From Gemmatimonadales bacterium (GTDB lineage Bacteria > Gemmatimonadota > Gemmatimonadetes > Gemmatimonadales > GWC2-71-9), in contig JBBQFH010000003.1 in NCBI GenBank assembly GCA_038321865.1, positions 64,001 through 128,000 of the forward strand: a DNA stretch of 64,000 bases. The letters are read 5' to 3'. Numbering within the stretch: the first letter of the stretch is position 1; each line of letters opens with the position of its first letter. The position numbers and the translations under genes are program-made. Positions 1 through 64,000 of this stretch are shown piece by piece. The notes beneath the pieces were generated by a model. The model was given only the letters and a program-made list of their open reading frames with translations, ran no database searches and was not told the DNA's origin.

Positions 1-214
1 AGAGGATACCACCGTGTCGCCAAAGCTCTTCGACCACATCCCGCACGTGAACGGGAAGACCGGCCCGTACGTGCCCGGCATCTTCACCATTACCGGGGAC
101 ACTCTCACCATCTCTCTCATAGGACCGAATCCGGAGCGTCGGCACCCGACGCAATTCCGCTCGGTTCTGGCCGACAAATCGTGGCTGCTCGTATACCGCC
201 GGACCCCGCAGTAG
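1..214 (+). CDS. Partial hypothetical protein, TIGR03067-like C-terminus (5' end outside window)
   Basis: Frame is open from the window edge; GIFTITGDTLTI...RHPTQF...LLVYRR resembles TIGR03067-domain C-termini. Confidence 0.45.
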   Translation, partial: EDTTVSPKLFDHIPHVNGKTGPYVPGIFTITGDTLTISLIGPNPERRHPTQFRSVLADKSWLLVYRRTPQ

Positions 215-325
215 GGTGGCCGAACAAGCGTCCGCCTCCGCTTGAGGTGCAGACACAAGTTGTCAAGCTTGGCTCCTGATCCAGAACACGACCGTACGGC
301 TTTCACCTCCTTCGAATGGACTAAC

Positions 326-640
326 ATGAAATACATGATCAGCTGGACCGAACGCCCGCAGGGCTCGCCCATGGAGTACGAGAACGCCCAGAAGCGGATC
401 CTCGAAGTCTTCGGCCAGTGGAAGGCGCCGGACAACTTCAGGATCGACTTCTTCGTGATCCGCGTCGGGGAGTGGGGCGGCAACATGCTGATGGAATGCG
501 ACGATCTGGTGACGATTCACAAGTTCTGTTCGATGCTCCCTGCGTTCGTCTTCGAGGTCCATCCCGTCATCCCCGTCGACCAGGCCGTCCGTGGCGAACT
601 CGAGGTCATCGCCTGGCGCGACGGCCTGAAAGGCAAGTGA
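326..640 (+). CDS. DUF3303 family protein
   Basis: ATG at 326; MKYMISW...GGNMLMECDD...FEVHPVIPVD pattern typical of DUF3303/GYD-like proteins. Confidence 0.7.
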   Translation: MKYMISWTERPQGSPMEYENAQKRILEVFGQWKAPDNFRIDFFVIRVGEWGGNMLMECDDLVTIHKFCSMLPAFVFEVHPVIPVDQAVRGELEVIAWRDGLKGK

Positions 641-780
641 CACTGGACCGCTCGCCGCGGCCGCGACGCTCCGACAGCACCATCAAGCCAATGGTCGTCG
701 TGATGAGCATGGCGGACGCGCGCGCAGCTGCAGCCGAGGCCGGCGGTATCGTCAACGCTGAGCGTCACATCTGGCCCGGG
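637..780 (+). pseudogene. Probable internal fragment of a VOC/glyoxalase gene
   Basis: Translates to PRRSDSTIKPMVVVMSMADARAAAAEAGGIVNAERHIW, like the second half of VOC proteins, with no intact N- or C-terminus. Confidence 0.35.
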
Positions 781-821
781 TGCGTTGCAGACAGTATTCC
801 CGTACCTCTGCTGGAGGCGAC

Positions 822-1205
822 ATGTCCCACGGCAAGATCTGCTATCTGGAAATACCGGCCACGACGGCGGAGGCATCAGCGGACTTTTACAGCTCGATTT
901 TCGGATGGAAGGTGAGGCGACGGGCGGATGGCGCGCTGGCCTTCGACGACCCAGGCGGGGTGAGTGGGACCTGGGTGAAGGAGAGCGACCGGACACCGGA
1001 CGAACACACGCGGACGTATATCATGGTCGATGGCATTACCGACACACTCGCACGCATTCACGCTGCAGGCGGGCGAACCCTGACGCCCCGTACTGCAATC
1101 GGCCAGGGCATGGGGGCGTTTGCCATTTTCGCCGACCCCGTCGGAAACGAATTCGGGCTCTACGAGGAACCGCAGCGCCGGCCCTCCCAGGCCACCGGGC
1201 GCTGA
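822..1205 (+). CDS. VOC family (glyoxalase/bleomycin resistance) protein
   Basis: GGAGG SD; GKICYLEIPA...SADFYSSIFGW...FADPVGNEFGL. Confidence 0.9.
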   Translation: MSHGKICYLEIPATTAEASADFYSSIFGWKVRRRADGALAFDDPGGVSGTWVKESDRTPDEHTRTYIMVDGITDTLARIHAAGGRTLTPRTAIGQGMGAFAIFADPVGNEFGLYEEPQRRPSQATGR

Positions 1206-1254
1206 TCGCGGGCTTCGGAGTCACCCACCTGCGCGACCGTTCACCAGGACATCC

Positions 1255-1740
1255 ATGCGCCGGCTACGATCACTGATACTCGCAGGCATCGTCACTGCCG
1301 CCCTGGTTGGCATCAGTGCCTGCAAACCCGGGGTTCACCCAATGAATCAGGCGGAGCTGCATGACCTTGCGACCCGCTACGCAGCCGCGTGGAGCAGCCG
1401 GGATCCGGCCGCGTTTGCACGCTTTTACGCGGAGCGCGGGGTATTGAGAGTGAATGGCGGTCCTCCCTCGGTCGGCCGGGAAGCCGTCAAGGCGACCGCG
1501 CAGTCCTACATGACCGCGTTTCCCGACATGGTCGTCCGGCTGGATTCACTGACGCATGAAGCCGACCAGACGATTTTCCATTGGACGTGGACGGGGACGA
1601 ATACCGGGCCGGGCGGGACAGGGAGATCCGTGCGTCTGAGCGGGTACGAACGGTGGAGCCTCGACGCCGACGGCCTCATCGCCGAATCGCAGGGCCACTT
1701 TGACGAGGCAGCGTACCGGCGACAGGTGAATGGCGGCTGA
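1255..1740 (+). CDS. SnoaL/NTF2-like ester cyclase family lipoprotein
   Basis: Lipobox ISAC; YAAAWS..DP...AFPD...FHWTWTGTNTGPGGTG. Confidence 0.75.
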   Translation: MRRLRSLILAGIVTAALVGISACKPGVHPMNQAELHDLATRYAAAWSSRDPAAFARFYAERGVLRVNGGPPSVGREAVKATAQSYMTAFPDMVVRLDSLTHEADQTIFHWTWTGTNTGPGGTGRSVRLSGYERWSLDADGLIAESQGHFDEAAYRRQVNGG

Positions 1741-1770
1741 GGGTCGCGGTGGCGCCCGGCACCCGCCGAG

Positions 1771-1920
1771 TTAAGTGCCCGCCTCGAGCCTGGCGCGCTC
1801 ATACCGCTCCCGGAACTCGGGATCGGCGCGGCGCCACGCTTTCTCGACGGCCCGCCAATGCACCACCGCGCTATCGCGCTGGCCGACCTGCTGGAACGCT
1901 TCGGTCATCAGGAACACGGC
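1771..1920 (-). pseudogene. C-terminal remnant of a TPR-tailed regulator/kinase-like gene
   Basis: EAFQQVGQRDSAVVHWRAVEKAWRRADPEFRERYERAR* looks like the terminal TPR helix of Gemmatimonadota kinase/SARP-type proteins; upstream codons do not look protein-like. Confidence 0.4.
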
Positions 1921-2105
1921 ACCACCACTCGGAGCCGTCGAAGCCGCGCATGAAACCGGGCTGATCGCCCCTTGCGGCTGGCACTGGACGATGACGCCGA
2001 CGCTGGTGAAGCAAGCGGTCGCGCGGGCGGTGGATGAGCATCTGGAGCAGGTCAGGACGGCAGGAAGGAGGTAGGTTTCACCATCCCTCCTTTCCATGGG
2101 GCAAC

Positions 2106-2465
2106 ATGTGGCGTCTCATCCTTCGAATCGCAGCCGTACTCGCGTTCGCCCATGTCGCGCTCACGTTCGTCGCGGCGGTGGTCATCGCGCACGGGCGGCC
2201 GGTCGATGAGCTCGCCTTCGCGCAGCATGGTTTCGGCTTCGGATTTCTGGCCCTGCTGAACCTCGCCGTGTGGGGTCGCGCTGCGCCCGCGGCGCTCCGC
2301 GTTGCCGTGCACGTCTGCAACGTTGCATTCCTCGCATTCCTCATCACATTCATCAGCGTCAAGCCGGAGCCGCCGCTTTACGCCGCCGCCGCTATCGTGC
2401 TGGTGCTCACGATCGCGGCGTTCGCGCTCGACCGACCGACCGCGCGGATGGCGGCTCGGGCATAG
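2106..2465 (+). CDS. Hypothetical membrane protein (about 4 TM)
   Basis: Four hydrophobic stretches; ATG at 2106. Confidence 0.65.
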   Translation: MWRLILRIAAVLAFAHVALTFVAAVVIAHGRPVDELAFAQHGFGFGFLALLNLAVWGRAAPAALRVAVHVCNVAFLAFLITFISVKPEPPLYAAAAIVLVLTIAAFALDRPTARMAARA

Positions 2466-2548
2466 CCACGCCGCACGGCAACCTCCTTCCGTCTGAAGCG
2501 AGCGCTGCGTATTCTGGTTCAGCCCTGACTGGAGCAGCACACAGCGAC

Positions 2549-3259
2549 ATGCGTATCGCCGACATGAACTGGATGCAGGTTGAGGCATACCTCACCCGCG
2601 ACGACCGCGCCGTGCTCCCCCTCGGCAGCACCGAGCAGCACAGTCACCTCCGGCTGACGGTGGATTGCATCCTTCCCGAGCGGGTCGCCGCGGACGCGGC
2701 CGAACCGCTCGGGATCCCGGTCTTTCCCGTCCTCGGCTACGGGGTCACCCCGTACTTCCGCGAATATCCGGGTTCGATATCCCTCCGCGTCGAGACGCAC
2801 CTCGCCGTGGTGCGCGACATCCTCGACGGGATGGCGCACAGCGGCTTCCGGCGCATCATGATCTGCAACGGCCACGGCGGGAACGGCGCCGTCCAGCAGT
2901 TCGCCGGGGAGTGGGCGGCGGACCATCCCGGCTGCAAGGTGCTCTTCCATAACTGGTGGAACGCCCCGAAGACCTGGGCCAGGGTCCAGGCCATCGACCC
3001 GGTGGCCTCGCACGGCTCCTGGATGGAAAACTTTCCCTGGACGCGGCTCCCGGGCGTCGAGCTCCCCCAGACGCAGCGGGCGATGGTCGACATGGAGAAG
3101 GTGCGCATGCTCGATCCCGTCGCCATGCGCGCGTACATTCCCGACGGCAACTACGGTGGCCTCTACCAGCGGCCGGACGCCGACATGCTGTCCCTGTGGC
3201 AGGTCGCCGTCGAGGAAACCCGTGCGCTGCTGGACGGGTCGTGGGGTGGCCCATCGTAG
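2549..3259 (+). CDS. Creatininase family cyclic amidohydrolase
   Basis: LPLGSTEQH, D, NGHGGN and H..W.E metal-binding motifs; GGAG SD. Confidence 0.9.
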   Translation: MRIADMNWMQVEAYLTRDDRAVLPLGSTEQHSHLRLTVDCILPERVAADAAEPLGIPVFPVLGYGVTPYFREYPGSISLRVETHLAVVRDILDGMAHSGFRRIMICNGHGGNGAVQQFAGEWAADHPGCKVLFHNWWNAPKTWARVQAIDPVASHGSWMENFPWTRLPGVELPQTQRAMVDMEKVRMLDPVAMRAYIPDGNYGGLYQRPDADMLSLWQVAVEETRALLDGSWGGPS

Positions 3260-4287
3260 CGGCGCCGAAGGGACGCTGCCTCGTCTGGGGGGCGGGGGCG
3301 ATCGGCGGCACCATGGGGGCGTTCCTGTCGCGCGCCGGCCACGACGTGACCCTGGTCGACACGGTGGCCGAGCACGTCGCCGCCATCAATCGCTCCGGGC
3401 TCCGCATCACCGGTCCGATCGCCGAGTTCTCGACGCCGCTGCCCGCCTTCGCCCCCGACACGCTGCGCGGGACGTGGGATACGATCATCCTCGCCACCAA
3501 AGCGCATCACACCGCCGCCGCCGCACGGACGCTGCTCCCCCACCTTGGCCCCGCCGGCTGCGTGATCTCGGCGCAGAACGGCCTCAACGAGCTGGCCATC
3601 GCGGAGGCCGTCGGCGAGGAGCGGACGGTCGGCGCGTTCGTGAACTTCGGCGCCGATTACCTGGAGCCGGGGGTAGTGCTCTACGGCGGCCGGGGCACGG
3701 TGGCGGTCGGCGAGGCGTTCGGACCGGAGGACTCGCGCCTCTCCCCGCGGGCCATCCGGATTCGCGACACATGGCGGGACTTCGACGAGCGCGCCATCGC
3801 GACCGCCAACATTCTTGGCTACCTCTGGGCCAAGGAAGCGTACGGTGCGATGCTCTTCGCGACGGCGCTTACCAACGAGTCGATCGCCGATGCGCTGGCA
3901 GCGCCGGAGTATCGCGCGCTTTACATCGCGCTGGCCCGCGAAATTCTCGCCGTGGCGCTGGCGGAGGGGGTGCGACCGGAAGCGTTCGACGGTTTCGATC
4001 CCGCGGCATACCTGCCCGATGCCGCGGCCGGTGCCGCGTCACGATCGCTGGATGACCTCGTCGCCCACAATCGCAAGTCGGCCAAGACGCACAGCGGGAT
4101 CTGGCGTGACCTGGCGGTCCGCAAGCGGCCCACCGAGGTAGACGCCCAGCTGGGCATCATCGTGACGCTCGGTACCGGCGCCGGTGTGCCGACGCCGCTG
4201 ACGGCGCGGCTGGTGACCCTGATCCAGGAGATCGAGCGGGGCGTCCGCCCCCTCGCACGCGAGAATCTGGAGGCGCTCGCTTCTTGA
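3241..4287 (+). CDS. Ketopantoate reductase (PanE/ApbA) family oxidoreductase
   Basis: GAGAIGG, ILATKA, SAQNG, W.K and R.TEVD motifs; start uncertain. Confidence 0.85.
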   Translation: MGWPIVAAPKGRCLVWGAGAIGGTMGAFLSRAGHDVTLVDTVAEHVAAINRSGLRITGPIAEFSTPLPAFAPDTLRGTWDTIILATKAHHTAAAARTLLPHLGPAGCVISAQNGLNELAIAEAVGEERTVGAFVNFGADYLEPGVVLYGGRGTVAVGEAFGPEDSRLSPRAIRIRDTWRDFDERAIATANILGYLWAKEAYGAMLFATALTNESIADALAAPEYRALYIALAREILAVALAEGVRPEAFDGFDPAAYLPDAAAGAASRSLDDLVAHNRKSAKTHSGIWRDLAVRKRPTEVDAQLGIIVTLGTGAGVPTPLTARLVTLIQEIERGVRPLARENLEALAS

Positions 4288-5036
4288 CGCTCGACTTCAC
4301 CGGCCGGACCGCGATCGTCACCGGGGCCGCTCACGGATTCGGTCGCGCGATTTCCCTCGCGTTCGCCGAGCGTGGCGCGGCGGTGTGGGCCTGCGATGTG
4401 ATCGAGGACGAGCTGGCCGAGACCGGTCGCCTCTGCCAGTGTACGGTGCGGACGGTGGACGTCCGCGACCGGGACGCCGTGGATCGCTTCGTGGCCGAGG
4501 CGTCGGCGGCGGCCGGGTTCGTGCACGTGCTCGTGAACAATGCCGGCGGCGTGCTGGGTCAGGTGGGCCGGCCCCTCGAGGAGGTCGCGCCGGCGGAGTG
4601 GCAGGCCATCTTCGACGTGAACGTGACCGGGGCGTTCCTCTGCTCGCAGGCCGTCGCTCCGGGGATGAAGGCGGCGAAATCCGGGCGCATCATCAACATC
4701 TCGAGCGGCGCCGGCCTGGGGATCAGCCTGACCGGCATCCAGGCCTACGCCGCTGCCAAGGCGGCGCAGATCGGGCTCACCCGGCAGCTGGCCCACGAGC
4801 TCGGTCCCTGGGGCATTACGGTCAACAATGTGGCGCCCGGGTTCGTGCGCTCGAATCCGACCACCGAGCGGCAGTGGCAGGCATACGGCGCCGAGAAGCA
4901 GCGGGCGCTGGTCGAAGGGATCGCGCTCAGGCGGCTGGGGGCGGTCGACGATATCGCCGCCGGCGTGCTGTTCTTCGCGTCGGAATCGGCGGGGTGGGTG
5001 ACGGGGCAGGTGCTTGCCATCGACGGTGGCAAGTGA
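4284..5036 (+). CDS. SDR family oxidoreductase
   Basis: TGAAHGFG, NNAG and YAAAK motifs; TTGA overlap with upstream gene. Confidence 0.92.
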   Translation: MTLDFTGRTAIVTGAAHGFGRAISLAFAERGAAVWACDVIEDELAETGRLCQCTVRTVDVRDRDAVDRFVAEASAAAGFVHVLVNNAGGVLGQVGRPLEEVAPAEWQAIFDVNVTGAFLCSQAVAPGMKAAKSGRIINISSGAGLGISLTGIQAYAAAKAAQIGLTRQLAHELGPWGITVNNVAPGFVRSNPTTERQWQAYGAEKQRALVEGIALRRLGAVDDIAAGVLFFASESAGWVTGQVLAIDGGK

Positions 5037-6421
5037 CGGACCTGGCTGCCGTGCTCGCGCACCTCGAGGGACGGCACGACCGGATCCTCGGGGAACTGAT
5101 CGAGTTCGCCGGGATCCCGAGCGTCAGCACCGATCCCGCCCACGCGGCCGACGTCGGCGCCGCGGCGGCATGGGTCGCGGCAAAACTCGAGTCCGCGGGG
5201 CCGTTCACGGTGCGGACGATCGCCACGCCCGGTGCGAGCGTCGTATATGCCGAATGGCTCGGCGCGCCGGGCGCACCGACGGTGCTCATCTACGGCCACT
5301 ACGACGTGCAACCGGCGGACCCGCTCGAGCTGTGGGACAGCCCGCCGTTCGAACCCACGCTGCGCGATGGCCGGCTGTACGCGCGCGGCGCGTCGGACGA
5401 CAAGGGACCGATGCTGATTCCCATCAAGGTCGCCGAGGCATTCTTCGCCGCACAGGGCGGCCTGCCGATCAACGTGAAGTTCATGATCGAGGGCGAGGAG
5501 GAAACCGGGAGCCCCAACCTCGAGCCGTTCGTCGCGGAGCACCGCGAGCTCCTCGCCGCCGACGTGGTGATCTCGGCCGACGGCGGGATGTGGCGCATCG
5601 ACGAGCCGTCGCTCACCGTCGCGAACCGGGGGCTGGCGGGGCTGGAGCTCACGCTCCGCGGGCCGGCCAAGGACCTGCACTCGGGGCGGCATGGCGGCAG
5701 CGTCCCCAACCCGCTCCATGCGATGGCGAGCCTCATCGCGTCGCTGCACCAACCGGACGGCCGGGTGGCGGTCGCCGGCTTCTACGACCGGGTGCGCGAG
5801 CTGAGCCCGGCCGAGCGCGCCGAGCTCGCGGCGCTGCCGTTCGACGAGGCGGCGTATCTCCGGCAGGTGGGCGCGACCGCGCCCGTCGGCGAGGCGGGCT
5901 ACACCACGCTCGAGCGCCAGTGGACCCGGCCCACGCTGGAAGTGAATGGGATGTGGGGCGGGTACCAGGGCCCGGGACAGAAGACGGTGGTTCCGTCGGT
6001 GGCGCACGCCAAGATCACCTGCCGCCTGGTGCCGGACCAGGAGCCGGACGAGATCGTGGCGCTGGTGGCGCGCCACCTCGAGAGTCACGTGCCGGAGGGC
6101 ACCCGGCTCACCATCGCCCCCGGCGATCATGGGGCGCGGGCGTTTCATATCGGACGGGATAACCGCACGCTCAAGGCGGCGGAGGCGGCGCTCGAGGCGA
6201 CCTACGGCGTCGCTCCGCTCATCGTCCGCATGGGCGGCACCGTGCCCGTCGCGGAGATCTTTCAACGTCTCATGGGGCTCGACACCGTGTACTTCTCGTT
6301 CTCGACCGGCGATGAGGACTTCCACGCACCGAACGAGTTCTTCCGGGTGCACCGCCTCCACGAGGGCCTCGCCGCGTGGGCCCGGCTGTGGGACGGGCTC
6401 GGCGCGGGCGCTGCGCGATGA
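5033..6421 (+). CDS. M20 family dipeptidase
   Basis: YGHYDVQP, RGASDDKG, EGEEE.GS, DLHSG and HAPNE motifs; GTGA overlap. Confidence 0.92.
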   Translation: MTDLAAVLAHLEGRHDRILGELIEFAGIPSVSTDPAHAADVGAAAAWVAAKLESAGPFTVRTIATPGASVVYAEWLGAPGAPTVLIYGHYDVQPADPLELWDSPPFEPTLRDGRLYARGASDDKGPMLIPIKVAEAFFAAQGGLPINVKFMIEGEEETGSPNLEPFVAEHRELLAADVVISADGGMWRIDEPSLTVANRGLAGLELTLRGPAKDLHSGRHGGSVPNPLHAMASLIASLHQPDGRVAVAGFYDRVRELSPAERAELAALPFDEAAYLRQVGATAPVGEAGYTTLERQWTRPTLEVNGMWGGYQGPGQKTVVPSVAHAKITCRLVPDQEPDEIVALVARHLESHVPEGTRLTIAPGDHGARAFHIGRDNRTLKAAEAALEATYGVAPLIVRMGGTVPVAEIFQRLMGLDTVYFSFSTGDEDFHAPNEFFRVHRLHEGLAAWARLWDGLGAGAAR

Positions 6422-7845
6422 CGCTCGCCCAGGAGGAAGCCCGCATCGAGGCGCACAGCGCCGTGCTCAAGAAGGAGCTCGGCGTCCGCGACCTCGCCCT
6501 CACGCAGATCCTGTTCATCATCGGCCTTACCTGGATCGGCGTAGCCGGCAAGCTCGGGCCGTCGCACGTGGTGCTGTGGCTCCTCGCCATCGTGCTGTTC
6601 TATCTGCCGATGGCCGCGGTGGTGATCTATCTCAGCCAGCGGATGCCGCTCGAGGGCGGGCTCTACCAGTGGGCCAAGCTGGGGTTCAACCCGGTCGTCG
6701 GCTTCCTGCTGGCGTGGAACCTGTGGCTGTACGTGATCGTCTACACATCGGAGATCGGCATCCAGTGCGCCACGTACCTGGCGTACGCGCTCGGGCCCAG
6801 CGCCGCGTGGATGACGTCGAGCACCTGGTTCGTCGCGCTCTCCTCGGCGGTGATCCTGACGCTGATGGCCGTGGCCGCGACCGTCGGGCTGGCGGTCGGC
6901 AAGTGGGTGCACGGCATCGGCGGTGTGTTCATGCTCATCATCTTCGCCGTGCTGATGGCGCTGCCGTTCATCGGACTGGCGACCGGTCATCTTCGGGAAT
7001 TCCATCCGTTCCGCACCACCATCCCCGCGTTCTCCCTCTTCAACCTCAACATTCTGGGAAAGATGGGGTTCGGGGCGCTGGGCGGCTTCGAGTACATCGC
7101 CATTCTCGCCGGCGAGACCCGCGCCCCCGCCAGCGCGGTGCGGCGCTCGGTGTACATCGCGGCGCCGGCGATCGCCGTCATGTTCATCATGGGCACCGCC
7201 ACGGTGGTGGCCTACGTCCCGGCCGCCGACATCGACCTGGTCGGACCGATGCCGCAGGTGCTGCGGGTCGGCTTCGGGCCATTTGGCATCGCGGGCCCGC
7301 TGGTGACCATCGCGATCCTCATGACGCTGGCGATGCGGGTGGCCCAGGTGAGCGTGAGCTTCACGGCGGTCACGCGGTTGCCGATGGTGGCCGGCTGGGA
7401 CCGTCTGCTGCCGGCCGCGTTCAGCAAGCTGCATCCGCGCTTTCGGACGCCGGTGAACTCGATCCTGCTGGTGGCGGTGTGCTCCTTTATCATTTCGCTG
7501 GTGAGCCTGATCGGCGTCGGCCAGGCGGAGGCATTCCAGCTGCTGTTCAACGCCGGGGGCACCTTCTACGCGCTGGCGTACGTGGTGATGTTCGCGATAC
7601 CCTTGTTCGGGCTCCGGGGCGTGACGCCGCGGCCGTCGCCGTGGCTGCGTATCGCGTCGCTGTCCGGGCTGTTGATGACGCTGCTCTACATCGTGTTGTC
7701 GGTGTTCCCGATCATCAAGGTGGAGAATGTGACGGGATTCGCCCTGAAGATCGTGTCGATGATTGTGGTGATGAACCTGGTGGGTGTCGGAATTCTCCTC
7801 GCCGCGCGGCGGCGATCCCAATTGCCGGTAGAAATGGGGGCATGA
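6418..7845 (+). CDS. APC family amino acid permease
   Basis: About 12 TM segments; P.EGGLY.W, GFE...LAGE and KLHPRF.TP motifs; ATGA overlap. Confidence 0.9.
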   Translation: MTLAQEEARIEAHSAVLKKELGVRDLALTQILFIIGLTWIGVAGKLGPSHVVLWLLAIVLFYLPMAAVVIYLSQRMPLEGGLYQWAKLGFNPVVGFLLAWNLWLYVIVYTSEIGIQCATYLAYALGPSAAWMTSSTWFVALSSAVILTLMAVAATVGLAVGKWVHGIGGVFMLIIFAVLMALPFIGLATGHLREFHPFRTTIPAFSLFNLNILGKMGFGALGGFEYIAILAGETRAPASAVRRSVYIAAPAIAVMFIMGTATVVAYVPAADIDLVGPMPQVLRVGFGPFGIAGPLVTIAILMTLAMRVAQVSVSFTAVTRLPMVAGWDRLLPAAFSKLHPRFRTPVNSILLVAVCSFIISLVSLIGVGQAEAFQLLFNAGGTFYALAYVVMFAIPLFGLRGVTPRPSPWLRIASLSGLLMTLLYIVLSVFPIIKVENVTGFALKIVSMIVVMNLVGVGILLAARRRSQLPVEMGA

Positions 7846-7846
7846 G

Positions 7847-9946
7847 ATGATGCATATGGGGTCCCGCACGCGCGGGCTGATCGTTTTCCTGGTGCTGGCG
7901 CTGGCGACGGGCGCTGGCGCGGCCCATCGCCCGGCCGCCACCCTTGCCGGCGAATGGGACGTCTACATCGCCCTCAGCGCGCGGCCGCATTCGGGCTTCG
8001 AGGGGTGGCGCCGGATGGGTTTCGCGCACTTCGCGGGAACTGATTCGGCCAATGTTGGCTGGCTGCGCCGCCGTACCGGCCAGCCGATGCTGACGGTCAC
8101 CAGCGTCGCCGCCACCGGCGACTCGGTGCGGCTGACGCAGGACGCCCGCGTGATCATGCGCGCGGCCTGGCACGGCGACACGCTGGTCGGCGTGCAGTTC
8201 GTCAACGGCAAGGCGGCGGATCGGCGGTACCGCCTCGTCCGCCGGGCCACACCGGGCGTGGTCGAGCACGATTACCAGGTGTGGACGATGGCGGCCTCCG
8301 ACTCGCAGTACGCCGTGACGATCGACTCCACGATCCTGATGCCGACGCGCGACGGGGCGAAGCTGGAGACGTACCTCGTCCGGCCGGTGGGGCCCGGACC
8401 GTTCGGGGTCGTCATGCAGCGCTCGCCCTATCGCGCCACCAACCCCGGCGGCGGAAGCTGGTGGGCCTCGCGCGGCTACATCTACATCGGGCAGTTGACG
8501 CGTGGTCGCGGGAAGTCGAGCGGTGACGTGGCGGACTTCGGGGACTACAGCACCGATATCCAGGATGGATACGACGCGGTCGAGTGGGCGGCCCGGCTCC
8601 CCGGGGCCAACGGCAAGGTCGGATTGATCGGGCATTCGGACGAGGGTCGCCTGGCCTGGTATGCGGCGGTCAGCGCGCCGCCCCATCTGGCCGCCATCGC
8701 CCCGTCAGCCGCGACCTCCGATCCGTGGCGGATCGTGCCGTACGCGGCCATGGCGTTCGGGCCGATCAACGTGGACTGGGCTTGCCTCATGCGCGGGCGG
8801 GACCTGGATCCGGCCACGGCGGAGCTGGACATCGGCGAGGCGATCACGCATCTGCCTATCGCCACTCTCCCTCAGCGGCTCGGCTGCGGCGACGTACCGC
8901 TCTGGGATCGCTGGATCGCGCATCCCACGCTGGACGCCTACTGGCGGGCGCGCGCCGTCACGACATACATCGACAAGGTCAACGTGCCGGCGATGTCGCT
9001 CGCGGGGTGGCACGATGATTCGCGCGGCCCGCTCGACTATACCGATGCGCTGCTCAAGGTGAAGAACCATCCCGCCTGGCATCTGGTGATGGGCACGCAT
9101 GCGCACAAGGGCGTGGACTACGTGGCCGGCGACTTCGGCCCGCAGGCGCGCTACTCCTATCGCGACCTGCAGCTCCGCTGGTTCGACCACTACCTGCTCG
9201 GCCGCGCCAACGGCGTGGACCGGCTGCCGCCGGTGGACATCTTCGTCCAGGGCGACAACACCTGGCGCAAGGAGAACGAGTGGCCGCTGAAGCGGGCGCG
9301 GGCCACCAAATGGTACGTGTCGTCGGGTGGAGCGGCGCAGACCAGCGCGGGCAACGGTGTGCTCGATACGCTGCCGCCACGGGGTGCTGTCGCCGACACC
9401 TACACCTACGATCCCGCCGATCCGACGCCCTATCTCATCGATTCGCGCGAGCTCGAGGAATCGCTCAACGAGGACTACACGGCGCTGAACGCGAGCCGGC
9501 GTGACGCGCTGGTGTTCACCTCGCGGCCGCTCACCCGTCCGCTCGAGGTCACCGGCGAGATGTCGGCGACGCTCTGGGCCTCGAGCGACGCCCGCGATAC
9601 CGACTGGGCCATCATGCTGCTCGACGTCTTTCCGGATGGCCACGCCGAGCGGGTGCAGGACGGCTTCGCCAGGGCGCGGTTTCGACAGGGGATGGACCGC
9701 GAGGTGCCGCTGGTGCCGGGGCGGGTCGAGCGTTACGACATCGACCTGTGGTTCACGTCGAAGGTCTTCCAGCCCGGCCATCGGCTCCGGGTCAGCATCT
9801 CGTCGGCGCTGTTTCCCAAGTATGACCGGAACCTGAACACCGGCGGGAACAACGAGCGGGACTCGACGTTCGTGGTCGCGCACCAGCGGCTACTCCACGA
9901 CGCGGCGCACCCGACGCACGTGGTGCTGCCGGTCGTACCGCGGTAG
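7847..9946 (+). CDS. Secreted CocE/NonD family hydrolase with extra N-terminal domain
   Basis: Signal peptide; MPTRDG..L, RSPY, RGRGKS.G, DGYDAVEW, GHS, GWHD, GHRLRV.ISS..FP..DRN.NTG. Confidence 0.88.
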   Translation: MMHMGSRTRGLIVFLVLALATGAGAAHRPAATLAGEWDVYIALSARPHSGFEGWRRMGFAHFAGTDSANVGWLRRRTGQPMLTVTSVAATGDSVRLTQDARVIMRAAWHGDTLVGVQFVNGKAADRRYRLVRRATPGVVEHDYQVWTMAASDSQYAVTIDSTILMPTRDGAKLETYLVRPVGPGPFGVVMQRSPYRATNPGGGSWWASRGYIYIGQLTRGRGKSSGDVADFGDYSTDIQDGYDAVEWAARLPGANGKVGLIGHSDEGRLAWYAAVSAPPHLAAIAPSAATSDPWRIVPYAAMAFGPINVDWACLMRGRDLDPATAELDIGEAITHLPIATLPQRLGCGDVPLWDRWIAHPTLDAYWRARAVTTYIDKVNVPAMSLAGWHDDSRGPLDYTDALLKVKNHPAWHLVMGTHAHKGVDYVAGDFGPQARYSYRDLQLRWFDHYLLGRANGVDRLPPVDIFVQGDNTWRKENEWPLKRARATKWYVSSGGAAQTSAGNGVLDTLPPRGAVADTYTYDPADPTPYLIDSRELEESLNEDYTALNASRRDALVFTSRPLTRPLEVTGEMSATLWASSDARDTDWAIMLLDVFPDGHAERVQDGFARARFRQGMDREVPLVPGRVERYDIDLWFTSKVFQPGHRLRVSISSALFPKYDRNLNTGGNNERDSTFVVAHQRLLHDAAHPTHVVLPVVPR

Positions 9947-9961
9947 GGAGGAGCCCGATTA

Positions 9962-10042
9962 ATGGCGAGTGCCGTCCGCGGGGCGCTCACGCTGACGCTG
10001 TTCCTGGGCCTTCCCCGCGCGGGCGCAGCACCCCGTCCATGA
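9962..10042 (+). CDS. 26-aa signal-peptide-like ORF (uORF or remnant) coupled to the GNAT start
   Basis: GGAGGAG SD; MASAVRGALTLTLFLGLPRAGAAPRP*; TGA overlaps the next ATG. Confidence 0.35.
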   Translation: MASAVRGALTLTLFLGLPRAGAAPRP

Positions 10043-10581
10043 GCTCCATTGACCTGCAGCCCGTCCTGAAGGGCGAGCTGCTCGAGCTCAGGCCGCTTCG
10101 GGCCGAGGATTTCGACGCGCTGTTCGCGGTGGCGGCGGATCCATTCATCTGGGAGCAGCATCCGGCCGCCGATCGGTATCGGGAAGACGTGTTCCGTGCA
10201 TTTTTCCGTGAGGCGATGGAGTCAGGCGGTGGGCTGCTCGTCACCGATGCCCGGGACGGCACCGTCATCGGGTCGTCCCGTTATCACGGGCACGACGCGG
10301 CGAGACGGGAGCTCGAAATCGGCTGGACCTTTCTGGCCCGGCAGTACTGGGGCGGCCGCTACAACGGCGAGATGAAGCGGCTCATGCTGGACCACGCCTT
10401 TGGCTTCGTCGACCGCGTGCTCTTCCTGGTCGGCCCGCACAATCTGCGCTCGCAGCGCGCCGTGGAAAAGCTCGGCGCGCGCCGCGCCGGATCGAGGTTC
10501 GCCCCGGACGGGCGGGAGAGCGTGGTCTTCGAGATTACCGAAGCCGATCGGATCCAGGCCACCCCGGCGCATGGGCACTGA
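10039..10581 (+). CDS. GNAT N-acetyltransferase (RimJ/RimL-like)
   Basis: LEIGWTFLAR.YWG...N.RSQRAVEKLGA. Confidence 0.9.
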   Translation: MSSIDLQPVLKGELLELRPLRAEDFDALFAVAADPFIWEQHPAADRYREDVFRAFFREAMESGGGLLVTDARDGTVIGSSRYHGHDAARRELEIGWTFLARQYWGGRYNGEMKRLMLDHAFGFVDRVLFLVGPHNLRSQRAVEKLGARRAGSRFAPDGRESVVFEITEADRIQATPAHGH

Positions 10582-11008
10582 GATCCGCCTGTTGCGGCCG
10601 GAAGATGCCCACGTGCTCGAGCGCGTCGCGCCGGAGGTCTTCGACCGGCCGGTCGATCTTCTCTGGAGCACCGAGTTCCTGGCCGATGCACGCCATCACC
10701 TCGCCGTGGCGATCGACGACGGCCTCGTGGTCGGCATGGCTACTGGCGTCCACTACGTCAATCCTGACAAGGCGCCCGAGCTCTGGATCAACGAGGTCGG
10801 GGTCGCAGCCAGCCACCGCCGACTCGGCATCGGTGCAGGGCTGCTCGACGCGCTGTTCTGCCGGGGCCGGGAACTCGGCTGCCGGCAGGCGTGGGTGCTT
10901 GCCGACCAGTCGAACACCGTCGCGCACAGGCTGTACGCCGGCAGCGGAGGCCGTGCGTCGGCGGAGCCAGCCATCATGTTCGAGTTCGGACTGCAGGACG
11001 CCTGCTGA
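10571..11008 (+). CDS. GNAT N-acetyltransferase
   Basis: INEVGVAASHRRLGIG acetyl-CoA motif; N..A..LY...G. Confidence 0.88.
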   Translation: MGTEIRLLRPEDAHVLERVAPEVFDRPVDLLWSTEFLADARHHLAVAIDDGLVVGMATGVHYVNPDKAPELWINEVGVAASHRRLGIGAGLLDALFCRGRELGCRQAWVLADQSNTVAHRLYAGSGGRASAEPAIMFEFGLQDAC

Positions 11009-11053
11009 GGTGAGCGCCGGGAGTGACTGATGGAACCCGAAGCGAGCTGACGA

Positions 11054-11389
11054 ATGCACACACCGTTCCGCTCCAGCTGCGAAATTGCGATCGAGGTGGC
11101 CGACCTCGACCGGGCGGAGGCGTTCTATACGTCGGCCTTCGGCTTCCGGCTTGTCGCCCGGACGGACGAATATCTGGAGTTCGACACCGGGGTCCTGCGG
11201 TTGTTCGTCAAGCCGGCGCCCGTCCCCCTGGCCGCGGTGGTGCCGTCGTTCGACGTTGCCGATGCGGCTGCGGCGCGATCCCGGCTCGAGGCGGCGGGTT
11301 GCACCGTCGAGCGGGTGTCGCCGGATGGACGGGGCTTTTACGTCCGCGACCCGTTCGGGCTGACATACGACATCATCGAGCGAACGTAG
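11054..11389 (+). CDS. VOC family protein
   Basis: V.DLDRAEAFY...FGF; FYVRDPFG. Confidence 0.85.
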   Translation: MHTPFRSSCEIAIEVADLDRAEAFYTSAFGFRLVARTDEYLEFDTGVLRLFVKPAPVPLAAVVPSFDVADAAAARSRLEAAGCTVERVSPDGRGFYVRDPFGLTYDIIERT

Positions 11390-11419
11390 AGAATTCCTGT
11401 GATACGTGGCGAACGCCGA

Positions 11420-11899
11420 ATGACTCCTTTACGCGTGGTAATCGCGTCGCTGACCTGTTCGATCGCCTGCAACGGCGGCCCTGATCCGCTGGCCGTGGTG
11501 ACGCCGCCGGCCGGGCTCACCTACGCCTATGCGGCGCCGAGCTGTGCGCCGTGGGATGGCTATGCGGTGAGCCTGGTGCTCCGCGTCGACTCACTCGCCG
11601 ATTCGGTGAGCGCGATCGAGGGCGGGACGGGCGCCGCGCTGCAGCTGGCGATCTATCCTCGCGCGGCCGGTGGACTGGTGCCGGGAACCTACGAGTGGCC
11701 GGCCAATCCCGATGTGGCCGGCGGGGCGCGATGCGAAAGCGGAAGTTGCACAGCGCTCCCGCGCGGCGCGATCACGATTCGGCGGATAGGCGGCGATCAA
11801 TCGCTCGAGGGATCGATCGTCATCTGGCCGGCCAGCGGCGCGCCGGTGCACGGCGGATTCCGCGCGGCGTGGCGGCCGCGCCAGGCGTTGTGCGGCTAG
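11420..11899 (+). CDS. Hypothetical lipoprotein
   Basis: Hydrophobic N-terminus with SIAC lipobox; CAPWDG.A motif. Confidence 0.6.
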   Translation: MTPLRVVIASLTCSIACNGGPDPLAVVTPPAGLTYAYAAPSCAPWDGYAVSLVLRVDSLADSVSAIEGGTGAALQLAIYPRAAGGLVPGTYEWPANPDVAGGARCESGSCTALPRGAITIRRIGGDQSLEGSIVIWPASGAPVHGGFRAAWRPRQALCG

Positions 11900-12405
11900 T
11901 GCGGGAGCTCTCGTCTCGGCAGACCTTTCTGGTCAAATGGATCGTTCCGCCGGCCTGGATCGGGGCCTTCGGGAGCGCGACCATCGCGTTGTGGTACGGT
12001 GCGACCGCGGTGCCGCTCACCGACACCAGGCTCAGATGGCTGTTCCCGGTGGTCTGGCTCCTGGGCTCCCTGTTCATCTACCTCAACTGCGTGCGCCTCA
12101 AGCGGGTTCGGCTGGACGGGTCCACGCTGCTGGTCTCCGATTACCGGCGCGAGATCCGCATTCCGCTGCGCGATGTCGAAGCCGTGACCGAGCTCCGCTG
12201 GGTCAACATTCATCCGGTGACACTGCACCTGCGGCGGCCATCGGACTTCGGCGAGCGGATCGTCTTCATGCCGCCGACGCGCTGGTTCATGGGCTGGCTG
12301 CCGCATCCGCTCGTGCAGGAGCTGCGGGACCTGGTGCACCAGGAACGTCTCGAAGCCATCCATCCGTCGGCACCTCCGCCTCAGCGGCCGCTCGGCGCCG
12401 GCTGA
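11899..12405 (+). CDS. Hypothetical membrane protein (2 TM plus PH-like soluble part)
   Basis: GTG overlapping upstream TAG; two hydrophobic segments followed by a beta-rich region. Confidence 0.6.
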   Translation: MRELSSRQTFLVKWIVPPAWIGAFGSATIALWYGATAVPLTDTRLRWLFPVVWLLGSLFIYLNCVRLKRVRLDGSTLLVSDYRREIRIPLRDVEAVTELRWVNIHPVTLHLRRPSDFGERIVFMPPTRWFMGWLPHPLVQELRDLVHQERLEAIHPSAPPPQRPLGAG

Positions 12406-12749
12406 CCGAACGGATCGCCAAAGAGATCGTCCTCGGACACCACGTAGCGGGTCAGCGGGTGCAACCGGAGCCGCCGCACGAATCTGGGCGGCAGGCCGTA
12501 CAGCCGTATCCGACCGGTACCCCGCCGCTCGGCGTCGCGGCACAGGTCCCACAGGCACGCCGCGGCCGCGGGATCGACAGCCGACACCGCCTCACACCGC
12601 AGGATGATGAACTGGGCGTCGGCGCCGACGCGGTCGAGCACGTAGCGAACGTGCTCGACCGCGCTCACGTCGAGCGGGCCGGCGATGCGGAGGGGAAAGG
12701 TGTGGTCCAGGCGGCGTCGGGCCAGCGAAAGCGCGGCGGGTTCTGACAT
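12381..12749 (-). CDS. STAS-domain protein
   Basis: LRIAGPLD....ILRCEAVSAVDPAAAACL...IRLYGL....RRL pattern. Confidence 0.6.
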   Translation of the reverse strand: MSEPAALSLARRRLDHTFPLRIAGPLDVSAVEHVRYVLDRVGADAQFIILRCEAVSAVDPAAAACLWDLCRDAERRGTGRIRLYGLPPRFVRRLRLHPLTRYVVSEDDLFGDPFGQPAPSGR

Positions 12750-12812
12750 GCCGCGAAGATGGGCGGGCTCGGTCACGGCTGGCCCCGCGTCATGTAACGC
12801 GAGCGCAACGAC

Positions 12813-14522
12813 TCAGGCCGACGGGAACCAGCAGCTGACGGTGGTGCCGCGGCCGCGCTCGCTCGCGGCGGAGACGCGGCCGCCGTGCCCCTCGACGAGG
12901 TGCTTCACGATGGCGAGGCCGAGGCCGGTCCCGCCTTCTTCGCGGGACCGGGACGGGTCCGCGCGGTAGAAGCGCTCGAAGATCCGCGGGAGGTGGTCGC
13001 GGCTGATGCCCTGACCGTCGTCCCGCACGCTCAAAGCCACGCCGCCCGCCTCGGCGGCGGCACGGCAGACGATCCGCCCGCCGTCCGGCGAGTAGCGGAG
13101 CGAGTTGTCGAGCAGGTTGGTGAGGATCTGGCGGACGGCGTCGCCGTCGGCGGCCAGGGTGACGGCTGTCGGCGCGATCTCGAGCTCGAGGCTGATGCGG
13201 CGCGCCGACGCGCGCTCGGCAAGGGCGCTCCATACCTCGCGCGCAGCGGTGGCAAGGTCGACCGGCTCCCGCTCCGGCTGCCAGCGGCCCGATTCGATGC
13301 GCGAGAGGTCGAGCAGGTCGTCCACCAGCCGCTGCATCCGCCGGGCGTTGTTGAGGATGATGCCCAGAAACCGCTGCGTCGTCTCGGCGTCCGGGTGGTC
13401 GGTGAGGAGCGTCTCCGCGTACCCCGACACCGACGTGAGCGGTGTCTTCAGCTCATGTGACACGTTGGCGACAAAGTCGCGCCGCACCGTTTCGAGCCGG
13501 CGCATCTCGGTGAGCTCGTGCAGCACCAGCACCGCACCGCCGTCCGGCAGCGGACGGGCGTTCAACAGTGCCACCCGGCCGTCGAGCTCGACCTGCTGGT
13601 CCTGGACCGGCTGGCCGGCGAGCACGGCCGTCACGGCCTCGCGGGCCGCTCGAGCGCGGAAGAGCGCGGGGAGCGCGGGGAGCGGCGCATCCGGCGCGTA
13701 GCCCAGCAGCCGGCGCGCCGCGCCGTTGAGGGTGACGATGTTGCCGCGGCGGTCGGCGGCGATCACGCTTTCGACCATCGCCTCGACCACGGCGCCGGAT
13801 TCGGCGCGTTCCCGCCGCAGCAGCTCGAATCGTTCGCCGAGCTGGGCGTGCATGTCCCTGAGCGCGGCGCCCACGGCATCGATGTCGGTGATGCCCGACC
13901 GGGGAATCCGGGGCGCCTCGCCGATGGCGATCGCGTGGGCGGCGGTGCCGATGGCGGCCAGCGGCCGCGCGAATGACCGGGCGGCAACAAGGGCGACCAG
14001 GATGCCGACAAGCAGGGCGATTGCCGCCGCGCCGATGACCGCCCCCTGCGCCTGCCGCACCGTTGCGTTCACGCGGGAGAGATCGCCCGCCACCCGGATG
14101 ACACCGGGCCCGCCCGGCACCGCGACGTACATCAGATCGCGGCCCACGGTTGCGCTGCGGCGGACGGCGGGCTCGCTCCGGCCGGCCAGCGCGGCCCGCA
14201 CCTCCGGCCGGTGGGCGTGGTTTTCGATGGTGGGGGGAAGCGGTCCGGGCGGGAAGTCGCTGTCGGCGCGGACCCGGCCATCGCGGTCCACGACCGTGAC
14301 CCGGTCACCGCTCTCGCTGCCGAGCCGCCGCACGGCGGCCTGCCAGTCGAGTGAATCGGCGGGGAGCGCTGCGCGTACCAGCCGCGCCTCCTGCTCGAGC
14401 GACCGGGCGATGTCGTGCTCGAGGTCGAGACGGAGCGAACGTTCGGCAGCCCAGACCAGCGTGGCGACGGTGATGAAAACGACGAGGGCGATGCCGGCGA
14501 TGAGCCGCCGTGCGAAGGTCAC
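12813..14522 (-). CDS. phoR: PhoR-like sensor histidine kinase (HAMP-PAS-HisKA-HATPase)
   Basis: RRDFVANVSHELKTPLT H-box; NLLDNS, D.G.GI, RIFERFYR.D and GGTGLGLAIVKH boxes. Confidence 0.8.
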   Translation of the reverse strand: MTFARRLIAGIALVVFITVATLVWAAERSLRLDLEHDIARSLEQEARLVRAALPADSLDWQAAVRRLGSESGDRVTVVDRDGRVRADSDFPPGPLPPTIENHAHRPEVRAALAGRSEPAVRRSATVGRDLMYVAVPGGPGVIRVAGDLSRVNATVRQAQGAVIGAAAIALLVGILVALVAARSFARPLAAIGTAAHAIAIGEAPRIPRSGITDIDAVGAALRDMHAQLGERFELLRRERAESGAVVEAMVESVIAADRRGNIVTLNGAARRLLGYAPDAPLPALPALFRARAAREAVTAVLAGQPVQDQQVELDGRVALLNARPLPDGGAVLVLHELTEMRRLETVRRDFVANVSHELKTPLTSVSGYAETLLTDHPDAETTQRFLGIILNNARRMQRLVDDLLDLSRIESGRWQPEREPVDLATAAREVWSALAERASARRISLELEIAPTAVTLAADGDAVRQILTNLLDNSLRYSPDGGRIVCRAAAEAGGVALSVRDDGQGISRDHLPRIFERFYRADPSRSREEGGTGLGLAIVKHLVEGHGGRVSAASERGRGTTVSCWFPSA

Positions 14523-15223
14523 GGCCGCCCGTCGCGCTCGCCGGCCCGGAAGCGATAGCCGAAGCCGCGGACCGTCTCGATCATGTGGCCTTCGGTGCCG
14601 AGCTTGGTGCGGAGCCGCTGCACGTGCATGTCCACCGTTCGCGTCTGGATGTCGGGCTGCGCCTCCCAGACGGTCTCCAGGAGCTGCGGGCGGCTCTGGA
14701 CCCGGCCACGCCGCTCGACGAGGGTGAGGAGCAGCTTGTATTCCGTCGCGGTCAGCGGCAGCTCGTGGCCGTCCATCGCGGCCCGGTGGGCGGCGCGGTC
14801 GATGGTGATCGGGCCGGCACTGAGCGTGGACCCGGCCGACACGGCCGGCGCGGCCAGCCGCCGGAGGATGGCGGCGACGCGGAGCGCCAGCTCGGCCGGA
14901 GAAAAGGGCTTGGTGAGGTAGTCGTCGGCGCCGAGGGAGAGGCCGCGGATGCGGTCGGCCTCCTCGCGGCGGGAGGTGAGGAGGATGACGCCGACGTCCC
15001 GGGTTTCCTCCATGCGACGGAGCTCCGCCAGGACGTCGTAGCCCGACGTGCCCGGGAGCATGAGGTCGAGGATGACGACGTCCGGCCGCTCGGTCCGGGC
15101 GGCGCGGAGCGCCTCGGGGCCCGTGGCCGCGGTGGAGACGCGATATCCGGCCTTGGCCAGATGATACGCGACGAGCGCGGTGATGTCGGGTTCGTCGTCC
15201 ACTACCAGGATACGATGGCTCAT
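14519..15223 (-). CDS. phoB: PhoB/OmpR-family response regulator
   Basis: ILVVDDE, LDLMLPG, GADDYLTKPF, TRTVDMHVQRLR.KLG and IETVRGFGY motifs. Confidence 0.8.
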   Translation of the reverse strand: MSHRILVVDDEPDITALVAYHLAKAGYRVSTAATGPEALRAARTERPDVVILDLMLPGTSGYDVLAELRRMEETRDVGVILLTSRREEADRIRGLSLGADDYLTKPFSPAELALRVAAILRRLAAPAVSAGSTLSAGPITIDRAAHRAAMDGHELPLTATEYKLLLTLVERRGRVQSRPQLLETVWEAQPDIQTRTVDMHVQRLRTKLGTEGHMIETVRGFGYRFRAGERDGRP

Positions 15224-15262
15224 AGGCGGCGAAACCAATATACCGCCATTATATTTTTTGCC
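15224..15262. promoter_or_regulatory. AT-rich divergent promoter region with overlapping -10 hexamers
   Basis: TATATT (+, 15250-15255) lies 7 nt before ATG 15263; TATAAT (-, 15248-15253) and TATATT (-, 15237-15242) face phoB. Confidence 0.5.
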
Positions 15263-18200
15263 ATGCTTCCCTCCCTGATGCTGCTGGCCGCGCTGGCCGG
15301 CGCTCCGCAGGACACCGCCCATATCGTCATCGTCGCCACCACCGATGTCCACGGCCGTGCCACCGCGTGGGAATACGTCACCGGCAAGCCATTCGGCGGC
15401 GGGCTGGTGCGCGTGGCGACGATCGTGGACTCCCTCCGGAAGCGCTATCCCGGGCAGGTGATCGTCGCCGACGCCGGCGACCTGCTCCAGGGCGATCCGT
15501 TCGCCGCCTACTACGCGACCGTCGGCCCGCGGGATCCCAACCCGATCGTCGAGGCCATGAACCTGGTAGGCTACGATGTGGCCACGCTGGGCAATCACGA
15601 CTTTAACTGGGGCCTCCCGTTCCTGCGGCGCTCGCTGGCCGGCGCCGCCTTTCCGTATGTGAGCGGCAACGTCTACGACCTGCCGGCCGACACGCTGCTC
15701 TATCCGGCCTACGTCGTGCTCCGGCGCCAGGGCGTCCGGGTCGGCGTCGCGGGGTTCACGACGCCGGGCGTGATGCTGTGGGACCGTGAGAACGTGAAGG
15801 GGAAGGTCCGGGTGGGCCGGGTGTCGGCGAGCGCCGGGGCGGTGCTGCGGAACCTCGCCCGCGACGCCGATCTTCGCATCGTGCTGATTCACAGCGGCAT
15901 GGACGGGGCGGCGTCCTACGACACGACGGGTGTCGGCGACGAGAACGTCGCCGCGACGCTCGCCGCGCTGCCGTCGAAGCCCGACCTCGTGCTGGTGGGC
16001 CATTCCCACCGCGAGATGCGCGACTCGGTGATCAGCGGCGTGCACTTCATCCAGCCGAAGAACTGGGCGCAGCAAGTATCGGTCGCCCACGTGGACCTGA
16101 TCCGTGACCGAGGCCGCTGGCGGGTCATGCGGATCACCGGTGAGCTGGTGCCGCTGGCCGATGTGCCGCCGGCTCCGCGCCTGGCCGCCCGGCTGGAAGC
16201 CGCCCAGCGTGACGTCCAGGCCTGGGTGGCCCAGCCGCTCGGCCAGGCGGCAGGGGCGATGCGCTCCACCTTCGGCCGCGCGGAGCCGACGGCGATCGCC
16301 AACTTCGTGAATGACTTCCAGCGGAAGCACACCGGCGCCCAGCTGTCCACCACCTCGATCTTCAACACGGCGTCGGGGTTCAGCGCCGGACCGATCCGGC
16401 TGGCCGACGTCGCCGGCGTCTATCCCTACGAGAACACCCTGCGGGCCGTGCGCATCAGCGGCGACGCGCTCAAGGCGTTCCTGGAGCAGAGCGCCCGCTA
16501 CTACCGGAGCGATCCGTCGGGCCACGTCTCGATCAACGACAGCATCGCCGGGTACAACTTCGACATCGTCGGCGGCGCGACGTACGACATGGACCTCCGG
16601 CTTCCGGTGGGCAGCCGCATCCGGAACCTCGCGGTCGGCGGACGGCCGGTCGCGTCCACCGACACCTTCACCTTCGCCGTCAACAGCTACCGGCAGGCGG
16701 GCGGCGGCGGATACGACATGCTGCGCGGCGCGCCCGTCGTCTATGACCGGGGCGAGAACATCCGGGACCTGCTGGTGGACGAGATCCGCGCCCGCGGCAC
16801 GATCGACCCGGCCGCCTACACCCGCTCGGAGTGGCGGATCCTAGGCGATGAGGCCGCGGGCGAGGCGCACGCGCTCGCGGGCGGGGCACCCCCGGTCCGG
16901 GCCAGCACACCCCGCACGCCGGCCGACAGCATCATCCTCCGCGTGCTGGCGATCAGCGACTTCCACGGCGCGCTCCTGCCCAGGGTGCAGAGCTGGTCCA
17001 AGGGCCGGCTGGCCGGCGGCGCCGCCGCGCTCAAGGCACGGATGGATACCGCCGCCGCGCATTGCGGCGGCTGCCCGGTGCTCCGGGTCGATGCCGGAGA
17101 CGAGATGCAGGGCACCCTCGAATCCAATCTGTTCTACGGGCGCTCGACGATCGAGGTGTTCAACCGCATGGGGATCCAGGCCGCCGCGGTCGGGAACCAC
17201 GACTTCGACTGGTCGGTGGATACCCTCCGCCAGCGGATGGCGCAGTCGCGATATCCCTGGCTGGCGTCGAATATCTTCGACTCGACCACCGGCCGCCGGC
17301 CGGTCTGGGCGGTGCCGTACCGGATCCTGACTGCGGGCAAGCTGCGGGTGGCGGTGATCGGATGGATCACGCCGGAGACGAAGACGATCGTGAAGGCGGA
17401 ATTCGTGCGCGGGCTCCGCTTCGCGGCCGGCGCGGCCGCCATCCGCGACGTGATCGCCGACGTGCAGGCGCAGAAGCCCGACGTGACCATCCTGGTGGCG
17501 CATTCCGGGGCGGTGTGCGACTCGCTCGGCTGTTCCGGCGAGATTCTCGACCTTGCCCGGGAACTGGGGCCGGCGGTGGACATGATCGTCGCGGGGCACA
17601 CGCACCGGCTGGTGAACGTAGCCGTCGGGGGCGTGCGGGTCGTCGAGGCGCGGAGCAGCGGCACCGCGCTCGGCGTGCTCGACCTGCTCCGGACGCCGGT
17701 GGGAAGCCGGCTGGAGCAGAGCCGGGTCGAGTCGGTGTACGACGATGAGGTCACCCCGGACACCGCCGTCGCCCGCATCGTGGCCGCGTACGCGGCGCGC
17801 ACCGATACGCTGGCCCGGCGCGTCGTGGCGCAGATCAAGCTCCCGCTCCCCAAGACGGGGGACCAGGGGCAGTATCCGCTCGGCAATCTGATCGCGGACG
17901 CGCAGCGCAACGTCGCCCGCGCCGACCTCGCGCTGATGAACAACGGCGGCATCCGGGGAACGGGACTGGCGGCCGGCCCGCTCACCTACGGCCAGCTCTT
18001 CCAGTTGAGCCCGTTCCAGAACAACGTCGTGCGCGTGACTACCACCGGCGCGGTGATTCGGCAGGTGATGGAACATGCGCTCGAGTCCGGCCGACCGGAT
18101 GCGCATATCTCGGGCTTTACGGTGCGCTACGATACGATGAAGCTGGCCGGGCATCGGGTGATGGAGATGCGACTGGCCTCCGGGCGGCGCATGACCGACA

Positions 18201-18388
18201 AGGCGACCTATACCCTCGCGACGCTCGATTTCCTCCAGACCGGCGGCAGCGGGTACGCGATGCTGATCAACCAGCCCACCCAGCGGGGCTTCGGCACCGA
18301 TATCGACGCGCTGCTGACCTACCTGCGCCGCCTGCCCCAGCCGGTCGAGGCGCCGGAGGCGCCGCGCATCGTGCCGGTGGGCCGGTGA
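15263..18388 (+). CDS. Secreted tandem 2',3'-cyclic phosphodiesterase/5'-nucleotidase (two metallophosphoesterase plus C-terminal modules)
   Basis: Two full motif sets: TTDVHG/DAGD/GNHD/GHSH and SDFHG/DAGD/GNHD/GHTH, each followed by a 5'-nucleotidase C-domain. Confidence 0.9.
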   Translation: MLPSLMLLAALAGAPQDTAHIVIVATTDVHGRATAWEYVTGKPFGGGLVRVATIVDSLRKRYPGQVIVADAGDLLQGDPFAAYYATVGPRDPNPIVEAMNLVGYDVATLGNHDFNWGLPFLRRSLAGAAFPYVSGNVYDLPADTLLYPAYVVLRRQGVRVGVAGFTTPGVMLWDRENVKGKVRVGRVSASAGAVLRNLARDADLRIVLIHSGMDGAASYDTTGVGDENVAATLAALPSKPDLVLVGHSHREMRDSVISGVHFIQPKNWAQQVSVAHVDLIRDRGRWRVMRITGELVPLADVPPAPRLAARLEAAQRDVQAWVAQPLGQAAGAMRSTFGRAEPTAIANFVNDFQRKHTGAQLSTTSIFNTASGFSAGPIRLADVAGVYPYENTLRAVRISGDALKAFLEQSARYYRSDPSGHVSINDSIAGYNFDIVGGATYDMDLRLPVGSRIRNLAVGGRPVASTDTFTFAVNSYRQAGGGGYDMLRGAPVVYDRGENIRDLLVDEIRARGTIDPAAYTRSEWRILGDEAAGEAHALAGGAPPVRASTPRTPADSIILRVLAISDFHGALLPRVQSWSKGRLAGGAAALKARMDTAAAHCGGCPVLRVDAGDEMQGTLESNLFYGRSTIEVFNRMGIQAAAVGNHDFDWSVDTLRQRMAQSRYPWLASNIFDSTTGRRPVWAVPYRILTAGKLRVAVIGWITPETKTIVKAEFVRGLRFAAGAAAIRDVIADVQAQKPDVTILVAHSGAVCDSLGCSGEILDLARELGPAVDMIVAGHTHRLVNVAVGGVRVVEARSSGTALGVLDLLRTPVGSRLEQSRVESVYDDEVTPDTAVARIVAAYAARTDTLARRVVAQIKLPLPKTGDQGQYPLGNLIADAQRNVARADLALMNNGGIRGTGLAAGPLTYGQLFQLSPFQNNVVRVTTTGAVIRQVMEHALESGRPDAHISGFTVRYDTMKLAGHRVMEMRLASGRRMTDKATYTLATLDFLQTGGSGYAMLINQPTQRGFGTDIDALLTYLRRLPQPVEAPEAPRIVPVGR

Positions 18389-18630
18389 GCGACGCCATCA
18401 GGGTGTTCGTGAACGAGCGGCCGGTGGAAGTGCCGGCCGGGAGCACCGTGCTGCGCGCCGTTCGTGTCTTCGATTCGACGCTGGCGAGCCGGCTCGAATC
18501 CGGCCAGGCGTACGTGACCGATGGACGAGGGATTTCGATTCCACCCGACGTGCTGCTCTCGCCAGGCGCGATTCTTCGCGTGGTGGTATCGGCCCGGCGC
18601 GCGGAAGAAAGTCCGGATGCTGACGCGTGA
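18385..18630 (+). CDS. Small beta-grasp (ThiS/2Fe-2S-like fold) hypothetical protein
   Basis: IRVFVNERPVEVPAGSTVL.A; GTGA overlap upstream and overlap with add downstream; no Cys and no terminal GG. Confidence 0.65.
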   Translation: MSDAIRVFVNERPVEVPAGSTVLRAVRVFDSTLASRLESGQAYVTDGRGISIPPDVLLSPGAILRVVVSARRAEESPDADA

Positions 18631-19642
18631 GCTGCTCCGCCGGCTCCCGAAGGCCGAACTGCACAACCACCTCGACGGCTCCCTCCGGCCGGCGACGATG
18701 GTGGACCTGGCGCGGGCGCAGAAGGTCGAACTCCCGACCTCCGATCCCGACGCCCTCGCCCGGCACATGCTGGCGAGCGACGCGCGAAACCTCGAGGACT
18801 ATCTCGCCCGCTTCGATCTGACGATCGCGCTGCTGCAGACGCCCGAGGCGATCGAGCGGGTAGCGTACGAGATGTGCGAGGACGCGGCGCGGGACGGCGT
18901 GCGCTACATCGAGGTCCGCTACTGCCCCCATCTCAGCAACCGGCAGGGGCTGTCCCTCGATCAGGTGGTGGAGGCGGAGCTCCGGGGTTTCGCCCGGGGG
19001 CGAGCCGATTTCGGCATCATCCCGCAGGTGATCAACTGCTCGCTCCGGCATTATGATCCCGGGCTGTCGGCCGCCATCGCCCGTCACTCGGTGGAGTTCC
19101 GGGACCGGGGCGTAGTCGCGTTCGATCTGGCCGGGGGCGAGGCAGGCCGTCCGCCGTCGGTGCACCGGCACGCATTCGACATCGCCGCCGAGGGGAATCT
19201 GGGAATCACGGTCCATGCGGGGGAGGCCGCCGGGGCGGAATCGATCGCGGAAGCGGTGCATCAGTGCCACGCCAACCGGATCGGGCACGGCACCCGCCTG
19301 TACGAAGACCCCGTCCTGCGCGATTATATACGGGACCGCCGTATCCTTCTCGAGTGCAACGTCACCAGCAATCTGCAGACCCGGGTCGTCACGCGGGCGG
19401 GCGAGCATCCGGTGCGGATGTACTTCGATGCCGGGCTCAACGTCACGCTCTGTACCGACAGCTGGCTGATGAGCGGCGTGATGCTGAGTGACGAGTACTG
19501 GCTGGCGCATGCCGAGCTGGGCTTCGACCGCGCGGGGATCGACCGGATGATCCTCAACGCCTTCGAGAGTGCGTTCTATCCGTGGCCGGAGCGGCAGGCG
19601 CTCGTGGCCCAGGTGCGCGAGGAGCTGGCCGACCTCCGCTAG
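18617..19642 (+). CDS. add: Adenosine deaminase
   Basis: LPKAELHNHLDGS, DLAGGE, TVHAGE, RIGHG and TD motifs. Confidence 0.93.
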   Translation: MLTRELLRRLPKAELHNHLDGSLRPATMVDLARAQKVELPTSDPDALARHMLASDARNLEDYLARFDLTIALLQTPEAIERVAYEMCEDAARDGVRYIEVRYCPHLSNRQGLSLDQVVEAELRGFARGRADFGIIPQVINCSLRHYDPGLSAAIARHSVEFRDRGVVAFDLAGGEAGRPPSVHRHAFDIAAEGNLGITVHAGEAAGAESIAEAVHQCHANRIGHGTRLYEDPVLRDYIRDRRILLECNVTSNLQTRVVTRAGEHPVRMYFDAGLNVTLCTDSWLMSGVMLSDEYWLAHAELGFDRAGIDRMILNAFESAFYPWPERQALVAQVREELADLR

Positions 19643-19692
19643 GCGTTTGTTCGCCCTTCTTCCCACCGTCGAATCCAGGGGACGTCCGCCGC

Positions 19693-21174
19693 ATGCCTAC
19701 GATCCGTTGGTCGCCGCCCGCGGGACTTCGGAAGTTCGCGCTTGCCGTCATCCTGGTGACCGCGGGCATCGCCGCCTCGCTGTTTCTTCCGGCCGCGGCC
19801 GGCCGCGCGGCGACGACCCTCGCCGCGCAGCCGGTGCAGACTCCGGCCGCCGGCGCGGATCAGCGCCCCGCCGTGGATTCCCAGCTGGCGCACCCGACGC
19901 CCCCGGCGCCCGACGTGACCCAGCCGGCGCCGCCGGCGGCGGCGCCGGTCACGCTGCTCACGCGGCTCAGCGGCCTGTTCGGGATCGCGCTGATCCTGCT
20001 GATCGGCATCGCGATGTCCCACAACCGCCGGGCGATCAAGTGGAAGATCGTCGCCTGGGGGCTGGGGCTGCAGTTCGCCTTCGCCGTCTTCGTCCTGCGG
20101 GTGCCCTTCGGCCAGCGGCTCTTCCGCGCGCTCGGCGACTTCGTGACGACCATCCTGCACTACTCCTACGCCGGGTCCTCGTTCGTCTTCGGCGAGATCG
20201 GGAAGCCGAACTCGAGTCTCGGCGTCATCTTCGCCTTCCAGATCCTGCCGGCGATCATCTTCGTGTCGGCGCTGTTCGCGATCATGTACTACCTGGGCAT
20301 CATGCAGGTGATCGTGCGCGCCTTTGCCGTCGTGATGAGCCGGCTCCTCGGCGCCAGCGGGGCCGAGAGCCTCAACGTGGCGGCCTCGATCTTCATGGGG
20401 CAGACGGAGGCGCCGCTCACCATCCGGCCGTTCCTGCCGAGGATGACGCGCTCGGAGCTGATGACGGTGATGACGTCGGGCATGGCCCACGTCTCCGGCT
20501 CCATCATGGCCGCCTATATCGCCTTCGGGATCGAGGCGCGGCACCTGCTCACGGCGGTGATCATGACGGCGCCGGGCACCATCATGATGGCGAAGCTGTT
20601 CGAGCCGGAGACCGAAGTGCCCGAGACGTCGGGCAACGTGACGATCAACATCCCGAGGACCGACGTGAATCTGGTGGACGCGGCCGCGCGCGGGACGGGG
20701 GAGGGGCTGCACCTCATGCTGAACGTGATCGCGATGCTGATCTCGTTCATCGCATTGATCGCGCTCGTCAACGGTCTCTTCGGCGCGCTGCACGGATACG
20801 CCGGCTGGTTCCCCGCCGACATCCAGACGGTGCTCGGCTGGGTCTGCCGCCCGGTCGCGTTCGCGATGGGTGTGCCCTGGAAGGACAGCGAGACGATCGG
20901 CAGCCTGCTCGGCACCCGCGCCGTGCTGAACGAGTTCATCGCCTACTCGCAGCTCGGCCCGCTCAAGGCGACCCTCGACCCGCGCTCGTTCACCATCGCG
21001 TCGTTCGCGCTCGCGGGGTTCGCCAACTTCAGTTCCGTCGGCATCCAGATCGGCGGCATCGGCGCGCTGGCCCCCGAGCGGAAGGGCGATCTGGCCCGGC
21101 TCGGCTTCCGTGCCATGCTCGCCGGCACCCTCGCCAACTTTCTCTCGGCGACGATCGCCGGGATCCTCCTCTGA
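19693..21174 (+). CDS. nupC: NupC/CNT family nucleoside transporter
   Basis: FAFQILP.IIF, IFMGQTEAP, NEFIAY and FANFSS.GIQIGG motifs; start uncertain. Confidence 0.92.
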   Translation: MPTIRWSPPAGLRKFALAVILVTAGIAASLFLPAAAGRAATTLAAQPVQTPAAGADQRPAVDSQLAHPTPPAPDVTQPAPPAAAPVTLLTRLSGLFGIALILLIGIAMSHNRRAIKWKIVAWGLGLQFAFAVFVLRVPFGQRLFRALGDFVTTILHYSYAGSSFVFGEIGKPNSSLGVIFAFQILPAIIFVSALFAIMYYLGIMQVIVRAFAVVMSRLLGASGAESLNVAASIFMGQTEAPLTIRPFLPRMTRSELMTVMTSGMAHVSGSIMAAYIAFGIEARHLLTAVIMTAPGTIMMAKLFEPETEVPETSGNVTINIPRTDVNLVDAAARGTGEGLHLMLNVIAMLISFIALIALVNGLFGALHGYAGWFPADIQTVLGWVCRPVAFAMGVPWKDSETIGSLLGTRAVLNEFIAYSQLGPLKATLDPRSFTIASFALAGFANFSSVGIQIGGIGALAPERKGDLARLGFRAMLAGTLANFLSATIAGILL

Positions 21175-22010
21175 TGGGCGGCCCGGCCGCGGACGAGCTG
21201 GCCCGGATGATCGCCGCCGCGAGCGCCGCCATCCGCGCCCGCCTGGATGGCCGGGCGCCGACCGTGGCGATCGTGCTCGGATCCGGCATGGGATTCCTGG
21301 CCGAGCAGGTGCATAACGCGGTCCGGATTCCCTACCGTGATATCCCAGGATTCCCGCTGCCCACGGTGCAGGGGCACGGTGGCGAGCTGGTGATCGGAGG
21401 GCTGGCCGGCAAGACCGTCATCGCGCAGAGCGGACGGTTCCACATGTACGAAGGCCCCTCGGCGCGGGTGAGCAGCCTGGCGGTGCGCGCCTTCGGCGAG
21501 CTGGGCGTGACGACACTGCTCCTGACGAATGCGGCCGGCGGCATCCGGCGCAGCTTCACGGCCGGGACGCTCATGCTGCTGTCGGATCACCTGAATCTGA
21601 CGGGCCGCAATCCGCTCATCGGCGCGGTGCTCGCGGGCGAGGAGCGTTTCCCCGACATGTCGGATCCGTACGACGCGGGGCTTCGCGCGATCGCGCGCGA
21701 GGTGGCGCGCGAGCGGAAGGTCGCGCTGGCCGAAGGGGTGTATGCCGGCCTGCTGGGACCGACCTACGAGACGCCGTCCGAGGTGCGGATGCTCGAGCGC
21801 CTGGGGGCGGACGCGGTGGGGATGTCCACGGTCATCGAGGTCATTGCCGCGCGGGCGCGCGGCATGCGCTGCCTCGCGATCAGCACGGTCACCAATCTCG
21901 CCTCGGGCATCAGCCCGACGACGCTGTCACACGCGGAAGTGATGGAGACGGCGGAGCGGGTGAAGGGGGAGCTGGGTACGCTGATCGAGGGAATTGTCGA
22001 GCGGATCTAG
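21174..22010 (+). CDS. punA: Purine-nucleoside phosphorylase (trimeric PNP-I type)
   Basis: IVLGSG, GRFH.YEG, TNAAGG, GPTYETPSE and GADAVGMST motifs. Confidence 0.92.
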   Translation: MGGPAADELARMIAAASAAIRARLDGRAPTVAIVLGSGMGFLAEQVHNAVRIPYRDIPGFPLPTVQGHGGELVIGGLAGKTVIAQSGRFHMYEGPSARVSSLAVRAFGELGVTTLLLTNAAGGIRRSFTAGTLMLLSDHLNLTGRNPLIGAVLAGEERFPDMSDPYDAGLRAIAREVARERKVALAEGVYAGLLGPTYETPSEVRMLERLGADAVGMSTVIEVIAARARGMRCLAISTVTNLASGISPTTLSHAEVMETAERVKGELGTLIEGIVERI

Positions 22011-22813
22011 CGATCGGCGGGCGAGTCGGGCCGCGCAGCGACGGTATGATCGAGCGGCCCGTGGCCCCTGCCAATGCCGGGCGCGGAGCGCATCGCCCGG
22101 CGGACGAAGTCGAGGGCGTCCGCCACGGCCGATTCCAGGTCCCGGCCCAGCGCGAGCCCGGCGGTGACGGCTGCGGAAAGGGTGCAGCCGGTCCCATGCG
22201 TCGAGGTCGTCGTGATGCGCGGATGATCGAAGCGCCGCACCCCGGCACGAGTGACGAGCACGTCGGTCACGAGCGCGCCGTCGAGATGTCCGCCCTTGAC
22301 CAGTGCCGCACCGGCGCCGAGCTCGAGGAGTGCGCGGCCGGCCGTGGCCATCTGTTCCGCGTCCCGCACCTCGTGGCCCACCAGAAGCTCGGCCTCGTCG
22401 AGATTGGGCGTGACGAGCGTCGCCAGCGGCAGGAGCAGGGTGCGGATGAGCGAGACCGCATCGGCATCGAGGAGGCGGTCCCCCGATGTGGCGACCATCA
22501 CCGGGTCGAGCACGTACGGGCGCCACTCCCGGTCGCGGAGAGCGCCGGCCACCTGTTCGACGAGCGCCGCGTCGGCCAGCATCCCGGTCTTCACGGCATC
22601 GGGAGGCAGATCGTCGGCCAGCGCGTCGAGCTGCGCGGCGACGATCGCGGCGGGAGCGGCATGCACCGCCCGGACACTGATCGTGTTCTGCGCCGTCAGG
22701 GCGACGATGACGGACGTGCCGAACACACCGAACTGCTGGAACGTCTTGAGGTCCGCCTGGATGCCGGCCCCGCCTCCCGAATCGGAGCCGGCGATGGTCA
22801 GCGCGATCTTCAC
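22007..22813 (-). CDS. thiD: Hydroxymethylpyrimidine/phosphomethylpyrimidine kinase
   Basis: TIAGSDSGGGAGIQADLKT, DPVMVATSG and HGTGCT motifs. Confidence 0.95.
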   Translation of the reverse strand: MKIALTIAGSDSGGGAGIQADLKTFQQFGVFGTSVIVALTAQNTISVRAVHAAPAAIVAAQLDALADDLPPDAVKTGMLADAALVEQVAGALRDREWRPYVLDPVMVATSGDRLLDADAVSLIRTLLLPLATLVTPNLDEAELLVGHEVRDAEQMATAGRALLELGAGAALVKGGHLDGALVTDVLVTRAGVRRFDHPRITTTSTHGTGCTLSAAVTAGLALGRDLESAVADALDFVRRAMRSAPGIGRGHGPLDHTVAARPDSPADR

Positions 22814-23628
22814 GGCTGCTTGACTTCCTTGGGCGCAGGCGGCAGCGCCGCGAGGCGGCGCTTGAGGTCGGTGAAGGCCGCCAGATCGGTCTGGCCGTTG
22901 CGGACGGCCGCGGCCGCGCCAGGCGTCGTGGCGATGACCCGTTCGGTGTTGCCGATGCGCTCGACCGCCATCGGGTGTGACGCGAACCACTGCTCCACCT
23001 TGTTCGGCTCCGACTGCTCGAGGCTTTGCAGCAGCTGCAGCATGTGGGTGATGCCGGACGGATCGATGTGCGCGCGGGTCAGCCCGATCACCGCCATCGA
23101 GTCGGCCTGGCGCTCGTCGTCCCGGCTGAACTTGGCGAAGACCGCGCTGCCGGCCAGCCCCACGGCCGCCTGATCCACCTGGCCGGGCTGCCGTCCGAGC
23201 AGGATGTAGGCGAGAGTGACGCCGGCGTTGGCCACGTTCTGCTGGCCCATCTGTTGCGCCGAGTGGCGCAGATCCACATGGCCGATCTCGTGCATGACCG
23301 CGCCGGCGAATTCATCGTAATGCCGGGCCCGGGCGATCAGGCCGCGAAAGACGTAGATGTGCCCGCCCGGGACGGCAAAGGCGTTCACCTGGTCCGAATT
23401 GACGATGTGGAAGTCCCAGGCGAGGTCCTGGCGGACGGCCACGCGCCGGAGCGGGTTGACCGTCTGATTGAAGACCGAGGTGATCCCACCGTCGTTGATC
23501 AGCGGGAGCTTCTGGGCGATCTGGGCGGCGTAGTCGTTGCCCATCTGGACTTCCTGCTGGACCGACGGCGCGCAGGCCGCCAGCGCGAGCAGGCCCATTC
23601 CGGCGAGTGTACGATCAAAGGCTGACAT
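22810..23628 (-). CDS. M48 family metallopeptidase lipoprotein
   Basis: AAGGAG SD; lipobox LAAC; NAFAVPGG, HEIGH, FSRDDE.QAD and SHP motifs. Confidence 0.9.
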   Translation of the reverse strand: MSAFDRTLAGMGLLALAACAPSVQQEVQMGNDYAAQIAQKLPLINDGGITSVFNQTVNPLRRVAVRQDLAWDFHIVNSDQVNAFAVPGGHIYVFRGLIARARHYDEFAGAVMHEIGHVDLRHSAQQMGQQNVANAGVTLAYILLGRQPGQVDQAAVGLAGSAVFAKFSRDDERQADSMAVIGLTRAHIDPSGITHMLQLLQSLEQSEPNKVEQWFASHPMAVERIGNTERVIATTPGAAAAVRNGQTDLAAFTDLKRRLAALPPAPKEVKQP

Positions 23629-24400
23629 GAGCGGCTCCTTGCAATCCATGATTCGGGATCTCGGCCGGCGGCGGGGCCGGGAACGGCGCGGGCTCGCGCT
23701 GGCCGAGGGCGTGCGACTGGTCGAGGAGGCGATTGCGGCGGGAATCGCATTTCGCGGCGCCGCGATCTCGCCCGTGCTGGAAGGTACCACGCGCGGGAGG
23801 GCACTTAAAGCGCGGCTGGTGGAGCTGGGGGTCGCGCTGGAAGAAGTGTCCGGGCCCGAGCTCGATGCGCTGGCCGACACGGAGCATCCGCAGGGCGTCG
23901 TCGCGGTGATCACGCCCCGGGAGTGGGCGCTGGCCGATATCGTGACCGAACCGGGCGCGGCGGTGCTCGTGCTCGACGCGGTGCAGGATCCGGGGAACGT
24001 GGGCACGATCGTGCGGACAGCGCACGCGCTGGGTGCGGCCGGCGTGATCGCGCTCCGGGGAACGGCCGAACTCACCAATCCCAAGGTGCTCCGCGGCAGC
24101 ATGGGTGCGGCCTTTCGGCTTCCGTCCGTGTCGGCCGATGACGGCGAGCTGCTCGCGTGGGCCGCGGAGCGATCGGTCGAGCTCTGGGTGGCGGCGGCCG
24201 ACGGCGCGCCGCTTCGCCGCGGCGAGTCGCGCCCGCAGTCGGTGGCGATCATCGTCGGGAACGAAGGGGCGGGGGTGCGGGCACGGCTGGCCGATGCGGC
24301 GTCCCGCCGCATCGCGATCCCCATCCGTGCCAACGCGGAATCGCTCAATGTCGCGATCGCGGCCGGCATTCTTCTCTACGAGGTCCTGCGTGACGATTGA
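23627..24400 (+). CDS. TrmH/SpoU family RNA methyltransferase
   Basis: QDPGNVGTI.R, GNEGAG and ESLNVAIAAGI motifs; start at 23627 or 23648. Confidence 0.92.
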   Translation: MSGSLQSMIRDLGRRRGRERRGLALAEGVRLVEEAIAAGIAFRGAAISPVLEGTTRGRALKARLVELGVALEEVSGPELDALADTEHPQGVVAVITPREWALADIVTEPGAAVLVLDAVQDPGNVGTIVRTAHALGAAGVIALRGTAELTNPKVLRGSMGAAFRLPSVSADDGELLAWAAERSVELWVAAADGAPLRRGESRPQSVAIIVGNEGAGVRARLADAASRRIAIPIRANAESLNVAIAAGILLYEVLRDD

Positions 24401-25172
24401 CCTTCCGGTTCCCATCCTGATCGGCTTCGCCGCGCTGCTGGGTGCCGTCATCGGCAGCTTCCTCAACGTCTGCATTCTGCGCTGGCCGGCCGAGCAGTCG
24501 GTCGTGCGGCCGCCGTCGCGGTGCCCGCGCTGCGGCGCGGGGCTCAAGCCGTGGGACAACATCCCGATCATCTCGTGGCTGCTCCTCCACGCCCGGTGCC
24601 GGAACTGCGGCGAGCCGATTTCGGCCATCTATCCGCTGATCGAGCTGGCGACGGCCGTCATCTGGGCCACGATGGTCTGGCAGCACGGCGCCACCCTCGA
24701 GGCGCTTCGGGCCTCCGTGTTCGGCACCATCCTGCTCGGCATCGCCATGACCGATCTTCGCGAATACATCATCCCGGACGAGTTCTCCCTCGGCGGGCTG
24801 GTGATCGGGCTGCTGTTCAGCCTGGCCGGCGGGCTGCCGACGATCGAGACCGCTGTGCTCGGGGCGGCTGTGGGATTCGCCGTGCTGTGGCTGGTGGGCG
24901 TGCTGGGCACGTGGGCGTTCAGGAAGGAAGCGATGGGCGGCGGCGACATCAAGATGATGGCGATGGTCGGTGCCTTCCTTGGCTGGCAGGGGGTGCTGCT
25001 GACGATCTTCCTCGGTGCGCTCCTCGGCACGCTGATCTTCGTCCCGATCACGCTGATCAAGAAAGACAAGCTGGTCCCCTTCGGCGTCTTCCTCGCACTC
25101 GGCGCGGCCGCGACGTACATCTTCGGTCCCCAGATGCTGGCGTGGTATCGCGTCTACCTGGAGAACGCATGA
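24390..25172 (+). CDS. pilD: Prepilin peptidase/N-methyltransferase
   Basis: GSFLNVCI.R, two CxxC pairs, MGGGDIK and PFG.FL motifs. Confidence 0.93.
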   Translation: MTIDLPVPILIGFAALLGAVIGSFLNVCILRWPAEQSVVRPPSRCPRCGAGLKPWDNIPIISWLLLHARCRNCGEPISAIYPLIELATAVIWATMVWQHGATLEALRASVFGTILLGIAMTDLREYIIPDEFSLGGLVIGLLFSLAGGLPTIETAVLGAAVGFAVLWLVGVLGTWAFRKEAMGGGDIKMMAMVGAFLGWQGVLLTIFLGALLGTLIFVPITLIKKDKLVPFGVFLALGAAATYIFGPQMLAWYRVYLENA

Positions 25173-26368
25173 GGTGGCTCTCCGGCCTCGCCGCCCTGAC
25201 GTCGCTGGCCGGCTGCCGCGGTGAGGCGCCGGGTGCGCCGTCGGCGCAGCAGCTGGTCGACAGCCTCCGTCCCGCGGTCGAGCGTGCGGCGGCCCTCCGG
25301 TTCCGCACGCCGCCCCGCGTCGCGATGCGGAGCCGGGAGCAGGTCCGCGCCTACCTCGCGGCCAAGCTCGACGCGGAGCTGCCCGAGTCGCGCGCGCGGG
25401 GCATGGAGGCGGCGTACCGGCTCTTCGGCCTGCTGCCGGACAGCGTGCGCCTGCGGCCGCTGCTGCTGGACCTGTTGAGCGAACAGGTCGTCGGGTACTA
25501 CGACGCCGATTCGGCGATGCTGTTCGCCGTCAACGGGAGCCCGCGGGAACAGCTCCGCCTGGTCATGGCGCACGAGATGGTGCACGCGCTGCAGGGCCAG
25601 TACCTGCCGCTCGACTCGATCTTCCACGACCTCCACAGCAACGACCGTCTCACCGCCGCCCAGGCGATTCTCGAAGGGCAGGCGACCTACGCCTCCATCG
25701 GCATTTACGCGCCGCCGGGCAAGGACCTGTCGCACGACGACGACTTCTGGTCGCTGTACGGCGACCAGGTGCGCGAGCAGCAGGCGGCGATGCCGGTGTT
25801 CGCCCGGGCACCGCTGGTGGTGCGGGAGGGGCTGATCTTTCCCTATGTGGCCGGTGCGGAGTTCATGCACTGGTGGGTGTCGAAGTCGGGTCACGCCGAC
25901 ACGCTGCCCTACGGGCCGCGGATGCCGGCGTCCACCGAGCAGGTGCTCCACCCCGACCGCTACGCGCGCGGTGATCGCCCGGTCGAGATCGCCTTCGACT
26001 CGGCGGCGGCCGATTCCGTCCTGCACGATGACGTGTTGGGGGAAATGGAGTTGCGGGTGCTGGTGGCGCAGGACGCCGGCGTGGCGCAGCCCAGTGACCT
26101 GACGGCGCTGGGGTGGGGCGGAGACCGGTACCGCGTGGTCGCGACGCCGGCGGGGCCGGCGCTCGTCTGGTATCTCATCTTCGATGACGCAGCGAGCACC
26201 GATCGGTTTCTCCGTCAGGCGGGCGAGGAGCTCGCGACGACCCGGCGGCCCGGATACCTGGCGAAACTGGATCGCGTGACGCTCTCCGGCCGGGCCGCGC
26301 TGCGGTTCGTGCTTGCGCCCGCAGGATGGTCGCGCTGGTCCGCGTTGCCGGCCGCTACAATCCGATGA
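25169..26368 (+). CDS. Lipoprotein with zincin-like HExxH motif
   Basis: LAGC lipobox; GYYD, AHEMVHALQ, EGQAT, FPY..G and STEQVLHP motifs. Confidence 0.75.
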   Translation: MRWLSGLAALTSLAGCRGEAPGAPSAQQLVDSLRPAVERAAALRFRTPPRVAMRSREQVRAYLAAKLDAELPESRARGMEAAYRLFGLLPDSVRLRPLLLDLLSEQVVGYYDADSAMLFAVNGSPREQLRLVMAHEMVHALQGQYLPLDSIFHDLHSNDRLTAAQAILEGQATYASIGIYAPPGKDLSHDDDFWSLYGDQVREQQAAMPVFARAPLVVREGLIFPYVAGAEFMHWWVSKSGHADTLPYGPRMPASTEQVLHPDRYARGDRPVEIAFDSAAADSVLHDDVLGEMELRVLVAQDAGVAQPSDLTALGWGGDRYRVVATPAGPALVWYLIFDDAASTDRFLRQAGEELATTRRPGYLAKLDRVTLSGRAALRFVLAPAGWSRWSALPAATIR

Positions 26369-27920
26369 GCTTCCCCAGCCAGAAGGCGCCGAAGCCGAAG
26401 AGTCCCCCGAGCACATAGCCGATCCTGACGATCAGGTCGAGCTCCTTCTGGCTGACGTCGCGGATCAGCCGCTCGACCCGTTCGATCGGCAGATCGTTCA
26501 CCTTCTGCTCGATGATTTCCTGCACCCTGATCTGCTGCACCAGCCGCGGGATCTGCGCCTGCACCCACCTCCATGCCTCGTCGATCACGCCTGACCGCAG
26601 CGACGCCGTCATCTCCGGGCCGATCCACTCGGCGGGGCGGCCGATCGGCTGCTCGAGCAGGCGATCCACCAGTCCGCGCACCACGGTCTCGACCATGCGT
26701 TGCCCCTGGTCGCTGGCCAGGACGCCGGACGCGAACATCGCCACCTTGTCGCCGCGGACGCCGGTGAGCAGGTCGCCCCAGGTCCGCCGCTCGAGCGCCT
26801 GCATCGCCCGGTCGGCGGCGGCGTCGACGACGCGCCGGGTCCCGGGCTCCCGCGCGATCCTGACGAGCCAGTCGCCAAGTGACTCGCTCACGCCGGTGCG
26901 GCGCTCGTCGCCCAGCCGGGCCAGCCGCTCGCTCGTCGGCACCAGCAGGAAGTTGATCACCGCTTCGCGCACCGCCCGGGCCAGCTGCTCCCGCATCTCG
27001 GGGGCGTCGAAGGCCGCCGCGAAGCGGTCGAAGCCCTCGTGCTCGAACCCGTCCACCAGCCGCTCGATCGTGCGGTCGGTGACCATCAGCTTGGCCAGCA
27101 GCCGCTCGTGCAGCATCATCTCTCGCACCGAGCTGTCGAACGCATCGCGGAGCGCCGCCTCGATCCGGCCGCGCGCTTCCGGATCGCTCAGCAGCGCGCC
27201 CAGACGGTCGAGTGCCACGGGGATGTAGTCGGTGATGGCCTGTTCGATCGCGCCGATGAACCCGGCGGGCAGGCGGCTCAGGAGGGGCCGGTCGTCACCG
27301 GCGAGCTGTTCCGACTGGGTGGCGACGAAGCGGCGGAGCGTGCTCTCGAGCTCGTCGCCTTCGACGAACTGGCCGACCAACTCGTCCACCTTGCGCCGGA
27401 TCTTCTCGTGCCGCTCGGCGGTCAGGACCTCCGCGATGGGCCGGTCCGCCACCTCCTGCCGCACCCGTTCCAGCCACCCGGCCATCTGCTCGATCCCCTC
27501 GGCCGAGCGGAGATAGTCGGCCAGCCGCTCCGCCACCCGCGGGGCGACTGACGCCAGTGCCCGGTCGAACGCCTGACTGACGGTCGGACTCAGGTGCGAG
27601 CGCAGCGAGCCCCGGTCCTGATCCACGATCGCGTCGAACATCCGTCCGATCGCGTCGGCGAAGGTATCGCGGACGGCTGGCGCGTTGAGCCGCGCATGCA
27701 GGTCCTCGGACGTGAGCAACCGCTCACCCACGGTTTTCGCGATGCTGTGCGCCAGCCGGGCCTTGTTCTTGGGCAGGGCGCCCTGGATCTTGAACGGCCC
27801 CCAGCCGCGTCGTTCGTAGGGACGGAAGAGCAGAAAGATCGACGTGGTGTCGGTCATGCCGCCGGCGACCGAGGCAACGGCGGTGGTGAAGGCCATCTCC
27901 CAGAAGGTGTGCTGGTCCAT
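26355..27920 (-). CDS. DUF445 family membrane protein
   Basis: N-terminal GG.T...I.LLFRP...QG.LPK.K.RLA..I and C-terminal EL..I...GYVLGG. Confidence 0.85.
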   Translation of the reverse strand: MDQHTFWEMAFTTAVASVAGGMTDTTSIFLLFRPYERRGWGPFKIQGALPKNKARLAHSIAKTVGERLLTSEDLHARLNAPAVRDTFADAIGRMFDAIVDQDRGSLRSHLSPTVSQAFDRALASVAPRVAERLADYLRSAEGIEQMAGWLERVRQEVADRPIAEVLTAERHEKIRRKVDELVGQFVEGDELESTLRRFVATQSEQLAGDDRPLLSRLPAGFIGAIEQAITDYIPVALDRLGALLSDPEARGRIEAALRDAFDSSVREMMLHERLLAKLMVTDRTIERLVDGFEHEGFDRFAAAFDAPEMREQLARAVREAVINFLLVPTSERLARLGDERRTGVSESLGDWLVRIAREPGTRRVVDAAADRAMQALERRTWGDLLTGVRGDKVAMFASGVLASDQGQRMVETVVRGLVDRLLEQPIGRPAEWIGPEMTASLRSGVIDEAWRWVQAQIPRLVQQIRVQEIIEQKVNDLPIERVERLIRDVSQKELDLIVRIGYVLGGLFGFGAFWLGKLIGL

Positions 27921-27949
27921 GCGCGGAAAGTAAGGGGGGCGGTGTAGCG

Positions 27950-27957
27950 GCCGCATC
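27950..27957 (+). repeat. Left target-site duplication gccgcatc
   Basis: Identical to 31899-31906 (match extends to 10 bp, cggccgcatc). Confidence 0.85.
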
Positions 27958-27975
27958 GGTGATGGTACAGTTTGA
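27958..27975 (+). repeat. Left terminal inverted repeat GGTGATGGTACAGTTTGA
   Basis: 15/18 match to the reverse complement of 31881-31898; begins GGTGATG like IS1 ends. Confidence 0.85.
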
Positions 27976-28012
27976 ATTCGCGGCCCCTAGCCGGAAGTGC
28001 TAACTTAGGGGT

Positions 28013-28228
28013 ATGAGCAAGAAAGCCACGCCCGCCCGGCCCCGCGATACGAACCAGCTGGCCGCGTTCGTCGGCGGGATCGCCACGGAGCAGCGGGAGG
28101 AGCCAGAGGCGCCGGAGACGGCCCCAGGCGCCCGTAAGCGGGGCGAGGCGAGGGCGGCGAAGCTCAGCCCGGAGGAACGGAAGCGCATCGCCCAGAAGGC
28201 GGCGAGGGTCCGCTGGGCGAAGGAGTAA
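28013..28228 (+). CDS. Small basic IS-associated protein
   Basis: RPRD.NQLA...IAT...ARAAKLSPEERKRIAQKAARVRW; TGcTAACTT -10 lies 6 nt upstream. Confidence 0.75.
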   Translation: MSKKATPARPRDTNQLAAFVGGIATEQREEPEAPETAPGARKRGEARAAKLSPEERKRIAQKAARVRWAKE

Positions 28229-28340
28229 CACAGCAACCGCGCCCCGATGGTCTGGGGCGCCGCGCTCGGGAACATCAGCAGTTAGCTAGTGTTTTTTCAT
28301 CTACCACCTCGGCTGTGCCTCCTGGCACGGTTGGGGTCCA

Positions 28341-28385
28341 GAGCGGCCAGAGACGCCTTACTAGGGGCGTTGTCTCTGGCCGTTC
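28341..28385. terminator. Long hairpin between convergent passenger genes
   Basis: GAGCGGCCAGAGAC (28341-28354) pairs with GTCTCTGGCCGTTC (28372-28385), plus an inner stem. Confidence 0.55.
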
Positions 28386-28390
28386 GCCTT

Positions 28391-29050
28391 TCAAGCCTCA
28401 GGCGCGCTTCCGAGCAAGATGCGTTCGATGCGGTCATAGAGCCGCTCACTGGCCTCCGGGTCCTCCATCGCCTCCGCTCGCTTCATCAGGAACTCGACGT
28501 ACCTGTTGCGAGCATCCTGCATCGCGTTCTCGGCGTCGCCACCTCCCGCGGCGCCGTCATCCTCTGTGCCGTTGTTGGCGCGTCGCGCGCCCCGCCGCGC
28601 GAAGCCAGTGGGGACCTTAAAGTTCTTACTGACAGCAACGCCCGCGAACTTCGCCGCGTGAAGGTAGAACGTCATGGCCTTGCGCAGCGTGTCCCCAGCT
28701 AGCCCCTTGAAAGTCTCTGCAAGCTGGTTCGTGGTGCCGTTGATAGTGCCCAGTCGAACCGCCTCGCCGTAGTGCGTTTCAAGTAGCCCCTTTATCACTC
28801 GCCCCCGGTCCTTCTCGTTGTTCACCAGCTCCTGAAAAATCGGCGTCACTTCGCCACCTGGCTTGATTAGGCCGAAGAACTTCAGCGCCGCCAATACCTG
28901 CGTCTTTTGGCCCTCCGAGCCCCCGAGGGCGCTCCGGTCAATCCGAGGTGGGACGGCGCCCTTGAACTTGTCCAAGACATTCAGGACGGTTCTAAACGAG
29001 GTGTACGGCCAAGTCACCGCGTTCGGCTCCTGCGTGCGCTCTTCAGCCAT
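28391..29050 (-). CDS. DUF5343-like protein
   Basis: PY.SF.T..N.L....VP.RIDRS.L......Q...ALKF.GLI...G..T pattern; GGAGG SD upstream of ATG 29050. Confidence 0.65.
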   Translation of the reverse strand: MAEERTQEPNAVTWPYTSFRTVLNVLDKFKGAVPPRIDRSALGGSEGQKTQVLAALKFFGLIKPGGEVTPIFQELVNNEKDRGRVIKGLLETHYGEAVRLGTINGTTNQLAETFKGLAGDTLRKAMTFYLHAAKFAGVAVSKNFKVPTGFARRGARRANNGTEDDGAAGGGDAENAMQDARNRYVEFLMKRAEAMEDPEASERLYDRIERILLGSAPEA

Positions 29051-29202
29051 AACAAACCCTCCATCGGGCACGGGATACGGGCAGCATCGATAAGAGACAG
29101 GATAGCGATTGAATACCACGCCGTCAATGGTACGGACGAAATTTGGTGGTACGACGTAGGGGCGCTATTTTGGTACTCCACTGCTGCATTGGAGGTTTTT
29201 GT

Positions 29203-29418
29203 ATGCGCGAAGTGAAGGCAGGACAATCAGTTACAGTGACAACAGCCGACAATCGGGCAGTCAAGCGGAGAGCCATTAGCGGCGTCGTCAACGGCGACGA
29301 TTTCCCAGTGATCTGGGTTTGCGACGACACGGAATACGCTGTCGCGAAGCGGGAAGGCCGCTTACCGATAGGTGTTCCGTGGCCTTCGGATTGCGTTCGG
29401 TCGAATGATACCACTTGA
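29203..29418 (+). CDS. Small hypothetical protein (71 aa)
   Basis: GGAGG SD at 29191-29195; MREVKAGQSVTVTTAD...VIWVC...EY..A..EGR.P.GVPWP. Confidence 0.6.
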   Translation: MREVKAGQSVTVTTADNRAVKRRAISGVVNGDDFPVIWVCDDTEYAVAKREGRLPIGVPWPSDCVRSNDTT

Positions 29419-29443
29419 CAGACGGGCAGTAGTCAAGCATATT
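29415..29443 (+). promoter_or_regulatory. Sigma70-type promoter for the transposase-methyltransferase pair
   Basis: TTGACA (29415-29420), 17-bp spacer, CATATT (29438-29443). Confidence 0.55.
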
Positions 29444-29486
29444 CGTTCAGTTAGAGTTTACCATAGTAAACCGCTGAGCGAGCCAA

Positions 29487-30350
29487 ATGAACCGCCTGAG
29501 CACCGAACGTCGCACCCAGATTCTTGCCGCCCTCTGCGAAGGTGCATCGGTGAGCGCCGCCGCGCGCCAGAGCGGCGCGTCCAAGGTGACGGTCCTCAAG
29601 TTGTTGGCCGAGGTCGGGCAGGTGTGCCTAGATTACCAACGCGCGACGCTGGTTGATCTGCCGTGCAAGACGATTCAGGCCGACGAAATTTGGTCGTTTA
29701 TCGCCTGTAAGGAGCGCAACGTTCCCCGTGATGAAAAGGGCCGTGGTCGCGGGGACTGCTGGACCTGGACGGCGCTGTGCGCCGATACGAAGCTGGTTCC
29801 CTGCTGGCACCTCGGCACGCGCGATGCCGATGCCGCCAAGCTATTCATGGAGGATTTGGCATCGCGTCTCGCGACCCGCGTTCAACTCACGACAGATGGC
29901 CACCGCGCCTATCTGTCCGCCGTGGAAAAGGCGTTTGGGTGGAACGGTGTGGACTACGCGATGCTAGTCAAACTCTACGGTGCACCGGAGGGGTCAGGCG
30001 TACGTCGGTACAGCCCGCCCGAAATTCTCGGCATTGAGCGGCATTGGGTGATGGGGCAGCCAGAGGAGAAGCTCGTTTCGACGAGCTACGCCGAACGACA
30101 GAACCTGACCATGCGCATGAACGTGCGACGGCTGACGCGGCTGACCAACGGCTTCTCCAAGAAGATCGAGAACCATGGGCACGCGATGGCGCTGTATTTC
30201 ATGCACTACAATTTTTGCCGGAAGCACGAGACGCTGACCAAGGCGAAGGGTGGCGTCCACACGACCCCGGCGATGGCCGCTGGCGTCGCGGATCGCGTCT
30301 GGAAGATCGCCGATATTGTTGCCCTGCTGGAAGCCAAGGAGACCGCATGA
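29487..30350 (+). CDS. IS1-family DDE transposase (single ORF, N-terminal HTH)
   Basis: ADEIWSFI, TTDG, STSYAERQNLTMRM and RLTNGFSKK motifs; C-terminal TPAMAAG. Confidence 0.9.
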   Translation: MNRLSTERRTQILAALCEGASVSAAARQSGASKVTVLKLLAEVGQVCLDYQRATLVDLPCKTIQADEIWSFIACKERNVPRDEKGRGRGDCWTWTALCADTKLVPCWHLGTRDADAAKLFMEDLASRLATRVQLTTDGHRAYLSAVEKAFGWNGVDYAMLVKLYGAPEGSGVRRYSPPEILGIERHWVMGQPEEKLVSTSYAERQNLTMRMNVRRLTRLTNGFSKKIENHGHAMALYFMHYNFCRKHETLTKAKGGVHTTPAMAAGVADRVWKIADIVALLEAKETA

Positions 30351-31879
30351 CGCGTCGCCCGTCGTCCGTGGTTGATACGCGCGTTATCTACTGCGGGGAC
30401 TGCTTGGAGCGGCTACGGACGCTGCCGGATGCGTGCGTGGACCTGATCTACATCGACCCGCCGTTTAACTCCAATCGCAATTACGAGGTGTTTTGGGGCG
30501 AGACAAAGGAGAAGCGCGCGTTTGACGACCGTCACGCGAGCACCCAGGCGTACATCGACTACATGCGCCCTAGGTGCGTCGAGATGGCCCGCGTGCTGAA
30601 ACAGACCGGCAGCTTCTATTACCACTGTGACTGGCACGCTTCGCACTACGTGAAGGTCATGCTCGACCAGATTCTCGGCGAGGACAACTTTCTAAACGAG
30701 ATCATCTGGCAACGCTCCGATACTCACAACGACGCTAAGAATCAATTTCCGGTTGTGAGTGATTCCATCTTCCTGTACGGCGGGGGCGGCAATCACTTCT
30801 TTCAACCGCAGTACACCGACTATCCCGAAAAGACGTTGCGCGAGTGGTACTTATGGCTAGACCTGCCCGACGGCACAACGCGGCGCATGACTGAGATAGA
30901 GTGCAAGACGCAGGAAATACCTCCAGGCGCGCGACGATTCAACACGGGTGACATGACCAGTCCTAACCCGCGTCCGAATCTCATGTACGAGTACAAGGGA
31001 TATTCGTACCCGGCGAAGGGCTGGCGATACTCGCGTGAGACGATGGCAGAGCTTGACGCGAAAGGCTTGTTGTTGTTTCCGGCCGAGAAAACAGGTCGGA
31101 TCATGCGCAAGCGGTATCTCGATGAACAAAAGGGGCCGATGCTGGGGAATGTGTGGACCGACATTGACCAGTTGCGTGCGAACGACGCCGAGCGGCTCGG
31201 ATATCCCACTCAGAAGCCGCTAGCTCTGCTCGACCGAATCATTCAGGCGAGCAGCAAGCCGAACGATATCGTGATTGACGCCTTCTGCGGCTGCGGGACG
31301 GCGCTAGTCTCGGCCCAACTGCTCAAGCGTCAATGGATCGGCATAGACATCTCTCCAACCGCGTGCCGCGTCATGGCCAAGCGCTTGCGGGATGTATGCG
31401 AGTTGCGCGAGGATGAATCCCTGTGGCGAGCTGGGCGGGGGCTTGTTGTCCGTGACCTGCCGTGGAGCGAGGACCAGCTGCGGAAGCTGCCGCCTTTTGA
31501 GTTTGAGAATTGGGCCGTGATCGCGCTCGGCGGGATTCCAAACAAGGCGCAGGTCGGCGACATGGGGATTGACGGGCGGATTTATCCGGTTTCAGCGGTC
31601 CCGGCCAAGGCCGACACGAAAGACCCGGCTTTCGATTTCATGGATATTTGGTACCCGATCCAGGTCAAGCAGCGCGACAAGGTGGGACGGCCCGACATCG
31701 ACTCCTTTGAAGCTGTCATGACGCGCACCGACCGGACCAAGGGCTTCTTTGTGTCCTTCGCCTTTTCACGGGATGCGCTGGCCGAGATCGACGCCTTTTT
31801 TCGCAAGTCTGGAAAGGTCATTATCCCCCTGACCGTCCGCGAAATCCTAGACGAGCAACTGGCCGCGAAACTCGCCTAG
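30347..31879 (+). CDS. N6-A/N4-C DNA methyltransferase fused to a C-terminal Mrr-like endonuclease domain
   Basis: DLIYIDPPF precedes YPTQKP and DAFCGCGT (beta-class order); tail FEFENW...GDMGIDG...QVKQ...GFFVSF. Confidence 0.85.
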   Translation: MTRRPSSVVDTRVIYCGDCLERLRTLPDACVDLIYIDPPFNSNRNYEVFWGETKEKRAFDDRHASTQAYIDYMRPRCVEMARVLKQTGSFYYHCDWHASHYVKVMLDQILGEDNFLNEIIWQRSDTHNDAKNQFPVVSDSIFLYGGGGNHFFQPQYTDYPEKTLREWYLWLDLPDGTTRRMTEIECKTQEIPPGARRFNTGDMTSPNPRPNLMYEYKGYSYPAKGWRYSRETMAELDAKGLLLFPAEKTGRIMRKRYLDEQKGPMLGNVWTDIDQLRANDAERLGYPTQKPLALLDRIIQASSKPNDIVIDAFCGCGTALVSAQLLKRQWIGIDISPTACRVMAKRLRDVCELREDESLWRAGRGLVVRDLPWSEDQLRKLPPFEFENWAVIALGGIPNKAQVGDMGIDGRIYPVSAVPAKADTKDPAFDFMDIWYPIQVKQRDKVGRPDIDSFEAVMTRTDRTKGFFVSFAFSRDALAEIDAFFRKSGKVIIPLTVREILDEQLAAKLA

Positions 31880-31880
31880 C

Positions 31881-31898
31881 TCAAACTGTACCAGTACG
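31881..31898 (-). repeat. Right terminal inverted repeat TCAAACTGTACCAGTACG
   Basis: TCAAACTGTACCA is the exact reverse complement of 27963-27975. Confidence 0.85.
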
Positions 31899-31906
31899 GC
31901 CGCATC
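31899..31906 (+). repeat. Right target-site duplication gccgcatc
   Basis: Identical to 27950-27957. Confidence 0.85.
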
Positions 31907-31951
31907 CCATCGCTTGCTCTCGATGTCCAACCCGTTTAACATTCAGGGCTT

Positions 31952-33292
<1,341 letters not shown>

Positions 33293-33315
33293 CCCCGCAC
33301 ACACCAGGAACGGAC

Positions 33316-33579
33316 ATGGCAACCCGCATTCGTCTGCGTCGCGAAGGTCGCAAGAAGCTCCCGATGTACCGCATCGTCATCGCGGACCGGGAAGCGCCGC
33401 GCGACGGCCGCTTCATCGAAGTGATCGGCACGTACAATCCGAAGGCCGCCGACGGGAAGCAGGTCACCGTGGACGCTGAAAAGGCGCGCGAGTGGATCGG
33501 CAAGGGCGCGACGGCGACGGAAACCGTGCAGTCGCTGCTGAAGAAGGCCGGCGTCTTCCAGCCCGTCGCCGCCTCGTAA
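33316..33579 (+). CDS. rpsP: 30S ribosomal protein S16
   Basis: IRLRREG...YRIV.AD...PRDGRFIE.IG.YNP. Confidence 0.98.
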   Translation: MATRIRLRREGRKKLPMYRIVIADREAPRDGRFIEVIGTYNPKAADGKQVTVDAEKAREWIGKGATATETVQSLLKKAGVFQPVAAS

Positions 33580-33581
33580 CC

Positions 33582-34106
33582 ATGGCGGGTGCCCGCCACC
33601 TGGTGGTGGGTCGGCTGCGGAAGCCGCACGGATTGAAGGGCGAGATCAACGTCTTTCCGCTGACCAGTGAGCCCGAGGCGGTGCTCGCGGTCGGACGAGA
33701 GGTGTGGATCGTCGGGCTGGACGCGGAGGAGGTCGGCGGACCGTTTGCGATCGAGCGCTCGCGCGGGTATCACCGCGAGTGGCTGGTAAAGTTTCGCGGG
33801 ATCGAGCACCGGGATGCGTGGGAGCCCTGGCGGGGACTCTTTCTGGGTGCGCCGGCGGAGACGCTCAAGCCGCCGGACGGCGACGAGGTCTACCTCCACG
33901 AGCTCGAGGGGTTCTCGGTCCGCCACGAGGACGGCACCGCGCTGGGCCTGGTGAGCGCGGTCTACGAGCTGCCGTCGGGGATCATGATCGAGGTCCAGGG
34001 GCCGAAGCGCGAGTTTCTGCTGCCGTACAAGAAGGAGTTCGTCGTCGCCGTGGACCGCGACGCCAGGCGGCTGACGGTGGCGCCGCCCAACGGACTGCTC
34101 GACTGA
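33582..34106 (+). CDS. rimM: Ribosome maturation factor RimM
   Basis: VGRL.KPHGLKGE, Y.HELEG; conserved synteny. Confidence 0.95.
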   Translation: MAGARHLVVGRLRKPHGLKGEINVFPLTSEPEAVLAVGREVWIVGLDAEEVGGPFAIERSRGYHREWLVKFRGIEHRDAWEPWRGLFLGAPAETLKPPDGDEVYLHELEGFSVRHEDGTALGLVSAVYELPSGIMIEVQGPKREFLLPYKKEFVVAVDRDARRLTVAPPNGLLD

Positions 34107-34798
34107 TGATCACGATCGACGTCGTCACGCTGTTTCCCGAGGTGTTCGCGCCGTTCGTCGCCGCGAGCATTCCCGGGCGGGCGGTTGAGGCGGGGCTGGT
34201 GAGCTTCCGGCTGGTCCAGCTGCGAGACTTCACCCACGACCGCCACAATACGGTGGACGACTACGCCTATGGCGGCGGGGCGGGGATGGTGCTCAAGCCC
34301 GAGCCGTTCTTCGAGGCGGTCGAATCGCTGAAGCCGGTCGGGCCGGTGGTGCTGCTGTCGGCGCGGGGCCGGCGCTTCACCCACGACGACGCGGTGCGGC
34401 TCTCGCTGGGCGACCGGATGACGCTGCTCTGCGGGCACTACAAGGACGTGGACCAGCGGGTGGCGGAGGGGTTGGCGACCGAGGAGCTCTCGATCGGCGA
34501 CTTCGTGCTCTCGGGTGGTGAGCCGGCGGCGCTCTGTGTGCTCGACGCCGTGGTGCGGCTCCTTCCCGGCGCCCTGGGCGATCACGAGTCCGCCAGTGGC
34601 GATTCGCATTACGACGGGCTGCTGAGCCCGCCAAGCTACACCCGGCCGGCGGAGTATCGCGGCCGAAGCGTACCCGACGTGCTGCGGTCGGGCAACCATG
34701 CCGGGATCGAGGCGTGGCGTCAGGCGGAGTCGGAGCGCCTGACTCGCGAGCGGCGGCCCGATCTGTGGGCACGGCACGAGTCCTTGCACCAGCCCTGA
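34106..34798 (+). CDS. trmD: tRNA (guanine37-N1) methyltransferase
   Basis: [27 protein letters not shown] and YTRP motifs. Confidence 0.97.
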
Positions 34799-34827
34799 AC
34801 GGGCATTCTCACTGTAGGGGGTTTGCG

Positions 34828-35175
34828 ATGGAGCGGTTGGCGGAAGTGGCCCGGGAGGGCCTGCGCACGGACATGCCGGCGTTCGATCCGGGCGATACGA
34901 TCCGTGTGATGGTGCGGGTGAAGGAAGGCGAGAAGGAGCGGCTCCAGGCGTTCGAAGGCCTGGTCATCGCCAAGCGCGGCGGCGGCATCAGCGAGAACTT
35001 CACGGTGCGCAAGGTCTCCGCCGGCGTCGGCGTCGAGCGCATCTTCCCCATCCACAGCCCGATCATCTCGTCGGTGGACGTCGTGCGGCGCGGCAAGGTG
35101 CGCCGGGCCAAGCTCTACTATCTCCGTGCGCTCAGCGGCAAGGCCGCGCGCATCAAGGAACGCCGCGAGAGATAG
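34828..35175 (+). CDS. rplS: 50S ribosomal protein L19
   Basis: [12 protein letters not shown]...GVERIFP...[12 protein letters not shown]. Confidence 0.98.
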
Positions 35176-35178
35176 GCG

Positions 35179-35832
35179 ATGATCCGCCCCACGCTGGCGC
35201 GCGAGCGCGAAGCCTGGGCGGAGGCGCACCTGCTCGTCGGAGTGGACGAGGTCGGCCGCGGCCCGCTGGCAGGTCCAGTGGTAGCCGCGGCCGTCGTGTT
35301 TCCCGCCAGCTGCCGGAGCGTTCCCGGCGTCCGCGACAGCAAGACCCTGCCGATCGAAGCCCGCACCCGACTCGCCCTGTTGATCCGCCGCCGGGCGCTC
35401 GGAGTCGCCCTCGGCGCCGCGTCGGTGCGGGAGATCGACCGGCTCAACATCCGCGTCGCCACCGCGCTCGCCATGCGGCGCGCCCTCGTGCGCCTGATCC
35501 GCCGCACCCTGTCCGACGGCCGGCCCTACCGGATCATCATCGACGGGCTGCCGCTGCCGGAGGTGGGCTACACCCACCGTGCGCTGGTGGATGGCGACGC
35601 CCTCTGCATGTCCATCGCCGCGGCGGGCATCGTGGCGAAAACCGTGCGCGACCGGCTCATGCACCGGCTGGCGGCGCGGCATCCGCTCTACGGCTGGCAC
35701 ACCAACGTGGGCTACGGGACGCTGGCGCATCAGGAAGGCATCCGCGCCCACGGGCCGACCCGGCACCATCGCCTGACGTTCGCTCCGCTGGCGCAGCTGC
35801 CGCTGGATCTGGAATCGTTCATCGCGAACTGA
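35179..35832 (+). CDS. rnhB: Ribonuclease HII
   Basis: GVDEVGRGPLAGPV, DSK, IDG, SIAAA.IVAK..RD and GYGT motifs. Confidence 0.96.
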   Translation: MIRPTLAREREAWAEAHLLVGVDEVGRGPLAGPVVAAAVVFPASCRSVPGVRDSKTLPIEARTRLALLIRRRALGVALGAASVREIDRLNIRVATALAMRRALVRLIRRTLSDGRPYRIIIDGLPLPEVGYTHRALVDGDALCMSIAAAGIVAKTVRDRLMHRLAARHPLYGWHTNVGYGTLAHQEGIRAHGPTRHHRLTFAPLAQLPLDLESFIAN

Positions 35833-35866
35833 GCGCCACTTTCCCGCTCCTTCAGACTGGACCGTC

Positions 35867-38338
35867 ATGTCACTCCGCCTGGCCCCGTTCATCGGGCTCC
35901 TTTTCGCCGGCACCGTCGCCGCACAGACGCCGGTCCCAGCTCCGGTTCTCGTCTCGAACGCCGAGCGGATGGCGAACGACCGCTACACCCGCTCCCACGA
36001 CTACGATCTCGTGCATCAGCGGATCGAGCTGAGCCGGTTCGACTGGGACTCACTGGGATTCGACGGACGGGTGGCGACGACACTGATCGCCCTCCGGCCC
36101 GGACTCGATTCCGTAGTGCTGGATGCCGGGAAGCTGCTCCAGCTGCGGCGGGTCACCGCCGGCACGCGGGCGCTCACCTATGCCCAGCGTGGCGATACCC
36201 TTGTGATCCGGCTGGCACGCCCCGCCACCTTCCGCGATACGGTCCGCTTCACGATCGACTACCACGCCCGCATCGAGAATGGCCAGGGGCTGACCTTCAA
36301 GAAGGCCGAAGCGGGCCGCGCGCACTACCCGCAGCAGATCTGGAGCCAGGGCGAGGATCACAACAATCACTTCTGGTTTCCGACCTACGACTTCCCCAAC
36401 GACAAGATGACCTGGGAGCTCGTCGCCACGTTGCCGTCGGTGTATACCGCCGTCTCCAATGGCCGCCTGGTGAGCGACACACGCGCCGGCGGGATGCGGA
36501 CGATGACGTGGTCCCAGGAGAAGCCGTCCGCGACGTACCTGGTATCGCTCGTCGTGGCGCCCCTGGCCAAGATCGCCGACAGCTGGCGCGGCATGCCGGT
36601 CGATTACTACGTCTACCACGAGGACAGTGCGCTGGCGCGCCCGCTGTTCCGCGTGACACCCGACATGATCGAGGTCTACTCCCGCCTGACCGGCATACGG
36701 TATCCGTGGGCCAAGTACGCCCAGACCACCGTGGCCGACTTTTTCGGCGGCATGGAAAACGTCAGTGCCACGACACTGGTGGACTGGCTTCCGGATGCCC
36801 GCGCCTATCAGGATCGTCCCTGGTACCAGTACATCCTGATTCCGCACGAGCTGGCGCACCAGTGGTTCGGTGACTACGTGACGACCGAGAACTGGGCCAA
36901 CATGTGGCTTAACGAGGGCTTTGCGGAGTTCATGCCTGGGCAGTACTGGAACGCGAAGCTCGGCCGTCACGCGGAGGACGATTACTACCTCGACGAGTAC
37001 CGCCAGTTCCTGCGGATCGATGCGCGGCGGCGGATGCCGCTCGCCGCGCTCGAATCGAACAACATCTATCCCCGCGGCGCGCTGGTGCTCCGCATGCTGC
37101 AGCGCCAGCTCGGCGAGCAGCCCTTCTGGGCCTCGATCAATCATTTCCTGACGACCCACGCGTTCGACAACGCGGTCACCGACGACCTCCGGCAGTCGGT
37201 GCTGGCTGCGACTGGGCGCAATCTCGACTGGTTCTGGGATGAATGGGTGTATCAGGCGGGGTATCCGGAGTTCACCGTCACGCAGAGCTACGATGCCGGC
37301 GCGCGTCGGCTCACCCTCCTGATTCGGCAGACCCAGGCCGATACCGCTACGGCGGATACCACGGGGCTTCGCTACTCGACGCCGAGGGCCTTCCGGATGC
37401 CGGTCACCATTCGCGTGGGCACCGCGCAGGGTGACGTGATCGGCCACGGCGAGCTGCGCACCCGCGAGGATCCGATCACCGTGAACGGCGTCCAGTCCGA
37501 GCCGACGATGGTGGTGTTCGACGACGGCAACACGATCCTGAAGCGTCTCACCTTCGACCAGCCCACGGCCTCGCTCGCGATGCAGCTCAGCCGGGACCCG
37601 GATCTGTGGAACCGTACATGGGTGATCACTGAGCTCGGCAAGCGGACGGCGGACTCGGCGGCCGCAACCGCCCTGGCCGGCGCGGTCCGCGGCGCCGACT
37701 ACTACGGCACGCGCGCGGAAGCGGCGTCGGCGCTGATGGGTTTTCCGTCGGCAGTCGCGCTGCCCGTGCTGGACGCCGCCCTGCGCGACACCTCTGCGCT
37801 GGTTCGGCGCGCCGCGGTCGCGGCGATCGGCGGGCTGTCCGGCGGCGATCCGGCCGCCCTCGCGGCCGTGCGGAATGCCTGGGACCATGACGCGAGCTAT
37901 GACGTGCGCGCGGCGGCGCTCGGCGCGATCGCGCGACGCGATACGGCGGGTCGCGCGGCGATCATCCGCACCGGTCTCACCACCCCGTCCTATCAGGATG
38001 CGATCCAGAATGCCGCGCTAGGCGCCGCGGGGTTTTTCGCCGGCGCGGTACCCGCGTCGGAGCTGGAGCCGCTGCTCGGTACCACGCTGAATGCCGCCTT
38101 CGTGCTCGCCGGCATGGCGTCGAGGGGGGACACCGCCGCGATGCAGATCCTGGTGCGGCACCTTGATGAGGATCGCGCCTGGGTGCGCGACTGGTCGCTC
38201 CAGGCGATCCGGCAGGGGATGCCTGCGGCGCTCGCGCTCGCCCAGCTCGATGCGGCAACCACCAGTCTCCGGCACGCCGACACGAAATCCGCCGTGGCGC
38301 GAGCGATCGCCGAGCTGAGGAAGCCGGCGGCCCCATGA
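35867..38338 (+). CDS. Secreted M1 aminopeptidase with HEAT repeats
   Basis: GGMEN and HELAHQWFG...NEG motifs; C-terminal HEAT-like repeats. Confidence 0.92.
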   Translation: MSLRLAPFIGLLFAGTVAAQTPVPAPVLVSNAERMANDRYTRSHDYDLVHQRIELSRFDWDSLGFDGRVATTLIALRPGLDSVVLDAGKLLQLRRVTAGTRALTYAQRGDTLVIRLARPATFRDTVRFTIDYHARIENGQGLTFKKAEAGRAHYPQQIWSQGEDHNNHFWFPTYDFPNDKMTWELVATLPSVYTAVSNGRLVSDTRAGGMRTMTWSQEKPSATYLVSLVVAPLAKIADSWRGMPVDYYVYHEDSALARPLFRVTPDMIEVYSRLTGIRYPWAKYAQTTVADFFGGMENVSATTLVDWLPDARAYQDRPWYQYILIPHELAHQWFGDYVTTENWANMWLNEGFAEFMPGQYWNAKLGRHAEDDYYLDEYRQFLRIDARRRMPLAALESNNIYPRGALVLRMLQRQLGEQPFWASINHFLTTHAFDNAVTDDLRQSVLAATGRNLDWFWDEWVYQAGYPEFTVTQSYDAGARRLTLLIRQTQADTATADTTGLRYSTPRAFRMPVTIRVGTAQGDVIGHGELRTREDPITVNGVQSEPTMVVFDDGNTILKRLTFDQPTASLAMQLSRDPDLWNRTWVITELGKRTADSAAATALAGAVRGADYYGTRAEAASALMGFPSAVALPVLDAALRDTSALVRRAAVAAIGGLSGGDPAALAAVRNAWDHDASYDVRAAALGAIARRDTAGRAAIIRTGLTTPSYQDAIQNAALGAAGFFAGAVPASELEPLLGTTLNAAFVLAGMASRGDTAAMQILVRHLDEDRAWVRDWSLQAIRQGMPAALALAQLDAATTSLRHADTKSAVARAIAELRKPAAP

Positions 38339-39717
38339 GCCGTCTCGGCATCATGGTGCTGGTGGCGGCCGGACTCTGCGGTCCGGCCCGCGCCACCGGG
38401 CAGGTGCCGTCCGACACTGCCCTGGTTAGGTCGGTCGACTCGATGGCTCGCGCCATGCTCGCGTCGGGTCCGGTCGCCGGGATGTCGATTCTGGTCCGCC
38501 GAGGCAGCCATACGATCGTGGACAAGGGGTACGGACTCGCCGATGTGGAGAACGGCGTGGCCGCCACGCCGCAGAGCGTCTACCGCATCGGCTCGATCAC
38601 GAAGCAGTTCACCGCAGCGGCGGTGATGCAGCTGGCGGAGCAGGGGAAGCTGTCGCTTGACGATGACATCACGAAGTATCTGCCGACTCTCCCGGTGCAG
38701 GGACGCCACGTGCTCATCCGGCAGCTCCTCAATCACACCTCGGGCATCAAGAGCTACACCGGACTCGGCCCAAGGTGGTTCCGGCTCCTGCCGCTGGAGC
38801 TGTCGCCGGACAGCATCGTGGGGCTGGTCGCGCATGAGCCCTTCGACTTCGAGCCCGGTACCAACTGGCGATACGACAATACCGGGTACGTCATCCTGGG
38901 CATGCTGATCGAGAAGGCATCGGGGCAGAAGTACGCTGACTACCTGCGCGATCACGTGACCGGGCCTCTCGGGCTGAGCGCCACGGTGTATTGCGACGAG
39001 CGGCCGATCATCCCGCACCGCGCCACCGGCTACGAGGTCGAGAGTGGAAAGCTGGTGAACGACACACCGATCCATATGTCACAGCCGTTCGCGGCCGGCG
39101 CGCTTTGCTCGACCACCGGTGATCTCGCCAGCTGGTCGCGGGCGCTCGCCGGTGGCCGGGTCGTCAGCGCCGCATCATACGCGCGGATGTCGACGCCCGA
39201 CACGCTGACGACCGGACGGCGCCTCGCCTACGGCTTCGGCCTGGGCGCCGGCGAGCTCGAGGGTCATCATGTGGTGTCCCACGGAGGCGGGATTCCGGGG
39301 TTCGTGTCGATGCTGGCCACCTATCCGGCGGACAGTCTCACCGTTGTGGTGTTGGTCACTACGGAGGGTCCTGCGGCTGATCTGCTGGCAGGGCGAATTG
39401 CCCGGCGCGCGCTGGGCATCCGCGCGCCCGTCGTGCGGGCGGCGCCGCTGACCCCGGGCGAACGCGCGGCCGTCGTCGGAACCTATCGGCAGGGCGCGGA
39501 TTCGGTGCGGGTGTATGAGGCAGGCGGGAAGTTGATGATGGCCGAGCCCCACGAATCGCCAGTGGAGCTGATTCCGATCGCGGGCGGGAGGCTGATGGCC
39601 GCTGGCCGGCCCGACGACAGGCTGACGTTCGAGGTCACCGCCGGGCGAATGACGCTCCGCATCGACTACGCGTCGGAAGCGCCGTTTCGCGGGGAGCGCG
39701 TCGGGCGGCCGCGCTAA
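38335..39717 (+). CDS. Serine hydrolase, beta-lactamase class C-like family
   Basis: SITK, YDN, LLNHTSG and HGG motifs; signal peptide. Confidence 0.88.
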   Translation: MSRLGIMVLVAAGLCGPARATGQVPSDTALVRSVDSMARAMLASGPVAGMSILVRRGSHTIVDKGYGLADVENGVAATPQSVYRIGSITKQFTAAAVMQLAEQGKLSLDDDITKYLPTLPVQGRHVLIRQLLNHTSGIKSYTGLGPRWFRLLPLELSPDSIVGLVAHEPFDFEPGTNWRYDNTGYVILGMLIEKASGQKYADYLRDHVTGPLGLSATVYCDERPIIPHRATGYEVESGKLVNDTPIHMSQPFAAGALCSTTGDLASWSRALAGGRVVSAASYARMSTPDTLTTGRRLAYGFGLGAGELEGHHVVSHGGGIPGFVSMLATYPADSLTVVVLVTTEGPAADLLAGRIARRALGIRAPVVRAAPLTPGERAAVVGTYRQGADSVRVYEAGGKLMMAEPHESPVELIPIAGGRLMAAGRPDDRLTFEVTAGRMTLRIDYASEAPFRGERVGRPR

Positions 39718-40415
39718 CGGCTGGCGAGCAGCTCGGTTGCCAGCGACTGGAGCGCTGCCGCGGCTGACTTCTCGTCTCGGCCGTGCGGCATCAGATGGAT
39801 AGCAGTGGTTCCGGACAGGCGCTCGATCGCCGCGGCGTTGCCGCCGGTCGAACCGTCGGGTTGCTCGGGCGCATTGAGCACGATGCCCGCCACCGGCACA
39901 CCGCCGATTTCGAGTGCGCTCAGCGTAAGCAGTGCATGGCTGATGGTGCCGAGCCGATCAAGTCCCACCACGAGGGCCCGGGCCTCAAGCGCCTGCGCCA
40001 GATCTACGAGGTTCCAGTCCCACCCAATCGGCGCCAGCAGCCCGCCGGATCCCTCGACGATGGCCACATCGACCCCCGCCGCGTAGCCTTCGATCCACAT
40101 CAAAATGTCATCGAAATCCAGCGTGATTCCCTCCCGCTCGGCCGCCACGGCGGGCGCCACCTGCGCCGCGAAGCGCAGGAGAGCTGTGGCAGGCTCCCGC
40201 TGGCCGGTCGCGCGGGCGAGCAGCACCCCGTCCTCGCCGCCCGGCGCCGACTCGTAGCCGGTCTCGACTACCTTCATCGCGACGACGCGGTGCCCGGCCG
40301 CGATGAGCGCGCGCGCCAGCGCCGCGGCGATCCAGGTCTTGCCGACTCCGGTGTCGGTGCCGGTGACGACGAGCACGTTCGAACGTGCTCGATTCGGTGA
40401 GACGGCGACAGTCAC
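39714..40415 (-). CDS. bioD: Dethiobiotin synthase
   Basis: VTGTDTGVGKT, EGSGGL and LGTISH motifs. Confidence 0.92.
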   Translation of the reverse strand: MTVAVSPNRARSNVLVVTGTDTGVGKTWIAAALARALIAAGHRVVAMKVVETGYESAPGGEDGVLLARATGQREPATALLRFAAQVAPAVAAEREGITLDFDDILMWIEGYAAGVDVAIVEGSGGLLAPIGWDWNLVDLAQALEARALVVGLDRLGTISHALLTLSALEIGGVPVAGIVLNAPEQPDGSTGGNAAAIERLSGTTAIHLMPHGRDEKSAAAALQSLATELLASR

Positions 40416-40545
40416 AATTCACTCCCACACAGAGGCTCGGGGATCCGGAGGGAGACTATCCCGCACAGCGGACCCGGGCAAGGCGGCGCACGTCTTGAGT
40501 TTGGCCGTGCGGCGTGCGACGTTTGAGCGTCCGCGCTCAGCGGGC

Positions 40546-40618
40546 GGGGGCGTAGCTCAGCTGGTAGAGCAAGGGACTTTTAATCCCTAGGTCGTGGGTT
40601 CGAGTCCCACCGCCCTCA
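40546..40618 (+). tRNA. tRNA-Lys (anticodon TTT)
   Basis: Cloverleaf: GGGGGCG/CGCCCTC acceptor, AGGGA-CTTTTAA-TCCCT anticodon arm, TTCGAGT T-loop; CCA not encoded. Confidence 0.96.
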
Positions 40619-40630
40619 TGAGTGTTCCTC

Positions 40631-40649
40631 CTGCTGACCGCGTCAGCAG
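40631..40649. terminator. Hairpin downstream of tRNA-Lys
   Basis: CTGCTGAC-cgc-GTCAGCAG perfect 8-bp stem between converging genes. Confidence 0.4.
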
Positions 40650-40652
40650 CTC

Positions 40653-41036
40653 TCAATCGCTCCAACTCAATCCGATGGTATAGGTTTGGGTGGATCCAAT
40701 TATGGTCACGACCGTGGCGAGGCCCAGGAATACGAGCCCGGCCGTTCCCAGCACATTCGTCCGGCGGGTCGCCAGCAGTCGTATATCAGCCAGCGGAAGC
40801 CGAACCGCCCCGCGAGGCGAGTCGCCGATGAGCGTGTCCCCGCTGATCCGGGGTTGCGACACGACGATCTCGCGTGCATCCGCCAGCGTGACGCGAACAA
40901 GCACCGGTGGCGTCGTGTCCAATAGCTCCCGGGGGGTCGCTGCTTGTACTCGCCAATTGACGCACCCGGCAACCTGCATGACGAGAAGTACGCCGGATGC
41001 CGACTTCCGCAGTCCAACCATCGTCGAGTGAGGCAT
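40653..41036 (-). CDS. Hypothetical lipoprotein/membrane protein
   Basis: GGAGA SD; VAGC lipobox-like motif; C-terminal TM segment. Confidence 0.6.
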   Translation of the reverse strand: MPHSTMVGLRKSASGVLLVMQVAGCVNWRVQAATPRELLDTTPPVLVRVTLADAREIVVSQPRISGDTLIGDSPRGAVRLPLADIRLLATRRTNVLGTAGLVFLGLATVVTIIGSTQTYTIGLSWSD

Positions 41037-41181
41037 CGTGTTCTCCCGGAAAGGGGTGCTCGATCCTACCGGTGCCGCGTCAAGCGTCAGTCAAGCACAT
41101 GCCTTCACTGGGTCGATGGCTCCATAACAGCCTCTGTCAGTCCCTTTTTCGGCGCCTCTCATTCAGCGAGCGAATCAAGTC

Positions 41182-41697
41182 ATGACCCACACAGCCGTAC
41201 ACTCGCACGCCCTCTCCGCCGGCACCCCGGCACCCGACTTCACGCTCCACGCCACTCCCGATCAGCGCACCTCGCTCGACGAGTTCCGGGGACACCCTGT
41301 GATCCTGGCGTTCTACCCCGCCGACTGGAGCCCAGTGTGCGGCGATCAGATGGCGCTGTACAACGAGCTGCGCTCGGAGTTCCGCCGTTTTCACGCGGAA
41401 GTCATCGGCATCTCCGTCGACGGTGCCTGGTGTCACGCGGCGTTCAAGGAGGCGCGGCACCTGCATTTGCCACTGCTCAGCGACTTCGAGCCGAAGGGGG
41501 CCGTGGCGCGTCAGTACGGCGTCTATCGCCCGGACGACGGCACGACGGAGCGCGCCCTGTTCGTCATTGATGGGGACGGAATCATTCGCTGGAGCTTCGT
41601 GTCTCCGGTCGGGGTAAACCCCGGCGCCGATGGCATCCTCGAGGCGCTGGAAGCGCTGGGCGATGCCGACCCCGTCGTCCCCGCACGGGCCCAATGA
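41182..41697 (+). CDS. Peroxiredoxin/redoxin (AhpE-like)
   Basis: APDFTL, FYPADWSPVC, GISVD, LLSDF and ERALFVID motifs. Confidence 0.88.
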   Translation: MTHTAVHSHALSAGTPAPDFTLHATPDQRTSLDEFRGHPVILAFYPADWSPVCGDQMALYNELRSEFRRFHAEVIGISVDGAWCHAAFKEARHLHLPLLSDFEPKGAVARQYGVYRPDDGTTERALFVIDGDGIIRWSFVSPVGVNPGADGILEALEALGDADPVVPARAQ

Positions 41698-42248
41698 GCC
41701 CGGGTGGCCTGGCGCCGCCGGTCGGCCAGCCGGATCACGTTCAGGGAGCGGAGGACGCCGCCATCACCCTTGTCGAGTATGGGGACTACGAGTGTCCGCA
41801 CTGCGGCCGCGCCTACCCGATCATCAAGCTTGTGCAGCGGCGCCTTGCCGCCGATCTGCGATTCGTCTTCCGCAACTTCCCGCTGGGCGACGCCCATCCG
41901 CACGCCCAGCACGCCGCTGAAGCGGCCGAATCGGTGGCCGCGCACGCCGGCGATCAAGCCTTCTGGGCGATGCATGATCTGATCTACCAGCATCAGCAGG
42001 ACGGTCCCGATGCCCTGGACGACGCGTCGCTGGTTGCGCTGGCGCGCCGCGCCGGCGCTGATGCGCATGCGGTCGCGGATGATCTGCGGTTTGGGCGTTA
42101 TGCGGCGCGAGTGCGGGAGGACTTCATGAGCGGCGTGCGCAGCGGGGTGAACGGCACGCCGACCTTCTTCATCAATGGCATTCGGCACGATGGTCCGTGG
42201 GACGAGGAGAGCTTGGTTGCGGCGCTCCAGGCAGCGGCCGAGCGCTAG
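41694..42248 (+). CDS. DsbA family oxidoreductase
   Basis: YGDYECPHC, FRNFPL and GVNGTPTFFING motifs; ATGA overlap. Confidence 0.9.
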   Translation: MSPGGLAPPVGQPDHVQGAEDAAITLVEYGDYECPHCGRAYPIIKLVQRRLAADLRFVFRNFPLGDAHPHAQHAAEAAESVAAHAGDQAFWAMHDLIYQHQQDGPDALDDASLVALARRAGADAHAVADDLRFGRYAARVREDFMSGVRSGVNGTPTFFINGIRHDGPWDEESLVAALQAAAER

Positions 42249-42255
42249 AGGTCCG

Positions 42256-42801
42256 CTAGACGCCCGCTTCCTGGTGGCCCGGCTTCCGGTTGGTCCGGTG
42301 ACCGCGCCCGCCCTTCTTGGCCCGGCTGCGGGACAGCAGGTCCTCGAAGTCGGTGCGCAGCCCTTCGACCATCCAGTCCAGCACGCGCAGCAGTTCCTTC
42401 ACGTTATCGCCCTTGGCCAGCTCGGACAGCTGCCAGCTTGCCTTGTCGCCCGATTTCGCCGGATCAAACCCGCCCTTCGGCAGCACCGAGAGCTTGTGAG
42501 CAAGCTCGCCGAGGAACGCCTGCTTCGCCTCGGGCTCGCCGGCCGGCAAGCGGCTCGACAGCTGACGAAAGAGGATGGACACCAGCCCGTTGGTCTGGCA
42601 GGTGAGCAGCTTCTGCTCCTGCACGCCGATCTTGACGTAGCCGACCATCGAATCGCTGGTCGGACTGCTGCTCCAGCGCAGGATCACGCCGTGGGCACGT
42701 GCCCATGAGCTGATCCGCTCAGCCACGTCGGTCTCGGCCGGGTGCTCGAGCTTGAGTCGCTCGGTGAATGCGGCGCGGCTGCCAGTAGATTTCGTTGCCA
42801 T
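42256..42801 (-). CDS. Hypothetical protein with basic C-terminal tail
   Basis: Protein-like composition and codon usage from ATG 42801. Confidence 0.6.
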   Translation of the reverse strand: MATKSTGSRAAFTERLKLEHPAETDVAERISSWARAHGVILRWSSSPTSDSMVGYVKIGVQEQKLLTCQTNGLVSILFRQLSSRLPAGEPEAKQAFLGELAHKLSVLPKGGFDPAKSGDKASWQLSELAKGDNVKELLRVLDWMVEGLRTDFEDLLSRSRAKKGGRGHRTNRKPGHQEAGV

Positions 42802-42931
42802 ATTGAAAGTCACCGGTTCGAGGCGGTCCAACGGTGGCGGCGTCGCAGCCCCCACCAGAGGTGAAAGATACCCCCGCGGACGCCGCGGCGCCTCCCCGCG
42901 ATCTCGTACCATCACCCCTGGGAGTGTTACC

Positions 42932-43243
42932 GTGACGGCAGCCGCTGTGATGATGCGCCATGAGAAGGATGCCGTTTCGGCCTTTCGCGCGGCGGGAGCC
43001 CTGACGGCCGACCGCGCCCGGTCCCTGGAATCGCTGGGTCTCCGCCACGATCACGCGATCCGCCGGCTCGAGACTCGTGCGGTGCTCCGTGCCGGTACTC
43101 AGCCTGGTACCCTCTATCTCGATGAACCAAGCTGGGTTGCGCTCCGCGGCATCCGGCGTCGGTTCCTGCTGGTCCTCATCATCATCGCGCTGGGGCTGGC
43201 CTTCACAACCTGGTACGCCGCCGCCCACAGCCGCGGAGTCTGA
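42932..43243 (+). CDS. Small hypothetical membrane protein
   Basis: GGAG SD; FRAAGA...RA.SL..LG...YLDE followed by one TM segment. Confidence 0.6.
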   Translation: MTAAAVMMRHEKDAVSAFRAAGALTADRARSLESLGLRHDHAIRRLETRAVLRAGTQPGTLYLDEPSWVALRGIRRRFLLVLIIIALGLAFTTWYAAAHSRGV

Positions 43244-43359
43244 TCCGGGGAAGGCCACTCTGCAACCCGCGGGGCGGCCCATGCGTATAGGGCAGGGTTG
43301 TCCCGCCGAAGTCCGACGCCGGCCCGATCGCCGGCCCACATGGAGCCCATTCGCGCCTT

Positions 43360-45108
43360 ATGACACGTTTCCTGCTCGTTGCGGCCGCTTCGCTCGTCCC
43401 CGCCATCGCCGCGGCACAGACGGCCGGTCCCTCGGCGCCTCCGCCGGTCACCATCGTTGCCGCGCCGGCCACGACGCTTCCGCTCAAGCACGCGCCGGAG
43501 CCGACCTCGACGGATATTTCGGCCAAGGACCTGATGACCCGGCTGTACATCTACGCCGATGACTCATTGCAGGGCCGCGAAGCCGGCACCATCGGCAACC
43601 TCAAGGCGACCGACTACATCGCCGGCGAAGCCCGGCGCATCGGCCTGATTCCCGCCGGTGAGAACGGCACCTACTTCCAGACACTGCCGTTCAAGACCCG
43701 CGCGCTCGACCCGGCGTCGACGTTCTCCGTCGGCGGCGCGCCGCTCACACTCGGCACCGACTGGGCCGCGACCGGGGCGGGCTCGCTGACCAATTCTGCC
43801 CTCGCAGTGGTCTACGGCGGCATGCTCGGCGATACGTCGGTCGCGCTCACGCCTGAGCAGATGGCCGGGAAGGTGGTGGTCTACAGCTTTCCGCTGAATA
43901 CGCGCCGGATCCGCGGTGGGCGTGCACCGCTGGGCGCCGCCGCCGCCGTGATCATCGGTCCCGACCAGCTGCTGGGCAATTTCCGCCGGCCGGCGACGTT
44001 CGTGGATGATCCGTCGCGCGCGCCAGCCGCAGCCCCAGCCGCAGCGCCGGCGCCGGTGCCGACGATCTTTGTCAATCAGGCTGCCGGGGCCCGGCTCTTC
44101 GCGACACCGCTGGATCAGCTCAAGCCCGGTGACGCGGGCAACACCGTTGCCATGGACGTCCGGATGAAGATCGAGCCCGTGCCCTTCGCGGCGCGGAACG
44201 TGGTCGGGATCGTCCGGGGGAGTGATCCGAAGCTCCGCGGCCAGTACGTCGCCGTCGGGGGCCACAACGATCACATCGGCATGACCGCCCGGCCGGTGGA
44301 CCACGACTCGATGCGGATCTTCCTGCATCTGGTGCGCCCGGGTGGCGCCGAGGACGGCGGCAGGCAGGCCACTCCCGAGCAGCAGGCCGAGGTCAACAGG
44401 CAGCTGGCCGACTGGCGCACCGCGCATCCCAACACCATGCGCGCCGATTCGATCTCGAACGGTGCCGATGATGACGGGTCCGGCACCGTCAGCGTGCTCG
44501 AGATTGCGGAGAAGATGGCATCGCTCAAGGGCCGCAATGCGCCGAAGCGCTCGATCATTTTCGTCTGGCACGTGGGTGAGGAGAAGGGCCTGCTGGGCTC
44601 GGCCTACTTCACCGATCACCCGACGGTCCCGCGCGACTCCATCGTCGCGCAGCTCAACATCGACATGGTCGGCCGCGGCGATGCCTGGGATGTCACCGGC
44701 CAGTCGAAGGATGGGGCGGTGCTCCGGGGCGGCCCGAATTATCTGCAGCTGGTAGGTTCGCGCCGTCTCTCGAAGGAGCTGGGTGACGTCGTCGAGCAGG
44801 TGAACACCGACGGCAAGCATGGCTTTACCTTCGATTACGGCATGGACGCGAACGGGCATCCCCAGAACATCTATTGCCGGAGCGACCATTACGAATACGC
44901 CCGCTACGGAATTCCGATCACCTTCTTCACGACCGGCGGGCACTCCGATTACCACCAGGTGACCGACGAGCCGCAGTACATCGACTACGAGCACATGGCC
45001 CGGGTCGACGAGCTGATCGAAGACGTAGCGATGCACGTGGCGAACCTGGACCACCGGATCGTCGTGGATCAGCCCAAGCCGGATCCGACCGGGCGCTGCG
45101 TCCAGTAG
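43360..45108 (+). CDS. M28 family peptidase
   Basis: GHNDH, GADDDGSG, GEEKGLLGS, NIDMVGR, RSDH and YHQVTD motifs. Confidence 0.92.
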   Translation: MTRFLLVAAASLVPAIAAAQTAGPSAPPPVTIVAAPATTLPLKHAPEPTSTDISAKDLMTRLYIYADDSLQGREAGTIGNLKATDYIAGEARRIGLIPAGENGTYFQTLPFKTRALDPASTFSVGGAPLTLGTDWAATGAGSLTNSALAVVYGGMLGDTSVALTPEQMAGKVVVYSFPLNTRRIRGGRAPLGAAAAVIIGPDQLLGNFRRPATFVDDPSRAPAAAPAAAPAPVPTIFVNQAAGARLFATPLDQLKPGDAGNTVAMDVRMKIEPVPFAARNVVGIVRGSDPKLRGQYVAVGGHNDHIGMTARPVDHDSMRIFLHLVRPGGAEDGGRQATPEQQAEVNRQLADWRTAHPNTMRADSISNGADDDGSGTVSVLEIAEKMASLKGRNAPKRSIIFVWHVGEEKGLLGSAYFTDHPTVPRDSIVAQLNIDMVGRGDAWDVTGQSKDGAVLRGGPNYLQLVGSRRLSKELGDVVEQVNTDGKHGFTFDYGMDANGHPQNIYCRSDHYEYARYGIPITFFTTGGHSDYHQVTDEPQYIDYEHMARVDELIEDVAMHVANLDHRIVVDQPKPDPTGRCVQ

Positions 45109-45132
45109 AGAAACCGGGTTCCCAACAGCACG

Positions 45133-45162
45133 AACGGCGGCAACCGTGAGGTTGCCGCCGTT
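45133..45162. terminator. Bidirectional intrinsic terminator
   Basis: AACGGCGGCAACC-GTGA-GGTTGCCGCCGTT perfect 13-bp stem between convergent genes. Confidence 0.8.
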
Positions 45163-45176
45163 TCCTGTTGCGAGTG

Positions 45177-46223
45177 CTACGTCAGCGATTTCAGATCAAT
45201 GACGAAGCGGTAGCGCACATCGCCCTTGATCGTGCGCTCATACGCCGCACCGAGATCTCCGATGTCGATCAGCTCGATGTCGGACGTGATGTTGTGCTCG
45301 GCGCAGAAGTCGAGCATTTCCTGCGTCTCGCGGATTCCGCCAATCAGCGAGCCTGCGAGGCTGCGCCGCTTCATGATCAGGGTGAACGCGTGCACTTCGG
45401 CCGGCTTTGCCGGAACGCCGACGACGACCAGCACACCGTCTCGGCGGAGCAGGTTCATGTAGGACGCGACGTCATGGTCGGCGGAGATCGTGTCGAGGAT
45501 CAAGTCAAAATGATTCGCGAGGCGCGCCATAGTGGCCGGGTCCTTCGTGACGGCGAACTCGTGGGCGCCGAGTCTCCGCGCGTCCTTCTCCTTCGAGGCC
45601 GACGTGCTGAGCACCGTCACCGTGGCGCCCATTGCGGCAGCGATCTTCACGCCCATATGTCCGAGCCCGCCAAGGCCGGCAATGGCGACGCGCGAGCCCG
45701 GGCCGACCTTGAAGTGCCGGAGCGGGGAATACGTCGTGATGCCGGCGCAGAGGAGCGGAGCTGCGTTCGCCGGCGGCAGGTTCGCCGGAATGCGGAGCGT
45801 GTAATTCTCGTCGACTACGATCGAGCTCGAGTAGCCACCGTAGGTCGGCGTCTTGCCATCCATTTCGGTACCGTTGTATGTCACGGCCATGTGATTCTCG
45901 CAGTACGAATCCTCGCCCTCCCGGCAGCTGTCGCAGGTGCGGCAGCTGTCGACGAAGCAGCCGACACCAGCCAGGTCGCCCACCTTGAACTTCTTCACGT
46001 CACCGCCGATCCGCGTCACGCGGCCCACGATCTCGTGCCCCGGGACCATGGGATATGTCGAATTGCCCCACTCGCCGCGCGCCTGGTGGATGTCGGAGTG
46101 GCAGATGCCGCAGTAGAGAATGTCGATTTGCACATCGTGCGGACCGGGCTCACGCCGCTCAAATGCGAACGGCTCGAACTTGCTGGTCGAACTGTGCACG
46201 GCGTATCCACGGGTGGGAAGCAT
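45177..46223 (-). CDS. Zn-dependent NAD(P) alcohol dehydrogenase (cinnamyl-ADH/YahK type)
   Basis: CGICHSD, GHEIVG, C..C..C...C, APLLCAGITTYSPL and GLGGLG motifs. Confidence 0.93.
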   Translation of the reverse strand: MLPTRGYAVHSSTSKFEPFAFERREPGPHDVQIDILYCGICHSDIHQARGEWGNSTYPMVPGHEIVGRVTRIGGDVKKFKVGDLAGVGCFVDSCRTCDSCREGEDSYCENHMAVTYNGTEMDGKTPTYGGYSSSIVVDENYTLRIPANLPPANAAPLLCAGITTYSPLRHFKVGPGSRVAIAGLGGLGHMGVKIAAAMGATVTVLSTSASKEKDARRLGAHEFAVTKDPATMARLANHFDLILDTISADHDVASYMNLLRRDGVLVVVGVPAKPAEVHAFTLIMKRRSLAGSLIGGIRETQEMLDFCAEHNITSDIELIDIGDLGAAYERTIKGDVRYRFVIDLKSLT

Positions 46224-46275
46224 CAGAAGTTCATCCTCGTTGAGAGTGTCTCGGCCAAGTGCATCCGCTTGGGGC

Positions 46276-47268
46276 TCATCGCCCGATCGCCTGCATGCCG
46301 CCGGGCTGATAGCGCTCGCCGGCCGCGGCGCCGAGCGGCGCCGCGTCGTCGATTCGGCGAAGGTCTGCGTCGGTGAGCTCGATTTCGAACGCGCCGATGT
46401 TCTCCTCGAGCCGCGCGCGGTGGCGGGTACCGGGAATCGGCACGATGTCCGGTCCCTGCTCCAGCAGCCACGCGAGCGCGAGCTGCGCCGGCGTACACCG
46501 ATGCTCGCGGGCGATTTGCTCGATGCGCTCAACTAGGTCCAGGTTGCGCTGGAAATTCCCGGGCTGGAAGCGGGGGTTGTTGCGACGGAAATCGTCGGCA
46601 GCGAAATCGTCGAAGCGGCGAATCTGCCCCGTCAGAAAGCCTCGGCCGAGCGGGCTGTAGGGAACGAACCCGATGCCCAGCTCGCGGCACAGCTTCAGCG
46701 TACCTTCCTCGGGGTCGCGAGTCCAGAGCGAGTATTCGCTCTGCAGCGCCGAGATCGGATGGACGGCGTGAGCCCGCCGGATCGTCTCCAGTCCCGCCTC
46801 GGAGAGGCCCAGGTAGCGCACCTTGCCCGCGCGCACCAGGTCGGCCATGGCGCCGACGGTCTCCTCGATGGCGACCGACGGGTCTACCCTGTGCTGATAG
46901 TAGAGGTCGATCTGCTCCACGCCCAGACGCCGGAGCGATGCATCGCAGGCCTCGCGGACATATTCAGGCCGGCCGTTGATCCCCCGGCGGGTCGGGTCAT
47001 TCGGATCGCGCACGTTGCCGAACTTCGTCGCCAGCGCGACCTCCCCGCGCCGCCCCCGGATCGCACGCCCGACGAGCTCCTCGTTTCGGCCCATTCCATA
47101 CATGTCGGCGGTATCGAGAAAGCTGACCCCGAGTTCGAGCGCCCGGTGAATGGTCGCCTCGGATTCGACGTCGTCCGAGGGTCCGTAGAACTCGGACATT
47201 CCCATGCAGCCAAGGCCCAGCGCCGGCACCACCAGCCCCTGCCGACCCAGCTCGCGTGATCTGATCAT
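46276..47268 (-). CDS. Aldo/keto reductase
   Basis: [28 protein letters not shown] and PIPGT motifs. Confidence 0.95.
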
Positions 47269-47463
47269 CCTGCGCTCCTGTGTGTCGATTGTGCTTCGCG
47301 CCGGTGTCAGCGGCGCTCTGAAACATACCCCGGGCCGCCGGCGAGGGTCCGGCGCGGAAACGCGGCGCCGCCGCGCGCTTGTCCGCGCGCGTCCTGCGCG
47401 TGCACATTTCCTCGACTCCGCGAGCGAGCGGGGTCACGGCGACCCTCACAGACCGGAGATGGC

Positions 47464-48318
47464 GTGGCGACGATCTGGCTCGACGGCAACTGGCATGACC
47501 GCACCACCGCAATGGTCTCCGTGTACGACCACGGGCTGCTGTACGGTGACGGAGTGTTCGAAGGGATTCGAGTGTACGGCGGCAGGATCTTCCGGCTGGC
47601 CGACCACATCGACCGCCTCTATGACTCGGCCCACGCCATCTGGCTGACGGTGCCGATGCCGAAAGAGGAGATGATCGCCGTCACCGAGGAAGCCGTGCGC
47701 CGTTCGGAGCTGGCGGAGGCCTACATCCGGCACGTGATCACCCGGGGCGTGGGCGATCTCGGGCTCGATCCACGCAAGTGCTCCAGGCCCTCGGTCATCA
47801 TCATCGTGGACTCGATCCGGATGTGGCCGGCCGAGCTGTACGATCGCGGCCTCCGCGTCGTCACGGCGGCGACGCCGATCCCGCAGCGAGAGTCGCTCTC
47901 CCCGCGGGTCAAGTCACTCAACTATCTGCCGCACATCCTCGCCCGCCTCGAAGGGATTCAGGCCGGCGCGGATGAAGTGCTGATGCTGGACAGCGCCGGG
48001 CACGTGGCCGAGGGCTCCGGCGAGAACGTGTTCGTCGTCAAGGACGGAATTATCCGCACTCCTCCCGCCTACGCCGGGATCCTCAAGGGCGTCACCCGGG
48101 ACGTAGTCATCGAGCTCGCGCGCGCCGCGGGCTACGACGTGCGTGAGGAAATCTTCAATCGGTATGACGTGTACACGGCGGACGAGGCATTCTTCACCGG
48201 GACGGCAGCGGAGGTGGTGGGAATTCGCGAGCTCGACGGCCGGGCCATCGGCGCCGGCGGCCGCGGCCCGGTGACCAGGGACCTTGCCGAGCGCTTTCAC
48301 GCTCTCGTACGGGCTTGA
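47464..48318 (+). CDS. ilvE: Branched-chain amino acid aminotransferase
   Basis: DHGLLYGDGVFEG, KSLNY, EGSGEN, L.GVTR and TGTAAEV motifs. Confidence 0.93.
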   Translation: MATIWLDGNWHDRTTAMVSVYDHGLLYGDGVFEGIRVYGGRIFRLADHIDRLYDSAHAIWLTVPMPKEEMIAVTEEAVRRSELAEAYIRHVITRGVGDLGLDPRKCSRPSVIIIVDSIRMWPAELYDRGLRVVTAATPIPQRESLSPRVKSLNYLPHILARLEGIQAGADEVLMLDSAGHVAEGSGENVFVVKDGIIRTPPAYAGILKGVTRDVVIELARAAGYDVREEIFNRYDVYTADEAFFTGTAAEVVGIRELDGRAIGAGGRGPVTRDLAERFHALVRA

Positions 48319-48914
48319 TCCGTCGGCCGGCCGTCGCGGTCTTCCTCGATCCTCCGCGCCTCGGTGACGTGAAGCAGGCGCTCGCCGAGGAGATCGGGCC
48401 GCGTCAGGCACTGCGGCTCTACCGTGTGCTCGTCGCCCGGACGCTCGCTGCGGTGCGCGCGCTGGATCTTCCAGCGGTGATCTGGTTCGCGCCGGCCGGG
48501 GCCCAGGGCGAGATGCGGCGCTGGCTCGGCCCCGACTGGGTGTTGCGAGCCCAGGTATCCGGCCGGCTCGGCGCGCGGGTGGCTGCCGCGGCACACGGAG
48601 TCGAACCAGGTACGCCGTGGCTGGTGGTGCTGTCCGAGTGCGTCGGTCTGGCCCCTGAAGTCATGGGGCGGGCCCGCGATGCGCTCCTCGATCATCCGGC
48701 CGTGATGGGCGCCACGCAGTCGGGTGGCTGCTACCTCCTCGGCGCCCGCGGCCCCCTGCCGGGGCTGGGTGCCGGACTCGATGACGAGGCCGGGTCGGCG
48801 GCCTCGCAGCTGAGAAGCACGCTCGACCGTCTTGCCCCGCAGTGGCACGAGCTGCCGACCCTGGGCGCGATCATGACCGGGGCCGATGCCCGCGCGGCGG
48901 GGCTCCTGACGTAG
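48315..48914 (+). CDS. DUF2064 / CofC-like nucleotidyl- or glycosyltransferase-fold protein
   Basis: P..G.VK..LA..IG...A..LY, Q..G.LG.R and GG.YLLG motifs, partly degenerate. Confidence 0.7.
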   Translation: MIRRPAVAVFLDPPRLGDVKQALAEEIGPRQALRLYRVLVARTLAAVRALDLPAVIWFAPAGAQGEMRRWLGPDWVLRAQVSGRLGARVAAAAHGVEPGTPWLVVLSECVGLAPEVMGRARDALLDHPAVMGATQSGGCYLLGARGPLPGLGAGLDDEAGSAASQLRSTLDRLAPQWHELPTLGAIMTGADARAAGLLT

Positions 48915-49033
48915 GGGCGATCCGGGGTGGCGTCGGGTTTGCATATGACGCATGGCCCGCGTGGGGGTGCAACGCGTGATAGATTCGCAGGTCCGAAGCG
49001 CGCCCGTACCGTCACGGCTACACGAGGAGCGTC

Positions 49034-49450
49034 ATGTCCGTGCCCTTCCCGCAGGACCGCCTGCGGTTCGCGCAGTTCATGCTCGAGCGGCTGCCGAACG
49101 GGCGCTGCCGGGTCCGCGTCGAGCTGACCTGGCGCGAATCCGAGCGCTTCACCGGCGACGACGAGGGGCTGGCCTCACAGGCGGGCGAGCTGCGCTGCGC
49201 CGCGGAAGCCACGGTGAAGGCGCTGGGGCAGGCGGTGCAGGGCGAAGTCGGATTTGACCTGCTCGGGGTGAAGGCGGTACGGGCCTTCGATGCGACGGTC
49301 GTGATCGTTTCGCTCGCGGTGCGCAACGAAGGGCACACCCATCGTGTCGTCGGTTCCTATCTGAGCGACGCGGAACCCGCCCGCGGCGCGGCGCTCGCGG
49401 TGCTCAACGCGACCAATCGCATCCTCGGCAACCGACTCTTCATGCGGTGA
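49034..49450 (+). CDS. Hypothetical protein
   Basis: GAGGAG SD; C-terminal AALAVLNATNR motif. Confidence 0.7.
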   Translation: MSVPFPQDRLRFAQFMLERLPNGRCRVRVELTWRESERFTGDDEGLASQAGELRCAAEATVKALGQAVQGEVGFDLLGVKAVRAFDATVVIVSLAVRNEGHTHRVVGSYLSDAEPARGAALAVLNATNRILGNRLFMR

Positions 49451-49763
49451 GGGTGGAGCTTGGAGCGACCTATCGGGCGCTCCGTACATCCTGCTAGTTA
49501 CCTCGTTTCGCTTCGAGGGGTCGCAATTCGCAGGACGGCCCGATCTGCCGAACTGGCGGAGGAAGGGGTCAGCCGGCCGCCGGTCGGCGCATGGGCGCCG
49601 CACCGCCGGCGGGCGCGCGTATTTCCTGTCGGAGTTCGTTCGGGGCGGGAGCGGCATGGAACTGGCCCGTAACGGTGTTTTTCTGCCCGCTCCCGGTGGT
49701 CACCGGCGCGGACGACGGGCCGTTTTTGTGCCGTCGGGGTGTCCTCGACCGATGGAGGAAAAG

Positions 49764-51539
49764 ATGAAGCGATTCGCGAGCGTGGTGAGCCTCGTGTTGG
49801 CCGCGGCATGTGCCGGCCAGCGGCACGCACCCGCCACAACGGCGGCTCCGGTCGCCCTGCCGAGCACCGACGCGGCTCCTCCTGCTTCTGCCTCCGCGCG
49901 CACCAGCCCGCAACAGAATCAGCACCCTGATACCACGGCGATGCCCCCCGCGCCGGCGGTGGATACCCGTATTGACGCGGAGATCGCAGCCGAGCTCAAG
50001 GTCGCGGCCGACTCCGCCGCCGACGCCGAGATGCTCGAGCGGCTTGCCACCTCCCGTCCGACGGACCGTTCGGACGATGGGTCACCGGCGGATGCAACCA
50101 TCAAGTCGCCGGGCGGCGGCGTCACCTGGGACATCGACGTGGCGAGCTTCAACAGCCACGACCGCGTGCAATACTACCTCGATCTCTTCCAGGGTCCGGG
50201 GCGCGAGCGAATGGGGATCTGGCTCAACCGGATGCCGCGGTATGAGGCGATGATCCGCCAGCGCATGCAGGAGCAGGGGTTGCCCGGCGACATGGTCTAT
50301 CTCGCCTTGATCGAAAGCGGCTTCTCGAACGTCGCCACGAGCTCGGCACGGGCGGTCGGGATGTGGCAGTTCATGCGCGGAACCGGGCGCGGCTATGGCC
50401 TCCGGGTGGATGGGTGGGTGGACGAACGGCGCGATCCGGTGAAGTCCACCATCGCGGCCACTCGCTTCCTGCACGATCTCCGCGAGCGCTTCGGCTCCCT
50501 GTATCTGGCCGCTGCGGCGTACAATGCCGGTGCGGGCAAGGTCGGGCGCGGACTGAACCGCATGACCGATGACGAGGAGGACGATGCGGACTCGGTCTAC
50601 AGCGATTCCACCTTCTTTCGCCTGTACGACACCGATTTCATCCGGCGCGAGACCAAGGATTACGTACCGAAGCTGATCGCCGCCGCGCTCATCGCCAAGG
50701 AACCGGTTCGCTACGGTTTCCACGTGAAGCCGGACGAGGTGCTCCAGACCGATTCGATCGTCGTGCCCGACATGACCGGTCTCGACGTGGTCGCGCGGCT
50801 CGCGGACACGACGCTCACGGCGATCGCCGAGCTGAATCCGCAGTATCTCCGCCTCGCGACACCCCCGCATGTTCGCTCGGTCGTGCGTGTGCCGGACGGC
50901 CGCGGGCCCAGCACGGCCGCCGCCTATGAAGATCTTCCCGCGAGCAAGCGGGTGAGCTTCCTGGAACATGTGGCGACCCGCGGACAGTCCACCCGCGCGA
51001 TCGCGCAGCGGTACGGGGTTTCCGCCAGCGCCCTCATCGAAGCCAATCCACGGCTCCGCCAGCATGCTCCGAGGGCCGGCCAGCGCGTGATCATTCCGCT
51101 TGCCGGGCCGATGTCGACCGTCGTGGCGCGCCGGATCGCCGCTCCGGAGCCGACGGCGGCCGAATTCCATCGCGTCCGTCGCGGCGAGAGCGTCTCACGC
51201 ATCGCTTCGCGCTACGGCATCTCGCAGCGCCAGCTCCGCCAGTGGAACCGCCTGGGGGCCAGGAGTCATGTGCGGGTGGGCCAGCGCGTCAGGATTGCGC
51301 CGCCGCCGGCGCAGCGCGCACGCCAGGCCGAGCTGAAGAAGAGCCGCGCGAAGCCCGCGCGCGGCACGACCGTGACGCGCATGGCGGCCACCACGGCGCA
51401 CACCCACACGGTGAAGCGGGGGGAAACGCTGATGGGCCTGGCCCGACGGTACGGCATGTCGGTCCAGGCCCTCGCATCAGCGAACGGTTTGTCCTCGCGG
51501 TCCCGGGTCAATGCCGGAACCAGCCTGCGCATTCCCTAG
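49764..51539 (+). CDS. LysM-containing lytic transglycosylase (MltD-like lipoprotein)
   Basis: AAAC lipobox; IESGF, A.GMWQFM, DERRDP, AAYNAG and ETKDYVPK motifs; several LysM repeats. Confidence 0.9.
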   Translation: MKRFASVVSLVLAAACAGQRHAPATTAAPVALPSTDAAPPASASARTSPQQNQHPDTTAMPPAPAVDTRIDAEIAAELKVAADSAADAEMLERLATSRPTDRSDDGSPADATIKSPGGGVTWDIDVASFNSHDRVQYYLDLFQGPGRERMGIWLNRMPRYEAMIRQRMQEQGLPGDMVYLALIESGFSNVATSSARAVGMWQFMRGTGRGYGLRVDGWVDERRDPVKSTIAATRFLHDLRERFGSLYLAAAAYNAGAGKVGRGLNRMTDDEEDDADSVYSDSTFFRLYDTDFIRRETKDYVPKLIAAALIAKEPVRYGFHVKPDEVLQTDSIVVPDMTGLDVVARLADTTLTAIAELNPQYLRLATPPHVRSVVRVPDGRGPSTAAAYEDLPASKRVSFLEHVATRGQSTRAIAQRYGVSASALIEANPRLRQHAPRAGQRVIIPLAGPMSTVVARRIAAPEPTAAEFHRVRRGESVSRIASRYGISQRQLRQWNRLGARSHVRVGQRVRIAPPPAQRARQAELKKSRAKPARGTTVTRMAATTAHTHTVKRGETLMGLARRYGMSVQALASANGLSSRSRVNAGTSLRIP

Positions 51540-52222
51540 TTGGCTGCTCCGCGGACCGGTGCCGTCGGCTTGTAGCCCTTCAGCACGGCCGACGAGTATC
51601 CGTTCCGCGGGTTCCCACCCTCGGCAAGAATCGCTTCGACGCGTCCCGGGCCACGGTTGTACGCGAGGAGCGCCAGGTGTGAGTCATGATCGAACTGCAC
51701 CATCAGATCCTTCAGGTACCGAAACCCGAGCCGAAGATTGACATCCCGATCCATCAGCTTTGCCTCGGTGATCTGCCGGTTATAGTGCCGGGCCGTGCCG
51801 AGCTGAATCTGGGTCAGTCCGAGCGCCCCGGCCGAGCTCCGCGCGGTGCGCTTGAAGTTGCTCTCCACCTGCACCAGCCGGTACGCGACGGGCGGGTCAA
51901 TCCCCTCGGAGACCGCTACATCATAAATCGCGGCCGAAAGATCGGCCGGGATCTGATACCGGCCGGAGTACGCCAGCACGGACTTGGCACGCTTGAGCTG
52001 AAGCTTCACCGCTTCGACTTCTCCCCTGGCGGCGGCGAGCTGATCGCCAGCGGGCAGCACGGCAGCCACGGTGGCTTCCGCATTGGCAGAACGGACGCGC
52101 TGACTCCATGCGCCCAGCGCGCTGACCACCAGCGCGCCGGTGACGACCAGCCCGCTGCGGACGAGCAATCGCTCGACCCAGGCTCGTCGCGGATTCGCCG
52201 ATCCGTTCGTCGGTGGTGTCAT
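51536..52222 (-). CDS. SLT-domain lytic transglycosylase
   Basis: VES.F...A.S..GA.GL.QI and ALLAYNRG motifs; GAGGAGG SD. Confidence 0.88.
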   Translation of the reverse strand: MTPPTNGSANPRRAWVERLLVRSGLVVTGALVVSALGAWSQRVRSANAEATVAAVLPAGDQLAAARGEVEAVKLQLKRAKSVLAYSGRYQIPADLSAAIYDVAVSEGIDPPVAYRLVQVESNFKRTARSSAGALGLTQIQLGTARHYNRQITEAKLMDRDVNLRLGFRYLKDLMVQFDHDSHLALLAYNRGPGRVEAILAEGGNPRNGYSSAVLKGYKPTAPVRGAAN

Positions 52223-52255
52223 CTGCGTACCTCCTCGCTATAGAGAACCGCGGGC

Positions 52256-52735
52256 TTAAACGCCGGCGCGGGACCAGTCACCCCGGGTGCCCCCGGTCTT
52301 ACTCAACAATCGCACGTTCTCGATAACCATCTCCCGGTCCACGGCCTTGACCATGTCGTAGACGGTCAGGCAGGCGACCGCAATCGCGGTCAGCGCCTCC
52401 ATCTCGACTCCCGTCCGTCCGGCGGACCGAACCGTTGCCATGAGGCGAACGCCGGGGAGCGACCCATCGGTGCGTGCCTCGACCTCGACCGCGTCGAGCC
52501 CCAGCGGGTGACACAGCGGGATGAGCTCGCCCGTGCGCTTCGCCGCCATGGTGCCGGCGATCTCCGCCACCGCCAGTACGTCTCCCTTTGCGACTGCCTG
52601 CGCTGCCACCAGCGCGTAGGCTTCGGCCGACATCCGGACCGCCCCTTCAGCTACGGCGGTCCGCTCGCTGACCGACTTGCCGCTGACGTCGACCATTCGG
52701 GCCCGGCCGCGCTCGTCTACGTGACTCAGCTTCAC
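52256..52735 (-). CDS. moaC: Cyclic pyranopterin monophosphate synthase
   Basis: [14 protein letters not shown] and GVEMEALT...YDM.K motifs. Confidence 0.96.
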
Positions 52736-53817
52736 AGGAGCGCCGCCAGCTCGTCCGTCAGCACCGCGAGCAGGAGCTGCGGATTCACGTTGCCATGGGC
52801 CGATTCGCGGGCGTCACTCACGCGATCCAGCGCCCGGAACAGCGCCTGTGGCTCGCACCCCAGTAGTCCGCCGGGCACGGGCCTCCGCACCTGCTCGCCC
52901 ATTGCTCCTCGGGCCGCCTCGCCGAGGGTATCGGCGACTGCGTCGAGCACGGCGGTGAATTCCCCGCGAGCGGACCAGGGCTGCTGCCGAAGCGATCGCT
53001 CCAGGCGAGGGCCCGGACCAGCCAGCACCGCCTCCAGGATTGCATGAGCCGCCTGCCGCGCCTTTGCCCCTTCGTCTCCGCCGGCCGCCATGCCGATCGC
53101 GCCGGCCGCCGCGTGCACCCGGGCCGTGAGCGCGTCGCCTGTCAACGGCGGCTTGAGGGCGGCGCCGAGGAAGGCGCGAACCACCTCATCGGGCAGTCGG
53201 CCCAGACGGAGCGGCACGACCCGGGACCGGATAGTGGGCAGCAACTGCCGCGCGTCCACGGTCGTCAACACGAACACACTGTCGGCCGGCGGCTCCTCGA
53301 GCAGCTTGAGGAGCGCATTGGCCGCCTCCGGGCTCGACTCCTGCGGCACCAGCCGCTCCGCCTCGCCCAGTATGAATACCTTCCGGCGGCCCTGTACCGA
53401 CGTGAGGCACGCCACCCGCTGCAGGAATCGTACACTCGCCACGCTGTGGCTGGCCATGCCGTCGGACGGGCCATACAGCGGCTCCGCTCGCCGCTCGTCG
53501 ATTACCGCGGCGATGGCCTCGGCGGCCTCCTCGACCTGCCGGTCGGCATCGCCGGCCTTCGGGCGCGGGATCGGCATCAGCCAGTGCACGTCCGGGTGCT
53601 GGAGCGCAAGCACCTGCCGGCAGGGCCCGCACGCTCCGCAGGGCTCCGCGGCCGGCTGGTCGCACTGGAGCAGCTGGGCGAGCCACAGTCCCAGCCGCTG
53701 TTTGCCGATTCCCTGCGGCCCTGTGAACAGCAGCGCCTGCGGGAGCCTTCCGTTTGCGACCGCCTCGGCCAGGCGGCTTCTCGCGTCCTCATGGCCGACC
53801 AGCGGAAGCAGACTCAT
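52732..53817 (-). CDS. holB: DNA polymerase III delta' subunit
   Basis: [26 protein letters not shown] and LLPTIRSR motifs. Confidence 0.9.
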
Positions 53818-54079
53818 GGTAAGGAAGGTATGAAGATGGGAGGAAATTGGAAACCCGAAGAGTCTGTAACAGCATTTTCAACAAGCACTTATGTGACGTA
53901 AGGCCGCGATTTTCTGCGCCATTCCGGCACGCAGAATTCTGCATCCGTACCTGCGAGCGGTTGCTCTCCGTTTCGGCATAGCGAGCAACTGCTCACATCG
54001 CCTCGTAAGAGCATGCTGTGGCGACCATTAGCAACGGGTGCAAACTGGCACCGCAGCGGCCGACACGCCCCGGCGATGA

Positions 54080-54108
54080 TTGACCGGCTCCGCCTGTCCC
54101 GTTATCCT
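54080..54108 (+). promoter_or_regulatory. Sigma70 promoter of tRNA-Asn
   Basis: TTGACC (54080-54085), 17-bp spacer, TATCCT (54103-54108). Confidence 0.65.
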
Positions 54109-54124
54109 CCTGTCGCAATTCCGA

Positions 54125-54197
54125 TCCCGAGTAGCTCAGTTGGTAGAGCAGGTGACTGTTAATCACCGGGTCGGGGGTTCGAGTCCCTCCTCGGGAG
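54125..54197 (+). tRNA. tRNA-Asn (anticodon GTT)
   Basis: TCCCGAG/CTCGGGA acceptor, GGTGA-CTGTTAA-TCACC anticodon arm, TTCGAGT T-loop; CCA not encoded. Confidence 0.96.
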
Positions 54198-54271
54198 CTG
54201 CTGCAGGGCTGAATCCACGCGTCAGGGCCTGGCCAGTCGTCGCAGGCCTTGTCTTTTATGCCCCAGTTTCG

Positions 54272-54934
54272 TTACGCCCGTCCTCCACCCGGCCCGAATT
54301 CCATCTCGGTGGCGCGCCACATGTACCAGCTGGCGACGCTCCGGAACGGCCGCCATCGTTCGGCGTGTGCGGTCAGCTCCCGCGGCGTCGGCATCGCGTC
54401 GAGGCCGTAGGCGAGGGCGAAGCCCTTCCGGACGCCCAGGTCTCCCACCGGCAACACGTCGGGCCGCCCCAGCCGGAACATCAGCAGCATTTCGACCGTC
54501 CACACGCCGATGCCTCGCACCGTGGTCAACCGCTCGATGATTTCCGCGTCCGGCATCCGCCGCACGCGCGCCAGCGTCGGTACGGTGCCATCCACGGTAT
54601 GCCGAGCGAGGTCCTTGAGCGCCGCGGTCTTCGCGCCCGAGAGTCCGGCCGAGCGGAGCGACGACTCCGGTGCGGCGAGAATATCCTGGGGGGTAGGGAA
54701 TCGCTTGGGGAGGAACAGGCGGCGGGTCCGTTCGAGGATGGTCGCGGCCGCCTTTCCCGAGAGCTGCTGGTAGACGATCGATTCCATCAGCGCTGCGAAC
54801 AGGCTCTGCGTCGGTCGCGTCCGGAGCTCGAATGGAACCGACCGCTTCATGACGTCGCGCAGCACGGGGTCGGCGCGCCGGAGGTGGCGCGCCGCGGTGG
54901 CGGGATCGAACGTGAGGATGGCTGCTGGCGGCAC
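54272..54934 (-). CDS. DNA-3-methyladenine glycosylase II (AlkA family)
   Basis: IVYQQLS..AA, HhH motif RGIGVWT.EM, D.LP..DLGV and WRP.RS.A.WY.W; start approximate. Confidence 0.9.
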   Translation of the reverse strand: MPPAAILTFDPATAARHLRRADPVLRDVMKRSVPFELRTRPTQSLFAALMESIVYQQLSGKAAATILERTRRLFLPKRFPTPQDILAAPESSLRSAGLSGAKTAALKDLARHTVDGTVPTLARVRRMPDAEIIERLTTVRGIGVWTVEMLLMFRLGRPDVLPVGDLGVRKGFALAYGLDAMPTPRELTAHAERWRPFRSVASWYMWRATEMEFGPGGGRA

Positions 54935-54973
54935 GACGTTCTCCAGGCGGACGAGGCGGATATCTTCCTGCGC

Positions 54974-56404
54974 ATGACTCCCGAACAATTTCGCCGGCAT
55001 GCGCACGAGCTGGTAGACTGGATGGCCGACTATCTGGCCGATGTCGGCGACCGGCGCATCGTGCCCGAGCTCGCGCCCGGAAACGTGCGCAGCGCGCTTC
55101 CTCCGGCGCCGCCGGAACGTGGCGAACCCTTCGACCGGATCGCGAAAGACTTCCGCGAGCTGATCGTGCCGGGCATGACTCACTGGAATCATCCAGGGTG
55201 GTTCGGCTATTTCCCCGCGAATAACAGCCCGCCGTCCATCCTCGCCGAGATGCTGACGGCGACGCTCGGTGCCCAGTGCATGTCATGGCAGACCTCGCCC
55301 GCGGCGACTGAGCTCGAGCAGCTGGTGATGGAGTGGCTGCGCCAGCTGCTCGAGCTGCCGGAGGGATTTACCGGTGTCATCCAGGATACGTCCTCGACCG
55401 CCACGCTCGTGGCCCTGCTGTCAGCGCGCGAGCGGGCGACGGCACACCAGGCCGGCAGCGCCGGACTGGGTGCCATGGGTGGCCCCGCGCTCACGGTCTA
55501 CGCCTCGGCCGAAGCGCATTCGTCGGTGGCCAAGGGCGTGAAGCTGGCCGGATACGGGCTCGACCAGCTGCGGCTGATCCCGGTGGACGAGCACTTCGCG
55601 ATGCGTCCGGAGGTGCTGGCGGAGGCGATCGCGGCCGATGTGGCGGCCGGCCGGCGGCCGGCCTGCGTCGTCGCCACGGTCGGCACTACGCCGTCCACTG
55701 CGATCGATCCGCTCCGCGCGATCGGGGAGATCTGCCGGGGGTTCGGGGTGTGGCTCCACGTGGATGCGTCTTACGCGGGCGCGGCCGCGATGCTGCCCGA
55801 GCGCCGCGCGACCATCGACGGCGTCGAGCTGGCCGACAGCTTCGTCTTCAACCCGCACAAGTGGCTGCTTACGAACTTCGACTGCTCGGCCTACTTCGTG
55901 CGCGACGTGGACACCCTGCTGCGCACCTTCCAGACGACACCGGAGTATCTCAGGACGCCGTGCGATCCTGACGTGGCGAACTTTCGCGACTGGGGGATCC
56001 CGCTCGGGCGCCGCTTCCGCGCGCTGAAGCTCTGGTTCGTCATCCGAAGCTACGGCGCGGAGGGCCTCCGCGCGATGCTGCGGCGCCACATCGCGCTGGC
56101 GGCCGAGTTTCGCTCGTGGGTCGAGGTGGAACCGGGGTTCCGGGTGCTGGCACCATCGCCGTTCGGACTGGTCTGCTTCCGGGCGGAGCCGCCCGGGCTC
56201 GCCGGGCGGGAGCCGGAGCTGGATGAGTGGAACCGATCTCTCCTCGCCAGAGTGAACGCCGACGGACGGGTATTCCTGACCCACACGGTGCTGGGTGGCC
56301 GATTCGCCATTCGGCTGGCGGTGGGCCAGTGGCAGACGGGTGCTGACGACGTGGCCAGGGCGTGGGCGCTGATCCGGGGGGCAAACGTGCGTGGCTCAGC
56401 GTGA
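54974..56404 (+). CDS. PLP-dependent aromatic-L-amino-acid decarboxylase family
   Basis: PG.THWNHP, SPAATELE, HVDA.YAG, FNPHKWL and GRRFRALKLW motifs. Confidence 0.92.
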   Translation: MTPEQFRRHAHELVDWMADYLADVGDRRIVPELAPGNVRSALPPAPPERGEPFDRIAKDFRELIVPGMTHWNHPGWFGYFPANNSPPSILAEMLTATLGAQCMSWQTSPAATELEQLVMEWLRQLLELPEGFTGVIQDTSSTATLVALLSARERATAHQAGSAGLGAMGGPALTVYASAEAHSSVAKGVKLAGYGLDQLRLIPVDEHFAMRPEVLAEAIAADVAAGRRPACVVATVGTTPSTAIDPLRAIGEICRGFGVWLHVDASYAGAAAMLPERRATIDGVELADSFVFNPHKWLLTNFDCSAYFVRDVDTLLRTFQTTPEYLRTPCDPDVANFRDWGIPLGRRFRALKLWFVIRSYGAEGLRAMLRRHIALAAEFRSWVEVEPGFRVLAPSPFGLVCFRAEPPGLAGREPELDEWNRSLLARVNADGRVFLTHTVLGGRFAIRLAVGQWQTGADDVARAWALIRGANVRGSA

Positions 56405-56438
56405 CACACCTGCGTGAAATCCACGGTGCCGCCCCTGC

Positions 56439-59231
56439 CTAGCGTGCGGCAGTGGCGACGTCGGTCAGCAGCGGAGCGAGATAGCGCCCTGTGTGGGACT
56501 CGCCCAGCTCCACGATCTGTTCCGGCGTGCCTTGGCCGACCACGCGTCCCCCGTCGTTTCCCGCCTCGGGTCCCATGTCGATCACCCAGTCCGCCCGCTT
56601 GATGACATCGAGATGGTGTTCGATGACGACGACCGTGTGCCCGGCGTCTACCAGGCGGTCGAGCACCTGGATGAGCACGCGCACGTCGTCGAGATGGAGG
56701 CCGGTGGTCGGCTCATCGAGGATGTAGAGCTTCCGGCCGGCCTTCCGGCCCGCGCTTGCCAGCTCGCGAGCAATCTTCAGGCGCTGGGCCTCCCCTCCGG
56801 AGAGCGTGGTCGCGGGCTGGCCGAGGCGCAGGTATCCGAGGCCGACCTGCTGCAGGTGCCAGAGCGCGGTGCCCAGCCGGGGCTGGTGGCGGAAGCGTGA
56901 GATCGCCTCCTCAACGGTCCACTGCAGCACGTCGTGAATCGAGCAGCCGTGGATCCGGACCTCGAGCACTTCGCGCCGGTAGCGTGTGCCGCCGCAGACC
57001 TCGCACGGCACGAAGACGTCGGCGAGAAACACCATCTCGACCTGCACGTGCCCGGCCCCCTCGCAGGCATCGCAACGGCCGCCGGGGAGGTTGAACGAGA
57101 AGGTCGCCGCACTGTACTTCCGCTGCCGGGCCAGCGGCTGCTCCGCGAACAGCTCGCGGATCTCGTCGAACGCCTTGATGTACGTCACCGGGTTGGAACG
57201 TGGGGACCGTCCGATCGGCGACTGATCCACCATCAGCACATCCTGCAAAAACTCCCACCCCGTGATCGACCTGACCGCGCCCACCGGCTCGCCCAGGTGC
57301 GACTTGGCCGAATGGCCGCCGTGGATGCGCGCTTCCAGGTTCCGGTAGATCACGTCGTAGATCAGGCTGCTCTTTCCGGAGCCGGAGACGCCGGTGATCG
57401 CCGTCAGTGTGCCGAGCGGAATATCAACGTCGACATCGCGGAGGTTGTGCAGCGTCGCGCCGCGCACGCGCAGCCACTGGGGCCCCGCCGCCCGCCGCTC
57501 GGCCGGCACGCCGATGCGCTTCTCGCCGCTGAGGTACTGGCCGGTGAGCGAACCGCCGGCGGTCTCGAGCGGGCCTGCGTGCACGACCTGGCCGCCGTGC
57601 TCGCCGGAGCCGGGGCCGAGCTCGAGCATGAAATCGGCCTGCTGGATGGCCGCGAGGTCGTGCTCCACCACGATGACGGTGTTGCCCGCGTCGCGCAGGC
57701 GGCGCAGCAGCGCGAGCAGGCGCCCGGTGTCGCGCGGGTGAAGGCCGATGGACGGTTCGTCGAGCACGTACAGCGTGTCCACCAGGCGCGATCCCAGGGC
57801 GTTGGCGAGGGCGATGCGCTGCGCCTCGCCGCCGGAGAGGGTGCGGGTCTGACGGTCGAGTGAGAGGTAGCCGAGCCCCACGTCCCGGAGGTAGGTGAGC
57901 CGCGCGTCGAGCTGCTCGACGATGAGCTGGGCGATCCGCCGCTCGGTATCGCTCAATTCGAGCGCATCCATCCACGCCCGTATTCCGTCCACCGGCCGGG
58001 CGGCGACGTCGGCGATTCGATCGGCGCCGATCCGGACCGCCAGCGCGCTCCCATTCAGCCGGGTGCCGCCGCAGGCGTCGCACGTGTGCGCCAGCTGATA
58101 CTGACGGAGAAAGACCCTGATGTACTGCTTGTAGCGCTTTTCCTCGAGATCCGTGAGAAACGGGAAGATGCCGATGTAGCGGCCCTTGCGGCCGTGCAGC
58201 AGCTCGTGGCGCACGGACGCTTTGAGTTTGGTCCAGGGCTTGTCGGGGTCCGCACCCAGGGCGCGGGCCGTGTCGAGCAGCAGGCGCCGCCGCGTCTCAT
58301 AGCGCGGCTTGGTCCAGGGGTCAATCGCCCCCTCGGCGAGACTTCGAGCGGGGTCGGGAACGATGAGCGACTCGTCGTACTCGAGCGTCGCACCGAAGCC
58401 GTTGCAGGCGGGGCAGGCCCCGCGCGGATTGTTGAATGAAAAAAGCGCCGGCGTCACGAGCGGGGCCGGCGTGTCGCAGGCGCTGCAGGCGGGAAATTCG
58501 GTAAAGCGCAGCCGGCCGCCCTCATGCACCGCCAGCGCCACGCCTTCACCCTCCTGAAATGCGGTCGAGACCGATTCGGCGATGCGGCCGGCCGACGCCG
58601 CGTCGGCCGTCAGCCGGTCGACCACGACGATCAGGTCGGCCGACTGGGTCAGATCGATGTCCGGCGGCAGCTCGTCGAGATGGTATGGGACACCGTCGGC
58701 GAGCAGGCGGACGAAGCCCATCGCGCGCAGGTTTTCGACGATGGCGGCGTGACTGTGCCGGGCCGAGGGCGGGAGCGGGAAGGCGATCTGCAGCCGGCCA
58801 CTGGCAGCCGACAGGATATCGTCCGTAGCCGACTGCGGCGTGTCGCGCCGGACCGGAGCGCCGCAGACCCGGCAGTAGCTCCGGCCGAGGCGGGCCCAGA
58901 GCAGGCGCAGATAGTCGTAGATCTCCGTGGCCGTGCCGACGGTGGACCGGCTGGACATCGTCGGGTTGCGCTGCTCGATGGCCACCGCAGGCGCCAGCCC
59001 CTCGAGCCGGTCCACCAGCGGCTTCGGCATGCGCTCGAGGAACTGCTTGGCGTAGGTCGAGAGCGACTCGATATAGCGACGCTGCCCCTCAGCGTAGATC
59101 GTATCGAAGGCGAGCGTGCTCTTGCCCGAGCCGGAGGGCCCGGTGATGACGATGAGCGACCGGTGCGGGAGGTCGACGGTGACGCCCTTCAGATTGTTCT
59201 GATGGGCGTTGACGATGCGGATGACGGACAC
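56439..59231 (-). CDS. uvrA: Excinuclease ABC subunit A (UvrA family)
   Basis: Two Walker A sites (GPSGSGKS, GVSGSGKS), two LSGGEAQR signatures and zinc fingers. Confidence 0.92.
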   Translation of the reverse strand: MSVIRIVNAHQNNLKGVTVDLPHRSLIVITGPSGSGKSTLAFDTIYAEGQRRYIESLSTYAKQFLERMPKPLVDRLEGLAPAVAIEQRNPTMSSRSTVGTATEIYDYLRLLWARLGRSYCRVCGAPVRRDTPQSATDDILSAASGRLQIAFPLPPSARHSHAAIVENLRAMGFVRLLADGVPYHLDELPPDIDLTQSADLIVVVDRLTADAASAGRIAESVSTAFQEGEGVALAVHEGGRLRFTEFPACSACDTPAPLVTPALFSFNNPRGACPACNGFGATLEYDESLIVPDPARSLAEGAIDPWTKPRYETRRRLLLDTARALGADPDKPWTKLKASVRHELLHGRKGRYIGIFPFLTDLEEKRYKQYIRVFLRQYQLAHTCDACGGTRLNGSALAVRIGADRIADVAARPVDGIRAWMDALELSDTERRIAQLIVEQLDARLTYLRDVGLGYLSLDRQTRTLSGGEAQRIALANALGSRLVDTLYVLDEPSIGLHPRDTGRLLALLRRLRDAGNTVIVVEHDLAAIQQADFMLELGPGSGEHGGQVVHAGPLETAGGSLTGQYLSGEKRIGVPAERRAAGPQWLRVRGATLHNLRDVDVDIPLGTLTAITGVSGSGKSSLIYDVIYRNLEARIHGGHSAKSHLGEPVGAVRSITGWEFLQDVLMVDQSPIGRSPRSNPVTYIKAFDEIRELFAEQPLARQRKYSAATFSFNLPGGRCDACEGAGHVQVEMVFLADVFVPCEVCGGTRYRREVLEVRIHGCSIHDVLQWTVEEAISRFRHQPRLGTALWHLQQVGLGYLRLGQPATTLSGGEAQRLKIARELASAGRKAGRKLYILDEPTTGLHLDDVRVLIQVLDRLVDAGHTVVVIEHHLDVIKRADWVIDMGPEAGNDGGRVVGQGTPEQIVELGESHTGRYLAPLLTDVATAAR

Positions 59232-59327
59232 GGTCCAAAGATAGCGGTTCGGGATGCTTTCGGGAGTGATCCGTGGGCGTAATGCCCTACCGCCCCCATG
59301 GGCGGAGGGCGTACCTTTAGCGCCTTA

Positions 59328-60392
59328 ATGGCCAAACTCCTCACGCCGAAACTCGTCTTGCGCGGCTTCGAGATTTTCGTCGTCGCATCGCTGGTCGGAT
59401 TCGTCCTCACGCTCGTCTATGGCAACAATCTCCCGGCGTTCCTGGCGGCTCTCGGGCGGCTGCACTGGGCCTGGCTGCTCGTCGGGCTGGGCCTGGCGTC
59501 CATGGACTGGATCGGCGGCGGGCTTCGGCTCTGGGTGGTGGCGCGCGAGGCGTACCCCGACCCGCCGCTGAAGGGCATGATCCTCGCCGGCGGGATGAGT
59601 GCATGGGCCGCCTACGTCACCCCGCTGCAGTCGGGGGCGGGGCCCATGATGATGTACACCATGCGGCGCTATGGCGTACCATTGCCGGTGGCGGTCACCT
59701 CCACGCTCATGACCTTCATCGCGACCGTGGCCTTCTTCGCCATCGCCGGGCCGCTGGCGATCGTCTTCGGCGCCGGGAAGTCACTCGGCGAGCGCGGGCA
59801 CGTGCTGGGGCTCTCGCTGTACGATCTCTTCCTCGGCAGCCTCGGCATCTTCGGCGGGCTCGGCCTCCTGCTCGTCACGGTCATCGTCTTTCCCAAGCTG
59901 GTGCGAGACCTCATCCAGCGGCTGGCCGAGCGGCTCAGCCGCCGAAGCGAACGGCTGTCCTCGCGCCTGGCTCGGCTCAGCCACGGGCTGGATGAGGCGC
60001 ATGCGAGCGTCGTCGCCTTCAACACGCCCCGCGGCTGGCTGGCGCTCTTCTGGGCGGTTCTCCTGTCGGCGCCCTCCCACGCCAACAAGCTGCTCGCCGG
60101 CTACGTGACTCTCCGGGTGCTCGGTATCGAGGTGCAGTTCGTAGACGTGTTGCTGCTGCAGACGCTCATCACCTTTCTCCTGTATTTTGCGCCGACGCCG
60201 GGCGCCTCCGGAATCGCGGAGCTCATGTCCGCGGCGGTCATGTCGGTGTATGTGCCGCGCGAACTGACGCCGATCTACACCCTGATCTGGCGCATGATCC
60301 TCAGCTACTTCACCATCGCCTTCGGCTTCTTCGTCTTTTCCGGCTGGGTGCGGAAGGGGCTCAAGGGCATCGACGACGGAGCGGCCGTCTAG
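59328..60392 (+). CDS. Lysylphosphatidylglycerol synthase TM / flippase-like membrane protein (UPF0104)
   Basis: Multiple TM segments; VTP..SG and PTPGASG.AE...WR motifs. Confidence 0.8.
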   Translation: MAKLLTPKLVLRGFEIFVVASLVGFVLTLVYGNNLPAFLAALGRLHWAWLLVGLGLASMDWIGGGLRLWVVAREAYPDPPLKGMILAGGMSAWAAYVTPLQSGAGPMMMYTMRRYGVPLPVAVTSTLMTFIATVAFFAIAGPLAIVFGAGKSLGERGHVLGLSLYDLFLGSLGIFGGLGLLLVTVIVFPKLVRDLIQRLAERLSRRSERLSSRLARLSHGLDEAHASVVAFNTPRGWLALFWAVLLSAPSHANKLLAGYVTLRVLGIEVQFVDVLLLQTLITFLLYFAPTPGASGIAELMSAAVMSVYVPRELTPIYTLIWRMILSYFTIAFGFFVFSGWVRKGLKGIDDGAAV

Positions 60393-62180
60393 GTGGACGG
60401 CCAGACCGACGAGGTCCCCGCCCGGGGATACGATCCGCTGCTGCTCCGACGGCTGCTCCGGTATCTGCGGCCGCATGGCTGGCTCACCGCGGCCGCGATC
60501 GTGCTCCTGCTGGGCAGCGCGTCGCTGGCGCTGGTGGGGCCGGAGCTGACGCGACGCGCCATCGATGTCGCCATTCCCGCGCGCGACACGGGGCTCCTCG
60601 CCACGCTCGCGGCACTCTTCTTCGCCTCCCTTCTGCTCGAGTTCCTGACCGACTACGGCCAGGCGCTGTTGACGACGATCATCGGCCAGCGGGTGATGTA
60701 CGACCTCCGGCTCGCCATCTTCGCTCACCTGCAGCGGCTGAGCATTCGCTACTTCGACACCCATCCGGTCGGCCGGCTGATGACGCGCGTGACCAGCGAC
60801 GTCGAGACGCTGAACGAGCTCTTTTCATCCGGGCTCGTCACCGTTTTCGGCGATCTCTTCACGCTGCTGGCGATCATGACCCTGATGCTGCTGACCGACT
60901 GGCGGCTCGCCCTGGTCGCCTTTGCGGTCATTCCCTTTGTCTGGCTCACCGCCACGGTGTTCCGGCACCAGGTGCGCGAGGCATTTCGCGACATCCGGAC
61001 CCGGCTGGCGCGGCTCAACAGCTTTCTCCAGGAACACCTGTCGGGCATGCGCGTGGTCCAGCTGTTCGGCCGCGAAGGCGCCGAAGCGGAGCGGTTCGAC
61101 GTGCTCAACCGGGACCACCTCGACGCCCATCTCCGGTCGATCACGGTGTATGCCGTGTTCTTCCCCGTCATCGAGGCGCTCTCGGCGGTGGCGCTGGCCC
61201 TCCTGCTGTTCTACGGCGGGGGCCGCGCACTCGACGGGACGCTGACCGTGGGCGTGCTGGCGGCGTTCATCCAGCTCACGCGACGGTTTTTCCAGCCGCT
61301 GCAGGACCTGTCGGAGAAGGTGAACCTGCTGCAGAGCGCCATGGCATCGTCGGAACGGGTCTTCCAGCTGCTGGACGAGCCGATCGACGTGGCGGAGCCG
61401 GTCGCGGCGGTCGCGCTGCCGGGTCCCGCCCGCGGCGAGCTCCGGTTCGAAGGCGTCTGGTTTCGCTACAGCGACACCGGGCCGTGGGTCCTGAAGGACG
61501 TGTCGTTCGTGGCGGCGCCGGGGACGACGGTCGCGCTGGTGGGGCACACCGGGGCAGGGAAATCCACGATCATCAACCTGCTGCTCCGCTTCTACGATCC
61601 GGTGCAAGGCCGGATCACGGTGGACGGCGTGGACATTCGCGCCCTCTCCACCGACGTACTGCGGGGGTTGATCGGGTTCGTCCAGCAGGACCTGTTCCTG
61701 TTCGCGGGCGATATCCTGCACAACCTCGTCCTCGATGCCCCGATCTCACCGGAGGCCGCGGCGGAGTCGGCCCGACGGGTCGGGGCCGACCGGTTCATCG
61801 CCCGCCTCCCGGCCGGATACCACCATATACTTGGCGAGCGTGGCCGCAGCCTGAGCGTGGGCGAGCGCCAGCTGCTCAGTTTTGCCCGGGCCCTGGCGCG
61901 CGATCCCACGATTCTCGTCCTCGACGAGGCGACGAGCTCGGTGGACGCGGAAGCGGAGGCCCAGATCCAGTCGGCGCTCGCCGAGCTGATGGCCGGACGC
62001 ACCAGCCTGATCGTCGCGCACCGGCTGAGCACCGTGCTTCACGCCGATGAAATTCTGGTGTTGCACCATGGTGAGATCAGGGAGCGGGGCGCCCACCGGG
62101 CATTGCTGGCACACCGGGGCCTCTACGAACGGCTCTACCGGTTGCAGCAGTATGGTGGGGCGGAACGCCGGAGCGCCTGA
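60393..62180 (+). CDS. ABC exporter, fused permease/ATPase
   Basis: TM domain; GHTGAGKST, LSVGERQ and LDEATSSVD motifs. Confidence 0.93.
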   Translation: MDGQTDEVPARGYDPLLLRRLLRYLRPHGWLTAAAIVLLLGSASLALVGPELTRRAIDVAIPARDTGLLATLAALFFASLLLEFLTDYGQALLTTIIGQRVMYDLRLAIFAHLQRLSIRYFDTHPVGRLMTRVTSDVETLNELFSSGLVTVFGDLFTLLAIMTLMLLTDWRLALVAFAVIPFVWLTATVFRHQVREAFRDIRTRLARLNSFLQEHLSGMRVVQLFGREGAEAERFDVLNRDHLDAHLRSITVYAVFFPVIEALSAVALALLLFYGGGRALDGTLTVGVLAAFIQLTRRFFQPLQDLSEKVNLLQSAMASSERVFQLLDEPIDVAEPVAAVALPGPARGELRFEGVWFRYSDTGPWVLKDVSFVAAPGTTVALVGHTGAGKSTIINLLLRFYDPVQGRITVDGVDIRALSTDVLRGLIGFVQQDLFLFAGDILHNLVLDAPISPEAAAESARRVGADRFIARLPAGYHHILGERGRSLSVGERQLLSFARALARDPTILVLDEATSSVDAEAEAQIQSALAELMAGRTSLIVAHRLSTVLHADEILVLHHGEIRERGAHRALLAHRGLYERLYRLQQYGGAERRSA

Positions 62181-62255
62181 ATTGGTCGCTTGCGGAGGTC
62201 GGATTGGACCGGGTACGTTTGACCGAAATCGATCATTCCCTCGACGCGATCGCCC

Positions 62256-63506
62256 ATGATGCACCTTGAAGCGGGTGGACGGACCTACCCGATCGCCGTT
62301 GGTGAGCTTGTGATCGGGTCCGGCGCGGGTGCCTCGGTCCTGCTCCCCGGCGACGGCGTGGCCGAGCGTCACGCGCTCGTCCAGGGCTCGGCCGACGGGG
62401 GAGCGGCCGTTCGCGCCTGTCCGGGCGCCGAGGTGCTGGTCAACGGCGTGCGCCTGGGGGGTGATCCGACGCCCCTGCTGCACGGCGACAAGCTCAGGAT
62501 CGGCGGTACGGAGCTGCTCGTCGTGGATGCCCGGCGAGCGGGGCGGACGCAGATCATGAATGCCGCGGCCCTGGCCGATGCCACGGCCGTCGTGCTGCCG
62601 AAGGGGAACCGGCGTCCGAGCGGCGGGCGGGTGGTCTGCCTGACCGACGGGCGGGAATACCCCGTGGGGGAGGGCCCCCTGGTGTTCGGGCGGGAGGCGG
62701 GTGCCGACGTGGTGGTGCCGAGTGATGACGTGTCCCGTCAGCACGCCGAGATCAAGGCCACGGATGCGGGCTACGTGCTGATGGACCTGAGTGCGAACGG
62801 CACCTTCGTGAACGGTGGGCGGGTCGAGGGGGCGCGACCGCTGGTGCGGGCCGACATCATTCGCGTCGGCCCGGACGAGTTCCGCTTTCACGCCGATCCC
62901 GACGGCCCGCCCCCGGGGGCCGAGCAGCAGCTCAACGATACGCTCCACGGCGTCCGCTCCACGCCGTTGCCGGGTATCCCGGTCGCACCGCCGCTGCTGG
63001 CGTCGCTGCTGGGTCGTTCCGGAGCGCTCAAGGGGACCCGGTTCGCGATACGCGCGACGGTGGCGAGTGTCGGACGGGGCGAATACAACGATGTCGTGCT
63101 CCCCGATCCGAGCGTGAGCACGATGCACGCCAAGCTGCAGCGTCGCGATGACGTCTGGGTGGTGGTCGATCTGGGATCCACCAACGGGACGTTCGTGGAC
63201 GATGAGATGGCCAATGAGGACATGGCGCTGTCACCCGGAACCTCACTGAGGTTCGGCGAGGTGCTGCTGCTGTTCGAACCATTCGATGACGTGGCGGAGT
63301 CCGCGGCGCGTGACACCCAGGCAGTGGCGAGCCTGGATTCCGCCGACCCGGCCGCCGGTGCGCCGTCCGACCCGGGCGTTGCGAAGCCGACGAGACGCCG
63401 CCAGACTTCCCGACCCGCCAAGCGCGGGGACCGGACTTCGGTAATCGTGGCCGTGGCGGTGGTGCTGCTCGCGGCGATGGCGGTCGCCTTCATGATGCTG
63501 ACATAG
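62256..63506 (+). CDS. Triple FHA-domain protein with C-terminal TM anchor
   Basis: GR...VSRQHA...DLSANGTFVNG and GR...VSTMHA...STNGTFV; the first FHA is degenerate. Confidence 0.88.
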   Translation: MMHLEAGGRTYPIAVGELVIGSGAGASVLLPGDGVAERHALVQGSADGGAAVRACPGAEVLVNGVRLGGDPTPLLHGDKLRIGGTELLVVDARRAGRTQIMNAAALADATAVVLPKGNRRPSGGRVVCLTDGREYPVGEGPLVFGREAGADVVVPSDDVSRQHAEIKATDAGYVLMDLSANGTFVNGGRVEGARPLVRADIIRVGPDEFRFHADPDGPPPGAEQQLNDTLHGVRSTPLPGIPVAPPLLASLLGRSGALKGTRFAIRATVASVGRGEYNDVVLPDPSVSTMHAKLQRRDDVWVVVDLGSTNGTFVDDEMANEDMALSPGTSLRFGEVLLLFEPFDDVAESAARDTQAVASLDSADPAAGAPSDPGVAKPTRRRQTSRPAKRGDRTSVIVAVAVVLLAAMAVAFMMLT

Positions 63507-63515
63507 CGGAGCCAC

Positions 63516-64000
63516 GTGCACTTCACCTGTGCGGCCCGAACCGACGTCGGCATCGTCCGGTCGGGTAACGAAGACAACTACCTGATGCTCGCCGAGCGCG
63601 GGATCTTCATCGTCGCCGACGGCATGGGGGGCCACGCCGCCGGCGAAGTCGCGAGCGAGATGGCCGTGCGCACGATCTCCCGCGAGATCGGCTCGTTGCG
63701 CGGGCTCGGCGATCAGGAAGCCGGTGAGCGGATCGGGAACGCGATCCGGAGCGCGAACGACGCCATCTTCTCCCGCACGCTTTCCGAGCACGACAAGCGC
63801 GGCATGGGCACCACGGCGACCGTCCTGGTCCTCCAGCCCAAGCGCTACCTGATCGGCCAGGTCGGCGACAGCCGCGCCTACCTGCTGCGAAACGGCGAGA
63901 TGCTGCAGCTGACCAAGGACCACTCGTACGTGCAGGAGCAGGTCGATGCCGGGCTGCTCACCCCGGACCAGGCACGGGTCCATCCCTACAGCAACGTGAT
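63516..64000 (+). CDS. PP2C-family Ser/Thr protein phosphatase (partial, runs off window)
   Basis: GTG 63516: TDVG.VRSGNED, VADGMGGHAAGEVAS, GMGTT, VGDSRAY and QLTKDHS motifs. Confidence 0.93.
   Translation, partial: MHFTCAARTDVGIVRSGNEDNYLMLAERGIFIVADGMGGHAAGEVASEMAVRTISREIGSLRGLGDQEAGERIGNAIRSANDAIFSRTLSEHDKRGMGTTATVLVLQPKRYLIGQVGDSRAYLLRNGEMLQLTKDHSYVQEQVDAGLLTPDQARVHPYSNV

Follow-up and report, generated by a model that had tools for sequence, protein, structure and literature searches.

Positions given here refer to the window, the whole stretch of 64,000 nucleotides from a Gemmatimonadales bacterium that was analysed. Between the genes for a DUF445 protein and ffh it holds an element of 3,941 bp (27958-31898), a single-transposase IS1-family "transporter IS" (tIS) enclosing five ORFs. 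The features of the element and its target are:

27950..27957, unstranded: left copy of the target-site duplication, GCCGCATC, 8 bp
27958..27975, plus strand: left inverted repeat (IRL), GGTGATGGTACAGTTTGA, fitting the clade consensus GGTAGTGGnnCAGTTTGA
28013..28228, plus strand: basic core gene encoding 71 aa, which automatic annotation calls "histone H1"; 56 of 83 elements have a full-length homologue
28391..29050, minus strand: cargo, DUF5343-like protein, 219 aa, helical N-domain and C-terminal helical hairpin
29099..29127, minus strand: sigma70 promoter TTGACG-17-TATCCT, predicted for the DUF5343-like gene by consensus match only
29203..29418, plus strand: cargo, 71-aa protein accompanying the DUF5343-like gene, homologues in loci L110, L120 and L121
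29415..29443, plus strand: predicted promoter of the transposase gene, TTGACA-17-CATATT, kept across the Gemmatimonadota clade
29487..30350, plus strand: single-ORF IS1-family DDE transposase, 287 aa, PF03400 at 28.4 bits (cut-off 24.1)
30347..31879, plus strand: cargo, 510-aa N6/N4 DNA methyltransferase with C-terminal Mrr-like nuclease domain, DPPF and DAFCGCGT motifs
31881..31898, minus strand: right inverted repeat (IRR), TCAAACTGTACCAGTACG, terminal base C where the consensus has G
31899..31906, unstranded: right copy of the target-site duplication, GCCGCATC, 8 bp
31914..31942, plus strand: host target, predicted ffh promoter with -35 TTGCTC (31914-31919), 17-bp spacer and -10 TAACAT (31937-31942)

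The two ends are complementary at 15 of 18 positions with a perfect core of 13 bp, and a search of the 3.4-Mb genome returned this core exactly twice, at the two ends of the window element. A generic repeat finder did not place them among its top 25 of 189 pairs. The element has a GC content of 60.0%, lower than the 69.8% and 67.9% of its 5-kb flanks. Its transposase gene begins 1,530 bp in from the left end and stops 1,551 bp short of the right one. Both junctions are spanned without differences by contigs of sequencing run X1, possibly the source sample. A duplication of 9 or 10 bp (CGGCCGCATC on both sides) was considered and dropped in favour of 8 bp, because both ends then stay in register with the clade consensus. 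The preliminary description read the element as a single-transposase IS1-family transporter that has an 8-bp duplication and carries cargo on either side of the transposase, and this is borne out. Its "probably intact" holds for the transposase; the terminal base of the right end departs from the consensus. The IRL scores 20.6 against the end profile (clade range 14.2-31.1) and starts with GG, as do 194 of the 196 ends of 98 bounded relatives; mobility of the window element is uncertain because its right end starts with CG. The window copy is the only one in its genome and has this non-consensus terminal base, so that current activity is at most possible.

By its sequence the transposase is an IS1-type DDE enzyme. 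It begins with a three-helix HTH, lacks a zinc finger and carries the triad D66/D137/E203, whose residues are kept in 136, 137 and 137 of 137 sequences, respectively. The best NCBIfam match is NF033558 (52 bits, cut-off 100, E 7.6e-14), and homologues are named "IS1 family transposase" on four of the five plasmids that cover most of the query. The Mutator-family domain Transposase_mut (PF00872) gave no match at E 0.05, and a profile of the transposase found no relative among PDB sequences. The predicted structure (pLDDT 93) has an RNase H-like DDE fold with ISCth4 as best structural match (Z 13.4, 16% identity), a likeness that reflects the shared DDE core.

The small ORF at the left end is a conserved core gene and not cargo: it is full-length in 56 of 83 distinct elements, and in 43 it lies no further than 100 bp from the left end; the gene order around it is the same on a Mesorhizobium plasmid. 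Many elements without it carry a different small gene at that position. With a -10-like TAACTT at 28001-28006 it is probably leaderless, and its product, which in the atlas scores 0.92 against a cluster named "Histone H1 family", may be a regulator or accessory DNA-binding protein. Among the cargo, the methyltransferase gene overlaps the transposase stop (ATGA) and its product matches PF01555 (E 1.6e-44) and PADLOC MTase_II (E 7e-62); the Mrr-like domain scores slightly below cut-off (PF04471, 19.6 bits versus 21) with the E..GID..QVK residues present, suggesting a putative restriction-modification fusion. The other four ORFs had no PADLOC match. The DUF5343-like protein (atlas score 0.94) has no direct Pfam match of its own, while 83 of its 130 aligned homologues match PF17278; it is predicted to bind DNA, and its model gives, as a lead only, a weak fold match to recognition domains of FokI, N.BspD6I and BrxA (Z 6-6.9). 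Foldseek with this model returned no match at E 0.001, and a full-text literature search for DUF5343 found nothing. The 71-aa cargo gene adjoins the DUF5343-like gene in L110 and L120 too. Defence cargo is an apt label for the methyltransferase and its Mrr-like tail, as for many related elements; for the DUF5343-like gene and the 71-aa cargo gene it is only a candidate label.

Collecting homologous transposases with the cargo between matching ends yielded a widespread clade of 98 bounded elements of 2.0-6.6 kb with ends GGTAGTGGnnCAGTTTGA, whose cargo is variable and often toxin-antitoxin or restriction-like. When the surroundings of 82 related transposases were searched without bias for inverted repeats accompanied by a duplication, 59 proved to have consensus-type ends; reversed flanks, as a control, gave 4 matches in 82, none with the consensus. 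Within the searched range of 8-10 bp, the duplication measures 8 bp in 78 of 83 distinct elements and 9 bp in 5, and the duplicated sequences have no consensus across the 83 sites. To the left of the transposase there are at least 684 bp in all 83, to the right at least 250 bp in 56, and at least 1 kb on both sides in 18, so the layout with cargo on both sides is not rare. Hosts are mostly Gemmatimonadota, Acidobacteriota, Verrucomicrobiota and Chloroflexota, besides others, and the genome studied here has a second element, on contig C15, within a coding sequence.

The most informative feature of the locus, missed by the preliminary description, is the fixed position relative to the ffh promoter: the -35 box starts 7 bp past the duplication, with the ffh ATG at 31952. 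A generic promoter scan left this promoter uncalled (8 of 12 matches, under its threshold), and TTGCT and the -10 box are kept in three empty congener alleles. DUF445 and ffh directly adjoin in three of five congeners, where the element is absent, but no exact empty allele with a single GCCGCATC was found among congeners, whose spacers have diverged too far for it to be recognisable. One X1 contig connects 27927 to 31928 via 26 different letters and therefore derives from a relative, not a direct ancestor.

The same register recurs throughout the clade. A -35-like TTG stands 7 bp past the duplication (position 8) at 36 of 83 distinct sites (mean at other offsets 2.4, maximum 6) and, in a held-out set, at four of nine new sites (at most one at every other offset). 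Of 37 position-8 TTGs, 22 have a TAnnnT box 16-18 bp further on, whereas the proportion is 9 of 115 for TTGs at other places in these flanks (Fisher p 3.5e-10; p-values here are overstated because related transposases are not independent). The promoters are all predicted from sequence, at insertions that survived the filter of selection. The peak is of a single base, with 37 of 83 sites at offset 7, 8 at offset 8 and no more than 6 at any other offset; among 37 scoring sites, 24 lie to the right and 13 to the left. The 7-bp gap is unchanged at five of eight sites with 9-bp duplications, and the promoter-side cut is therefore the fixed one. An element with 74% transposase identity, other cargo and the opposite orientation (L118) again lies 7 bp from the -35 box of an ffh gene, and the ffh promoter beside L005, of which the right end only is present, is one base more distant. 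Promoter-type sites are dispersed across the whole transposase tree (a quick version) and several phyla. The position-8 TTG is absent from 47 of 83 sites, and 46 of 83 are under the promoter threshold, including the C15 element and a dif-adjacent sub-clade. The idea that the small basic protein acts as the promoter adaptor found no support, promoter-type sites being present in 23 of the 56 elements that have the protein and in 14 of the 27 that lack it (p 0.48). No report of promoter targeting by IS1-family elements turned up in a full-text search of openly accessible papers.

We consider it probable that this is a cargo-carrying IS1-family element steered to promoters, most likely by docking on the RNA polymerase holoenzyme. 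A single DDE transposase would bind both 18-bp ends, move everything between them and duplicate 8 bp; for the clade, movement of the end-bounded unit is shown by the many different sites at which bounded copies sit, and the chemistry is that expected of the family. The core would consist of the left end, the small basic gene, the transposase with its own promoter and the right end, and two slots flanking the transposase would hold exchangeable cargo, its variability being observed and its swap perhaps occurring by recombination between copies. Statistically, the promoter-side cut is set 7 bp ahead of a -35 box of sigma70 type, whichever way the element is oriented. The likeliest cause would be docking of the transposase-DNA complex on or against promoter-bound holoenzyme, with sigma region 4 or else the C-terminal domain of alpha as the possible contact; a complex prediction with host sigma region 4 scored 0.01, evidence in neither direction. 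Landing would be intergenic and spare the -35 and -10 boxes, so that the element could lie next to ffh or another housekeeping gene and, at little cost, disseminate cargo of the restriction or toxin-antitoxin type.

That the transposase instead reads the target DNA itself, recognising with no protein contact either a TTG that lies 7 bp beyond the cut or a bend in the DNA at the promoter's upstream boundary, while selection for intergenic sites enriches real promoters, seems to us unlikely, if worth serious attention. The -35 box, some 12-14 bp from the target centre, would be within reach of the transpososome, the signal is symmetric (24 right, 13 left), and the dif-like motif fixed in one sub-clade indicates that specificity can shift within the family. 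However, the -10 box is about 35 bp from the target centre and follows the position-8 TTG preferentially (22/37 versus 9/115), and it is enriched in register even without a TTG: the 47 sites lacking it have TAnnnT maxima at position 31 (10 flanks) and position 32 (7 flanks), with no more than 4 flanks at any other position, a pattern not accounted for if TTG is read directly. Near-random insertion followed by survival of copies that spare genes and promoters would suit the mostly intergenic location of the sites examined and the absence of a motif from about half of them; yet selection tolerates any distance upstream of a -35 box and cannot make a single-base peak, and insertions of opposite orientation share the register at ffh. 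The single-base register largely refutes this account, to which we attach very little probability.

Other recurrent sites bear on a further alternative, that elements are steered not by a specific polymerase contact but by nearness to any protein complex stably bound to DNA, be it RNA polymerase, XerCD at dif or perhaps LexA, for instance where the complex distorts the DNA beside it. In six bounded elements the distance to a dif-like 11-6-11 motif, measured to its XerC-side arm, is 5 bp; this motif is single-copy in all five genomes tested. Four alphaproteobacterial-type loci share a site with GAAC-N7-GAAC, which we take to be LexA-like and which starts 7 bp past the duplication in the three bounded ones. 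Against such a general mechanism, the dif-type sites are restricted to one transposase clade (support 100), which a clade-specific adaptor surface fits better, and besides the promoter, dif-like and GAAC-N7-GAAC motifs no further recurring motif was seen at the sites; we regard it as quite improbable. Returning to holoenzyme docking, the fuller version, in which the clade is a promoter-homing shuttle for defence-type cargo that docks on holoenzyme, has converged on the 15-bp geometry of TnGBS and has re-targeted one sub-clade to XerCD-bound dif, is put forward tentatively, its chances being slightly short of even.

IS1-family elements are usually seen as loosely AT-preferring. A single-base register upstream of sigma70-type promoters in several phyla would be a second, independent bacterial case of promoter-directed transposition. 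The transposase, compact and a single protein, lends itself to testing, and comparison with it makes the RNA polymerase contact model of TnGBS testable. The promoter-to-dif switch within one family would amount to a natural domain-swap experiment and, if true, the small 287-aa transposase to a scaffold on which the surface that targets a host factor can be exchanged. Candidate defence genes can be drawn from the variable cargo slots, and the geometry might be put to use for safe-harbour integration or for inferring promoters in uncultured phyla.

Canonical IS1 of the E. coli type is about 0.8 kb long, with an insA/insB frameshift and an N-terminal zinc finger; the window element differs from it with 3.9 kb and a single 287-aa ORF starting with three helices. 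A single-ORF IS1 branch with passenger genes was reportedly described by Siguier et al. in 2009 under the subgroup name ISMhu11, a name without a match in our full-text literature search. With the IS1 family the element shares a PF03400 DDE transposase, ends starting with GGT and an 8-9-bp duplication; it differs in lacking the zinc finger and the insA/insB frameshift and in staying under the NCBIfam IS1 cut-off, and its clade has a conserved small basic core gene and a fixed-register promoter targeting of which no IS1-family description turned up in the literature searched. Elements of the tIS kind have passenger genes within one pair of IS ends (PMC9330008), and the window element has just this structure, with one transposase and its passengers within one end pair. 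The likeness to the ISAjo2 group of the IS1202 family (PMC10132070) concerns a sub-clade and not the window element, and the transposase family differs, the duplication is of 8 and not 5 bp, and both orientations are seen. An analogy is offered by the Ty3 retrotransposon, which targets TFIIIB-bound Pol III promoters (PMC3942029): integration is likewise position-specific and upstream of a transcription initiation complex, although Ty3 is a eukaryotic retroelement with a demonstrated protein contact, and for the IS1-family clade contact is inferred. A parallel in mode of action is offered by Mutator-like elements, TnGBS/ISLre2 (p-MULT3) and some ISKra4 (p-MULT4), whose insertions lie at a fixed 15-17 bp ahead of sigmaA -35 boxes, with RNA polymerase contact proposed, and occur in both orientations if the two ends are near-identical (PMC3942029). 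The end-to-(-35) distance of the window element, 8+7 = 15 bp, agrees with this, whereas its transposase is PF03400 and not PF00872, it has no conjugation genes and its clade lives mostly in the phyla named above rather than in streptococci; it works like TnGBS/p-MULT3 and is not a member.

Re-inspection of the sequence confirmed both ends of the element, its 8-bp duplication and its five ORFs at the positions given in the preliminary description. The insertion, which separates a DUF445 gene from ffh, has a GC content of 60.0% against 68-70% in its flanks; the 13-bp core of its ends occurs only twice in the whole 3.4-Mb genome, both times at this element, and contigs of sequencing run X1, possibly the source sample, span both junctions with no changes. 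DUF445 and ffh are immediate neighbours in three of five congener genomes (G002, G003, G004); divergence of the spacers there is too great for a single GCCGCATC to be visible. In G005 about 0.65 kb of other DNA without an element end lies between the two genes, and in G001 the locus is divided between contigs.

Elements and related features in the window's genome
27958-31898 (window): cargo-carrying element, 3,941 bp
29444-29486 (window): 5' leader of its transposase
C15:19330-24517 (another contig): second clade element, 5,188 bp long, with a 9-bp duplication and 47% transposase identity
C34:24229-24289 (another contig): short transposase relic of 22 codons (77% identity) in a phage-like region

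The transposase is a single ORF of 287 aa that matches PF03400 above and NF033558 below the cut-off, and among the matches listed its nearest relatives come from Gemmatimonadaceae bins, which makes Gemmatimonadota the probable phylum of the host. In an alignment of 137 sequences D66 is conserved in 136, D137 and E203 in all, and the window protein agrees with every column conserved to at least 90%, save for one inserted residue. Its structural model (pLDDT 93) combines a three-helix N-terminal part with an RNase H-like core and resembles DDE transposases and integrases, ISCth4 being the best match (Z 13.4). The element had been called probably intact, which fits these conserved residues but not its right end: this starts with CG, whereas 194 of 196 ends in the clade start with GG, and the window copy may therefore be impaired. 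A GTTCAG...CTGAGC pairing in the transposase leader, conserved in Gemmatimonadota relatives, could possibly form a translation-limiting hairpin.

The set examined comprised the window, the C15 element and 160 retrieved loci, of which 80 were the top-ranking among 184 genome matches and 80 the top-ranking among at least 486 metagenome matches. Paired ends with a duplication were found for 98 elements, many of the rest being cut by contig ends; removal of 14 same-site duplicates and one short flank left 83 distinct sites. These are bounded mobile units with variable cargo, 1,968-6,572 bp long (median 2,965), all 83 with extra DNA to the left of the transposase and 56 with at least 250 bp also to its right. 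Within the phylum, 19 of 301 genomes carry the transposase family at E 1e-60. Taken by itself, the window element is nothing unusual within its clade, which is large and under-described.

Position 8 past the duplication is where a TTG starts in 37 flanks (20 right, 17 left) belonging to 36 of the 83 sites, the window among them, against a mean of 2.4 per offset elsewhere, related elements in these counts being kin and not independent. A -10 box follows 16-18 bp after 22 of these 37 TTGs and after 9 of 115 others, and its register persists in the 47 sites lacking the position-8 TTG. In a held-out set (21 regions, yielding ten bounded elements, one of them a duplicate), four of the nine counted sites matched, with at most one at every other offset. 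The window site reads duplication, 7 bp, TTGCTC, 17 bp, TAACAT and ffh start, and the empty congeners share this predicted promoter. Locus L118 has an insertion at an ffh promoter in the same register, with opposite orientation, other cargo and 74% transposase identity; L005, known from a single end, lies at an ffh promoter one base farther out. The promoters are predictions, the rule is not clearly seen at more than half of the sites, and the C15 element, inside a kinase-like gene, speaks against it. The clade's single-base register relative to predicted promoters is robust.

This fixed 7-bp gap between duplication and -35 box would probably be explained by a transposase complex that docks on promoter-bound holoenzyme. 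Direct reading of the DNA by the transposase is a less likely source of the register, and a generic rule of insertion at the edge of any bound protein is improbable. That selection alone produced it seems very unlikely indeed. Of the sigma70-type factors found in the genome, the best conserved (C2:161003-161869, L193) has only 289 aa; a long RpoD was not found in this incomplete assembly.

One orthologous strong-consensus promoter, occupied by elements of differing lengths (2.1-3.1 kb; L129, L132, L133, L135, L136, L148), is a recurrent hot spot, and at L148 a second element end seems to abut it. Four further loci (L025, L031, L183, L190) share one site, apparently inside a promoter spacer, beside a GAAC-N7-GAAC motif, which resembles the alphaproteobacterial LexA box.

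A different target is used in Solirubrobacterales bins, where six bounded elements (L029, L038, L039, L040, L048, L052; one-sided: L020, L050, L173) are inserted next to a dif-like 11-6-11 motif, 5 bp away from its XerC-side arm. The motif is single-copy in all five genomes tested, and its second arm is similar to TTATGTTAAAT, the XerD consensus in PMC10132070, where the same 5-bp spacing is reported for ISAjo2, an element of the IS1202 family, which is unrelated. In a quick tree the dif-type transposases fall in one clade of seven rows, six of them dif-type (support 100).

A 71-aa basic ORF, full-length in 56 of the 83 elements and less than 100 bp from the left end in 43 of those, is a core gene of the clade; it is not required for the promoter register. 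Acidobacteriota loci (e.g., L051, L064, L072, L073) have another small gene in its place, one cluster of which comprises 13 elements. The motif at the C-terminus of the core protein is also present in P63C-domain cargo proteins, there at the N-terminus (L018, L034, L035, L036, L047, L056, L071 and C15, L056 being without a motif match).

Of 172 candidate cargo ORFs in 56 elements, all but the 23 shortest, 149 in number, were scanned with Pfam. By our count, 40 elements had at least one match and 23 a toxin-antitoxin, restriction-modification, nuclease or STAND-type domain (PIN, NYN, YhaV, HigB, Gp49, Panacea, Fic, HTH-M78, GmrSD, methyltransferases, AAA); P63C, DUF3800 and SDH proteases also recur. 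In the window, the methyltransferase has intact motifs and an Mrr-like C-terminal domain, while the DUF5343-like protein (1,665 relatives at E 0.001) is only weakly similar in fold to the domains with which FokI and BrxA recognize DNA (Z <7). The C15 cargo differs from that of the window: an adenine methyltransferase paired with a nuclease-like protein, a Panacea-like gene and a protein of P63C type, as labelled by inspection and homologues. The left cargo pair of the window (the DUF5343-like gene and a 71-aa gene other than the core ORF) is also found in L110 and L120, whose right sides lack the methyltransferase. Its right cargo recurs in G016, a genome of the congener family, and more distant versions are present in L151, L035 and L114. 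Such a mosaic suggests exchange slot by slot.

Broadly defined, the IS1 family includes the window element, which is also a transporter IS as defined in PMC9330008. No report of promoter targeting by the IS1 family was found in the literature searched, most subscription journals and ISfinder lying outside it, and excerpts of bioRxiv 10.1101/2025.07.22.666184 contain neither "IS1" nor "promoter" as a whole word. The promoter register of this clade would interest transposition specialists. PMC3942029 describes TnGBS and ISLre2 elements as inserting upstream of sigmaA -35 boxes, at a distance of 15-17 bp; the window element works alike, yet is no member of that group.
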